Shown here: piece after piece, positions 1 to 30,541 of the stretch
How positions within the stretch are numbered: position 1 is the stretch's first letter
Layout of the letters: every line of letters starts with the position of its first letter
IMG/VR virus record: IMGVR_UViG_3300031857_000937
Span: 1-30,541 of that record
DNA: 30,541 bases
Strand: one strand, 5' to 3'
Source of the DNA: a virus
Lineage: Duplodnaviria > Caudoviricetes
The notes under the pieces: generated by a model
Seen by the model: only the letters and a program-made list of their open reading frames with translations
What the model was told of the DNA's origin: nothing
The model's database searches: none
Made by a program: the position numbers and the translations under genes

Positions 1-1
1 T

Positions 2-406
2 TACTTCATTGAGGATGACAACATTCGATACGGGTCTGTCAGCGATGACGAGCCAGTGGACAAGGAGCTTGCAGAACTCATGTTGGCTCAAATTGGCGCG
101 TGGTACGGTGCGATGGACAGACGTATTGAGGCGCACATCCCAACAGTGCGTGACACCTTTACAAACCGCCGGAAGATACAGCAAGGCAAGCTGCCAACCT
201 ACGACTGGACAACGGTGTGGATTGAGCCATCTAAGCCCCGCCAAGACTCCAAAGGGGGCACACACGCATCACCCCGCCTGCATGAGCGCAGAGGCCACCT
301 GAGAAGGCTAAAAACAGGCAAGAACGTCTGGGTCAAGTCCTGCAAGGTGGGTGACGCAAGCAAGGGGGCGATATTTCACGACTATGCCATTAAGGAGAAG
401 CCATGA
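2..406 (+). CDS. Conserved phage hypothetical protein, 5'-truncated by the window (SPRLHERRGHLRR motif)
   Basis: Frame is open from position 2 to TGA at 404-406. C-terminal SPRxHxRRGHxR...VWV..xxVG motif is typical of a widespread uncharacterised phage family. Overlaps the next ORF (ATGA). Confidence 0.75.
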   Translation, partial: YFIEDDNIRYGSVSDDEPVDKELAELMLAQIGAWYGAMDRRIEAHIPTVRDTFTNRRKIQQGKLPTYDWTTVWIEPSKPRQDSKGGTHASPRLHERRGHLRRLKTGKNVWVKSCKVGDASKGAIFHDYAIKEKP

Positions 407-609
407 GCGAGACCACCATGAGCGAGTACGAGCGCGGTGTCATTGACGGAATGCAGAAACAAGCGAAGTCCAGTGTGGATAAGGCGGTCAATGCAATGGC
501 GCAGCCAGCAGTCCCCGATGCCCTGACGATTGCTGACAAAAACAGCGCCGATTACCACGAAGGCTGGAACGATTGCAGGGCACTGATGCTAGAAATGAGG
601 AAGCCATGA
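403..609 (+). CDS. Small phage hypothetical protein (68 aa)
   Basis: AAGGAG Shine-Dalgarno, ATGA coupling on both sides, YxxGWNDCRA motif common in small phage proteins. Confidence 0.7.
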   Translation: MSETTMSEYERGVIDGMQKQAKSSVDKAVNAMAQPAVPDALTIADKNSADYHEGWNDCRALMLEMRKP

Positions 610-794
610 AGCGAGAAATAAAAGCATGGGCCGTCAAGACTGGCGGCAGGAGCTTCATGCTCGGCACCGATGGCCTGCCGATGCTATGGAAGGTCAGGAT
701 GCCTGCATACGAAGCATCCATGGCCGTCAAGCACTTTAACAACATCAAAGCCAAACCAATCCGCGTCAGAGTACGCATAGAGGAGATCGAATGA
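606..794 (+). CDS. Small phage hypothetical protein (62 aa, MKREIKAW...)
   Basis: ATG at 606 overlaps the upstream stop (ATGA); GAGG upstream; its stop overlaps the next ATG. Confidence 0.65.
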   Translation: MKREIKAWAVKTGGRSFMLGTDGLPMLWKVRMPAYEASMAVKHFNNIKAKPIRVRVRIEEIE

Positions 795-982
795 TCGACG
801 TATACCCAACCCGCATTGAGGCCGTAGACGAGGACGGCAACATCCTGTTCGCGCTTCAAATGGAAGATGCCCACTGCTGCACCATTGAGGTGAAGAACCC
901 GCTGGTCCTGAGCAAGGACAACTTAGAGCAAGTGCTGACCGCCGTTCGCCGGGGTGTTCAGATGCTTGGACTGGAGGACTGA
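791..982 (+). CDS. Small phage hypothetical protein (63 aa)
   Basis: GAGGAG Shine-Dalgarno, ATGA coupling. Confidence 0.7.
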   Translation: MIDVYPTRIEAVDEDGNILFALQMEDAHCCTIEVKNPLVLSKDNLEQVLTAVRRGVQMLGLED

Positions 983-1146
983 TGCGCAAGCACCCGCCCT
1001 TCACGGCTTATGAGTGGTGGCTCCAAGAGCGCGACAACCAGCTCGCACTGGCCAAGATTGTGTTTAGGTCGGTCGGTGACTGCCCGACTGTGTGGATGGC
1101 TCTATTCGCTTGGGCCACCCCAGACATCTGGCACGATCCAGAGTAA
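982..1146 (+). CDS. Small Trp-rich hypothetical protein (54 aa, MRKHPPFTAYEWWLQERDN...WHDPE), not in the ORF track
   Basis: GGAGG Shine-Dalgarno, TGATG overlap with the previous stop, TAA at 1144-1146 just before a terminator. Confidence 0.6.
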   Translation: MRKHPPFTAYEWWLQERDNQLALAKIVFRSVGDCPTVWMALFAWATPDIWHDPE

Positions 1147-1150
1147 CCGA

Positions 1151-1174
1151 AGCCCGCCCAGTGCGGGTTTTTTT
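1151..1174 (+). terminator. Rho-independent terminator
   Basis: AGCCCGC-CCAGT-GCGGGTT stem-loop followed by a T-run, at the junction of convergent genes. Confidence 0.75.
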
Positions 1175-1787
1175 ACGCCCGCCAGTCAGTGTCATCCCAG
1201 TTGCCCTTGCCGTGGTTGCAGTCATGGCAAAGAATCTGGAGGTTGTTCACGTCAAGCGCCAGAGATGGCCACTTCTTGCGTGGCTTGATATGGTCTACGT
1301 TCATCACCGCCCCGCCAGCGGGAGTGGCTCCGCAGCACTGACACCTCGGGCCATACTTCTTCAGCGCCTCCATGCGTACCCTGCGCCACTGAAACGTGGA
1401 CAGGAAGGCGTCTGACGCAACATCTACGCCGGCCACCAAAACAGGCTTTTGAGTGATTGGCTTTTTTGGGGAGGGTTTGTGCGCGGTCTTTGCGTAGCCT
1501 GATGCAGCAAGGCGTTTGCTCTTACGTTGCTTCTTTGACAACTTGGCCGTTTTCGCGGCAGGACGCGGATACCTCTCGTGGTACTTGAAGCAGATGTAGG
1601 AGAAGTTGTCCCGAACCCATTGCTCAGGCTCCACGCTCATGGGGCAGGGCATACCGTCAGCCTCTAGCGCTAGGCAGGCTTGCTCCACTTCACTCAGCCC
1701 CACTCGATTCACAGATCGAAGCCGGGAGGTTATGAACCAAGGCAGCGCACTACTCTTCACTCTCTTCGCTTCACTTCTGTCTAACAT
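1173..1787 (-). CDS. HNH endonuclease with basic N-terminal region (204 aa)
   Basis: C-terminal WRRVR..ALKKYG.RCQCCG...VDHIKPR...LALDVNNLQILCHDCNHGKG is a canonical HNH/zinc motif. Start placed at ATG 1787 with GGGGG upstream. Confidence 0.85.
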   Translation of the reverse strand: MLDRSEAKRVKSSALPWFITSRLRSVNRVGLSEVEQACLALEADGMPCPMSVEPEQWVRDNFSYICFKYHERYPRPAAKTAKLSKKQRKSKRLAASGYAKTAHKPSPKKPITQKPVLVAGVDVASDAFLSTFQWRRVRMEALKKYGPRCQCCGATPAGGAVMNVDHIKPRKKWPSLALDVNNLQILCHDCNHGKGNWDDTDWRA

Positions 1788-1822
1788 CGCAGCCCCCACA
1801 CTGGTTATCACCCGGACCGAGT

Positions 1823-2091
1823 GACGGAGCAATCGGACACAGCCCACCCCTAGCCCGCAGACCGCGAGGTTGGCTGAAGATCAAAATGCTGGAATCACCC
1901 TTCGGTCGCTCCGTCGCTTTTTGGTTGCGGTCATCTCTCAATGTTCCGCCGCAACTGTCAGACATTTAGACCCATTGTGAGGTCCCTTCTTAGCGCACTG
2001 ACCAAGCTTGACCTGATTGTTGCCGTTGCCCCGGAGCACCCTAATCTCTCGACCCGGTTCCGTTCTGGCGGTTTACTCAACAATCAGCGCT
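1823..2091 (-). ncRNA. Putative large structured non-coding element upstream of the HNH gene
   Basis: No convincing ORF. Inverted repeats: GACGGAGC 1823-1830 / GCTCCGTC 1908-1915; GTTGCGG 1924-1930 / CCGCAAC 1949-1955; CTGATTGTTG 2013-2022 / CAACAATCAG 2078-2087. Strand is inferred from neighbouring transcription. Confidence 0.35.
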
Positions 2092-2198
2092 ATCCCCACC
2101 CGCGCTTGCCACGTCGATCTTTTTGTGGCTCTCGGTCTGAGACAAACAGTACAGGGCTCCCGATAAACCCTCAGACCAAGGTAAGGCAGAAAGCAAAA

Positions 2199-2301
2199 AA
2201 CCCTTATTGAAAGATACGAGCTTTAGGCTTGGTTGCCGCATACAGAGCTGCTGTGCCAGACATCTGTAGCTTTGACGAAGCCCGCTCCTTCAATAAGGGT
2301 T
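2199..2301 (-). ncRNA. C4-antisense-like cloverleaf RNA
   Basis: 16-bp closing stem (AACCCTTATTGAAGGA / TCTTTCAATAAGGGTT), inner stem GCGGGCTT/AAGCTCGT and three small hairpins. Loop sequences ACCAAG and CTACA are complementary to motifs both upstream and downstream on the same transcript. Confidence 0.55.
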
Positions 2302-2352
2302 CGGGGCGCGTTACACAGGACTACAACGGGTTACCAAGCCGCTGATGGACGC

Positions 2353-2382
2353 AGTATATCAACAAATGGGAACAGTGTGCAA
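2353..2382 (-). promoter_or_regulatory. Putative sigma70 promoter for the C4-like RNA / HNH transcript
   Basis: Minus strand TTGCAC-N18-TATACT. Confidence 0.55.
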
Positions 2383-2449
2383 GAGGCTGATGGCGACCGG
2401 GCTCCCCCAATCCTGCGGTGTGTTGCCTTATCGGCGGTGTGTCGCTTAA

Positions 2450-2598
2450 CCATCACGGCTGGGGACTAAGGCGGGATTTGAACCCTTACCGGACTCCTCT
2501 TGGCTGACCATAGCGCCTGTCCGTTTGCCTTGCGACTTTCAGCGAGTCTCCAGAAGTGCGGCTACACCCCCTCGCCTCTTAGTCCCCATGCGTGATGG
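2450..2598 (-). ncRNA. tRNA-like structured RNA enclosed in a long processing-type stem
   Basis: Minus strand: CCATCACG-CAT-GGGGACTAAG ... GGG-TTCAAAT-CCC-GC-CTTAGTCCCC-AGC-CGTGATGG. It has a T-loop hairpin, an acceptor-like 10-bp stem, a D-arm-like hairpin and an oversized central arm. No canonical anticodon arm. Confidence 0.5.
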
Positions 2599-2602
2599 CC
2601 CA

Positions 2603-2633
2603 GAAAAGAACCCCCACGTCTAAGGTGGGGGTT
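2603..2633 (-). terminator. Rho-independent terminator after the resolvase-like gene
   Basis: AACCCCCAC (2609-2617) / GTGGGGGTT (2625-2633) perfect 9-bp stem followed on the minus strand by CTTTTCT. Confidence 0.65.
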
Positions 2634-2672
2634 AAATCACTCTGGAGAACATCATGAAAACGCAACCTCAGT

Positions 2673-2957
2673 TTAGCCGCATGTTTTGAGCAGCGCAAGC
2701 GCCTCTTCAGCGCTGTTCACGATGTACAGGTCTGCTCCCGGCCACTCGTCATGGAACTTCTGCTCCGCCTCAGTGAGCCGGCGTGCCGATGGAGGCTTGG
2801 CGCCATCCTTCACCTCGATCAGTAGCGTCTCCCCACGGTAGCTCACCAGCAGGTCGAACAGGCCCTCGTCGTTGATCACCTTCACGTAAGCGCCAGCCTC
2901 GCGCATGGCCTTAATGATGTCCTGTTCATTTGCGTCTCGGCGGGCAGCTCGTCGCAT
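2673..2957 (-). CDS. VRR-NUC / PD-(D/E)XK small nuclease, putative Holliday junction resolvase (94 aa)
   Basis: MRRAARRDANEQDIIKAMREAG...DLLV...LIEVKDG.K......LT..EQKF...W pattern of phage VRR-NUC-like resolvases. True start is likely ATG 2957. Confidence 0.8.
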   Translation of the reverse strand: MRRAARRDANEQDIIKAMREAGAYVKVINDEGLFDLLVSYRGETLLIEVKDGAKPPSARRLTEAEQKFHDEWPGADLYIVNSAEEALALLKTCG

Positions 2958-3004
2958 AGGGTTTGTCCTGATGAAAATATTTTCAAAACATATTGTATCT
3001 GGTG

Positions 3005-3032
3005 TTGACGAACCTAATACATCAGGTACAAT
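3005..3032 (+). promoter_or_regulatory. Sigma70-type promoter driving the repeat array and downstream genes
   Basis: TTGACG (3005-3010)-N16-TACAAT (3027-3032), about 30 nt before the first array unit. Confidence 0.7.
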
Positions 3033-3055
3033 CAAGTCCAACCTACCTGATGTAT
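3017..3055. promoter_or_regulatory. Perfect 12-bp inverted repeat (operator candidate)
   Basis: ATACATCAGGTA 3017-3028 / TACCTGATGTAT 3044-3055 with a 15-nt spacer, overlapping the -10 box and the predicted start site. Confidence 0.55.
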
Positions 3056-3061
3056 CTGCGG

Positions 3062-3720
3062 GGCCGGATTAGGCTAGGTCGGGCTTGGTAGTCAACGGCA
3101 TGGGCTGTTTACAGCGTCATGGCTTTTCAATGAAAGGTCATTTCGGTGGCAACACCAATCGGACGGCACGGTCGGGAAAGGCTCGGCACGGCGAGGAGAG
3201 GCGGGGACTGGTATGGGCTGTTAACAGCGGGAAGCATTTTTTACAGAGTGCTTTTCGGTGGCAACACCAAAGTGGCGTGGTTGTGGCTCGGAGCAGTGCG
3301 GTCAGGCTCGGTCGGCAAAGGCACGGCGAGGGCTGTTAACAGCGGGATCACTTTTCCATGAGAGGTGATTTCGGTGGCAACACCAAAATGGAAGGGCTGG
3401 CAGCGGCACGGCTAGGAGGGGTGTGGAAGGCTGGGGCATGGGCTGTTAACAGTGGTTAGTCACTTGCAAAGGTGGCTACCCGGTGGCAACACCATTTGGA
3501 CTGGCCTGCCACGGTGCGGCGGGGCGGGGTCGGGCATGGAAATTCTGGGTAAAACAAGGGCTGTTAACAGCGTTATGAGTCTTCATTGAGGGTTCATCTC
3601 GGTGGCAACACCAAGTGGCTTGGACACGCCGGGAATGGCTAGGAGGGGCGTGGATTGGCAGGGGCTAATGTAGCGTCATGACACTTCAATGAGGTGTCAT
3701 TTCGATGCAAAGCGTGCATC
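3062..3720 (+). ncRNA. Tandem array of six putative guide RNAs: GGH-NN pentamer tract + three hairpins (VIPR-like)
   Basis: Units at 3062-3156, 3165-3268, 3274-3384, 3390-3493, 3498-3612, 3617-3720. Each has 8-12 pentamers (50 of 60 start with GG; third base never G), then GGGCTGTTAACAGC, a variable covarying stem-loop and GGTG-GCAA-CACC. The last unit has divergent versions that still pair. Confidence 0.85.
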
Positions 3721-3740
3721 AATTAACCAAAGGAAACATC

Positions 3741-4310
3741 ATGAAAACAATCGCAGTTCAATTAACAGGCAAGGCTCCTTTTCTCATGCACTCGGACCGC
3801 TTTGCTAACCCGCTTGACCCACTTGCAAAGGCCCACAAAGAGCTGACCAGCAAGCGCAAGAAAACAGACGACGACCACACTGCCATCGCGCGCAGTGAGT
3901 TCATCGGCGGCTGCTACTGGCGCAAGGACGTTGGCTTCTTCTTGCCAGCACAGAACCTCGATGCGTGCCTGATCGCCGCAGCCAAGTTGCAAAAGCTCGG
4001 AGTTAAGTTCAAGCAGGGCGTGCAGGTATTGGAAGATGAGCTTACGTTTACGGGGTACGACAAGAAAACTCCCGAGCAACTATGGGAAGACCCAGAGCAC
4101 ATTGACTGCCGTGGTGTCAAGGTTGGCATGGCAAAGATCATGCGCTACCGCCCCATCCTTCGCAAGTGGTCTCTGAATGCAACCATCGTTGTCAACGAAG
4201 AAGTGGTCAACCTCAACGAAGTAAAGAAGGCTGTGCAAGATGCTGGAGCCCTGATTGGTTTGGGCGACTACCGCCCACGCTTTGGCCGTTTCAATGTGGA
4301 GTTCATTTGA
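3741..4310 (+). CDS. RAMP/Cas7-like RNA-binding protein (189 aa), putative effector of the upstream array (Vipr-like)
   Basis: AAGGAA Shine-Dalgarno then ATG 3741. N-terminal strand I.V.LTG.APFLMH, central LPAQNL.ACL..AAK helix and C-terminal glycine-rich loop GALIGLGDYRPRFGRFNV follow the RAMP (RRM-fold) pattern. Lies immediately downstream of the array. Confidence 0.75.
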   Translation: MKTIAVQLTGKAPFLMHSDRFANPLDPLAKAHKELTSKRKKTDDDHTAIARSEFIGGCYWRKDVGFFLPAQNLDACLIAAAKLQKLGVKFKQGVQVLEDELTFTGYDKKTPEQLWEDPEHIDCRGVKVGMAKIMRYRPILRKWSLNATIVVNEEVVNLNEVKKAVQDAGALIGLGDYRPRFGRFNVEFI

Positions 4311-4789
4311 TGCAAGAAATGACACTGTTCCCGGCTTGGAAACAGGCCGTCAAGATTCTGATTGATGAGGGCCTAACCTATGGCAGCACCATCAGCAGAA
4401 AGCGCATCTCTGAGCTTTGCAATGTGCGGCCACCAGAGAGCATTGAGGATGTGCGCCGACATGACCTCGAGCTCCTGCAATGCACATCAGAGATCAAAGA
4501 CATCCTGTTGACTGCCCACTGCATGCTCTTGGCGTCTGACAACAAGGGCTCTTACGTAGTCATTGAGCCAGAGTCGCAGACCCAGTACGCAGTGAACACC
4601 GGCATCAAAGCAATCGGTCGTGAGATGAAGAAGATGGCCATGTCCGTCAGCTTTACAAAGGCAGAAATGCTAACCGATGCCGGCAGGGCAAAGAACGCAG
4701 ATGCTCAGGCAAAGATTTCAATGCTCGCGGGAATGATGAACGTGAAAAACAAAGATCTTCAAAACGCACTAGGAGGAAAAAATGACTGA
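4310..4789 (+). CDS. Accessory protein coupled to the RAMP-like gene (159 aa, MQEMTLFPAWK...), possible winged-helix plus helical tail
   Basis: TGATG stop/start overlap at 4308-4312. A helix-helix-helix then beta-hairpin pattern (MLLASDNKGSYVVI) suggests a wHTH fold; the fold is inference. Confidence 0.7.
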   Translation: MQEMTLFPAWKQAVKILIDEGLTYGSTISRKRISELCNVRPPESIEDVRRHDLELLQCTSEIKDILLTAHCMLLASDNKGSYVVIEPESQTQYAVNTGIKAIGREMKKMAMSVSFTKAEMLTDAGRAKNADAQAKISMLAGMMNVKNKDLQNALGGKND

Positions 4790-5030
4790 AAACGAACGGA
4801 GCAAATCAATCGACATCCTTTTTGATGCAGTGCGGATTTCCAACAAGTTTGGCCCACTGATCGTGAAGGAGGCGGACAACACGGGTGGCACAGCAGCCAC
4901 AGCGGCAGCCATCTTGCTGTCCTCATTTACAAGCGCCATGGGCATGTCCTTGCATGATGCTGTGGGCCTGTTCATGTCGGTTCACAAACAGACCATGGCA
5001 ATGGAGCGCGAAGATGAAGCTGACAAATAA
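4782..5030 (+). CDS. Hypothetical protein (82 aa)
   Basis: AGGAGG Shine-Dalgarno; overlaps both neighbours. Confidence 0.7.
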   Translation: MTENERSKSIDILFDAVRISNKFGPLIVKEADNTGGTAATAAAILLSSFTSAMGMSLHDAVGLFMSVHKQTMAMEREDEADK

Positions 5031-5916
5031 CTTCGGCATGCCCGAGACGATCCTCAACGTGATCGCACGCCCGCAGTACAGCAAAGGCAAGGCCAACATG
5101 TCTGTAACCGAGCTGCTCAACAGCCCGCGCATCGTCCAGCTCAAGCGCAAGCACTGGGAAGACTTGACCGAGGACGCAGCCGACATGGTTTGGTCCATCT
5201 TTGGCACCGCCATCCACAACATCCTTGAGCACGGCAAGGGCGACACCCACGTCGTTGAAGAGCGCATCCACGTCGAGCTGGACGGCATGCGTATCAGCGG
5301 TGCAATCGACTTGCAAGAAATCTCTGAAGACGGCATCACCGTGTCCGATTACAAGACGACCAGCGCATGGGCTGCAATGCAGGAAAAGAAGGACTGGCAC
5401 AACCAGCTCAACAGCTATGCGTACCTTGTTGAGAAGGCCAAGGGCATTCCCGTGACCAAGTTGCAGATCGTGGCCATCGTGCGCGACTGGAGCCGCAGGG
5501 AGGCCCAATACAAGGAAGGCTACCCCAAGGCACCCATCGTAGTGATTGACATCCCTCTGTGGCCGTTTGCCGAGCGCGAAGCCTATGTGCGCAGCCGCAT
5601 CTCACTGCATGGTGACGCCCTCTTTGAGATGGAGACTGACGGCGAGATGCCCAACTGCACATCAGAAGAAATGTGGGAGAAGCAAACCACTTACGCGCTC
5701 AAGAAGGATGGCAACGTCCGAGCCAAGAGCGTTCACGACACAAGCGAAGCAGCAGACACGGCTCTGGCTGCCGCAACAGAAAAAGCCAAGAAGAGCGAAA
5801 AGTTCCTGATCGAAGTAAGAGAAGGAGGGCGTACACGCTGCGAGAGCTTCTGCCAAGTAGCGCCGTACTGCCAACAACACCAAACGTATCTTTCCACAAA
5901 AGCCAACAAGGAGTAA
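5014..5916 (+). CDS. PD-(D/E)XK (RecB/Cas4-like) exonuclease (300 aa)
   Basis: SVTELL.SPR, GTAIH, EER, ISGAIDL, DYKTT, QLNSYAYL motifs and a C-terminal Cys cluster (PNC...RCESFCQVAPYC). Start at ATG 5014 after GGAG. Confidence 0.85.
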   Translation: MKLTNNFGMPETILNVIARPQYSKGKANMSVTELLNSPRIVQLKRKHWEDLTEDAADMVWSIFGTAIHNILEHGKGDTHVVEERIHVELDGMRISGAIDLQEISEDGITVSDYKTTSAWAAMQEKKDWHNQLNSYAYLVEKAKGIPVTKLQIVAIVRDWSRREAQYKEGYPKAPIVVIDIPLWPFAEREAYVRSRISLHGDALFEMETDGEMPNCTSEEMWEKQTTYALKKDGNVRAKSVHDTSEAADTALAAATEKAKKSEKFLIEVREGGRTRCESFCQVAPYCQQHQTYLSTKANKE

Positions 5917-5920
5917 CACC

Positions 5921-6133
5921 ATGGCAACAGCAACACGCATCTATATCGTCAGCACACAAGACGGCACCAATCGTCTGGTACGCGCCACCGTGGCATCACA
6001 AGCCATCACACATGTCGCCAAGTCGGCATTTACTGCCCGGGTTGCATCTCAAGATGATCTGGTATTAGAACTCCGAAACGGCACCAAGGTGGAAGCCTAT
6101 GGCGATTCCGCTCAGTCTGAACTCGACGTTTAA
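5921..6133 (+). CDS. Conserved small phage protein (70 aa, RLVRA...QAI.HVA)
   Basis: AAGGAG Shine-Dalgarno; in operon order. Confidence 0.75.
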   Translation: MATATRIYIVSTQDGTNRLVRATVASQAITHVAKSAFTARVASQDDLVLELRNGTKVEAYGDSAQSELDV

Positions 6134-6145
6134 AAGGAGCACCCC

Positions 6146-6295
6146 ATGGGCTGGATCATCGGACTTACCTGCCTCGCGGCTTGGTTCAATCACATCTTCA
6201 CTTGCTTCAGCGAGGGCCTGTGGGGCTTCCTTCTGGCGGGTGCAATCATGTTCCCAATAGGAATCATTCACGGCGTGTGGCTGTGGTTTAGATAA
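6146..6295 (+). CDS. Small hydrophobic membrane protein (49 aa, MGWIIGLTCLAAWFNHIF...GIIHGVWLWFR), not in the ORF track
   Basis: AAAGGAG Shine-Dalgarno, ATG 6146, TAA 6293-6295; fills the operon gap; two hydrophobic segments. Confidence 0.75.
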   Translation: MGWIIGLTCLAAWFNHIFTCFSEGLWGFLLAGAIMFPIGIIHGVWLWFR

Positions 6296-6304
6296 GGACA
6301 CATC

Positions 6305-6529
6305 ATGTTTATTTCTAGCAAAGAAAAGGCCGTACTATGGATGACCATTGAGGACCTGAAGAGCAAAATCAGAGACTTGGAGATTGAGGTTGTGTGGTTG
6401 AAAAACAAAGCAACCAAACATCGCATCCAGATTGTCAAAACGGGAGACGCACCATGGGGAATAAAGAAGGACGGCAGCCCAAAGAAACGCCCCGGACGCC
6501 CGCCACACGTTTTGGAGGTATCAGCATGA
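6305..6529 (+). CDS. Small coiled-coil protein with AT-hook-like tail (74 aa)
   Basis: AAGGA Shine-Dalgarno; APWGIKKDGSPKKRPGRPP motif. Confidence 0.7.
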   Translation: MFISSKEKAVLWMTIEDLKSKIRDLEIEVVWLKNKATKHRIQIVKTGDAPWGIKKDGSPKKRPGRPPHVLEVSA

Positions 6530-6723
6530 GAATCAAAGAATTTTTCCAATCATTTGACGTGGACCCAATCAGCGCCAGCCCTTTTCATGGGCCAATCACG
6601 CAAGAAATGATTGATTACATGCAGCAACGCAACGAAGAAAAACGCAAGCTATCCATTGAGCTGCTTGGTAGCAAGTGGCTTCTTCACCCAGACAACAGAG
6701 AACAACGTAAGGACTTCCAATGA
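6526..6723 (+). CDS. Hypothetical protein (65 aa, MRIKEFF...)
   Basis: GGAGGT Shine-Dalgarno; ATGA overlaps at both ends. Confidence 0.7.
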   Translation: MRIKEFFQSFDVDPISASPFHGPITQEMIDYMQQRNEEKRKLSIELLGSKWLLHPDNREQRKDFQ

Positions 6724-7400
6724 AAGATATCGCAGCAGCACTGGTCAAGGCTCAGAAAGAGTTTGGGCCAGCACTCAAGACCAGCACCAACCCGGCGTTC
6801 CGTAGCCGCTACGCAGACCTGTCTGCCTGCGTCGAGGCCGTCATTGATGCACTGAACAACAACGACATCTACTTGATGCAGCCCACGCACGAATGCACTG
6901 ATGGCGTGATCGTGGAGACCATCTTCATCCACTCCTCTGGTGAGCAAATCAGCAGCGGCAAACTGCACGTCCCAGCCACCAAGCATGACGCACAGGGCTA
7001 CGGCAGCGCACTGACCTATGCACGCCGATACAGCCTGATGGCGGCTTGTGGAATCGCACCGGAAGATGACGACGGCAACAGCGCGGCCAAACCAAAACCA
7101 GCGCCAGCCAAACCCGCAGCCCCAGCGGCCAAAGCACCCACCAAGATCGAAGGTAAAGACACCGAGTGGCAGCTTAAGGTTGTGGCAAAGCCAGACGGCG
7201 ATCACGGCGAGTGGTCGCAACTGATCATCGACGCAACCATGCTCCAGCTTGAGCAGGCCAAGACCGAAGAGCAAGTCATGAACATTTTTAAAACCAACCG
7301 CAACATCTACGACGAAGTGAAGAGTGGCTCCCCCACTGCATACGACGTTCTGATGTCTGAATTTAAAGCCGCACGCGCACAACACAAGGAAGCAGCATGA
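6720..7400 (+). CDS. erf: ERF-family single-strand annealing protein
   Basis: NPAFRSRYADL...Q.YGSALTYARRYSL....GIAPEDDDGN is the ERF signature. Confidence 0.9.
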   Translation: MKDIAAALVKAQKEFGPALKTSTNPAFRSRYADLSACVEAVIDALNNNDIYLMQPTHECTDGVIVETIFIHSSGEQISSGKLHVPATKHDAQGYGSALTYARRYSLMAACGIAPEDDDGNSAAKPKPAPAKPAAPAAKAPTKIEGKDTEWQLKVVAKPDGDHGEWSQLIIDATMLQLEQAKTEEQVMNIFKTNRNIYDEVKSGSPTAYDVLMSEFKAARAQHKEAA

Positions 7401-7729
7401 GCGAGCAAAACATTGCCGGCCAATACCGCGAGGTTGCTCGCGAAGAGATGCTTGGCCGAAACGCCAAAATGATGGCGGACGTCATCGAACAGAAACAAGC
7501 CACAGGCACTATTGCTGGCGATCCTTGGGCATACCGCGACAAGGGCATGAAGTGCATGACCTGCATTTGGTATGTGCCTAAGCAACGCATTGGCACCTCA
7601 AACTCGGACATCAACCCACTGGCTCAGGCTGGCCGATGCCGTCGCCACGCTCCAACAATGAATGGCTATCCAGTTGTCTACATGACCGACTGGTGCGGAG
7701 ACCATCGAATCGACGAAAACAAAGTTTGA
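7397..7729 (+). CDS. Cys-rich putative zinc-binding phage protein (110 aa)
   Basis: CMTC...GRCRRHAP...YPVV...DWCG motif; ATGA coupling. Confidence 0.75.
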   Translation: MSEQNIAGQYREVAREEMLGRNAKMMADVIEQKQATGTIAGDPWAYRDKGMKCMTCIWYVPKQRIGTSNSDINPLAQAGRCRRHAPTMNGYPVVYMTDWCGDHRIDENKV

Positions 7730-7742
7730 AAAAGGAAGCAAC

Positions 7743-8132
7743 ATGAACACCCTCATCATCGCTGGCACTCTGACACGAGATGCCGAAGTAAAGTACCTGC
7801 CCAACGGCGACCCTATTGCTAACTTCTCTGTTGCTGACAACCAAGGCGGGCGAGACAAGCAGGCCATCTTCTGGAACTGCGGTCTGTACGGTAAGCGTGC
7901 AGAGTCCTTGGCTCAGTACCTCACCAAAGGCCAAGCCGTCACAGTGACCGGCTCCGTGTCCGAGCGCGAGTGGATCAGCAAGGACGGCGAGAAGCGCAAG
8001 ACCATGGATGTGCGCGTGAACGACGTTGCACTGCAAGGTGGCCGCAAGGATGCTGAGCCGCAGGAAGAACGCCGCCAAGCGCCCAAGCCAGCGCCAGTAC
8101 TTTTTGAAGACGACAGTGATTTGCCCTTCTGA
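7743..8132 (+). CDS. ssb: Single-stranded DNA-binding protein
   Basis: OB-fold motifs (G.LTRDAEVKY, YLTKG..V.V.G) and acidic DDSDLPF C-terminus. Confidence 0.95.
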   Translation: MNTLIIAGTLTRDAEVKYLPNGDPIANFSVADNQGGRDKQAIFWNCGLYGKRAESLAQYLTKGQAVTVTGSVSEREWISKDGEKRKTMDVRVNDVALQGGRKDAEPQEERRQAPKPAPVLFEDDSDLPF

Positions 8133-8134
8133 CC

Positions 8135-8560
8135 ATGGCCGTCAAGACGCTCCAATTTGAAGCCGTCAAGATTGCCATGAAGCAGGATAAGACGGGTCAT
8201 ATTTTGACCCTGAATATCCATCCAGATGAACTGCCCGTTGACCTAATGAGGGACTATGTGGGCGCAAGGTATCAAGTAGTCATGGTGAGATTGAACGACG
8301 AGAACAAACCAATGAGCAGGGATGCGGAATACCACCGTGACCCTGTTCGCACCGCAGGCATTCTGTGCCGCGATAAACAGTTCGCCCAGTACCTTCACGG
8401 CAAAGAACAAATCTTTGAAATGAAAGAGGCCGATGTTATTGAGTGGCTCAAAGGTGAGCTGGACATCGAGTCGCGTACCGAGCTGAAAGAAGACCAACAA
8501 AAGGCCAAGAAGTTCTGGGCCATAAACGAGGAGTTCCAAGCATGGAAACAAAACGCCTGA
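8135..8560 (+). CDS. Conserved phage hypothetical protein (141 aa)
   Basis: Clean ORF in the operon; AGILCRD..F..YL...IESR.EL pattern seen in phage proteins. Confidence 0.75.
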   Translation: MAVKTLQFEAVKIAMKQDKTGHILTLNIHPDELPVDLMRDYVGARYQVVMVRLNDENKPMSRDAEYHRDPVRTAGILCRDKQFAQYLHGKEQIFEMKEADVIEWLKGELDIESRTELKEDQQKAKKFWAINEEFQAWKQNA

Positions 8561-8862
8561 TCCCATACTCGGTTCACCTGCCAGAGGACGTGTATCTCAA
8601 ACTAAAAGAGGCCGCAGGAAACCGCAAAGCATCAGCACTGGTGCGTGACGCCATCACCTTGATTGTTGAGGGCGACGACGAGTTTAATGGCGGCTACAAC
8701 AAAGGCGTGCGTGATGCCATCCGGCTGATCCAGCAGAACGAGCTGTGCAAAGCCATCGGCTATTACGAGGACACTCTGGCAAAGATACTGTCGGATCAAA
8801 TCGAAGAGCTGATCGTTAACCAGAACGTGAAGGGGCGCGGCAATGGCAAGAAAAAAACCTGA
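8542..8862 (+). CDS. Putative ribbon-helix-helix DNA-binding protein (106 aa)
   Basis: GAGGAG Shine-Dalgarno; YSVHLPEDVYLKLK...SALVRDAI strand-helix-helix pattern. Confidence 0.65.
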   Translation: METKRLIPYSVHLPEDVYLKLKEAAGNRKASALVRDAITLIVEGDDEFNGGYNKGVRDAIRLIQQNELCKAIGYYEDTLAKILSDQIEELIVNQNVKGRGNGKKKT

Positions 8863-9067
8863 AGGCATCGCCTCAGTGGTGGCCAAGCAAGACCCTGTGT
8901 CGATACAAGAGCTGACCATGCAAGACTTCTTTGCAGCGTTCGCGTTGCAGGGCTTATTGGCTTACTACGGCGACAGGTCTGTCATTGAGAGCGATGACGG
9001 TCTTACCAACATTCACGCAGCAGCATTCGACCACGCAGACGAGATGCTTAAAAGGCGGGCCGTCTAA
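8843..9067 (+). CDS. Small conserved phage protein (74 aa, T.QDFFAA.ALQG...ADEML family)
   Basis: Recognisable motif family; overlaps the previous gene. Confidence 0.75.
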   Translation: MARKKPEGIASVVAKQDPVSIQELTMQDFFAAFALQGLLAYYGDRSVIESDDGLTNIHAAAFDHADEMLKRRAV

Positions 9068-9343
9068 ATGCAGTCCAAAAACAAGAAGGCCCCCACCGCA
9101 TCAGAGCGGGAGCACATCACGCGGATCAAGGAAATGGACTGCGTGGTGTGCGGGGCATCAGGACCCAGTGATTGCCACGAAATTAACCAAGGCCAGTGGT
9201 TTACCAGCATGCCCCTGTGCCAAGATTGCCACATGGGAAACCTCAACGGAATCCATGGCCAGAAGCGCATGTGGGCCATCCATAAGCTGGACGAACTGTC
9301 CGCTTTGAACAAAACCCTCCAGACGATCTTTGCTGAGAAATGA
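9068..9343 (+). CDS. Ref/DUF968-like zinc-binding HNH-type nuclease (91 aa)
   Basis: CVVCG....DCHEI.......PLCQDCH....GIHG motif. Confidence 0.7.
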   Translation: MQSKNKKAPTASEREHITRIKEMDCVVCGASGPSDCHEINQGQWFTSMPLCQDCHMGNLNGIHGQKRMWAIHKLDELSALNKTLQTIFAEK

Positions 9344-9359
9344 ATACTAAAACAACGAA

Positions 9360-9381
9360 GCAACCAAAGCGTGTTGGTTGC
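9360..9381. terminator. Hairpin between convergent early and virion operons
   Basis: GCAACCAA-AGCGTG-TTGGTTGC perfect 8-bp stem; only a weak U-tract (TTCGTTGTTTT on the minus strand). Confidence 0.45.
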
Positions 9382-9402
9382 CGCGTCACTAAAGTATTCA
9401 AT

Positions 9403-12400
9403 TTACATCTGAGCCTGCTTCCGCAATTCGGGTAGATTGACCGACTTCAGCATCTCTTTTTCCACTTCGCGCAGCTCTTTGATTGCGTCCTTCTTTTCGG
9501 ATGCGGAGTACAAATCTTCAGGCGCATTGGTGATTTGGCTGACGGCCCTGCGAATCTTTGATAGCTGCTCGCCAATCTTCTCCGTGCCTTTGGCTAGACC
9601 CAATCGGGCAATATTCTTTTCGTCGGACAGGAACTTCTCAAGCTCTTGCGGGCTCCTCAATTTGATGTCGTTATAGGTGCTCTTGGTCTTCTCCACCTCA
9701 TCTCGCAAGGCGTAGAAGTCCGTCTTGAGCGCGTTCTCGCTGGCCTTGGTGACAAAGCCGCTTGTGCCCGGGAGGGATGACAGCGCATCACGGAACGACA
9801 GCTCAGGGCGGGGAACATCAGGATCATTGTTGATCATGAAGTTGGTCGTGTACAAAAACAAACCACCAGCCGATCCAAACATGCCGCGAATCATGTGATC
9901 AGCCGCAATTGGCGACACGCCAAACTGGCCCAGCATCTTCGAGAACTCCGAGGTGTTGTCATTGAACTGGCGCTCAGCTTCTTTCTTCTTCTCAAACTGC
10001 CCAATCAGTGGACGGCCTTGGAAGAAGTCGTAATTGATCGCCACCTCAAGAGCTGGCTTCACGGCTTGAGGAATCGGCTGTGGGCTCAGCACTGCGTTGG
10101 CAATGCCGTCGGCAACTGACTTCCTGAACTTGGCGCCATCGGAAAATCCGGTGTCGGTGATCAGGTGGTACAAGTGCTCGGTCAAAACCTTGGGCATCAA
10201 GAACAAGTCTGGACGCAAAGGAATGCGGAAACCACCGGTGCCGGGGACGTTCAAGGTGCGGTCACGAACAGCAGTGGGTGTCTTCTCGTACTCATCATCT
10301 CCGCCATTCATCATGGTGTAGAAGAGCGACAAGGCCATGACCGCACCAGAGGTGGTGGCCAGAGTCATCAGCGCCTCTTTGCGTTGCTGCGGCGAGATGC
10401 CGACCCCGGTCAGCACCTTGTACGCCGTGCGCTGCACCGACATGTAGGCATAGAAGAACGGCACAGTCTGGCCAGCCAAGTTCACCAGCTTGCTCGTGCC
10501 ACGGCGACGGAAGTTGATGATGTCAAATGCCTTCTCAATGGCCTCGCCCTTGGACAATCCCTGCTGCATGGATGCTTCGTACACGGCCTGACGGATAGCG
10601 TTATCAGCGGCCATAGCAACATGGCTCAGGAACTCAATTCCCTTGCCAGCCACCCCCTTTGACCCCCTCAAGCCTGCCGCAATCTGGATGTCGTTACGAG
10701 CGATGGTGGCGTTGAAGTCACGCACACCGGTCGCACCATACGACTCAAGCAGCTTGTGGGTTGCACTGGTCTTGGTCAGAGTCTTGAGAAACTCCTTCAC
10801 CGCCAGCACTGGAATTCTCAAGGCGTAGCGCGTCTTCAAGCCGGAGGTAAACATTGCCGAGTAGGCGTCCTGCGGGACCTGTGCCAACGAGAACAGGGGG
10901 TACAAGACCACAGACTGACGCAGAACGTTTGAGAACCAAGTGAAGAACTTCAGGCTTGGAATGGTCACGTTGCTGATGGCAGAGAAGGCATCCACGTACA
11001 GCGGGTCGGCCATGCTGTAGATTTCTTGGACGCCATCACGGAACACGCGAATGGTGTTCTTCTTGGGGTCCATCTTCTCGACCTTCTCAGCCATCTTCCG
11101 ATCACCCACTTGAAGCTCAGTACCAAGGTCAACCATCTGAAGCGCCTTGTGGTTGCGTACAGAGCGGTTGATGGCGTACTGAGTCCAGCGCACCATGTTG
11201 TCAAACACGTCGTTCACGGCTGCGTTGGAGCCCTTCAGGCGGAACTCTGCTGCCTTGACCTGCATGCCCTTGATGAACTCTTGCGGGCCACCGCCTTCGT
11301 CAAGCTGCTCTTCACGGTAGAACGGCACGTAAGCTGCGTTGTCCAGCATGCTCTCGGCATACTCTCGGCTCCACAAGTTGCCGTCAATCATGGCCTTCAC
11401 AGCGTTGGCACGGATACCCTGCCAGATGTCGCTGATGTTTTCCAGCTCGGGCATGTTCTTGGCCAAGCTCATGCCGGGCTCAATCATTGCAATCTGCTCA
11501 GGGGTAATCAGGACGCTGGCCTTTTCAAGCTTTGCAATGTCAGCCCTGATATCGTTCTTTGCACGCTCGGAAGTGCGAAGCTTCTCAAAGTCGCCGTCCT
11601 TCTTGTACTGCTTGATGTTGGCGTTCTCTTCTTCCAGCTCAGCTTTCAGTCGGTCAATCTCTGCCTCTCGCGTGCGCTGCTTTTTCAACAGGTCCTTGAA
11701 CCGCTTGGCCACGAAGTAGGTGTGCGAAATCTGCTCGGCCTGCTCTTTGTTTAGGCCATACTTTTCGGCAGTCTTCTCAATCTCTTTGGCAAGAGTGATG
11801 AAGTTGTCGTCGCGCTTGATGGAGACCCACTTCTTGGTCTCTGGATCGAACGCAATGCCGCCATCAACAATGAAGCGCGTAGCCAAGGCGTCAGCATGCA
11901 CGGCCTGAGACTGACTGGCCTCAAGCAGCATACCCAACACCTCTGGGTTGTCGGCAAAGTCCTTCTGCAAGTTCCTGCGGATGTCGTTGTTGAACGCCGC
12001 ATCGCCGGAGAAGGCTGCAACTTCCATCTTGTCCAAGAACTTCTTGACGGCACTCTTTGCCGAGTCCTTCGTCATTGCTGGGTTCTCGCCAGTGGCCTTC
12101 AGGATGTCCTTGATCTTCTGGATGCGCCCCGGGTCAGGCGGTTGAAGCTGCATGCCTGTTGCATCAAGGATGTTGAGGTTTTCTTGACCAGCCTCCGTCG
12201 GAGTCGGCTTTCCTTGGCGCTCTTCGGAGACTACAACCTCAACGTCTGGCGTACCGTAGACATCCTTTAATGCTTCTCGAACCTTGTTAGCAGTCTTGTT
12301 GGCATCCTTGGAGAACACGATGTCATTTGGATTTACATACTCCGCACGCTGCGTAAATCTTTCGCCGTTTTTGTCATAGCCATGAAAGGTGGTTTGCGTT

Positions 12401-15400
12401 TTTGGATCGGTAAATCCAGACAAGCGCGAGCCATCTTTCAGAGTTACTGGGTTCTTAAATCGGTTTGCGTAGCCTTGCTTGCGGTCTAACTCAGACTGCT
12501 CTTTGAAAAAAGAGTCAAGGAAAAACAGAGGTTTTTCTTTTTCTTCCTCGTCAACCTTTGCTTCGCCAGCGCCCTCGGGCGAGACGATGATTCTTCCACC
12601 CTTGATCTTGACGCCCTTCAAAGGAACCTTAGAGGGCTTCATGTCAAGCTCTACGTCCGAAGGCGACATGCCCATGATTGTTTCGGAAGTTCTAACCAGA
12701 TTGTCAAGTGCGCTCTCATAGTCTTTGGAAAGGCCAAGCACCTGACGGACGATTTCAATCAGCTTTGAAAACCCGGTCTTGTCTGCAATCTTGATGTCAG
12801 CAAGAAACTTCTGGAACTCTGAGTCGGTCAAACCCCAAGCCATAAGCTCAGCCGGGTTTTTCATAATGTTTGCGCCGCGATCAATCCTTGTAATCGCGTA
12901 GTTGCTCTTACCGGCAGCCCTGTCCTTTTTAATCCTGTCGTCAACTTTTTTGTACAGAACCTTGAGGTCGTTTATGGCTTTTGAGTTTGGCGCTAAGTAG
13001 ATTTGCGCAGATGTTGCTGCATGAATAAGCTCATGCAAGATTGTCAGATACCTTGTTCCCGTCTGACCGTCCGCCTTACCATCAACAAGTCCATTCAGCC
13101 TGATTTTTACAAGCGTGCCTTTGCCTTCGGCCCAGAAACTTTGGGCCATCCCTCTTGTTCCGCTTTTCCACCTTGCGCCGCCATTGAGAACCTTCACCTT
13201 TTCTGGAAAGATTTTTCTCTTTGCAAACTCGTTGATGCGCTCAGTTACTTTTTGAGCAATGGCCCTTGCCGCCTCGTTTGGTGCGTTGTCAACAGTCCAC
13301 TGCGCCATCTGAGGGATGGTCATACCGTTAACTTCTTTGGCAATCTCCTCCATGGGCTTGTTAATAGTGAACTCTGGCTTGTCCGTCTTGTCGTAGGTCG
13401 GCTCTGTTGGCTCTGGCGCCTTGGGCTCCACTGGTTTTGCGGCCTTGGGCTTTGCAGGTGCGGCAGGAGCAACGGCGGGCGCAGCAGCCTGCGGCTCAGC
13501 CGGAGCGGCGACTGGCGCTGCGGGCGGAGTAAACATGTCAGGCTCAGCTTCTGGCTCCAGTACCAAAGCCTTGTACAGGTCATCCTTTGGCATCTTCGGA
13601 ACATTGCCAAACATGTCTGTGTCGGAGGCGTTTGCCTGCTCGGCAGCAGTTGTCGCCAGACGATCCAGCGCTTCAGCCATACGCTTTGATGAACGGCTGT
13701 TATCCGCAAACATCTCGAGCACTTTGAGCGCATACGGGTCTGCGCCCAGCATTCCCTGCTGTACGTAATCCTTGAGCTTCTGACCTGACCTACGTGCATT
13801 GACGGCCATCTCTGCCGCATCAAGCACCGAGGCCCGCACGTCGTAGTCGCCAGCGCCATCAAGAGCCGCCATCTTTGGAGCGGCCTTGGCCAGCGCATTG
13901 AGCACAGCCTTCGCTTCTGGGTCGGCAGCTTGCGCGTACAGCTCAATCAGAGTGTCGCTGCCATATGCCTTGTAGAAGATTGCGTTGTTCAGGCGGTCAA
14001 TCGCCTTGGTGTTGGGCATGCCCTTGGCGTCGATCAACTCACCCTGCTCATCCTTCGGCATGGAGCGAACGAACTGGATCAGCGTGTTGGTGTTGGGGCT
14101 GCCGTCGTCATTGAAGGTCAGGCCGCCCAAGTCAACCCGGCTGATATCGTTCTTTGCGGACTCGACAGGACTCAGGCGCAGCGTGCCACTAATGTTGCTG
14201 ATATCCGCAATGTTTGAAGTTACCTTCGACTTTGGCATCACGCGCACAAGCACTGGATTTTGGAAGCCGCTGATGACGCCGGCATCAATGCCGTGCTCAG
14301 TGTCTTCAATCATCTCGCGCTTGTAGTTGTCAGCAGTTCCTTGGCTGTAGGCCGCACGCAAACCAGCCACCCGGCCATTACCGGCAATGGGGCGAATCGC
14401 GGATACGGACAAGTCGCCGTACTCGGGGTTCTTTGTACCATCAGAAGTGTTTGATGGCGTGATGTCGTTGCCCTCTACAACAGCGTAGCGGACAGGGATT
14501 CGAGTGCCATCAGATGCGGTGGCGTATGCAACCTTGCCGAACTGGGTATCGCTGATTGGCGTGTCGGAAATAACAACCGGGGCACCAGAGCCAAAGTCAC
14601 GGTTAACACTCAGGCGAGAGTAGTCTGGGTTAGCTGCAATGCTTTGCATTTGACCAACGGACGCAGGCGCAGAGCGGTCACGGTTCTGGAAGAACGAACC
14701 AGCTTCTGGCGGCAGGTTTTCCGTGTAGTCATTGGACCACTCCGAAGCCTTTGGGGCCTGTGCGGCGGGGGCAAGAGGCTCTACCGGAGCAACTGGCTCT
14801 GCCGGAGCGGCGCTTACCAGTGGCTCCTCTGGTGTGGGGGTTGGCTCAACCACAGGGGCCGCTGGCGGTGCTGGCGGCTCTGGCGTAACAATGGGCCTTG
14901 CGACTGGCCGTGGCGTAATCGGAGCGACGGGCGCGGGCGGCGCTTCGGCGGCAGGCTTTTTGAGGGCGTCAGTAGCCGTTGCATAAGCGGCAGCAGGAAT
15001 CTCAACAGCAGCACCACCAAGGCTACCCAGCATCTCTTGGCCAACATCTTCAAGGTTAACCTTGCCGTATGCGGCGGCCTGACCAGCGGCCTCGGAGATG
15101 CCTCCTCCTGCCACATCAATACCCAAAGATCCAGCACCACGACCAACAGCCGACTGAACCTTCTGGCCAGTGGTACGGGCTTTAAGCAGATCATCTGCGC
15201 GGGCCGCAATCTTTGCTGCGTCAGCCGTGGCACCCATTTCTTTGCGCGCGGCTTCGATGGCTGCACGGCGTGTGCCAGTGGCGAATCGACCAGCACCAAC
15301 CGTCATAAGTGAGTCAATGGAGGCAGTTGTTATGCCCTTTGTGCGAGCCTCGCTGACCGCCTTCTCCATGGCGGGGGTGTCGCGCAACAGTGCGGCTACA

Positions 15401-16101
15401 TTCGCCTCTGTCGGCTCAAGGCCCCGCTCACGAAGTGCGTCGCCAATACGTCCGATGAATTCAGAGCCAACCTCCAGCGGAGCGCCGGCAGCAAACCCGC
15501 CACCAATAGCGCCCACACCAGCACCTATTGCTGCGCCGCCGGGGCCACCAGCAGAGCCAATCAATGCTCCGCCCTTGCCGCCAGCAATCATGCCTGCGAT
15601 CTGAGGAGCCATATTCGCCGCGCTTTGAGCCGCCAAGTACGCGGCACCCTTGGGGTTTGTAACGGCCTGCTTACCAAACTCAAGCAGCATGTCTGCTACT
15701 GGACCAATACTCTCTCTGAATCCTTTGGCCTTCTCAAAAGCAGCAGCCTCATCTTTAAATGCAGTCTGTGCCGCCACCAACTCAGCGGGACGCACGCCAT
15801 CAGGGCGACTTAACTCCTGAGATAAAAGCGCAGCCTTATCCGCGCCAACATTTCCGGTCACTACGGATGGGGCAATCTTGGCAGCGCCAATGGCACGCTC
15901 GCCACCCTCATAGATCAACGATCCGATGTTAGACAGGAAGCCCTTTTCTTCTTTGGCCTCGTCGGTCATCCACTGGTTGTTTACCAAGTAGGCTTTTTGC
16001 CCTTGGTTGTTTGTGGCAGTTTGCCCAACCGGCACCCACTGACCATCGACCAATGCAACTGTCTCGCCTGTCTGTGGGTTTGTCGCGGTTTGGATTGCCA
16101 T
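9403..16101 (-). CDS. Large polyvalent (ejected/internal virion) protein, 2232 aa: DdrB-like ParB domain, zincin HExxH motif, LPD38-like C-terminus
   Basis: QNRDRS...GAPVV...IAGNGRVAGLRAAY (about 14190-14700); TILHELIHAAT (about 13010-13045); NYDFFQGRPLI...SP.AADHMIRG..G near the C-terminus. Last gene of the virion operon. Confidence 0.8.
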   Translation of the reverse strand: MAIQTATNPQTGETVALVDGQWVPVGQTATNNQGQKAYLVNNQWMTDEAKEEKGFLSNIGSLIYEGGERAIGAAKIAPSVVTGNVGADKAALLSQELSRPDGVRPAELVAAQTAFKDEAAAFEKAKGFRESIGPVADMLLEFGKQAVTNPKGAAYLAAQSAANMAPQIAGMIAGGKGGALIGSAGGPGGAAIGAGVGAIGGGFAAGAPLEVGSEFIGRIGDALRERGLEPTEANVAALLRDTPAMEKAVSEARTKGITTASIDSLMTVGAGRFATGTRRAAIEAARKEMGATADAAKIAARADDLLKARTTGQKVQSAVGRGAGSLGIDVAGGGISEAAGQAAAYGKVNLEDVGQEMLGSLGGAAVEIPAAAYATATDALKKPAAEAPPAPVAPITPRPVARPIVTPEPPAPPAAPVVEPTPTPEEPLVSAAPAEPVAPVEPLAPAAQAPKASEWSNDYTENLPPEAGSFFQNRDRSAPASVGQMQSIAANPDYSRLSVNRDFGSGAPVVISDTPISDTQFGKVAYATASDGTRIPVRYAVVEGNDITPSNTSDGTKNPEYGDLSVSAIRPIAGNGRVAGLRAAYSQGTADNYKREMIEDTEHGIDAGVISGFQNPVLVRVMPKSKVTSNIADISNISGTLRLSPVESAKNDISRVDLGGLTFNDDGSPNTNTLIQFVRSMPKDEQGELIDAKGMPNTKAIDRLNNAIFYKAYGSDTLIELYAQAADPEAKAVLNALAKAAPKMAALDGAGDYDVRASVLDAAEMAVNARRSGQKLKDYVQQGMLGADPYALKVLEMFADNSRSSKRMAEALDRLATTAAEQANASDTDMFGNVPKMPKDDLYKALVLEPEAEPDMFTPPAAPVAAPAEPQAAAPAVAPAAPAKPKAAKPVEPKAPEPTEPTYDKTDKPEFTINKPMEEIAKEVNGMTIPQMAQWTVDNAPNEAARAIAQKVTERINEFAKRKIFPEKVKVLNGGARWKSGTRGMAQSFWAEGKGTLVKIRLNGLVDGKADGQTGTRYLTILHELIHAATSAQIYLAPNSKAINDLKVLYKKVDDRIKKDRAAGKSNYAITRIDRGANIMKNPAELMAWGLTDSEFQKFLADIKIADKTGFSKLIEIVRQVLGLSKDYESALDNLVRTSETIMGMSPSDVELDMKPSKVPLKGVKIKGGRIIVSPEGAGEAKVDEEEKEKPLFFLDSFFKEQSELDRKQGYANRFKNPVTLKDGSRLSGFTDPKTQTTFHGYDKNGERFTQRAEYVNPNDIVFSKDANKTANKVREALKDVYGTPDVEVVVSEERQGKPTPTEAGQENLNILDATGMQLQPPDPGRIQKIKDILKATGENPAMTKDSAKSAVKKFLDKMEVAAFSGDAAFNNDIRRNLQKDFADNPEVLGMLLEASQSQAVHADALATRFIVDGGIAFDPETKKWVSIKRDDNFITLAKEIEKTAEKYGLNKEQAEQISHTYFVAKRFKDLLKKQRTREAEIDRLKAELEEENANIKQYKKDGDFEKLRTSERAKNDIRADIAKLEKASVLITPEQIAMIEPGMSLAKNMPELENISDIWQGIRANAVKAMIDGNLWSREYAESMLDNAAYVPFYREEQLDEGGGPQEFIKGMQVKAAEFRLKGSNAAVNDVFDNMVRWTQYAINRSVRNHKALQMVDLGTELQVGDRKMAEKVEKMDPKKNTIRVFRDGVQEIYSMADPLYVDAFSAISNVTIPSLKFFTWFSNVLRQSVVLYPLFSLAQVPQDAYSAMFTSGLKTRYALRIPVLAVKEFLKTLTKTSATHKLLESYGATGVRDFNATIARNDIQIAAGLRGSKGVAGKGIEFLSHVAMAADNAIRQAVYEASMQQGLSKGEAIEKAFDIINFRRRGTSKLVNLAGQTVPFFYAYMSVQRTAYKVLTGVGISPQQRKEALMTLATTSGAVMALSLFYTMMNGGDDEYEKTPTAVRDRTLNVPGTGGFRIPLRPDLFLMPKVLTEHLYHLITDTGFSDGAKFRKSVADGIANAVLSPQPIPQAVKPALEVAINYDFFQGRPLIGQFEKKKEAERQFNDNTSEFSKMLGQFGVSPIAADHMIRGMFGSAGGLFLYTTNFMINNDPDVPRPELSFRDALSSLPGTSGFVTKASENALKTDFYALRDEVEKTKSTYNDIKLRSPQELEKFLSDEKNIARLGLAKGTEKIGEQLSKIRRAVSQITNAPEDLYSASEKKDAIKELREVEKEMLKSVNLPELRKQAQM

Positions 16102-16103
16102 AA

Positions 16104-18356
16104 TCAGTTCAACTTAAAGCCGGGTGGAGGTGGTGGTACTTTACCCGCTGTTGGCGGTGTTGTCGCGCCGGCACCCATTTTTGTCATGCCTGAAATTTGC
16201 TTGTTAATGTCTTCCATTCTCTTAAGGGCGGCATCTCTTGCTGACTTTGGGAGCATAGGATTACCAGCGGTTTCTTCTGCGTTCTTGAGAAGGGCTTTCA
16301 ATTCCGCAAGCTCCTGACGATCAGCGGCAACGCCAGCGCCTCCACCACCTCGGCCAACCAGTGCCTCCAAGTCTGTAGCCTGAGCCATCAGCTCGGCAGC
16401 AATCTTCGGATCGGTTGCCCTGCGAGCTTGCTGCTTCAAGGATGTGATCTTGTTGATGCGAGCCTGCTCGTTGAAGTTGCCCGTCTGACCGATGGTTGCA
16501 GTCCTAATCTGGGTTTCATTTCGTTCACGAGCTTCAGTAGCCCTTTGTTCGATTTCAAGCAATTTAAGCGTCTCTTGCTGGGCAAGCTTACGGGCCTCCA
16601 TCTCACTCGTGCCAACAGCTTTAGCGGCATCGTATTTTTCTTTGAAGATTCGGTCGTACTCTTTCTCGCCAACGCCGTAAAGCTCTTTGGCGTATGTACG
16701 AGAGGCATCAATCTTGCCTTGCTCTTGCTCAATAATCTTGGAGCCAAGGTCAAAGCGCTTCTGGGCACGCTGCTCTTCCAAGCCTCGCACGCCACGGGCG
16801 CCGGCAGCGCCAGCCTCAAACGATGACATGCCTCGAGGGGTGGCTGCGATCTGGCCAAGGTATTCCATGAGTTGGCCATACGAATCCTGCGGTCCAACCT
16901 GACGATCTCGCTCTGCCTGCAACTGTTTGATCATTGCGTCGCGCTGCGTGGTGTCTGGATCACCAATCCGAGACTTGTACATCATCTCTTTATTGGCAGC
17001 GGCGGCTTGCGGGTCGGCACGCATGCGCTCGACATCAAGGGCTTGGGCCTCAGCTTGCAATGCAGAAATTGGCGGTGTAACGCTTGCGGGTGGCGAGGCA
17101 ACGGGTGGCTGCTGTTGCACGGTAGGCGGTGCTGCCGGTACTGGGCGTGGCGCTTGTTGACGCTGCTGATCAGCTAAGGACCTCACGGCGGGCTTTGGCT
17201 CTGGCGTATATGGACGAGCGCCAGTGCGGCCTGCTTTAGAGTAGCCCGATTCTTCAGCCGGAGATGGCGGTCTTTCTTGAGGAGCGGCTTCTACGGAGGT
17301 CTTGTTTTTATCAAGACCAAGTAAGCCCACAATTCCAGCCAAAACCCCGCGAGCCGAGCCTGCGCTACCACTGAGGCCGCGAGATGCGCTTGCGCCGGGA
17401 AGTGCAAGAAGGGTGTTTTTGACTCTGCGCTCGGCTTCGGAGCTGTCTACGCGATCACCGCCTGTAACAGTACCATCTCCACCACTGGGAATTTGAGCAA
17501 TGCGGGCTTCTCGGGCGGCTTGCGCTTGACGCTCATCGGCGGTTGGCTCGCCACGGTTTTGGCGGTTCATCCGGTCGTAAGGTGTTTCGTATTTTGGACG
17601 GGATGCAGCCTTCTCGCGCTCACGATCCAGCATGGCGTTTTTACGCGCAGCACTTTCTTCGGAGGCATTCAGCATGGCGCGATTGTCCGGCTGGGGTCCA
17701 GTGGCTTCACGCATCGCACGAGTGTATAAATCACCAGACTCCAAGCCGGGAATGCTAGATAGGTCTGACTCGGTGATCTCCATGGGAGGTCGCTTAGGAG
17801 GTGGTGGATTACGGGCTTCTTCGCCAATAATTCGCATCAACAGCTCCCGCTCAAGGCGAGTTCGCTCCTCTTCAGAAATTCCAACTTCATCTTGAATGCG
17901 TGGAACGCGCTTACCCTCTTGGAACGCAACGATGCCGCCACCAGCCATCTCAAACTCTACTGGTAGCTCATCAATGCCTTGGGGCTGCGCTTGGGCAAAC
18001 TGCGTTCCTTCCGGGACCGGGCCGGGGCCAGCTTGTTTTGCCATGGCCTGCATGGCTTGTTGTTGCTGCTGAGCCTGAACCTGCTGAGCCTGCATCTTCT
18101 GACGAGCTTGCTCCTGCACAGACTCCATCACGGTGGGCGGCTTCCCTTGCGGACCTTGCATCTGGGCAAGCTGGCTCAAAGCCTGCTGCTTAGCCATGGC
18201 GTCTTTTTCGTTTGTGACGATGTTTAAAGCCATCAGCTTTTGCAAGTCTTGGGGCAGACCGGGCTTGGCTTGCTGCTCCTGTTGAATGCGCTGCTGGAGC
18301 GGTGCTGGGTTCCCACGGAACAATGAGGCGATGCCTTGTGCGCTAGGTTGACTCAT
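16104..18356 (-). CDS. Putative internal virion / DNA ejection protein (750 aa)
   Basis: Q/A/P-rich, helical, MAGGGIVAFQEG motif; lies in the podovirus-type ejection block. Confidence 0.65.
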   Translation of the reverse strand: MSQPSAQGIASLFRGNPAPLQQRIQQEQQAKPGLPQDLQKLMALNIVTNEKDAMAKQQALSQLAQMQGPQGKPPTVMESVQEQARQKMQAQQVQAQQQQQAMQAMAKQAGPGPVPEGTQFAQAQPQGIDELPVEFEMAGGGIVAFQEGKRVPRIQDEVGISEEERTRLERELLMRIIGEEARNPPPPKRPPMEITESDLSSIPGLESGDLYTRAMREATGPQPDNRAMLNASEESAARKNAMLDREREKAASRPKYETPYDRMNRQNRGEPTADERQAQAAREARIAQIPSGGDGTVTGGDRVDSSEAERRVKNTLLALPGASASRGLSGSAGSARGVLAGIVGLLGLDKNKTSVEAAPQERPPSPAEESGYSKAGRTGARPYTPEPKPAVRSLADQQRQQAPRPVPAAPPTVQQQPPVASPPASVTPPISALQAEAQALDVERMRADPQAAAANKEMMYKSRIGDPDTTQRDAMIKQLQAERDRQVGPQDSYGQLMEYLGQIAATPRGMSSFEAGAAGARGVRGLEEQRAQKRFDLGSKIIEQEQGKIDASRTYAKELYGVGEKEYDRIFKEKYDAAKAVGTSEMEARKLAQQETLKLLEIEQRATEARERNETQIRTATIGQTGNFNEQARINKITSLKQQARRATDPKIAAELMAQATDLEALVGRGGGGAGVAADRQELAELKALLKNAEETAGNPMLPKSARDAALKRMEDINKQISGMTKMGAGATTPPTAGKVPPPPPGFKLN

Positions 18357-18365
18357 GATCTGTCC

Positions 18366-21300
18366 TTACTGTTTTGGGGCGGCTGCTGTTTTGCCACTTA
18401 GGATATCCAAGAGCTGTTGGACTGTGGTTGCGCCTTGAGAAAACTGAGTCAAGTTGCTTGTACCCGGCATGCTGTACGACTGAGCAGACAGAGGCAGTCC
18501 CGAAAGCAACGACTGCTGGAACTGAACCATCTTGTATGGGTTTAGACGAGCCTCCTCGAACTGAGCTTTGTCGGCTGCGATGCCCTCTGACTCGATGCCG
18601 CGCTGTACACCACCCAAACCAGATATCGCAGTAAGACCCGCCAAATCGGCTTGCGACTGAAGAGACCCCAATTGGCCTTGGGTTTGTGCGCCCTGAAGGC
18701 CGGTCTGGAGACCTTGGAGGCCTGACGTTGTGGCAAACTGCTGCTCGTTAATTCGTCGGGCCTGATCGGCATTGAACTGCTGCTGCGCTTTGTCAAATGC
18801 AGTTGAGTAGCCCGATGTCAGCATCTGGTTCTGCTTGTCCATCAAATTGCGGCGACCTTCAGATTCCATGATGGCCTGACGGCTACCGCCGTATGCACCG
18901 GCCTGAGTCAATCGACCAGCGTCAGCCATACGCGAGATGTCAGCCTGTCTGCGGGCTTCTTCCATTGCGGGATTCAGCGCCGATTGCAAGTACGGGTTCA
19001 TGTACTGCTGAGCTTGCGTTGTTCCGAAGTCAGTACCCACTGAGGTGTACTGCCCTGCGCCGGGAGCCAGAGATGCAATACCGCCAGCCGTGGTAGCTGC
19101 CTGCCCGATAGATGCGGGAGTTTGCATGTTCCCAGCTTGTGTAAACGCTTGGTTTTGCAGTTGTGATGCGCCAGCAGTCAGTGGGCCGGTGTATGCCTCG
19201 TATGGCTTGTTCGCCAGAGCTGCGCCCTGACCGAGCATGTTGGTCACATAGTCACCAGCCCAGTTGGACAGGCTTGACTCAGCGCCCGTGGCACCTGTTG
19301 GAACTTTTGTAGTTCCACCAACCTCGTAACGCTGCACGGAGCCACCGGGCATGTACTTGTCAGGGTCAATCTCTTTGCCCTGCTCGGTGGAGCCGGTGCG
19401 GGCTTTGCGAATTTCGTCCATCATGGCATACAGCTTTCTGGCTCCCTTCTCAGGGCTCCCGTTACCCAGTTCCTTCACCTTCTCAGGCGAAACATAGGCT
19501 TCATCGTTGGCAACACGCGCTTCTTGCACGCCGTCAATCTTGGTTTTTATGGAGTCACTCATACCATCGCCTTCACCTTTGATTGGGGTGGCACCAATAC
19601 GCTCGGCCAGCAACTTCAGGCCAGCCTCAGAGCTTCCATTGCCAAAGTGACTTACCACATCAGCAGGGACAACGAAGCCATCACGCACCAGACCGCCTTT
19701 GGCGGCACCAGTAAAGTAATAGCTGTCGTATGGATCAAGGGGATTTGGTGCGGTATAAGTGGGCTCTGGAGCGGGGCCGGGACCAACAACTACTGGTTCC
19801 GGGGCAGGACCGGGACCAACAACAGGAGCAGGTCCGGGGCCGACGACTACGGGTTCTGGAGCGGGTCCGGGGCCTACGACAACCGGCTCTGGATTGGCTG
19901 GTGGAGCATATGCCCTTGCGGCATCAAGAGTTGACAAATTCACGCCAAAATCTTGCATGGCCGAGCTCAACGCTTGTTGCGATGGGTTGGTGGCCAAGAA
20001 CTTGTTGATGCTGTTGTAAACACTGTTTATGCCGCCAGCCGCTTGACCTTGCTGGGTTTTGGCCCAGTCGTTCACATCGGGAGGCAGAGCGGAAACAATC
20101 CCGCCGCCCACGGTGACGCCTGAAGCTGCGTCTTGAGCGGCCATGCGCTGCTGACGCTCACGTTCAGCTTTGTCGGCGGCATCTTGTTTTGCCCGCCAGT
20201 TGGGGTCTTGCCACGGTGCAATTTGCTCCATGGGTGCGCCTGCTATCCCGCCGTACATATTGGCGCGGTTTGCAGCGTTTGTGTTCTGCCCACGCGCTTG
20301 CGAAATAACACGGGGATCGGTATAGGGGTCAATACCCTGCTTCTTGTACATGTCGCCCAGCGTGCCCTGACCCATCGGGTTAGGCTGGGTCAGCATACGG
20401 TCGATGTATGCCTTGTCGTTGGCCGTAGGCTGATAGCTTGACATGCCACCAAACGAAGGGTCCGCACCGGCCTTCATGAGGATGTTTTGATAGCCCTGAA
20501 CATCACCGCCCATGGCTGTGGCAATGTCGTTGACGCTCACACCGTACTGTTTCATCAACTCCATCATTTTTTGCGGGTCTTGGCGGTTTTCCAAGAAACC
20601 TGCACGGATGGCCGTCAATTCCTTACCACTGTAGTCACGGGAGTACCCTTCAGCCTTAGTGCCGCCACTGGGCTGAAAGTCGGAATAACCACCGCCACCG
20701 ACCACCACTTGTGAAGAGTCAACGCCGGGTGTACCGGGAGGAGCGCCCACATTGGCGTATCGACGCGCAGAGGCCAGCTCGGCATCACTCACGCCATATT
20801 GTTTTTGCGCAGCGGCTAAAGCTTCTGGCGAAGGATTGGTCGCCAAAAACTTGCTTATGCTGTCGTATCGTTGGTAACCGTAATTTTTGGCCGCAGCCAA
20901 TTCTTGGTTGCTCACGCCGTATTGCTTTTGAGCCGCAACCAACGCCTCTGGCGAGGGGTTGGTTCGCAAGAACTCATTGATGCTGTTGTACCTTGCGTTC
21001 TGGTCAACTGTTGGTTTGGTTCCAGCCGTGCTTGCTCCGCCGCCAACTACAGTTCCGGTAGTAGCGCCGGAGTTTGCTTGGCCCTGATTTAGCAACGCCA
21101 TTAGTTCAGCCATGTCGCTTCCACCCAGACCAGAACCACCCTCATAGGTGGAGCCACGATTGAACGGGTTGTTGATGGCAGCCTGACGCAGCTCTTCCAA
21201 GGTCTTCTCGTTGGAGGAAACAACCTCGCCTTTTTCGTTGCGGTACGTTGTACCACCGCCGTAGTTAATGCCGCCCGAGCCGGGACGACGACCCACAGGA

Positions 21301-21857
21301 GGCGCAGTCAGCATGTTGCTTGTTGCGGTCAGCTTAGGAATCTTGCCTTGGTAGCCTGTGGGGGCTGGTCCAGCATTTGACTTGTTCGCGGCAGCAAACC
21401 CTCCTGCCAAGGAGAGCAATCTGGTCCAATCAGTTTTTCCATCTGTGCCTTTAAACAAGTCCAGCAATTTTTGGCCGCCCTGCTTAACAAGGCCCATCAA
21501 ACCACCGTCGTCGCCAGCAAAGTTGCCTTTACTGTCTACAAACCCGCCTTTTTTGGTGTCATACGTAAAGTCGGTTCCCTTGGAATCCTTGAATGTCAGG
21601 TTGCCAGAGTCGTCAAGTTTGTAAAAATTCCCTCGCTCGTCTTGCTGCCAAGTACCAGCACCGCCGCCCGTAGGGGTTGTAGTCGCAGGAGTTGTAGTCT
21701 TAGGGGCCGGGGGCGCAACATATTCTGGATTGATGTTGGGCTCTATAACGGGGGGAGGCACGACGACTTCCGTTACGGGGCTTACCGTCTCTGGATCATC
21801 AACCCATTCTGTAAGCGGTTCACCGTCGTCATCGTACCCAGTAATAACCCATGGCAT
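18366..21857 (-). CDS. Putative internal virion / DNA transfer protein with internal repeats (1163 aa)
   Basis: AKGGLV, FVVPADVVSHFGNGSSEAG, GEGDGMSDSI, YMNPY and GAYGGSRQ motifs typical of freshwater-phage ejection proteins. Confidence 0.7.
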   Translation of the reverse strand: MPWVITGYDDDGEPLTEWVDDPETVSPVTEVVVPPPVIEPNINPEYVAPPAPKTTTPATTTPTGGGAGTWQQDERGNFYKLDDSGNLTFKDSKGTDFTYDTKKGGFVDSKGNFAGDDGGLMGLVKQGGQKLLDLFKGTDGKTDWTRLLSLAGGFAAANKSNAGPAPTGYQGKIPKLTATSNMLTAPPVGRRPGSGGINYGGGTTYRNEKGEVVSSNEKTLEELRQAAINNPFNRGSTYEGGSGLGGSDMAELMALLNQGQANSGATTGTVVGGGASTAGTKPTVDQNARYNSINEFLRTNPSPEALVAAQKQYGVSNQELAAAKNYGYQRYDSISKFLATNPSPEALAAAQKQYGVSDAELASARRYANVGAPPGTPGVDSSQVVVGGGGYSDFQPSGGTKAEGYSRDYSGKELTAIRAGFLENRQDPQKMMELMKQYGVSVNDIATAMGGDVQGYQNILMKAGADPSFGGMSSYQPTANDKAYIDRMLTQPNPMGQGTLGDMYKKQGIDPYTDPRVISQARGQNTNAANRANMYGGIAGAPMEQIAPWQDPNWRAKQDAADKAERERQQRMAAQDAASGVTVGGGIVSALPPDVNDWAKTQQGQAAGGINSVYNSINKFLATNPSQQALSSAMQDFGVNLSTLDAARAYAPPANPEPVVVGPGPAPEPVVVGPGPAPVVGPGPAPEPVVVGPGPAPEPTYTAPNPLDPYDSYYFTGAAKGGLVRDGFVVPADVVSHFGNGSSEAGLKLLAERIGATPIKGEGDGMSDSIKTKIDGVQEARVANDEAYVSPEKVKELGNGSPEKGARKLYAMMDEIRKARTGSTEQGKEIDPDKYMPGGSVQRYEVGGTTKVPTGATGAESSLSNWAGDYVTNMLGQGAALANKPYEAYTGPLTAGASQLQNQAFTQAGNMQTPASIGQAATTAGGIASLAPGAGQYTSVGTDFGTTQAQQYMNPYLQSALNPAMEEARRQADISRMADAGRLTQAGAYGGSRQAIMESEGRRNLMDKQNQMLTSGYSTAFDKAQQQFNADQARRINEQQFATTSGLQGLQTGLQGAQTQGQLGSLQSQADLAGLTAISGLGGVQRGIESEGIAADKAQFEEARLNPYKMVQFQQSLLSGLPLSAQSYSMPGTSNLTQFSQGATTVQQLLDILSGKTAAAPKQ
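19761..19893 (-). repeat. Tandem coding repeat PEPVVVGPGPA (about 4 copies)
   Basis: Seen in the translation; DNA copies differ at synonymous positions. Confidence 0.85.
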
Positions 21858-21858
21858 A

Positions 21859-23367
21859 TCAGCTCCTTAAAAGCCGCGCAAGTTCGCGGGCTTGTGTAGC
21901 GGTATCACCTGCCGGAGGCGCAGACAAGGTGGTTCCAAAAATATTCTCCATCAATTGTACGTCCGCAGAGTTATCCTGACCAGACGACACAACCGTTGGG
22001 GCTTGTTGCTGCCCACCGCCAAGAAGCGACATCAGAGCGTTTACATCCACACCCGAGCTGGGTGTTTGCTGTTTGGGTGGCGTTCCGGGCGCTCCCGGCT
22101 TTGGTTGCGCGCCCGGAGTTTTAGGACCCCCTGCGCCAGCATTGTTCATGACCTGTTGGCCCGTCAGCGGTGTTTTGCTGTTCTGCATGTAGCTGGTGTC
22201 AATCTCCGTACCATCAGGCATTGTCCAGTTTCCTGTGTCGGGGTTGTACTTGTAGTCCTTCATGGAATCAAGGTTTGTTCCAGAGGTCTCGTTGGTCAAA
22301 TCCCCAAATTTCAAGGCACCGTTTTCGTCGGGGATAAAGTTGCCCGTTATCTCATCGAAGTACCCCGGGGTGTCTGCCGCATAAGTGGGTGGGGCAACGT
22401 ACCCCTCTCCTCCGGGGGCGAAGTAGCCCTCAATGAAATCTTTAGAGTTGGGGCCATCACCCCCTCCGTCTTTAGACAAGTACCCAGCACCAGCTTTGAC
22501 GATAGCCATGGGGTTTTCGCTTTGAAGCGCCGTAACCATGCCCACTGCTTGATTAATGTCTTTCATATCAAAACCGGCAACCTCCGACACTCCGGCCAAG
22601 TCGGCTCCACCGAGCGCAGCACCTAACAAATTTTTATCTTCCAGCGCCTTGAGTACTGAAGCTGCCTTTTGCACGGTTTGCAGGGTTGCTGCCGTGCTTG
22701 CTGATGCGCCAAGCTGTCCAGACAGAGGAATTGCTGCGGCCAAGCCAGACATCAAAGCCTTCTCCCAATCACCCTTGGAGGCTGCATAGGCTGCGTTGGC
22801 GGCGGCAATATAAGGGCCAACACCGGGAATAAATGAACCTATAAAAGATGCGGCGGGCCTTGCAAAATCATCCCGAAACTCAACCCAATCACTCCGCTGG
22901 TTTGTGGAATAGGGTATTGGTGTTCCGTCCGGGGCAAACTGCAAGCGGTATTCGTTTTTAAACCCATGGTTGGGCATGGTGACAGTTGCACCTGTGGGCT
23001 TGTGGTAAAGCTCGTTTTCAAGCGCCGTATATGTGCCGCCGCCCTCGCCTTCATACCCAACAACCTCCTTTTGACGCTGCCCAAGGTCGTACAGTGAATC
23101 CGTCCCGGTCTCTGCCAGTCGGAAGGCGGTATCCCAAACTGTGTCAGCCTCGCCAATCTTGCCAGCAGAGGTTGGCACCTTATATTTCTTTTTCTGGTCT
23201 TCCAACTCTTGGTGGATGGCAATTACCCGGTCAGCAAACGAGTTGCCTTTCTCGGACTTGCCGCCTTCAAGACCGCCATATGTTTTGCGGATGAAATCGG
23301 CAGTTATATCTCCTGACTGAGCTTGATTGGCATATTGGGAATATGCCTCGTCCCATGGGTTTGCCAT
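21859..23367 (-). CDS. Putative virion/ejection protein (502 aa)
   Basis: Long ORF tightly packed in the virion operon; Gly/Ala-rich amphipathic central region. Confidence 0.65.
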   Translation of the reverse strand: MANPWDEAYSQYANQAQSGDITADFIRKTYGGLEGGKSEKGNSFADRVIAIHQELEDQKKKYKVPTSAGKIGEADTVWDTAFRLAETGTDSLYDLGQRQKEVVGYEGEGGGTYTALENELYHKPTGATVTMPNHGFKNEYRLQFAPDGTPIPYSTNQRSDWVEFRDDFARPAASFIGSFIPGVGPYIAAANAAYAASKGDWEKALMSGLAAAIPLSGQLGASASTAATLQTVQKAASVLKALEDKNLLGAALGGADLAGVSEVAGFDMKDINQAVGMVTALQSENPMAIVKAGAGYLSKDGGGDGPNSKDFIEGYFAPGGEGYVAPPTYAADTPGYFDEITGNFIPDENGALKFGDLTNETSGTNLDSMKDYKYNPDTGNWTMPDGTEIDTSYMQNSKTPLTGQQVMNNAGAGGPKTPGAQPKPGAPGTPPKQQTPSSGVDVNALMSLLGGGQQQAPTVVSSGQDNSADVQLMENIFGTTLSAPPAGDTATQARELARLLRS

Positions 23368-23368
23368 A

Positions 23369-23623
23369 TCAGACCTTCACTTTCAATACGTTGGACGCCG
23401 TGCTGTCCCGATAAATATCACCCACGCGCAGGTTGGCCAAGTCCGCTTGAGTCGGCAGGGTGTCAATGTCAATGTTTAAACTGGCAATGTTAATTGGCTG
23501 CACAGCGTTTATCTGCTTGAAGAACAAGTTGAAGATGTTCTGCATCTGGTCCATGAATGCCATGGTGTACTGCTGTGGCGCAGCGGTTGGGCGGGGCGGG
23601 GTTACGCGGCTAAACATTCCCAT
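23369..23623 (-). CDS. Small conserved virion-operon protein (84 aa)
   Basis: GAGG Shine-Dalgarno; P..P.QY.....Q...IF.LFF and L.VGDIYRD motifs; usual position after the stabilisation gene. Confidence 0.7.
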   Translation of the reverse strand: MGMFSRVTPPRPTAAPQQYTMAFMDQMQNIFNLFFKQINAVQPINIASLNIDIDTLPTQADLANLRVGDIYRDSTASNVLKVKV

Positions 23624-23625
23624 GG

Positions 23626-25536
23626 CTACCTCGATCCGTCAGCACGCAGGTCAAGGCGAGGAGCGCCAAGCTGCCATGTCACACCAAGGTCGGTGCTTTC
23701 CACTTTCACAGACATCTGCCGAGCACGGACCCGCGTGTAAATCTGTCCAGTGAACGCTTCAATTGGCAGCACAGCCGTGCGCGTGATTGGTCGGTTGTTC
23801 TCTCCGCCAACTGAAGGGGGGTCGGTATAACCAGAGCCCGAGTTCTTCAGGGGCTGCATGTACATCTGGGCTGTGGGAGCTGCGGCTTCTGATCCACGGA
23901 AGGTGATGTCCGGTAGGACGCGCCACAGGAACATAAACTTGTGCCCGTCATCCAGATCAAATTGCGCAGAGGTGATCGTCGCAGCAATTGCAGTTGGCGT
24001 GGCTGTGGAGTTGTCATCAACCCCTGACTCATGGTTTACGATGTTGTTCAGGTACGTGGCAGCAATTGGGTAGTCCCGCAAGCCAGAATCCAGCCACGCA
24101 GTGCGGGCCATGTCGCCGTAGTACCAGATGTCTTCAAGGTAGTTGTAGATGGCGTACTTATCCACCGCGTCAGAGCCTACCGAGCAGTAGAACCACCAGA
24201 CCTCATTGAAGCCTTCGTTGGTCCCCGCGAACACCTGTGAGTACTGGTTTTTATCAAGGTCAGAAAAAATGTACTGGCGCAGGTCGCAGCGCAGAGTTTG
24301 GACCCGACCGTCATACTTGTAGAACTTGTCCACACCCATCCAAAACGTGACGCCAGAGGCAATCGTGACGGCGTTCTGACTGACGATGGAGGTGTTGTCG
24401 CCCAGCAAGGTTGCACCCCAGACAGCAGGTGGCCCAAGGTATTGAAGCGCATACACAGCGTTATCTGTAAACACCACAATCTCTTGGCGCGACTGAATGG
24501 CTGTGATGATTTCCGAGCCCCGAGATAGCTGCAAGCTGCCAGCTTGGTTTGTTGCTGCGGGAGTCCAGTTTGCTGCATCCTCTTGGTCAGACCAGCGGAT
24601 TAGCATTGGGTTTTGTGTGGCGCTTCCAAGATCGTTACAACCAAAGCACAGCACAAAACGACTGACATCCGAGACCAGCAAAAAGTTCTGTACCGTAGGA
24701 ACATCCGAAGCGCCCCCTATGGTGGTCAAATTGACGGCCCGAGTGCCTGTGCCAGCCGAAGAATCCCAGTAATAAATAGCCCCACCTCTTGGCCCAAAGA
24801 TTAAGTCTTCACCAAAGTTAAACTGACTCCACAACCGAATAGCCTCCGACGAAGAGGTGCCTGTACCCCATGGGCCAGCGCCCCAGCCGCCAGCGCCCCA
24901 GCCAACGAGAGGAACTGCGTACTCGAAGCCCGTATTAATTTGGTATGCAGCCACCACAGATGCGCCGCCACCGGGAGAGCCTGATACGTCCGTAGCGTTG
25001 GCCACAGCAGAAACGGTGATGGTGTAGCTGTTTGCATCTATTACGGTGACTTGGTACTCTGCGTTCAGAACGCCCGCCGTGATGTTGCCGCCAAGGCCAA
25101 CAGCACCACTGAAAGTCACAAAGTCCCCGGTCAAGCAGCCGTGCGCGGTGTCTGTGACGGTGATGACGCTGGAGCTAAGCGTGGCTACAAACGGGTTGTT
25201 GTTGATGGTGCTGGATGCACGGATTGGAGTGATGTCGTAGTAGGCTCCACCGTTTTCGATGTAAAACTTAAGATTAGTTCCAACACCCAGCAGGTTGGCC
25301 CCACCCAGAGTGATCCAGTTCCACATGGAACGGCATACACCAAGGAAGAAGTTAGCCGAGATGCGCTCCCAGCCGCCAATCTTTTCAGGAGAGCCAGACC
25401 GAAAACGCACCTTATCGCAGTCGTACCAGCCAGCCGAATATGCGCCGTTAACCCCAGTTGGGCCGACATTTTCCGACAGATAGCGCGTGTTTTCACGCGA
25501 GACTCCGGGGCGAAATAGCAATTTCTTTAGCGGCAT
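23626..25536 (-). CDS. Tail tubular / packaged DNA stabilisation protein (P22 gp10-like beta-propeller)
   Basis: MPLKKL.FRPGV.RENT.Y...WYDCDKVRFRSG.PEKIGGW, IRWSDQED, FWMG..KFY.YDG and EVWWFY motifs; start taken at ATG 25536. Confidence 0.8.
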   Translation of the reverse strand: MPLKKLLFRPGVSRENTRYLSENVGPTGVNGAYSAGWYDCDKVRFRSGSPEKIGGWERISANFFLGVCRSMWNWITLGGANLLGVGTNLKFYIENGGAYYDITPIRASSTINNNPFVATLSSSVITVTDTAHGCLTGDFVTFSGAVGLGGNITAGVLNAEYQVTVIDANSYTITVSAVANATDVSGSPGGGASVVAAYQINTGFEYAVPLVGWGAGGWGAGPWGTGTSSSEAIRLWSQFNFGEDLIFGPRGGAIYYWDSSAGTGTRAVNLTTIGGASDVPTVQNFLLVSDVSRFVLCFGCNDLGSATQNPMLIRWSDQEDAANWTPAATNQAGSLQLSRGSEIITAIQSRQEIVVFTDNAVYALQYLGPPAVWGATLLGDNTSIVSQNAVTIASGVTFWMGVDKFYKYDGRVQTLRCDLRQYIFSDLDKNQYSQVFAGTNEGFNEVWWFYCSVGSDAVDKYAIYNYLEDIWYYGDMARTAWLDSGLRDYPIAATYLNNIVNHESGVDDNSTATPTAIAATITSAQFDLDDGHKFMFLWRVLPDITFRGSEAAAPTAQMYMQPLKNSGSGYTDPPSVGGENNRPITRTAVLPIEAFTGQIYTRVRARQMSVKVESTDLGVTWQLGAPRLDLRADGSR

Positions 25537-25545
25537 GGGCAACCT

Positions 25546-25983
25546 TTATTTGCTGGCAACGCCTTTGGTTTTCTCAAAAGACCTCATCCCAGCGATGCCC
25601 AATATGCCTGATAGTATCACCCAGAGCTGGTCTGCGTCCAGTACCGGAGGGGGCTCCAAACCCGCAGGAATCCAACTTGTAGCCTGCGCCCATTTCCAGC
25701 CCCACTGAAACAGCGGGTAGGCCAAGAACTGATAACCCATTGCTGCAACGCCGATCCAGCCAATGGCAGGACGCCAGCCAGACACAAAGATGCTGGAGCT
25801 TGCAGCCTCCACCTTGTTGACCTCGATCTGGGCAAGGTCGGTGGCTTGGTCGATGCGCTTTTCCTCAAGGTCGAGCTTGCGCTGCTCAACCTCCATCTCC
25901 ATCCGCTCTTTATCAGTGGTGATCAGGTCGTCGGCAACCTTGCCAACCGCTTCAATGATTGATCCAACGCCAAGTAAGTTCAT
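25546..25983 (-). CDS. Holin of 3TMs family
   Basis: QIEVNKVEA.S.S.FVSGWRPAIGW and G.LGI.GMRSFEK.KGV signatures; adjacent to the endolysin. Confidence 0.85.
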   Translation of the reverse strand: MNLLGVGSIIEAVGKVADDLITTDKERMEMEVEQRKLDLEEKRIDQATDLAQIEVNKVEAASSSIFVSGWRPAIGWIGVAAMGYQFLAYPLFQWGWKWAQATSWIPAGLEPPPVLDADQLWVILSGILGIAGMRSFEKTKGVASK

Positions 25984-26495
25984 TTAAGCCCCTTCAATGT
26001 GCGGTTTAACCAGCCCTTTAAGAACTTGACCTGCACCGGGTTTTTGTTGCAAATCTCTACATACCGAGCGATCTTGGTCAAAGCGTACTGCTCCTTAAAC
26101 CGCTGGCCATCAGGTATTTGGTTTAAACGCTCAACCGTCTTTGCACCGATGCCGCCGTCAGGTGTTGCCCCGACCACAAGCTGCGCCAGCTTTACAGCCA
26201 TGCTCATGCCTGCGTTTACACCGAAGTTGAAGATGGTGTTGGCTACGTCTTGGTTGTTGATCTCGTTGCCACGCATCTTGTCCCAGAACTCCACACGGTA
26301 GAACTCGCGCACCATGGGGGTCAGGGAGCCGCCAAACTCTTTCTTGTCCACCAGCGCCCATCCGGGCCACTGCGGGTTCTTGTTCCGGGCAATACCCGCA
26401 TAGGTCATGCCCCCGGTGTCGCCGGGAACTTCGTGGAGGACGTAGCCGCCCTCGTCAACCATCATAAGTTCAAAAGCAGGTTCAAACTGTGCCAT
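25980..26495 (-). CDS. Endolysin, glycoside hydrolase family 108 with C-terminal peptidoglycan-binding domain
   Basis: EGGYV....D.GG.TYAGI catalytic motif, FGVNAG, DG.IG.KT, FLKGWLNR. Confidence 0.9.
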   Translation of the reverse strand: MAQFEPAFELMMVDEGGYVLHEVPGDTGGMTYAGIARNKNPQWPGWALVDKKEFGGSLTPMVREFYRVEFWDKMRGNEINNQDVANTIFNFGVNAGMSMAVKLAQLVVGATPDGGIGAKTVERLNQIPDGQRFKEQYALTKIARYVEICNKNPVQVKFLKGWLNRTLKGLK

Positions 26496-26499
26496 CGTT

Positions 26500-26955
26500 T
26501 TAGCCTTTCAATTCAAAACTCAGGTTGGTGTGGCGGGGATACTGCACAACGCGCTCCCCTTCAGGACATTTGTATTTGATGGTCGCCAACAGAGTTGCCT
26601 TGCCGCTGGCAATCTTTTCTTTTTGCACCATAGTGAGCTGGTATGTAAACGTGTCAATCTCTGGCCCTGCTGGGCCGCTGAACTTGCTTGCAGTGGTGGT
26701 TGCCTCATGCACCATACCCGCTGCATCACGGATGCTCGGCGTAAAACTTTCAACAGAGCAGTCATCGCGCTTCTTGATCCGCGCAACCGTGACAGTGATG
26801 GGCTGTCCAGCCTCTGCCACGATCTTGAAATTCTCCGGCGACCATTCAATGATGGCCCTGTCAAACACACCAAACTTGTCAGCAAGCGTATAGCTGCCAC
26901 CTAACGCAGCGACACTGGCGGCGACGGCTCCAATGGCTTTGGTAAGGTCAACCAT
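26500..26955 (-). CDS. Membrane-anchored hypothetical protein in the lysis region (151 aa)
   Basis: GGAG Shine-Dalgarno before ATG 26955; N-terminal hydrophobic segment then a beta-rich domain with two Cys. Confidence 0.7.
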   Translation of the reverse strand: MVDLTKAIGAVAASVAALGGSYTLADKFGVFDRAIIEWSPENFKIVAEAGQPITVTVARIKKRDDCSVESFTPSIRDAAGMVHEATTTASKFSGPAGPEIDTFTYQLTMVQKEKIASGKATLLATIKYKCPEGERVVQYPRHTNLSFELKG

Positions 26956-27039
26956 AAAAACTCCAAATAAAAATGCGGGCGCACCACAGGGCCAGCCCAA
27001 GAATGAGGGCTGCGGCAATAAATGCTACAGCCCAGTCTT

Positions 27040-27570
27040 TCATGGCTGGATTTGCTCTTGTACGGGTTCCACGTAATCAGGGTCGTGGGGCCAAGTGATG
27101 TTGCTCATTACAGCCTCAAGGGCTGGCATGTCAGCAGCAGCCATGATAGCGGCAACGTAGCCCTCGGCTGTTGTGCGGATCGACTGCCTCCATGTGTTCC
27201 ATGCAGGGGCCATTGGCTCACCTGTCTCAGTGGCCTTGACCACCATCCAATCGTTGGGCAAGAGAATGCTGTAAGCCGTAGCGTTGATCTGCGACTTGCA
27301 GGTGGCCTTGGTCTGGTCCAAGTCCTTGGGTGTTGAGGTGTAGTTGACCAGCACTTGACCGTCAACCAGCACTGGCGCTTCTTGCGTCACCCAGTAATAG
27401 GTGTCAGACGGTGCTTGACCGTAGATCACATCAACCATGCCAATAGCAGCCTTGTCCTCGGGGGTAGACAGGTTGCACCAGTTGGCAGGGTACTGAACCC
27501 CGTCAAGCTCAAAGGCTGTACCCTCTGGCACAAGCTGGACGATGGTGTCGTTTTGAACAATTGCAAACAT
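27040..27570 (-). CDS. Tail fibre assembly/chaperone-like protein (176 aa)
   Basis: YPANW, L.P.DW.V.K, W.TWRQ.IR and ITWP..P motifs; follows the tail fibre gene. Confidence 0.75.
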   Translation of the reverse strand: MFAIVQNDTIVQLVPEGTAFELDGVQYPANWCNLSTPEDKAAIGMVDVIYGQAPSDTYYWVTQEAPVLVDGQVLVNYTSTPKDLDQTKATCKSQINATAYSILLPNDWMVVKATETGEPMAPAWNTWRQSIRTTAEGYVAAIMAAADMPALEAVMSNITWPHDPDYVEPVQEQIQP

Positions 27571-27579
27571 GGTTGGTCC

Positions 27580-29952
27580 TTAACGTGCGAGAGAGTTGCG
27601 AAATGGATTTTCGGCAAAGGCAGCGTAAACGTACGTGCCACCGCTGGCATTAATGGCTGTCTCTCTGGACTTAAATCCATTAGACAGTAAATCAAAGCCT
27701 GCTGGCGGGGTGTACCCAACTTCAGCGTTAGAAAGGTTTGGATAAAGTATTTGCGTTGCAGAATTAAATGTATTTCTTGCCGAATCAAAAACGTACCAAT
27801 CGCTGGTTGTATCCGTGCGTTTTATCATCAACCACCGTGGTCTGAACCCCGTGTAGACGAACGGGCCATCTGTGCTGCCGTTGCCTGTGTAAGAGCCAAA
27901 GGCGCTGAACCCTGCAATGGGTGTGAAGCAGTAAGCGACATGGGTAGAAGCCGTGCCTGATCCGCTTGCAGAGCCAATACTGAATACCGTGGAGGTAGGG
28001 GCGGTGTTGTTCCAGACGGTAGTTGCAAATGTTTCGGCGTTGGTCTGGTTTAAGTACAAAAAGTACGATGGTGCTGATAAGTTCTTGTGGTAAACAACCC
28101 AAATCCCGCTATCGCCTCCAGCATTGCTTCGACTTTTGGCAATAACCATGGCAGGTGCAACGTTCAAGCCATGCCCCACAGTAGCTGCCGCTCCTGTACC
28201 CGTGTACGTCACCACACTGAACCCGCTGGTCGTGTTGGCGCTGACTGTGCTGGTGATGGAGCCAGAAGTGTTGGTAACACCTGCGCCGTTGGCTTTCCAC
28301 TGCCAAGCAACGGCAGTGTAGCCTGATGTAACAACATCGCTTCCACCGCCAGTAAATCCACCACTGTTAAAAGAATCAACAACACCTGATGTTGTGGCTT
28401 CTGCGTTTGTGTTGTTGGAGTACAAGACTTTAGAAGTTCCTCGAACCGAGTCAACTAATCTGTTACTTGCAACTTCTGCTCTGGCTTTTTGCCACACCAA
28501 ATCGGGTTGGAATGACGCAGAGCCAACAGCGTTAGAAATGCTTTGTGCTGAACCCGTGCCCGTGTACAGCGTAGCCGCCATGAAACCCGCACCGTTCTGG
28601 ATCGTTGAGCTTGGCAGGTTGAACGTGTTGAGCGCAACAAAGCCGCTTGGCGGTGTGTAGGCAAAGGGGCGCTGACCGAAGTTGAATGAACCAGTAGCCG
28701 TTCCAAATAAACCAAGTGCTGGAAAATATGGACCGTTTGTTAAACCAGTGTAGGCCGTTCCTTGGCTGACGTTGTTTTTGTAAAAGACCAATGTTCCGTT
28801 GTCTGCATCAAAAGCAACGCCAATTACATCGCCATTTGTCCATGACGATCCGTAGGCAACGCCCGCAGCGCCATTGGTGTATTTCTGACCATTGCTTGAA
28901 AAATACCCCCAACCATTTGCATCGCCGCCGGGATAGCTTCCAAGATTTGCGGTTGATTTCATTAAAGCCAACATGTGGCCATTGCTGACATCAACAACAC
29001 TGGTTGCCGTAAATTCCCAATACCATTTGCTGCTACTTAAACCAAATGTGCATCTGTCGCTCAACCACGATGCTGTTGCACGACTGGAATCCAAATTTGC
29101 TCCAGTGATAGTCAATCCACCGTTGTCCAGCGGGTTCATTACCGCAAAGTTCGCCGCATTCGGGCTGGTCAGTGTCGGCACATCCGTCATGGAGTCGTAG
29201 GTCACTCCCGATGTCAGGCTGATGTTGTTTGTTGTCCAGTTGTTGCTGTTGCCACTGAAGTCGTTGCCCAACGTGGTCGTGCTGGTGGTGTTGGTGAACG
29301 GCAGGTAGAACCCGTTTGTGCCGTATGTGCCTGTGTACCGTGCTGGTTGCCATACGCCAGTGACAGCGTTGGTTGAACCAAAGCTGCTGGGTGTCAGGGC
29401 TTGACCATCGATGAAGTTGACTTCGGTTAAGTAGCCGTCGAAGTAACGACCAACCGCAACGGTTGCGCCCAAACCGTGAGCGTTCGCTGCGTTCACGTAC
29501 CAAGTCGAGTTCTGTGTTGGGTATGTTGCGGTTGTCAACGATGTGACTTGCACCCCGTTCACGTAAATCTTCACCCTGTTTGCTGCGGTGGCTTGGGTCG
29601 TGTCAAGCGCGACAACCACGTGATACCAAGCGGAAGGGTCACGGTAAACGGGTGTAGTAGTGATACGCGCTGTGTCCGCTCCGCCAGTAACGAACGTAAA
29701 GTCAAACACCCCGCTATTTAAGTCAGTGAACCGCAACTCGTTAAAGTTGTTCACATCAGCGCCAGCAGAAAACAAAGCTGAATAGTTGTTGGCAAAAGTG
29801 CCGCGCTTAACCCACGCACTCCATGTCCAAGTGCGGCGATTTGAGGCACTTGCAGGTGTTCGATTCAAATACGCAGACGCACTGCTGCGAAACCGCAAAC
29901 TGCGTTGCAGGTTGTAGGCGCTTGTGCCAGCCGAGAGTACGGGAAAGGTCAT
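27580..29952 (-). CDS. Tail fibre / receptor-binding protein with LamG (concanavalin-like) and SPRY domains (790 aa)
   Basis: SLRF..S.SAYL.RT, WTWSAWVKR, RDPSAWYHVV, KWYWEF, GDVIGVAFDADNG, YTGNG and YAAFAE.PF motifs. Confidence 0.85.
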   Translation of the reverse strand: MTFPVLSAGTSAYNLQRSLRFRSSASAYLNRTPASASNRRTWTWSAWVKRGTFANNYSALFSAGADVNNFNELRFTDLNSGVFDFTFVTGGADTARITTTPVYRDPSAWYHVVVALDTTQATAANRVKIYVNGVQVTSLTTATYPTQNSTWYVNAANAHGLGATVAVGRYFDGYLTEVNFIDGQALTPSSFGSTNAVTGVWQPARYTGTYGTNGFYLPFTNTTSTTTLGNDFSGNSNNWTTNNISLTSGVTYDSMTDVPTLTSPNAANFAVMNPLDNGGLTITGANLDSSRATASWLSDRCTFGLSSSKWYWEFTATSVVDVSNGHMLALMKSTANLGSYPGGDANGWGYFSSNGQKYTNGAAGVAYGSSWTNGDVIGVAFDADNGTLVFYKNNVSQGTAYTGLTNGPYFPALGLFGTATGSFNFGQRPFAYTPPSGFVALNTFNLPSSTIQNGAGFMAATLYTGTGSAQSISNAVGSASFQPDLVWQKARAEVASNRLVDSVRGTSKVLYSNNTNAEATTSGVVDSFNSGGFTGGGSDVVTSGYTAVAWQWKANGAGVTNTSGSITSTVSANTTSGFSVVTYTGTGAAATVGHGLNVAPAMVIAKSRSNAGGDSGIWVVYHKNLSAPSYFLYLNQTNAETFATTVWNNTAPTSTVFSIGSASGSGTASTHVAYCFTPIAGFSAFGSYTGNGSTDGPFVYTGFRPRWLMIKRTDTTSDWYVFDSARNTFNSATQILYPNLSNAEVGYTPPAGFDLLSNGFKSRETAINASGGTYVYAAFAENPFRNSLAR

Positions 29953-30392
29953 GCCACCCCCTGTGAACGGCCTTGCTCATAGAGGTTTGTGCCGTTGCTG
30001 CGGAACACAAAGTAGTCTTGTGCCGCTGCCGCAGTAGACAGTGTTGGTGCAACGCCACTAGCCCACTTGAACACGCTGTTCCATGTCAGGGTGTTAGAGC
30101 CAGCGTTCTGGATCACAGCCAGTGCGTAGAAACCGCCGTTGACGAGGTTTGTGGGCGCTCCAACGGTCCTGTTGGTTGATACAAAAGTGAAGGTGGCCAC
30201 TTGGCCCAAAGCTGTGTTCCACGCCACTGTAGCAGCGTCTGTCAGCGTGATGTTGGGGCTGTAGCCTGTACCAGTGACTGAAAAGCTGGCAGAGAAGGAT
30301 GTGCCGGTGCTAAACGTCTTGTTTGTGACCGTCTGGGTATTGGTCGCAGTCAGGACGTTGGTCGGTGTGATGATGTCTGAAAGTATTGCCAT
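29949..30392 (-). CDS. Tail-associated protein (147 aa)
   Basis: TQTVTNKT, LTDAATVAW, LTWNSVFKW..G.APTLST motifs typical of tail-fibre accessory proteins. Confidence 0.75.
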   Translation of the reverse strand: MAILSDIITPTNVLTATNTQTVTNKTFSTGTSFSASFSVTGTGYSPNITLTDAATVAWNTALGQVATFTFVSTNRTVGAPTNLVNGGFYALAVIQNAGSNTLTWNSVFKWASGVAPTLSTAAAAQDYFVFRSNGTNLYEQGRSQGVA

Positions 30393-30402
30393 GGCTTACT
30401 TC

Positions 30403-30540
30403 TTATGGAAGTTCGTTGGGCGCAGCAGGTGTAGTCAACAGAGTATTGGCCTCGTCTGTGGTCAAACGGAAGACTTCGGGGAACGCCACATTTGTGGTCA
30501 TGTTCACGTAGTCGATGGTCTCCTGTGCTTGCAGGTTCAC
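30403..30540 (-). CDS. 3' end of a tail-region protein, truncated by the window edge
   Basis: Open frame VNLQAQETIDYVNM...LLTTPAAPNELP* ending at TAA (plus strand 30403-30405). Confidence 0.6.
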   Translation of the reverse strand: MNLQAQETIDYVNMTTNVAFPEVFRLTTDEANTLLTTPAAPNELP

Positions 30541-30541
30541 G

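Follow-up and report, generated by a model that had tools for sequence, protein, structure and literature searches.

A phage type II-like VIPR locus whose guides match recombinase and other genes of mobile elements

In the phage sequence analysed here, six non-coding units of about 100 nt stand in tandem ahead of a gene for a small RAMP-like protein, which raises the question of what machine they form and at what it is aimed. Here we present evidence that this is very probably a type II-like VIPR locus, with six guides, four of which spell conserved stretches of genes that belong to other mobile elements; the complex likely binds these genes and silences them. VIPR is a CRISPR-related gene silencer; the system, its code and its targeting of recombinases were published in 2026, and our reference throughout is the type II VIPR of Escherichia phage SUSP1 (10.64898/2026.04.26.720920, 10.64898/2026.04.26.720927 and 10.64898/2026.10.15.759431; PDB 36pp). 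The locus itself is thus no discovery, and the clade of this phage may be among the 664 published VIPR loci (10.64898/2026.04.26.720920).

The window, that is, the whole 30.5-kb virus record that was analysed, encodes holin, endolysin, tail and virion proteins on its minus strand, and its plus strand bears the ERF, SSB and exonuclease genes. The locus is composed of the following features (positions in the window; basis of assignment in parentheses):

3005..3032, + strand: predicted sigma70-like promoter, TTGACG-16-TACAAT (sequence match; recurs in close relatives)
3017..3055, no strand: perfect 12-bp inverted repeat across the promoter (perfect only in near-identical phages)
3057..3101, + strand: guide tract 1, CG TA TA CG TT AG AC AT; no target found (pattern scan)
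3102..3157, + strand: structured tail 1 (anchor spacing, fold)
3165..3214, + strand: guide tract 2, matching TR[KN]ST[DE][DE]GL, which holds the catalytic serine of large serine recombinases encoded next to DUF2924 (pattern scan)
3215..3269, + strand: structured tail 2 (anchor spacing, fold)
3274..3329, + strand: guide tract 3, antisense to S-x-FRDWAA[ED] just past HxxR of P4-type tyrosine integrases (pattern scan)
3330..3385, + strand: structured tail 3 (anchor spacing, fold)
3390..3439, + strand: guide tract 4, antisense to IPLTPYVA[HQ]L of another family of tyrosine integrases, with an Arm domain; matches reach 20/20 (pattern scan)
3440..3494, + strand: structured tail 4 (anchor spacing, fold)
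3498..3557, + strand: guide tract 5, matching LLTAGGRIKC, a motif at the N terminus encoded by an HGGxSTG-domain gene in integrase-primase islands (pattern scan)
3558..3613, + strand: structured tail 5 (anchor spacing, fold)
3617..3661, + strand: guide tract 6, TT CA CG AT TA GG GT TT AG; no target found (pattern scan)
3662..3720, + strand: divergent terminal tail with compensatory changes (anchor spacing, fold)
3741..4310, + strand: vipr gene, 189-aa protein with a predicted RAMP fold (homology, PHROG, AF2/Foldseek)
4310..4789, + strand: vap1-like accessory gene, 159 aa (phrog_5926, position after vipr)

The six units lie between the promoter-like sequence and the open reading frame (ORF) at 3741, with anchors at 3102, 3215, 3330, 3440, 3558 and 3662 and anchor-to-anchor periods of 113, 115, 110, 118 and 104 nt (units of 104–118 nt), much as a first-pass annotation made from the sequence had described. 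Each unit consists of a variable tract of pentamers (9–12 in each of the six, degenerate pentamers counted, which agrees with the roughly 9–16 expected of VIPR RNAs) and a constant structured tail of ~56 nt; the first-pass annotation recognised the periodic tract and overlooked the tail, which is about half of the unit. GG occurs in register with the tail in 48 of 63 pentamers (shuffled best-phase mean 23.8, maximum 33 in 5,000 shuffles), and the array holds six period-5 GG tracts, compared with at most two in 2,000 shuffles and none in the rest of the 30.5-kb window. The third base of the GG units is C in 24, T in 9, A in 12 and G in none (n = 45), so the proposed GGH-NN consensus is right; seven units inside the tracts are non-GG. 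The array was missed by Tandem Repeats Finder, and Pfam, NCBIfam and Rfam assigned no family to Vipr, Vap or the array; an array of the hammerhead-interspersed type found no support in Rfam.

The tails fold with z scores of −3.1 to −5.5. Compensatory pairs support both a hairpin of 4 bp and a helix lying downstream, which make use of the same YA bases, and no clean pseudoknot emerges; the compensatory pair types, seen in 75 parsed tails, are partly built in by the parse. Upstream, the predicted sigma70-like promoter TTGACG-16-TACAAT also occurs 5' of the array in several close relatives, but taken alone it is not above chance (2 sites found versus 1.3 expected). We rejected the inverted repeat across it as a conserved operator, because the repeat is perfect only in near-identical phages.

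The ORF at 3741–4310 starts 20 nt past the last tail, ends in GALIGLGDYRPRFGRFNV and is TGATG-coupled to the ORF at 4310–4789, as had been described. Its product matches PDB 36pp_D, 'SUSP1 Vipr protein', at a phmmer E value of 7.8e-46, is 38% identical to it over 189 aa and shares phrog_4652 with it. The AF2 model (pLDDT 92) has Csm/Cas7 RAMPs as its best Foldseek matches; the RAMP/Cas7-like character that had been proposed is thereby upheld, and a non-RRM fold is not borne out. Residues kept in this Vipr include H17, K33, R137, D176, R178 and Y177 (for W178 in SUSP1), together with R39, K82 and G87 as read from alignments. All of these correspond to residues of SUSP1 Vipr that are reported to contact RNA or DNA (10.64898/2026.04.26.720927). 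K33, K82, R138 and D177 are essential in SUSP1 and R39 is partially so; their counterparts here (K33, R39, K82, R137 and D176) are all present. The second ORF shares phrog_5926 with SUSP1 Vap1 (E 1e-15 for the ORF), at a direct pairwise identity of only 21%, and a vap homolog follows vipr in 55 of 56 loci, the single miss being at a contig end. For the AF2 model of Vap (pLDDT 90), Foldseek listed weak winged-helix matches and nothing at E ≤ 0.001.

We found 641 Vipr homologs. Period-5 GG tracts adjoin vipr in 49 of 49 viral relatives, which answers the check on homologues that the first-pass annotation had proposed, and vipr and vap are intact across the clade. The published phylogeny divides Vipr into seven types; in our Vipr tree, SUSP1 is the only typed member and sits on a long branch. 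Judged from sequence, the two ORFs and the array are a real, intact type II-like VIPR system, with natural targets that are unusually well resolved. The VIPR assignment that the first-pass annotation had offered therefore stands on homology to SUSP1 Vipr, shared PHROGs, the RAMP fold, periodic arrays and guides that decode to mobile-element genes.

Comparison with known systems places the locus more closely. Like SUSP1, it has a vap1-family gene directly 3' of vipr, units of ~100 nt with a pentamer tract and a structured tail, a 1-nt-skip code that skips wobble bases, and a guide aimed at the recombinase active-site region of another element. Unlike SUSP1, where one unit is upstream and three are downstream, all six units here are upstream; the tail is predicted as adjacent hairpins rather than a pseudoknot; and the guides match the HGGxSTG gene as well as recombinases of three families, where those of SUSP1 are directed at a single satellite family. 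The type II VIPR systems of the Pseudomonas prophages LESphi2 and Medea1 are nearer in their Vipr (46–58% identical) and have a similar tail (GGGCTG..CAGC-hairpin-CGGTG), and LESphi2 shares the upstream array. By contrast, the targets reported for the P. fulva VIPR are mostly lysogeny-switch regulators of prophages. With Class 1 CRISPR–Cas RAMPs (Csm3/Cas7), the protein shares the RRM core, thumb and G-loop (Foldseek E about 1e-5, TM about 0.5). Unlike Class 1 systems, the locus shows no repeat–spacer array with contiguous pairing, its code is gapped, and none of cas1, cas2, cas3 and cas10 was found among the 27 main ORFs of the window that were scanned, in line with the first-pass annotation. 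The sole Cas-labelled match was a weaker phrog_1706 match on a PD-(D/E)XK exonuclease (5017–5916) amid phage recombination genes.

To what do the guides point? Targets were read with the published 1-nt-skip rule of VIPR guides, in which each NN pair is followed by one skipped target base (10.64898/2026.04.26.720920). The NN pairs decode to targets, as the first-pass annotation supposed; the skipped base, which makes the code gapped, was absent from its reading. Four of the six guides match conserved stretches of other mobile elements' genes, guides 2 and 5 on the sense strand and guides 3 and 4 on the antisense strand, all in codon frame.

Guide 2 has the widest reach. As an exact 18-nt pattern it is estimated to have ~740 matches in IMG/VR (extrapolated from 11/64 parts of the collection), and all 120 of the 120 retrieved matches follow CA[IVT]Y, reading CA[IVT]Y-TRKST[DE]EGL or a close variant. 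The serine in this motif is the catalytic serine of large serine recombinases. Two target proteins were scanned, and both were Resolvase plus Recombinase and adjoined DUF2924. With a 2-nt skip as a control, guide 2 had no matches; in 121 genomes it had six matches at 18/20, versus one for the control. In about 108 of these 120 retrieved loci, an unrelated guide of loci L005/L006 matches VYK[IM]DRL, which lies 219 nt further downstream, and other guides match a further gene of the guide-2 target elements.

Guide tract 3 contains a 1-nt bulge at 3284 and a mismatched unit 8. With unit 8 left open (16 nt), the guide has about 190 matches, and 110 of 121 sites are P4-type tyrosine integrases, in which the template strand is matched and the motif is H-G-x-R-S[TS]FRDWAA[ED]; in relatives, the match of longer guides continues into HGFR. 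Unit 8 of the window's own guide fits only 1 of 121 sites, and the guide matches integrases at only 16/18. The full guide has 35 matches in 121 genomes, versus 18 for the control, among which about seven are integrase-type and nine hydrolase-type (types counted by eye). The latter concern a host gene that we take to be hydrolase-like, matched at 16–17/18. The 5' extension of the guide fits the integrases, with GT at −2 in 65 of 105, versus 0 of 4 for the hydrolase.

Guide 4, as an exact 16-nt pattern, has six viral matches, two of them integrases. At 20 nt with at most two mismatches it has 36 matches in 31 of 301 genomes, five of them perfect, and the reversed control has none; these genomes are the family of a Rhodoferax MAG, the one family searched with guide patterns and a possible host family. 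Nineteen of 20 fetched loci read as an IPLTPY-type integrase. The match reaches 20/20 with three GGA and two non-GG units in the tract.

These matches depend on the spacing of the code. At skips of 0 and 2, the guides that matched numbered 0, 0 and 0–1, versus 11, 13 and 2 with one base skipped, and other 16-nt 1-nt-skip patterns gave only 5–36 scattered exact matches. Across the clade, 37 of 100 unique guides, in 30 of 40 loci, fall into four target classes. Natural guides that match recombinase genes by the hundred illustrate how the skipping of wobble bases can give family-wide coverage.

Guide 5 leads to a less familiar gene. It has two exact 20-nt metagenome matches, one of which is the LLTAGGRIKC N-terminus of an NF041373 HGGxSTG protein (20/20); the other is an unrelated sensor-type ORF. 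The first eight units match 16/16 in a homolog found by protein search, and of 120 homologs, 75 agree with the guide in 8 or more of its 10 codons, versus none for shuffled guides, in a comparison that is partly circular. Five exact viral matches were all unrelated, and as a 24-nt pattern the guide had a single, unrelated match in 251 genomes. In the clade, 12 of 100 unique guides fit HGGxSTG-family motifs, six or more different ones (shuffled, 1 and 0). With 12 guides converging on it, this functionally uncharacterised gene becomes, together with its islands, a candidate for an important parasite.

Eight genomic regions with the HGGxSTG gene were compared. A tyrosine integrase lies within about 5 kb in five of them, a primase, helicase or polymerase gene is adjacent in six, and two have neither; among the submitted ORFs (57/84 and 56/84), no virion gene was matched by Pfam. 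The guide-3 motif is present in the integrase of two of the regions (L523 and L526), where a single element is thus open to both guide 3 and guide 5. That the HGGxSTG protein is a terminase small subunit was considered; 1 of 40 members gave such a match (E 0.0075), which does not establish the identity. The Atlas holds it only in unnamed clusters, and we found no literature on HGGxSTG or accession NF041373, in a search that covered subscription journals thinly. Neither these target families, including the serine recombinase, nor the HGGxSTG islands were found in the VIPR papers that were searched. We infer that the islands are satellites of this phage. A broader proposal is tentative, and we hold it somewhat less probable than its negation: the clade guides would reveal minimal satellites of a family not yet described (integrase, primase or polymerase, and HGGxSTG gene, without virion genes), in which the HGGxSTG protein would be the phage-hijacking factor. 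The phage would answer with a broad-spectrum, GGA-tolerant VIPR that strikes both ends of the element and also entire recombinase families, each catalytic motif being covered by one guide, and that at times joins two targets in one chimeric guide.

For guides 1 and 6 no target rose above the control in 251 genomes (6 versus 6 and 11 versus 16), and no convergent target appeared in exact scans of IMG/VR or in the HGGxSTG regions.

The third base of the pentamers sets this clade apart. GGA makes up 12 of 45 GG units here (27%), giving GGH, versus 0 of 39 in SUSP1, which is GGY; it is also rare in the Pseudomonas systems (about 3% in LESphi2 and 1 of 9 in Medea1). When loci were grouped by GGA share itself, 30 GGA-rich loci had GGA in 180 of 728 GG units and GGG in 3 of 728, and 19 other loci had GGA in 20 of 520. 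In the SUSP1 structure the third-base pocket is said to exclude purines (10.64898/2026.04.26.720927). Consensuses such as NNNGG are allowed in VIPR (10.64898/2026.04.26.720920), so failure of a strict GGY rule does not exclude membership; TGH/NN and other non-canonical triplets are also reported (10.64898/2026.10.21.760802), which makes GGA a clade trait rather than a new class. The pocket that reads this base (Y3) has Q71, N72, I172 and L174 here versus E71, M72, C173 and V175 in the deposited SUSP1 sequence. We rejected these residues as the cause of GGA use, as the same four occur in GGA-poor loci, and the columns that do differ with GGA (A70, D74, A79 and others) are confounded with ancestry. 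This Vipr seems, from the composition of the arrays, to tolerate GGA but not GGG, and so offers nature's own test of the published Y3-pocket model; it may also broaden the choice of guides that can be designed.

By analogy with SUSP1, the locus would work as follows. The array would be transcribed from the promoter at 3005 and would yield RNAs of ~110 nt, each a tract plus its tail. One Vipr subunit would bind each pentamer, forming a filament that would present the NN pairs to double-stranded DNA in an R-loop triplex, where the skipped base would be the wobble position of a codon. Once bound, and with the help of Vap, the filament would stop transcription, leading to silencing and a block of excision. 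Silencing of integrases and recombinases would likely keep resident parasites locked in the host chromosome. The phage, which is probably lytic, would likely benefit in that resident islands and prophages would be unable to excise, replicate or exploit the infection.

Three other accounts have to be weighed against this one. The VIPR may be decaying, its GGA and non-GG units being inactivating drift, so that only part of the array, or none of it, still silences. The 12 GGA units among 45 and the seven non-GG units would fit, as would the missing targets of guides 1 and 6 and the 2-nt mismatch near the 3' end of guide 3, and GGY>GGA is listed among the constructs of an experiment in which perturbation of GGY abolished SUSP1 silencing (10.64898/2026.04.26.720920). 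However, the near exclusion of GGG in loci where GGA is common indicates that selection on position 3 continues; moreover, the NN pairs behind GGA and GCN units are still matched to targets, perfectly so in guide 4, and both genes are intact throughout the clade. We therefore regard decay as unlikely. Even less probable, in our estimate, is that the same machine serves mainly against host defence islands, through polar silencing of their cargo, or against host genes. The integrases matched by guide 4 do adjoin SIR2+HerA and TIR+caspase-like genes in two of the four regions examined, and guide 3 does match the host gene at up to 17/18. Yet the genes on which the guides converge are those of recombinases and HGGxSTG proteins rather than defence genes, the 5' extension of guide 3 favours the integrases, and the tested SUSP1 case acts via an excision block (10.64898/2026.10.15.759431).

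That the matches are artefacts of codon-spaced patterns in huge collections, and the repeats not guides at all, is largely refuted, and we give it next to no weight. A pattern of the form xNN has the period of codons and is bound to fit coding sequence somewhere, and the first matches were selected by the guide itself. Against this, comparable patterns found only scattered sites, the signal all but vanished at the other two skips, and independent guides reached further motifs of the same genes and elements, both in the serine recombinases and in the HGGxSTG family. A type II-like VIPR locus with guides against mobile-element genes remains by far the most probable reading.

Are these targets foreign to the phage? 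No tyrosine integrase, serine recombinase or HGGxSTG match was found in five relatives that are 93–100% complete, which suggests a lytic phage with guides aimed outward. No guide reaches 80% against its own window, the best self-match being 78%. The first-pass annotation had named competing phages and mobile elements as probable targets. The second part is carried by the four matched guides; for the first, 138 guides compared with the window and VIPR-flanking loci matched at chance level (23, 22 and 18 guides at skips of 1, 0 and 2, respectively), and thus give no evidence for related phages as targets.

In one metatranscriptome, assembled contigs cover the array, vipr and vap of a relative and are patchy elsewhere; such contigs carry no information on strand, level or DNA carry-over, and we do not count them as evidence of expression.

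The guides themselves change in a patterned way. Diverged phages have kept NN strings in common, whereas the third base has drifted: of 72 guide pairs, for which position 4 was the sole criterion of choice, 33% differ at position 3, 15% at position 5, 11% at position 2 and 2% at position 1. Third-base swaps in NN-matched pairs are C/T in 123 cases, A/C in 83, A/T in 64 and A/G in 2. Phage L001, with a Vipr 99% identical to the one described here, has eight units, three of which are absent from the window, and is without unit 5.

The position of the guide array differs among loci of the VIPR family, as seen in two relatives (L030 and L048), and another related locus, L033, carries a second array in addition to the one linked to vipr:
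L030:5054-5105, guide units placed 3' of vap
L048:4606-4808, guide units placed between vipr and vap
L033:2392-2826, minus strand, second array of four units, on the opposite strand to the vipr-linked array and about 0.7 kb upstream of it

One of the four minus-strand units of L033 contains the recombinase block, the guide stretch that spells the catalytic-serine motif of large serine recombinases beside DUF2924. In the related locus L016, a single 18-unit guide (L016:3589-3680) decodes as KTIHGRE-TR-KSTEEGL[DE], which joins a motif of the HGGxSTG gene (the gene that window guide 5 matches) to the serine-recombinase motif, with TR common to both. This looks like a chimeric guide with two targets. 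The recombinase block also lies inside long guides of L018, L028 and L033, with flanks differing from those in L016.

A recurrent guide family (L007:989, L009:202 and L014:537) reads P[KN][KR]V.WDQ and matches a conserved ORF 3' of the recombinase in DUF2924 elements. An L033 guide matches the 750-aa ORF of the window (16229, minus strand) at 18/20 positions; with that many tests, chance alone would give roughly this degree of match. Of the integrases matched by window guide 4 in the genomic regions L513 and L514, one adjoins SIR2 and HerA genes, accompanied by a phage GPA replication gene, and the other adjoins TIR, caspase and PLD genes; the SIR2+HerA and TIR+caspase/PLD neighbours are cargo of defence type.

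In the structured tails (window 3102-3157 and others), the first hairpin has a YA that covaries with two partners, the 5' arm of that hairpin and a TR further downstream, and this dual covariation suggests a switch or a base triple. The central hairpin of the tails resembles one upstream of the tracts in the published type II VIPR of Escherichia phage SUSP1.

Three further features of the window were recorded:
3017-3055, perfect 12-bp inverted repeat covering the -10 box and the likely (predicted) start site
9403-16101, minus strand, 2232-aa virion-type protein with PHROG matches of unknown function only
5017-5916, PD-(D/E)XK exonuclease just 3' of vap, among ERF/SSB genes

The inverted repeat is only partially conserved in relatives, where ACCTG-like motifs recur. 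The exonuclease has a weaker match to a PHROG labelled 'CRISPR/Cas associated'.

Follow-up and report, generated by a model that had tools for sequence, protein, structure and literature searches.

The pentamer array upstream of two small genes in this phage genome raises the question of whether its five-base units store a guide code and, if so, which genes are read by it. The window analysed here, meaning the whole stretch of 30,541 nucleotides, is a linear IMG/VR record that is 47% complete, and it carries tail, lysis, and recombination genes. With a probability that we put at roughly 0.93, the locus is a phage VIPR: the tracts would be made as vrRNAs and coated by Vipr, their variable dinucleotides (NN) would read DNA, and Vipr together with Vap1 would repress genes of resident elements, namely those for integrases, recombinases, and accessory functions. 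As far as its sequence tells, the locus is type II-like and its scaffold is relaxed; targets are predicted for four guides (Table 1).

Table 1. Features of the pentamer array and the genes behind it (positions are those of the window).
Feature	Position	Strand	Content	Target
Guide tract U1	3062..3101	+	8 repeats	none found
Tail 1	3102..3157	+	short hairpin, long covarying hairpin, GGTG-GCAA-CACC hairpin	
Guide tract U2	3165..3214	+	10 repeats	predicted: YTRKST[DE][DE]GL catalytic-serine motif, DUF2924-linked large serine recombinases, template strand
Tail 2	3215..3269	+		
Guide tract U3	3274..3329	+	11 repeats, one of 6 nt	predicted: HGFRS[ST]FRDWAAE motif, P4-type tyrosine integrases, coding strand
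Tail 3	3330..3385	+		
Guide tract U4	3390..3439	+	10 repeats	predicted: IPLTPYVA[HQ]L, tyrosine integrase family, coding strand
Tail 4	3440..3494	+		
Guide tract U5	3498..3557	+	12 repeats	likely: 5' end (LLTAGGRIxC) of HGGxSTG gene, small tRNA-integrated element, template strand
Tail 5	3558..3613	+		
Guide tract U6	3617..3661	+	9 repeats	none found
Tail 6	3662..3722	+	sequence divergent; three hairpins all retained through compensatory changes	
Sigma-70-type promoter-like site	3005..3032	+	TTGACG-16-TACAAT, 10/12 match, upstream of array	
vipr	3741..4310	+	189 aa, RAMP-fold protein with G-loop	
vap1-family accessory gene	4310..4789	+	159 aa	

According to the preliminary description, the array consists of 60 pentamers, 37 with GGY, 13 with GGA, and 10 without GG; our recount gave exactly these numbers, the 60 units being made up of 58 strictly phased ones (35 GGY, 13 GGA, 10 non-GG) and the two 5' units of U3 (GGCGT, GGTTGT). 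Its account of a third base that is never G and of free positions 4 and 5 was also borne out by the 58 phased units, in which the third base is C in 29, T in 13, A in 16, and G in none, and the information per position is 1.45, 1.24, 0.50, 0.04, and 0.01 bits. In-phase GGH reached at most 4/10 in 50-nt windows outside the array (n = 60,283, both strands), against up to 10/10 inside it, and GGGCT lies directly 3' of each of the six tracts. The tracts had been described completely, while the promoter, the sixth tail, and the two downstream genes had been left out.

One tail of about 56 nt, the structured 3' element by which VIPR arrays are recognised, stands behind each tract, with folding z scores of -2.5 to -5.3 against mononucleotide shuffles. 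In the long middle stem, each position stays paired in 25-29 of the 29 tails compared, and up to five pair types occur; the outer hairpins could alternatively fold as one rod. The promoter-like motif was found at two sites, against 0.5 in shuffles, and also upstream of arrays in nine related loci; the site in front of the array would serve as its promoter. A perfect 12-bp inverted repeat (3017-3028 and 3044-3055), whose downstream arm is kept in nine related loci, flanks the -10 box and the likely array start site, and is possibly an operator for autoregulation. Rfam gave no family at the gathering threshold in the window and only chance matches at E<1, and no tRNA was found there. Elsewhere in the window, a 160-nt intergenic segment (2445-2605, minus strand) with a 21-bp closing stem (z -4.4) and a T-arm-like GGTTCAAATCC was matched by neither ARAGORN nor Rfam, and a 2232-aa large polyvalent protein (LPD38, ddrB-ParB) is encoded among the virion genes (9403-16101, minus strand).

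The first gene behind the array encodes a small homologue of RAMP proteins that has an RRM, a thumb, and a G-loop, features by which VIPR loci are recognised. The protein matches SUSP1 Vipr (PDB 36pp) at E 7.8e-46 and 38% identity, belongs with it to phrog_4652, and was modelled with a pLDDT of 89, the nearest folds being Csm3/Cas7 RAMPs (Foldseek E 1e-5, TM about 0.5). Residues H17, K33, R39, K82, G87, R138, D177, and R179, to which the structure paper (bioRxiv 2026.04.26.720927) attributes the recognition of G1/G2 and the clamping of DNA, are identical in SUSP1; W178 is replaced by Y and K88 by V, and the third-base pocket differs at four residues (E71Q, M72N, C173I, V175L). Residue 175 is printed as T175 in that paper (10.64898/2026.04.26.720927); in the PDB sequence it is V. 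The second gene was assigned to phrog_5926 (E 1e-15), which also contains the gene that follows vipr in SUSP1; the two are 21% identical over 131 aa in a pairwise alignment (E 4e-6). We take that SUSP1 gene to be vap1 from its position. A single-sequence model of Vap reached a pLDDT of 47 and was unusable. Both genes are intact, and the locus has the minimal phage layout of vipr and one vap with a long intergenic region and no CRISPR array. The layout recurs in the 49 related viral loci compared, tracts preceding vipr in 48 and a vap following it in 48. The array and the two genes are covered, at 95-99% identity, by contigs of an RNA library (run X1); such contigs reveal neither transcription nor RNA ends.

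Short ORFs overlap the array, as they would if it were a slippage microsatellite or a degenerate coding repeat without guide function, which is the least credible of the explanations weighed here; the near-zero information at positions 4 and 5, the covarying tails, and the linkage to vipr in 48 of 49 loci all speak against it, and the target matches that follow, codon-phased on recombinase motifs, refute it.

The preliminary description held that specificity is stored non-contiguously in the NN positions. The analysis supports this, but the code is not new, being the VIPR code already in print, where the rule of a 1-nt skip, the targeting of recombinases, and non-GGY repeats are described (bioRxiv 10.64898/2026.04.26.720920). 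Decoding followed the published rule, the NN of each guide being joined with one wildcard, and it places four of the six guides in frame on conserved mobile-element genes, on one strand or the other, such that the skipped base falls at the wobble position of the codon.

The 20-base gapped pattern of U4 gave 36 exact matches in 596 Gb of genomes, where about one is expected by our own arithmetic, and 36/36 lie in the same frame over IPLTPYVA[HQ]L of one tyrosine integrase family, with 10/10 NN matched and the wildcard on the wobble base. Judged from record names, the matching genomes are mostly Burkholderiales, including Limnohabitans, Rhodoferax, and Curvibacter, and from this target taxonomy we infer a Burkholderiales host. 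The full pattern had no match in viral contigs; the 16-base core had six there, two in integrases and four in one family out of coding frame.

About 980 viral stretches contain the 16-base core of U2; for the cores of U4, U1, U5, and U6 the corresponding numbers are 6, 7, 3, and 36. Among the matches listed, 120/120 fall on the YTRKSTxxG catalytic-serine motif of large serine recombinases, and 97 of these 120 fit 9/10 NN, the 3'-terminal unit fitting in none. Resolvase and Recombinase domains were present in 3/3 target loci scanned, and a DUF2924-like gene in 74 of the 80 with full flanks. In an earlier study, a SUSP1 guide is likewise aimed just upstream of the catalytic serine of a satellite recombinase (10.64898/2026.10.15.759431).

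As a control on the skip, 104 of the 111 clade guides (seven with fewer than 8 NN being left out) were run on the 120 recombinase loci. A skip of 1 gave 16 perfect 8-NN windows, and skips of 0, 2, and 3 gave 0, 0, and 1. Of the 16 windows, ten are circular, coming from U2-family guides that had fetched the loci, and the other six fall on three further sites (VVYKIDRL in the recombinase, a HELGH-motif peptidase gene, and an LPK[RK]V[DE]W gene). On 38 tyrosine-integrase loci, only two U4-family guides reached 8/8 and no other guide did.

For U3, 10/11 NN, read across the 6-nt slip, fit a P4-type integrase at HGFRSSFRDWAAETT (locus L228), and its sister guides spell the longer HGFRSTFRDWAAE motif. 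U3 alone is weak: at two mismatches it matched 68 of 301 genomes against about 40 for the backwards control (our own count), P4-type integrases were present in only 4 of 33 fetched loci, and its exact pattern had one match in viral contigs, out of any long frame shown. U5 matches at 9 of its first 10 NN (9/12 overall) at the start of an HGGxSTG gene; its search matched 2 of 301 genomes against 0 for controls, one of them being the HGGxSTG locus. This gene lies in a satellite-like element of about 4 kb beside tRNA-Cys, with a tyrosine integrase and a PriCT-1/AAA_25 primase-helicase (L321, 10492-14509), and the small gene has 880 protein relatives. Position by position, 96-120 of 120 relatives retain the T-A-G-G-R-I-x-C encoded at the U5 site. 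Seven of the 104 clade guides match the family at the amino-acid level; the number in eight shuffles was 0-1. The U5 target itself is one DNA locus, a protein search of 151 genomes having returned only that seed, and an alternative is an 8/8 match in one viral ORF that looks serine-recombinase-like by eye (L257). The remaining two guides gave no target: U1 had seven viral matches, six of them one locus and out of wobble phase, and matched 5 of 301 genomes against 8 for controls (our own count), and U6 had 36 viral and 18 metagenome matches spread across various frames and genes, with 10 of the metagenome matches belonging to one repeat that lacks a long ORF.

The strands chosen bear on what the guides act upon. 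Two guides (U3, U4) pair with the coding strand and two (U2, U5) with the template strand, a mixture that DNA targeting would lead one to expect. That the guides might act on RNA, or on genes of the phage itself and not on the DNA of other elements, is highly improbable, though less so than a repeat without guide function. It draws on the complementarity of U3 and U4 to the coding strand and hence to mRNA, on the binding of ssRNA by Vipr in vitro reported in 10.64898/2026.04.26.720927, and on the half of the phage genome that is missing from the record; the template-strand pairing of U2 and U5 tells against it. So does the search for self targets, in which the best fit at skip 1 was 5-6 NN within the 30.5-kb record, itself 47% complete, and so does the lack of a vipr in the target loci. 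No vipr was found in five target-bearing genomes either. Across 2.85 Mb of target loci there are two GGH runs, which is the chance level. One site (L078, 8330-8430) has a GGH pentamer run next to which, on the opposite strand, a shorter run of GG units leads into GGGCT and a hairpin, just upstream of a targeted integrase; the runs resemble a solo vrRNA, yet are at chance level.

Repression of DNA targets by the VIPR locus would proceed much as in SUSP1, from which most of the steps are borrowed. The array would be transcribed from the promoter-like site, and the transcript would be cut into vrRNAs of about 110 nt; Vipr would polymerise on the repeats, forming a filament and a triplex, and the NN pairs would bind dsDNA at two bases in every three. 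Vipr and Vap1 would then repress the integrase, recombinase, and accessory genes of resident mobile elements, so that satellite excision would be blocked and the infection would not be hijacked.

The preliminary description also read GGA as the relaxation of a GGY-only rule, and this view holds on the GGA share of the clade, on position-3 swaps in same-target guides, and on the NN matches in GGA units. In loci with a Vipr identity of ≥84%, 137 of 479 GG units (29%) are GGA; the share is 17% where identity is 76-83%, 3-4% in loci further away, and 1/43 in SUSP1, and it differs between subclades; GGG makes up 0/479 in the nearest clade. Because GGG is absent while GGA is common, the change is selective. 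In 14 recombinase-motif and 10 P4-motif guides, position 3 may be C, T, or A, with a majority identity of 0.72 and 0.66, respectively, and NN identity is 0.91-1.0, a value inflated by the choice of same-target sets by NN match. With NN the most conserved part of same-target guides and position 3 the least, the earlier criterion, under which NN as conserved as GG would refute the code, is misleading. In the four decoded guides of the window, NN match the best target in 24/27 GGY, 8/9 GGA, and 6/7 non-GG units. GGA is a real scaffold variant, and GGA and degenerate units keep information, since their NN fit the targets like those of GGY units.

The 22% of units with GGA might bind less well, given that the SUSP1 third-base pocket is described as excluding purines in the structure paper (10.64898/2026.04.26.720927). 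It is very unlikely that the array is decaying, with the GGA and non-GG units as lesions and guides that no longer work well. Such decay would agree with the 23 of 60 units that are not GGY, with the SUSP1 experiments, where GGY>GGA was among the perturbations tested and GGY perturbation abolished silencing (10.64898/2026.04.26.720920), and with the pocket residues Q71/N72/I173/L175 being the same in relatives with 0-3% GGA; it does not agree with the absence of GGG, with NN that hold while position 3 swaps, with the target fit of all three unit classes, or with two intact genes. The same residues in these relatives also led us to reject the pocket changes as the cause of GGA. Published non-GGY repeats include NNNGG, YNNNG, and NNNNG, a term search of that paper's supplement having found no GGH (bioRxiv 10.64898/2026.04.26.720920). 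In 10.64898/2026.10.21.760802, 21 clusters are listed whose fixed triplets are different ones, and searches of the accessible text of that paper and of 10.64898/2026.10.15.759431 did not find GGA.

The guide sets of related phages differ. A close strain (run X1, contig 2; window 3320-3883) keeps U4 and U5 and has other 48-letter inserts between tails, and a locus with 99% Vipr identity (L001) has a different guide set; guide turnover, read from these sequences, is fast. Long guides in five loci (L016, L018, L022, L028, L033) look chimeric, the TRKSTxxG core being joined to varying 5' or 3' halves, some of which match another target (in L016, the HGGxSTG gene in addition to the recombinase); new guides may thus arise when repeats recombine with each other. 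One of these phages (L033) has two divergent vrRNA arrays upstream of vipr (1448-1826, minus strand; 2668-2990, plus strand).

A broader reading, to which we give somewhat less than even chances, is that a widespread freshwater betaproteobacterial phage clade has a relaxed VIPR that reads GGA and non-GG units like GGY and rotates a guide library, as a broad weapon against mobilisation, aimed at several unrelated recombinase families, its guides also exposing a previously undescribed tRNA-integrated mini-satellite of about 4 kb whose small HGGxSTG gene, matched by seven clade guides, would be the key hijacking factor. A natural VIPR with a relaxed GGH scaffold would provide a test of the claim of a purine-excluding third-base pocket and could loosen guide design, and its targets are named and testable outside E. 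coli and Pseudomonas. The clade guides may also serve as pointers to phage parasites in freshwater Burkholderiales, including the DUF2924-recombinase and HGGxSTG elements, for which no description as satellites was found in the literature searched by title listings.

Among known systems, Class 1 CRISPR Cas7/Csm3 RAMPs share the RAMP fold with thumb and G-loop; unlike them, the present locus has a non-contiguous guide and lacks a CRISPR repeat-spacer array, and a scan of 24-25 ORFs found no cas operon. The VIPR relatives in Pseudomonas prophages (such as LESphi2 and Medea1), which may correspond to the P. fulva clade of the paper, have upstream arrays, GGGCT-opened tails of like build (L042-L046), and the pocket residues Q71/N72, but their Vipr identity is 45-58% and their GGA share about 4%. 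The nearest described counterpart is the SUSP1 type II VIPR (PDB 36pp; 10.64898/2026.04.26.720920,.720927, 10.64898/2026.10.15.759431). Both have a Vipr homologue and a vap1-family partner from one PHROG family, a trait of type II. They also share pentamer repeats with a 3' structured tail, the 1-nt skip on the wobble base, targeting of both strands, and a guide at the catalytic-serine region of a serine recombinase. Tracts of 8-12 repeats with a GGH consensus accord with the published form of about 9-16 pentamers of GGY/NN or related type. The strict GGY with a purine-excluding pocket, a SUSP1 trait that is not stated as type-defining, is replaced here by 13/60 GGA and four changed pocket residues, next to W178Y and K88V, and the clade share of GGA is 29% against 2% in SUSP1. 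Unlike in SUSP1, all six guides lie upstream in one array, and the tail is a different one with three hairpins. SUSP1 guides converge on one satellite, whereas the present guides are predicted to address at least three unrelated recombinase families and the HGGxSTG gene, in betaproteobacterial targets.

Follow-up and report, generated by a model that had tools for sequence, protein, structure and literature searches.

A type II VIPR array of a tailed phage: five of its six guides fit recombinase genes of four families and an HGGxSTG-domain gene at the first two codon positions

In the VIPR systems described so far, Vipr polymerises on pentamers, the NN pairs of which bind DNA with a one-base skip (10.64898/2026.04.26.720920). 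This binding blocks transcription from either strand, the skipped base falls on codon position 3, and a guide of Escherichia phage SUSP1 that addresses a satellite recombinase in its catalytic core prevents excision; what has been published on the code and on this anti-recombinase logic concerns a single E. coli phage and a single satellite family (10.64898/2026.04.26.720920; 10.64898/2026.10.15.759431). Our original prediction for the locus studied here relied on the one-base-skip rule and on the argument that a guide ignoring wobble positions resists synonymous escape. The rule is correct, but it is not new, as it has already been published together with the wobble register and the synonymous-escape argument. 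What is new is the targets of the guides.

The locus lies in a stretch of 30,541 nt (hereafter the window), which is part of a tailed phage: it is 99.99% identical, across all its 30,541 bases, to a 59,870-nt viral record (G343) that encodes terminase, portal and major head proteins. The array (approximately 3062-3720; Table 1) is composed of six units, each made of a pentamer tract followed by a tail of about 56 nt, and the arrangement of its guides upstream of vipr and of a vap1 homolog identifies the locus, on sequence grounds, as a type II VIPR, a CRISPR-like silencing system. An independent parse reproduces all six NN strings, U1 to U6, as first read. Guide length ranges from 8 to 12 units, U1 with its 8 units falling below the type II norm of 9-16 GGY/NN pentamers, and the scaffolds are degenerate, with GGY in 35/58 units and GG followed by any base in 49/58. 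The tails have fixed ends and a hairpin of 19 predicted pairs, 8 of which show compensatory changes among 12 tails. Vipr keeps H17, K33, R39, K82, G87, R137, D176 and R178, the equivalents of functional residues named in its structural description (10.64898/2026.04.26.720927). The vap1 homolog shares phrog_5926 with the gene that follows vipr in Felixounavirus phage allfine (not in SUSP1 itself), the two proteins being 21% identical (pairwise E=3e-6).

Table 1. Features of the VIPR locus (positions in the window).
Feature	Position	Strand	Reading or basis
Sigma-70-like promoter	3005..3032	+	Consensus match only, 10/12; 2 sites vs 1.1 in shuffles
Guide U1, 8 pentamers	3062..3101	+	Antisense in frame, C-terminal catalytic motif of tyrosine integrase
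vrRNA tail 1	3102..3157	+	Conserved ends, covarying central hairpin
Guide U2, 10 pentamers	3165..3214	+	Sense in frame, catalytic motif of large serine recombinases
vrRNA tail 2	3215..3269	+	Tail alignment
Guide U3, 9 pentamers from 3285 and two 5' units	3274..3329	+	Antisense in frame, P4-type integrases just after H-x-x-R
vrRNA tail 3	3330..3385	+	Tail alignment
Guide U4, 10 pentamers	3390..3439	+	Antisense in frame, arm-binding tyrosine integrases (IPLTPYVAHL)
vrRNA tail 4	3440..3494	+	Tail alignment
Guide U5, 12 pentamers	3498..3557	+	Sense in frame, 5' end of HGGxSTG-domain genes on small islands
vrRNA tail 5	3558..3613	+	Tail alignment
Guide U6, 9 pentamers	3617..3661	+	Without convincing target
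Last tail, diverged	3662..3720	+	Tail alignment
vipr, 189-aa RAMP-like effector	3741..4310	+	SUSP1 Vipr (PDB 36pp) E=7.8e-46; phrog_4652
vap1 homolog, 159 aa	4310..4789	+	phrog_5926

With the type II VIPR of SUSP1, the locus shares the operon of vipr and vap1, the pentamer guides with a structured tail, the one-base skip at codon position 3, a guide that matches a satellite recombinase in its catalytic core and the lack of a self-target. The SUSP1-clade guides converge on one satellite family (18/20), whereas four recombinase families and an HGGxSTG gene are matched here, and the targets are integrase-primase islands, not F5 satellites as in the SUSP1 system (10.64898/2026.04.26.720920; 10.64898/2026.10.15.759431). 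Furthermore, Vipr is only about 40% identical to Felixounavirus Vipr, and the whole array is located upstream of vipr. The type II character, the multi-guide arrays and the wobble register are also shared with the VIPR clade of Pseudomonas fulva prophages, but the P. fulva guides mainly match prophage lysis-lysogeny regulators (10.64898/2026.04.26.720920), which none of the five assigned guides does here.

The reading by eye that the window contains no self-target is borne out, as the best gap-1 scores (67-78%) are the same as those of shuffled guides; no site scoring above shuffles or reaching 80% is present in the window at gaps 0-3 or in G343 at gap 1. No U2 match is found in five related phage records, nor any integrase among the 33 ORFs of G343 outside the window and the 16 window ORFs scanned. 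Besides the VIPR locus, the phage carries several HNH/endonuclease VII genes, a ParB-like gene and a GroES homolog (G343 L516-L517; window:1173-1640), and a 21-nt inverted repeat surrounds a tRNA-like stretch, recognised by eye, upstream of a divergent nuclease gene (window:2450-2598). Contigs from RNA libraries cover the array and vipr of close relatives with a best share of 0.32, runs with a small share being counted as no evidence; such contigs cannot show transcription or its ends. In one run (X1, window:3398), a U4 variant resembling that of sister locus L001 is flanked by other neighbouring guides, which shows that arrays of close relatives turn over.

The guides were analysed together with those of 49 related vipr loci; 185 guides, 127 of them unique, were parsed from 48 of these loci and the window. 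NN pairs were read as codon positions 1 and 2 on both strands, and the candidate motifs thus obtained were tested by frame-blind DNA pattern scans. The genome samples consisted of 139 genomes of one genus, the search being centred on Limnohabitans, and of 201 genomes of the family.

The U2 core (nine units, 18 bases) is present in approximately 740 stored viral stretches, a figure extrapolated from 11 of the 64 parts. In exact viral scans with three further 18-base patterns, the U5 and U4 cores had no match, and the sole match of the U3 core (L050) was rejected as a chance hit in an unrelated small gene. All 120 fetched U2 matches, at 98 distinct DNA sites, read Y-T-R-K-S-T-(E/D)-(E/D)-G-L in frame, and in all 120 the site is preceded by TA, the unit that longer sister guides have at that place. 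The whole guide scores 18/20, since its tenth unit is mismatched. The matched proteins contain Resolvase and Recombinase domains in 16/16 tested cases, and the Y-T-R-K-S motif contains the catalytic serine of this recombinase class. In the 139 genus genomes, 9/15 matches with up to three mismatches correspond to the recombinase motif (seven translated, two read off the listing), compared to 4 matches for the control. The predicted gap of one base stands at two mismatches, where four matches are unique to gap 1; it does not at three, gap 1 (15 matches) not exceeding gap 2 (20), while gaps 0, 2 and 3 yield 6, 20 and 2 matches in these genomes, all at three mismatches. With a one-base gap, a sister guide to a second motif matches 99 of the 120 U2 loci; gaps of 0, 2 or 3 bases give it no match there.

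At one other position of the recombinase genes that is matched by clade guides, located by protein motif in 97 genes, the majority base has a share of 0.89 at codon position 1, 1.00 at position 2 and 0.63 at position 3, and the pairwise identity is 0.92 at the positions read by the guide versus 0.78 overall. This conservation of positions 1 and 2 over position 3 supports the synonymous-escape argument. The skip and the codon register hold for five of the six guides, U6 being the exception, and the skipped base is codon position 3 in 5/5 assigned guides, although this is not an unbiased count because the scans find conserved sites and thereby favour targets in wobble register.

U4 matches arm-binding tyrosine integrases. 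Its pattern was scanned with unit 2 left open, as that unit differs in sister locus L001, and matches about 140 GTDB stretches, mostly from Betaproteobacteria. On the opposite strand, 118/120 matches read I/M-P-L-T-P-Y-V-A-x-L in tyrosine integrases, the two others being unrelated and counted as misses; the sense peptide initially proposed for U4 is thus wrong, the target frame being antisense. The guide scores 20/20 at 30 loci with 30 different DNA sequences, and all 8 matched proteins tested contain Phage_integrase and Arm-DNA-bind_3 domains. The genus sample contains 7 matches versus 0 for the controls; the three best (0, 1 and 1 mismatches, one of them in the seed genome) are the arm-binding integrase, and three other fetched matches, with 2 mismatches, are a different gene. 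Downstream of the matched integrase, ORFs resembling restriction-modification genes are seen by eye, without family scan, at two loci (L214, L221), so that some targets may be defence islands.

The assignment of U1 to the catalytic tail of a tyrosine integrase is a candidate based on one genome. At locus L486 of genome G319, U1 matches 16/16 bases in an antisense, in-frame reading. The matched stretch, G-H-K-S-L-M-V-L-K-R-Y-Y-R, closes a 338-aa Phage_integrase protein and contains the catalytic tyrosine. This locus was found with the 16-base core of a sister guide (L005), which has 44 matches in the 139 genus genomes, one of them without mismatch; the U1 site fits the sister guide at 20/20 bases as well, so that, over the two guides, six bases outside the searched core also agree. 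At even base use, about 4e-5 perfect matches of this type would be expected (estimate). Two earlier assignments of U1, to a serine-recombinase motif and then to XerD, were dropped once L486 was found. U1 is not enriched in the 201 family genomes (62 matches versus more than 100 for the control), its 7 matches in viral contigs (2 distinct sequences) are out of register, and none of the 20 viral-contig matches of the L005 core is convincing.

U5 and U3 both lead to small islands. The full 24-base pattern of U5 has no match in metagenomes and none within three mismatches in the 139 genus genomes; when unit 9 is left open and the last two units are dropped, 31 metagenome loci are matched. In 25 of them, which represent 15 distinct sites, the N-terminus of a small ORF reads L-L-T-A-G-G-R-I-x-C-x-x-C. 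The other 6/31 are unrelated and counted as misses, and the whole guide reaches 21/24 at best, without any perfect match. The resemblance of the U5 peptide to HGGxSTG-type proteins, only loosely suspected at the outset, is confirmed: all 8 ORFs with the matched N-terminus that were tested score above the cut-off of the HGGxSTG model NF041373.

The HGGxSTG genes are located at the end of small islands, many U5 contigs being too short for their island content to be judged. In one of them (L300), an integrase end, AlpA, a P4-family primase and the HGGxSTG gene lie within 4.4 kb, the integrase being cut at the contig end and assigned by motif. A tyrosine integrase is present in each of L292, L297 and L309, a primase/helicase is recognisable in L297 and L309, and the L309 island adjoins a tRNA gene; the L309 integrase has the same Pfam pair as the L486 protein, but U1 scores only 10/16 there. 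Phage satellites of the PICI/P4-like type carry an integrase, an AlpA-like regulator and a primase-helicase within a few kb. The islands matched by U3 and U5 resemble them in this gene set, and L300 has all the traits by which satellites are recognised (integrase, AlpA and primase/helicase, small size, no virion gene seen). The HGGxSTG zinc finger occurs with terminase small subunits, which is taken as a lead only; a literature search for HGGxSTG yielded no paper and no described role.

U3, which in antisense reads S-V-F-R-D-W-A-A-E, meets U5 on one island, L300, which was selected by U5 alone. U3 scores 16/18 on the L300 integrase, and 20/22 with its two additional 5' units (3274-3284), which lie across a 6-nt slip and both match the L300 target; no exact target was found. 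In the 201 family genomes, U3 has 50 matches versus 25 for the controls, and P4-type integrases account for 5 of the 30 loci fetched. Its assignment to P4-type integrases follows from 13 clade guides, which vary and extend as the codons of these integrases predict.

The clade set comprises 105 unique guides from loci with a Vipr at least 72% identical, a match being defined by at least 85%. The five target families are matched by 47/105 guides (5 when shuffled), a count that includes the sites of the window guides because these guides served to find the loci of the panel; 44/47 are in wobble register. Many clade guides match other positions of the same genes, beyond the window-guide sites. The targets are serine recombinases for 17 guides, P4-type integrases for 13, HGGxSTG genes for 13 and two other integrases for 2 each; the 13 HGGxSTG guides address five sites of one gene.

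Composite guides are also found among the sister loci. In L016 (3589-3678), the 5' half matches HGGxSTG genes and the 3' half is the U2 recombinase block, with two shared units forming the junction; L018, L022, L028, L029 and L033 also carry fusions of the U2 block with other blocks. These arrangements suggest that guides recombine at short shared stretches, and such guides may address two genes. L033 carries a second vrRNA array on the minus strand (about 2389-2826), upstream of the main one. A conserved sister guide family (L001:2834-2903, L008:3725-3784, L012:3634-3703) is absent from the window and has no target among the fetched loci, and other recurrent families (L017, L022, L031; L009, L014, L007) are without an assigned target or match genes close to serine recombinases.

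Taken together, five of the six guides fit conserved motifs of four integrase families and of the HGGxSTG gene at the first two positions of each codon, and it is probable, with good confidence, that the array silences these genes and thereby prevents satellite excision and hijack. Early in infection, the array would most likely be transcribed together with vipr and vap1, Vipr would assemble on each guide, the complexes would bind the matched integrase and HGGxSTG genes, and their repression would leave resident islands integrated in the host chromosome. We infer parasitism of this phage by the matched islands and, as its host, a Limnohabitans-like betaproteobacterium, suggested by L222 and G319, the search having been centred on that genus. 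A wider reading, to which we give somewhat less than an even chance, is that VIPR could act in this phage clade as a broad-spectrum immobiliser: each guide would spell a protein motif common to hundreds of unrelated elements, a single array would cover four recombinase families, some sister guides would be fusions that address two different genes, and the concentration of 13 guides on the HGGxSTG gene would mark it as the packaging-hijack factor of the islands.

Alternatively, the guides could be aimed mainly at competing temperate phages and at cargo islands instead of satellites that parasitise this phage, integrase silencing then stopping the co-induction, integration or spread of competitors. 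U2 targets are indeed common in viral contigs of up to 84 kb, some U4 integrases head islands resembling restriction-modification or prophage regions (ORFs judged by eye), and the P. fulva VIPR aims at prophages (10.64898/2026.04.26.720920). We nevertheless consider this rather unlikely as a general explanation, as U3, U5 and 26 sister guides point to small integrase-primase-HGGxSTG islands in which no virion gene is seen; the satellite and competitor readings can both hold, for different guides.

For U6, the only candidate target is a group I intron, at its P3-P4 core, carried by the capsid gene of competing T7-like phages, and we regard this as quite doubtful. The only two 18/18 matches (L333 and L340) lie in related T7-like major capsid genes, in an intron-like insert with an endonuclease VII ORF that begins inside the intron core (L333:3970-4480 and L340). 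The L333 insert matches Rfam RF00028 with E=1.4e-8 and 40 bits, below the 50-bit gathering cut-off, and no intron is found at gathering score in 16 U6 loci. The match is at chance level, since 24 distinct contexts match the 16-base core and one or two of them would fit two more bases; furthermore, both introns belong to one family and no sister guide matches them. The 36 viral matches of the U6 core have no gene in common, nor do those in genomes (10 versus 12 for the control in the 201 family genomes, 12 versus 5 in the 139 genus genomes). Three consecutive NN units are common to U4 and U6, which are 87% identical over 23 nt (window:3405-3427 and 3632-3654), and U6 may be derived from a U4-like guide.

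Host genes are very unlikely targets of these guides, whether xerD for U1 or a chromosomal hydrolase-like gene for U3. U1 does score 14/16 on a XerD-like gene (L433 and others) and U3 16-17/18 on a recurring host gene (17/18 in the sense frame), but the L486 integrase accommodates both U1 and its sister guide in full, the latter scoring only 15/20 on the XerD-like site, and the variation of the U3 family follows P4-integrase codons. That the matches are coincidental, any codon-like gapped pattern finding some conserved motif, is scarcely credible: chance matches did occur, as seen above for L050, the U1 viral contigs and the sister core, but mobile-element genes are hit by five of the six guides, the NN strings persist in sister guides whose scaffolds differ, and shuffled guides match far less often.

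Neither the breadth of a single array nor the focus on HGGxSTG genes was found in the VIPR papers searched, the supplementary target tables of which may list this clade; the PMC13142463 supplement gives no match for integrase, recombinase or HGG. Silencing of recombinase and HGGxSTG genes by this phage would extend the published anti-recombinase logic to four recombinase families, in freshwater and in a betaproteobacterial context. The guide-target pairs given here are exact and can be tested in a reporter assay. Finally, the guide repertoire points to what satellites need, and the repeated targeting of the HGGxSTG gene provides a lead to the function of that domain.

Follow-up and report, generated by a model that had tools for sequence, protein, structure and literature searches.

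The stretch of DNA analysed here, the window, is a 30.5-kb phage contig (30,541 nucleotides) in which structural, lysis and recombination genes are present. Upstream of a vipr gene (3741..4310, plus strand), encoding a RAMP-fold protein of 189 aa, and of a vap1-like accessory gene (4310..4789, plus strand; 159 aa, phrog_5926), it carries an array of six head-to-tail vrRNA units, U1 to U6, each made of a GGY-NN tract, with GG every five bases, and of a 3' tail of about 53 nt.

The anatomy of this array, all of it on the plus strand, is established unit by unit. The guide tract of U1 (3059..3103, 9 YNNGG frames) is followed by a tail at 3104..3156, within which hairpins 1, 2 and 3 (H1, H2 and H3) occupy 3104-3115, 3116-3144 and 3145-3156. 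U2 has a tract of 12 frames (3157..3216) and a tail at 3217..3268 (H1 3217-3228, H2 3229-3256, H3 3257-3268), and the tract of U3 (3269..3331), with one 6-nt unit near its 5' end, leads into the tail at 3332..3384 (H1 3332-3343, H2 3344-3372, H3 3373-3384). The 11 frames of U4 (3385..3441) precede the tail at 3442..3493, where H1 (3442-3453) has a G-U pair at its base and is followed by H2 (3454-3481) and H3 (3482-3493). The tract of U5 (3494..3559) has 13 frames, and its tail lies at 3560..3612 (H1 3560-3571, H2 3572-3600, H3 3601-3612). The last unit, U6, combines 10 frames (3613..3663) with a tail at 3664..3720 (H1 3664-3674, H2 3675-3703) that ends in a longer H3 (3704-3720). The 9-13 frames per unit, with variable NN, fall within the 9-16 repeats that characterize VIPR guides, and a scan of both strands of the 30.5 kb for in-phase GG (at least 6 of 10) gives 49 scanning windows, 49/49 of them inside the array.

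A sigma70-like promoter at 3005..3032 (plus strand), agreeing with the consensus at 10 of 12 positions, is the sole plus-strand match between 2600 and 4400; the scan returned 2 sites against 1.2 expected, which is weak taken alone, and the -10 box of the array promoter is shared by 27 different upstream segments from relatives. A single predicted transcript through the array, vipr and vap1 is likely to be driven from it. An 11-bp inverted repeat (3019-3054), partly kept in relatives, straddles the -10 box and the likely start site and is a possible operator. Further upstream, on the minus strand, 2450-2633 forms a structured non-coding element in which a 21-nt inverted repeat closes a fold of about 150 nt (z -4.3); it has a T-arm-like 3' end, is adjoined by a terminator-like hairpin (2609-2633), matches nothing in ARAGORN or Rfam, and in non-identical relatives has only its hairpin side kept. 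Two tRNAs are found on the minus strand upstream of the array of one relative (L016). Elsewhere, the minus strand of the window encodes at 9403-16101 a large polyvalent protein of 2232 aa with LPD38 and ddrB-ParB domains.

Relatives were taken from 137 vipr loci in three collections and from 4 annotated phage regions. Their arrays span 1 to 10 units (L106:413-1480; L094, L105, L115, L127, L136, L139, L050), and in some of this set units lie downstream of the genes or flank them on either side. Among close relatives, whole units are gained, lost and reordered (L001 compared with the window, L003, L008 and L012), and an identical guide is found with different tails within the same group, suggesting recombination within the tail or the tract.

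Vipr, its accessory gene and known systems

The homology of the vipr product is established by a phmmer alignment to SUSP1 Vipr (PDB 36pp_D, E 7.8e-46). Its structural model (pLDDT 90) matches Csm, Cmr and type VII CRISPR subunits in Foldseek, residues H17, K33, R137, D176 and R178 are invariant in 20 aligned relatives, and the SUSP1 residues in contact with RNA or DNA are kept. The family of the accessory gene, phrog_5926, also includes the downstream neighbour of vipr in phages wV8, LESphi2 and Medea1; the vap1-like protein is 21% identical to that of wV8 (E 3e-6), and the ESM Atlas returned only unnamed clusters for it. The locus thus holds the minimal phage set, vipr plus vap, with phage structural and lysis genes in the same window and a shared vap family, and its layout is that of a type II-like VIPR system (10.64898/2026.04.26.720920), VIPR being a relative of CRISPR that was described only recently.

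According to the available parts of the reports on phage SUSP1, this type II VIPR phage carries vipr and vap1, one Vipr binds per repeat, every third base is skipped, and binding represses transcription (10.64898/2026.04.26.720920; 10.64898/2026.04.26.720927; PDB 36pp). The window resembles SUSP1 in its phage-borne vipr and vap1-family gene, in YNNGG tracts that run into a structured 3' tail, in the RNA-contact residues, and in 1-nt-skip, wobble-aligned targets on both strands. The arrangement differs, since SUSP1 has one vrRNA upstream and three downstream whereas the window has six head-to-tail units upstream. So does the tail: that of the SUSP1 clade is a pseudoknot of about 40 nt, whereas that of the window, about 53 nt long, is built differently: its hairpin 2 is long and variable, hairpin 3 is optional, and the 3' strand of hairpin 1 has a second strand to pair with. 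A type II VIPR system has also been described in a Pseudomonas fulva prophage, with three vrRNAs beside vipr and vap1 (10.64898/2026.04.26.720920; 10.64898/2026.04.26.720927); its complex, in the text available, has no marker like the SUSP1 pseudoknot (10.64898/2026.04.26.720927). Its reported targets are mainly lysis-lysogeny regulators. Residue numbers placed none of the checked loci in the P. fulva clade. The units of the window adjoin end to start, at predicted boundaries, in the manner of the staggered vrRNA arrays in which, by a figure legend, one vrRNA ends where the next begins (Fig. S18 legend, 10.64898/2026.04.26.720920).

A CRISPR array was considered and rejected, as the locus shows neither identical repeats nor contiguous spacers nor a cas operon. 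In class 1 CRISPR systems a hairpin, the crRNA 3' handle, caps the RAMP filament on a guide that is cut from an array, with processing by Cas6. The window array differs in having no contiguous spacer, no identical repeats and no adjacent cas gene, and in a hairpin 2 whose sequence differs from unit to unit.

Fold and conservation of the tail

The initial annotation had described a module of three hairpins under selection on RNA structure. Its sites for hairpin 1 (3104, 3217, 3332, 3442, 3560 and 3664) and for hairpin 3 (3145, 3257, 3373, 3482 and 3601, with a variant at 3704) are correct, and hairpin 2, which it had pairing in every unit, indeed forms 10-13 symmetric pairs in each. Its assignment of the plus strand from G-U pairs also stands, as hairpin 2 has 16 G-U and 0 A-C at 76 symmetric positions. 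Against 200 shuffles, the plus-strand tails of the six units fold at z -3.05 to -5.47, and the minus-strand tails at -0.17 to -1.82 for U1-U5, with U6 folding on the minus strand too (z -4.22). RNAalifold on the six units, a check proposed in that annotation, returns three hairpins, with double changes in 8/19 pairs; covariation of hairpin 3 within the array is near zero, being seen in 1/4 pairs and in U6 only. The suggestion of cleavage in linkers between the hairpins fails, for no such linkers exist: hairpins 1, 2 and 3 abut with 0-nt linkers, and the sole linker joins hairpin 3 to the next tract.

A parser anchored on fixed CU/AG and RRUR cores, and requiring a hairpin at H2, was run on 140 sources (two phage regions being left out). 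It gave 419 tails in 124 of them, 16/140 loci having no tail; 272 tails are distinct, or 271 after dropping a misparse (L126), counting effectively as about 67 at 85% identity. Since the parser required them, the invariance of CU/AG, of RRUR and of a hairpin at H2 is by construction, and only the free positions count as evidence. With a and b denoting the two strands of H1 and c the four bases that follow H2, the outer H1 pair a1-b4 holds in 271/271 tails (G-C 177, A-U 69, G-U 25) and the inner pair a4-b1 in 262/271 (G-C 195, A-U 64, G-U 3). Hairpin 2 shows double changes at 12/12 pairs in 73 diverse aligned tails, where a 2x2 internal loop is common near its base; its covariation score is 0.509, against 0.193 for shuffled and 0.08-0.18 for slid partners, controls that remove relatedness only partly. 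The anchored parse gives the better count for H1, because MAFFT moved its 5' strand in rows with longer loops, a shift that is the likely source of the 9 cells per H1 pair left unpaired in the alignment. The covariation of H1 and H2 is thereby established, the tail is structurally conserved across relatives, and selection on RNA structure, as first claimed, is borne out.

The strand bias bears as well on whether these repeats act as DNA, that is, as protein-binding palindromes or recombination repeats with no RNA structure. Hairpin 1 is self-complementary as DNA in four units, and the gain, loss and shuffling of whole units between close relatives would suit such elements. Yet G-U far exceeds A-C on the plus strand, not only in the window but also in the tails of relatives (548 vs 109 at 3386 positions), the sequence of hairpin 2 changes freely while its pairing is kept, and the tracts decode to real targets, so that a role at the DNA level is barely credible.

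A tail model, R1, whose training set included the window tails and one tail identical to LESphi2, matches exactly the six window tails and tails beside vipr in the Pseudomonas phages LESphi2 and Medea1; among 151 genomes it matches only in the one partly used to build it, and it finds no match in the wV8 locus (L053) or in a Gordonia phage locus. The latter, the vipr locus of Gordonia phage MakoManhole (L052:2884-3236), has GGY-NN tracts and a different tail.

Two types of tail can be told apart, type A, in which H2 starts with G, and type B, in which H2 is closed by C-G. A 4-bp hairpin 3 is possible in 135/148 type-A tails (shuffled mean 51) and in 17/118 type-B tails, below the shuffled mean of 32; hairpin 3 is therefore not the invariant part that the six units had suggested, and its invariance inside the window array likely reflects recent copying of units. 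Stronger forms are found in last units, 55/65 being below -4 kcal/mol vs 93/199 internal units. Both types are mixed within one array in 20/124 loci (L007, L013, L017 and others), and the last unit is of type A in 106/124 loci.

The second pairing of the tail

A point absent from the initial annotation is that strand c, the RRUR that follows H2, stays complementary to strand b, the 3' strand of H1. The pair b1-c4 holds in 271/271 tails, as C-G in 199, U-G in 48 and U-A in 24, and never as C-A. Thus A at c4 accompanies C at b1 in 0/199 tails and U at b1 in 24/72. On a tree built without those columns, which is noisy with its roughly 50 columns, the tails with A at c4 form 15 separate groups (12 parsimony changes), all with U at b1, and in 15/24 tails carrying this A hairpin 3 is impossible. 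Against a clean b:c duplex stand the outer pair b4-c1, which is C-A in 46/271 tails, and b3-c2, which is purine-purine.

With the preceding GG in place, U1-U5 reach their lowest energy as one long stem and not as three hairpins, and the RNAalifold consensus of the 73 tails is a long b:c stem as well. When the GG is blocked, by keeping the five bases ahead of H1 out of any pair in imitation of bound Vipr, three hairpins become the lowest-energy fold for all six units; the long-stem pair probability of U1-U5 is 0.72-0.99 with GG free and 0.12-0.51 with GG blocked, and U6 takes the three-hairpin form in both states. Given the covariation and folding results on both pairings, a:b and b:c are therefore both kept by selection, and the second pairing suggests either that the tail has two folds or that its cap resembles a pseudoknot, different from the one published for SUSP1. 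For the window tails we tentatively favour the former, two alternating partners for the 3' strand of H1, over a pseudoknot-like fold. Such a simple flip fails to explain the type-B tails, whose long stem stays at 0.92 whether GG is blocked or free, because the block does not restore H1 there though H1 covaries.

A single compact fold homologous to the SUSP1 pseudoknot would account for type-B tails keeping their H1 covariation. H1 would be formed, H2 would be inserted in a long loop, RRUR would dock on H1 as triples, and bases of the H1 loop would pair with those just after RRUR. In agreement with it, the 3' bases of the H1 loop make 1.27 pairs with the bases after RRUR, compared with 0.81 in swapped controls (0/2000 swaps, 66 H1 variants), b1-c4 pairs in 9/9 tails in which a4-b1 is broken, and the wV8 tails begin GG|G, with a 4-bp first stem and a loop complementary to their 3' end; pairing of the H1 5' strand plus loop with downstream bases is marginal (33/2000 swaps). 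However, in U1-U5 the bases after RRUR sit in H3 and mismatch the 3' end of the loop, a 4-nt loop leaves little room, R1 has no match to the wV8 tails, and b1-c4 obeys the Watson-Crick/wobble rule as a true duplex would. We place rather limited confidence in this compact fold.

The simplest reading of the tail, three independent stacked hairpins with the RRUR-H1 match left over from duplication or array homogenization, is in keeping with the RNAalifold result on the six units, with the fold obtained under the GG block and with the excess of possible hairpins 3 in type-A tails. Against it stand the depletion of hairpin 3 in type-B tails and the strict dependence of c4 on b1, and we regard it as improbable.

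Guide release and the targets of the guides

The tail is also where the filament may end. In 417/417 tails the last GG is followed by a purine (317 G, 100 A), while G follows an internal GG in 23/2793 cases, and the Y3 pocket of SUSP1 Vipr excludes purines, in the text available (10.64898/2026.04.26.720927). The filament would thus stop at the tail, since the purine after the last GG, which does not fit the Y3 pocket, begins helix H1.

With one promoter-like site and no terminator-like site on the plus strand within the array, each guide would need to be excised from one transcript. The inter-unit linker, measured between H3 and the following GG, has 4 nt in 71/103 type-A junctions and is a plausible place for the cut. 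That the tail makes its own ends, as a self-cleaving ribozyme or an intrinsic terminator, would be in line with the existence of hammerhead-interspersed VIPR arrays (10.64898/2026.04.26.720920) and with head-to-tail units whose ends, behind a single promoter-like site, must arise somehow. Rfam, however, gave nothing at gathering score in the window (sub-threshold matches up to E 10 are unrelated) and only tRNAs in 8 relatives, no hammerhead lies between vrRNAs in the window or in those 8 relatives, ARAGORN returned no match, and the terminator scan of the array was empty on the plus strand, all of which makes this origin of the ends very improbable. As for RNA data, part of the stretch is present in 6/9 listed runs, and the 4 examined are all assembled contigs, without ends, strand or level.

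Guides were decoded with the published 1-nt-skip code, in which NN pairs are read and every third base is skipped. NN strings recur across distant loci while the GGY letters and the tails differ. Wobble-aligned decoding is established for three of the six guides, U2 (sense) and U3 and U4 (antisense). The decoded motif of U2, TRKST[DE]EGL, belongs to large serine recombinases, and the skipped base is the wobble base; the nine-dinucleotide core of this guide is found with a 1-nt skip in about 740 viral stretches and with a 2-nt skip, the sole control skip run in the collections, in 0. The motif is read in 120/120 fetched matches, 67/120 of which agree at 10/12 dinucleotides, and 12/12 of those tested are large serine recombinases. 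For U3, 8/9 dinucleotides agree with S-x-FRDWAA[ED], a stretch of tyrosine integrases. If one dinucleotide is allowed to vary, the guide finds about 190 stretches, vs 5 and 11 for two other 16-base patterns; 109/121 fetched matches lie in frames of at least 150 aa and 15/15 tested are tyrosine integrases. U3 carries one mismatch to most of its matches, and its exact 9-dinucleotide pattern finds one unrelated viral match. U4 decodes to IPLTPYVAHL of a tyrosine integrase, with 21/22 bases in one locus (L384); the exact 10-dinucleotide pattern has 0 viral matches, and a genome search gave matches in 4/351 genomes vs 2 for the control, 2 of the 4 being integrases.

For U5 there is a weak candidate, the first codons of a gene with an HGGxSTG domain, at 9/13 dinucleotides in one genome; the genome search gave 2/301 genomes vs 1 in the control, and the 5 matches of the viral scan were all unrelated and were rejected. 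The candidate gene sits downstream of a 399-aa ORF that, by its sequence, looks like a replication helicase, in what is possibly a satellite-like element (L389:1224-3029). The 11 matches of U1 share no common open frame and were likewise rejected, and no target of U6 was found in the fetched loci. There is no self-targeting in the 30.5-kb contig, which is part of a phage: the best 1-nt-skip matches of the guides are 4/7, 6/12, 5/9, 6/11, 7/13 and 5/10. The 277 distinct guide strings from the guide tracts of L001-L141 fall into clusters. The two largest comprise 41 strings from 37 loci (some low-complexity strings included) and 20 strings from 33 loci, and have cores in common with U2 and U3; several further clusters presumably decode to peptides resembling other recombinase motifs.

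A precedent for such guides is vrRNA4 of SUSP1, which targets the active-site codons of a satellite serine recombinase with the skip on the wobble base (10.64898/2026.10.15.759431, as far as its text is available). The window shares with it a guide at a serine-recombinase motif and the skip on the wobble, but where vrRNA4 addresses one satellite, the motifs read here are common to hundreds of contigs, and two guides are directed to tyrosine integrases, which the available part of that report does not mention as VIPR targets (10.64898/2026.10.15.759431). The predicted role of U2, U3 and U4 is to silence integrase genes carried by other mobile elements. The matches reveal which sequences the guides can read, not which rival element or host is really involved.

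All together, the module is very probably the conserved 3' tail of six guide RNAs beside a phage Vipr, with guides of about 110 nt, a tail that caps the filament and integrase genes as what is silenced. Of the initial annotation, structure under selection and the plus strand remain, whereas an invariant hairpin 3 and cleavage between hairpins do not. If the rules of SUSP1 carry over, with one Vipr per repeat, the third base skipped and transcription repressed by binding, each tract and its tail would be cut out as a guide of about 110 nt, whose tail would end and cap the Vipr filament. The free precursor would be one long stem, and Vipr binding to the last GG may flip the tail into three stacked hairpins, a step we put forward with some hesitation. 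The cut would then fall just after the tail, made by some nuclease, and the guides would silence integrase genes of rival mobile elements. It is a rather unlikely extension of this model that the tail is a protein-triggered switch coupling maturation and the filament end to loading, without Cas6 or a ribozyme, and that the guides form a broad anti-integrase panel covering both recombinase superfamilies.

The system itself has already been published. The VIPR texts compared, in their available parts, mention a structured tail, of which the SUSP1 pseudoknot is the only form analysed (10.64898/2026.04.26.720920; 10.64898/2026.04.26.720927; 10.64898/2026.10.15.759431; 10.64898/2026.10.21.760802); the present tail fold, with its extra conserved pairing, is undescribed in them. 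Among the papers listed by the literature searches, none deals with this fold or with the processing of such arrays, although Fig. S8, with the P. fulva logos, may show tail sequence. The parts compared likewise leave unexplained how single guides are released from an array and what ends the filament, and the 271 natural tail variants, with their specific pair predictions, make both questions directly testable. This class of tail offers a second scaffold for programmable VIPR tools, and, through the guides decoded here, recombinase targeting reaches beyond one satellite to motifs conserved in serine and tyrosine integrases.
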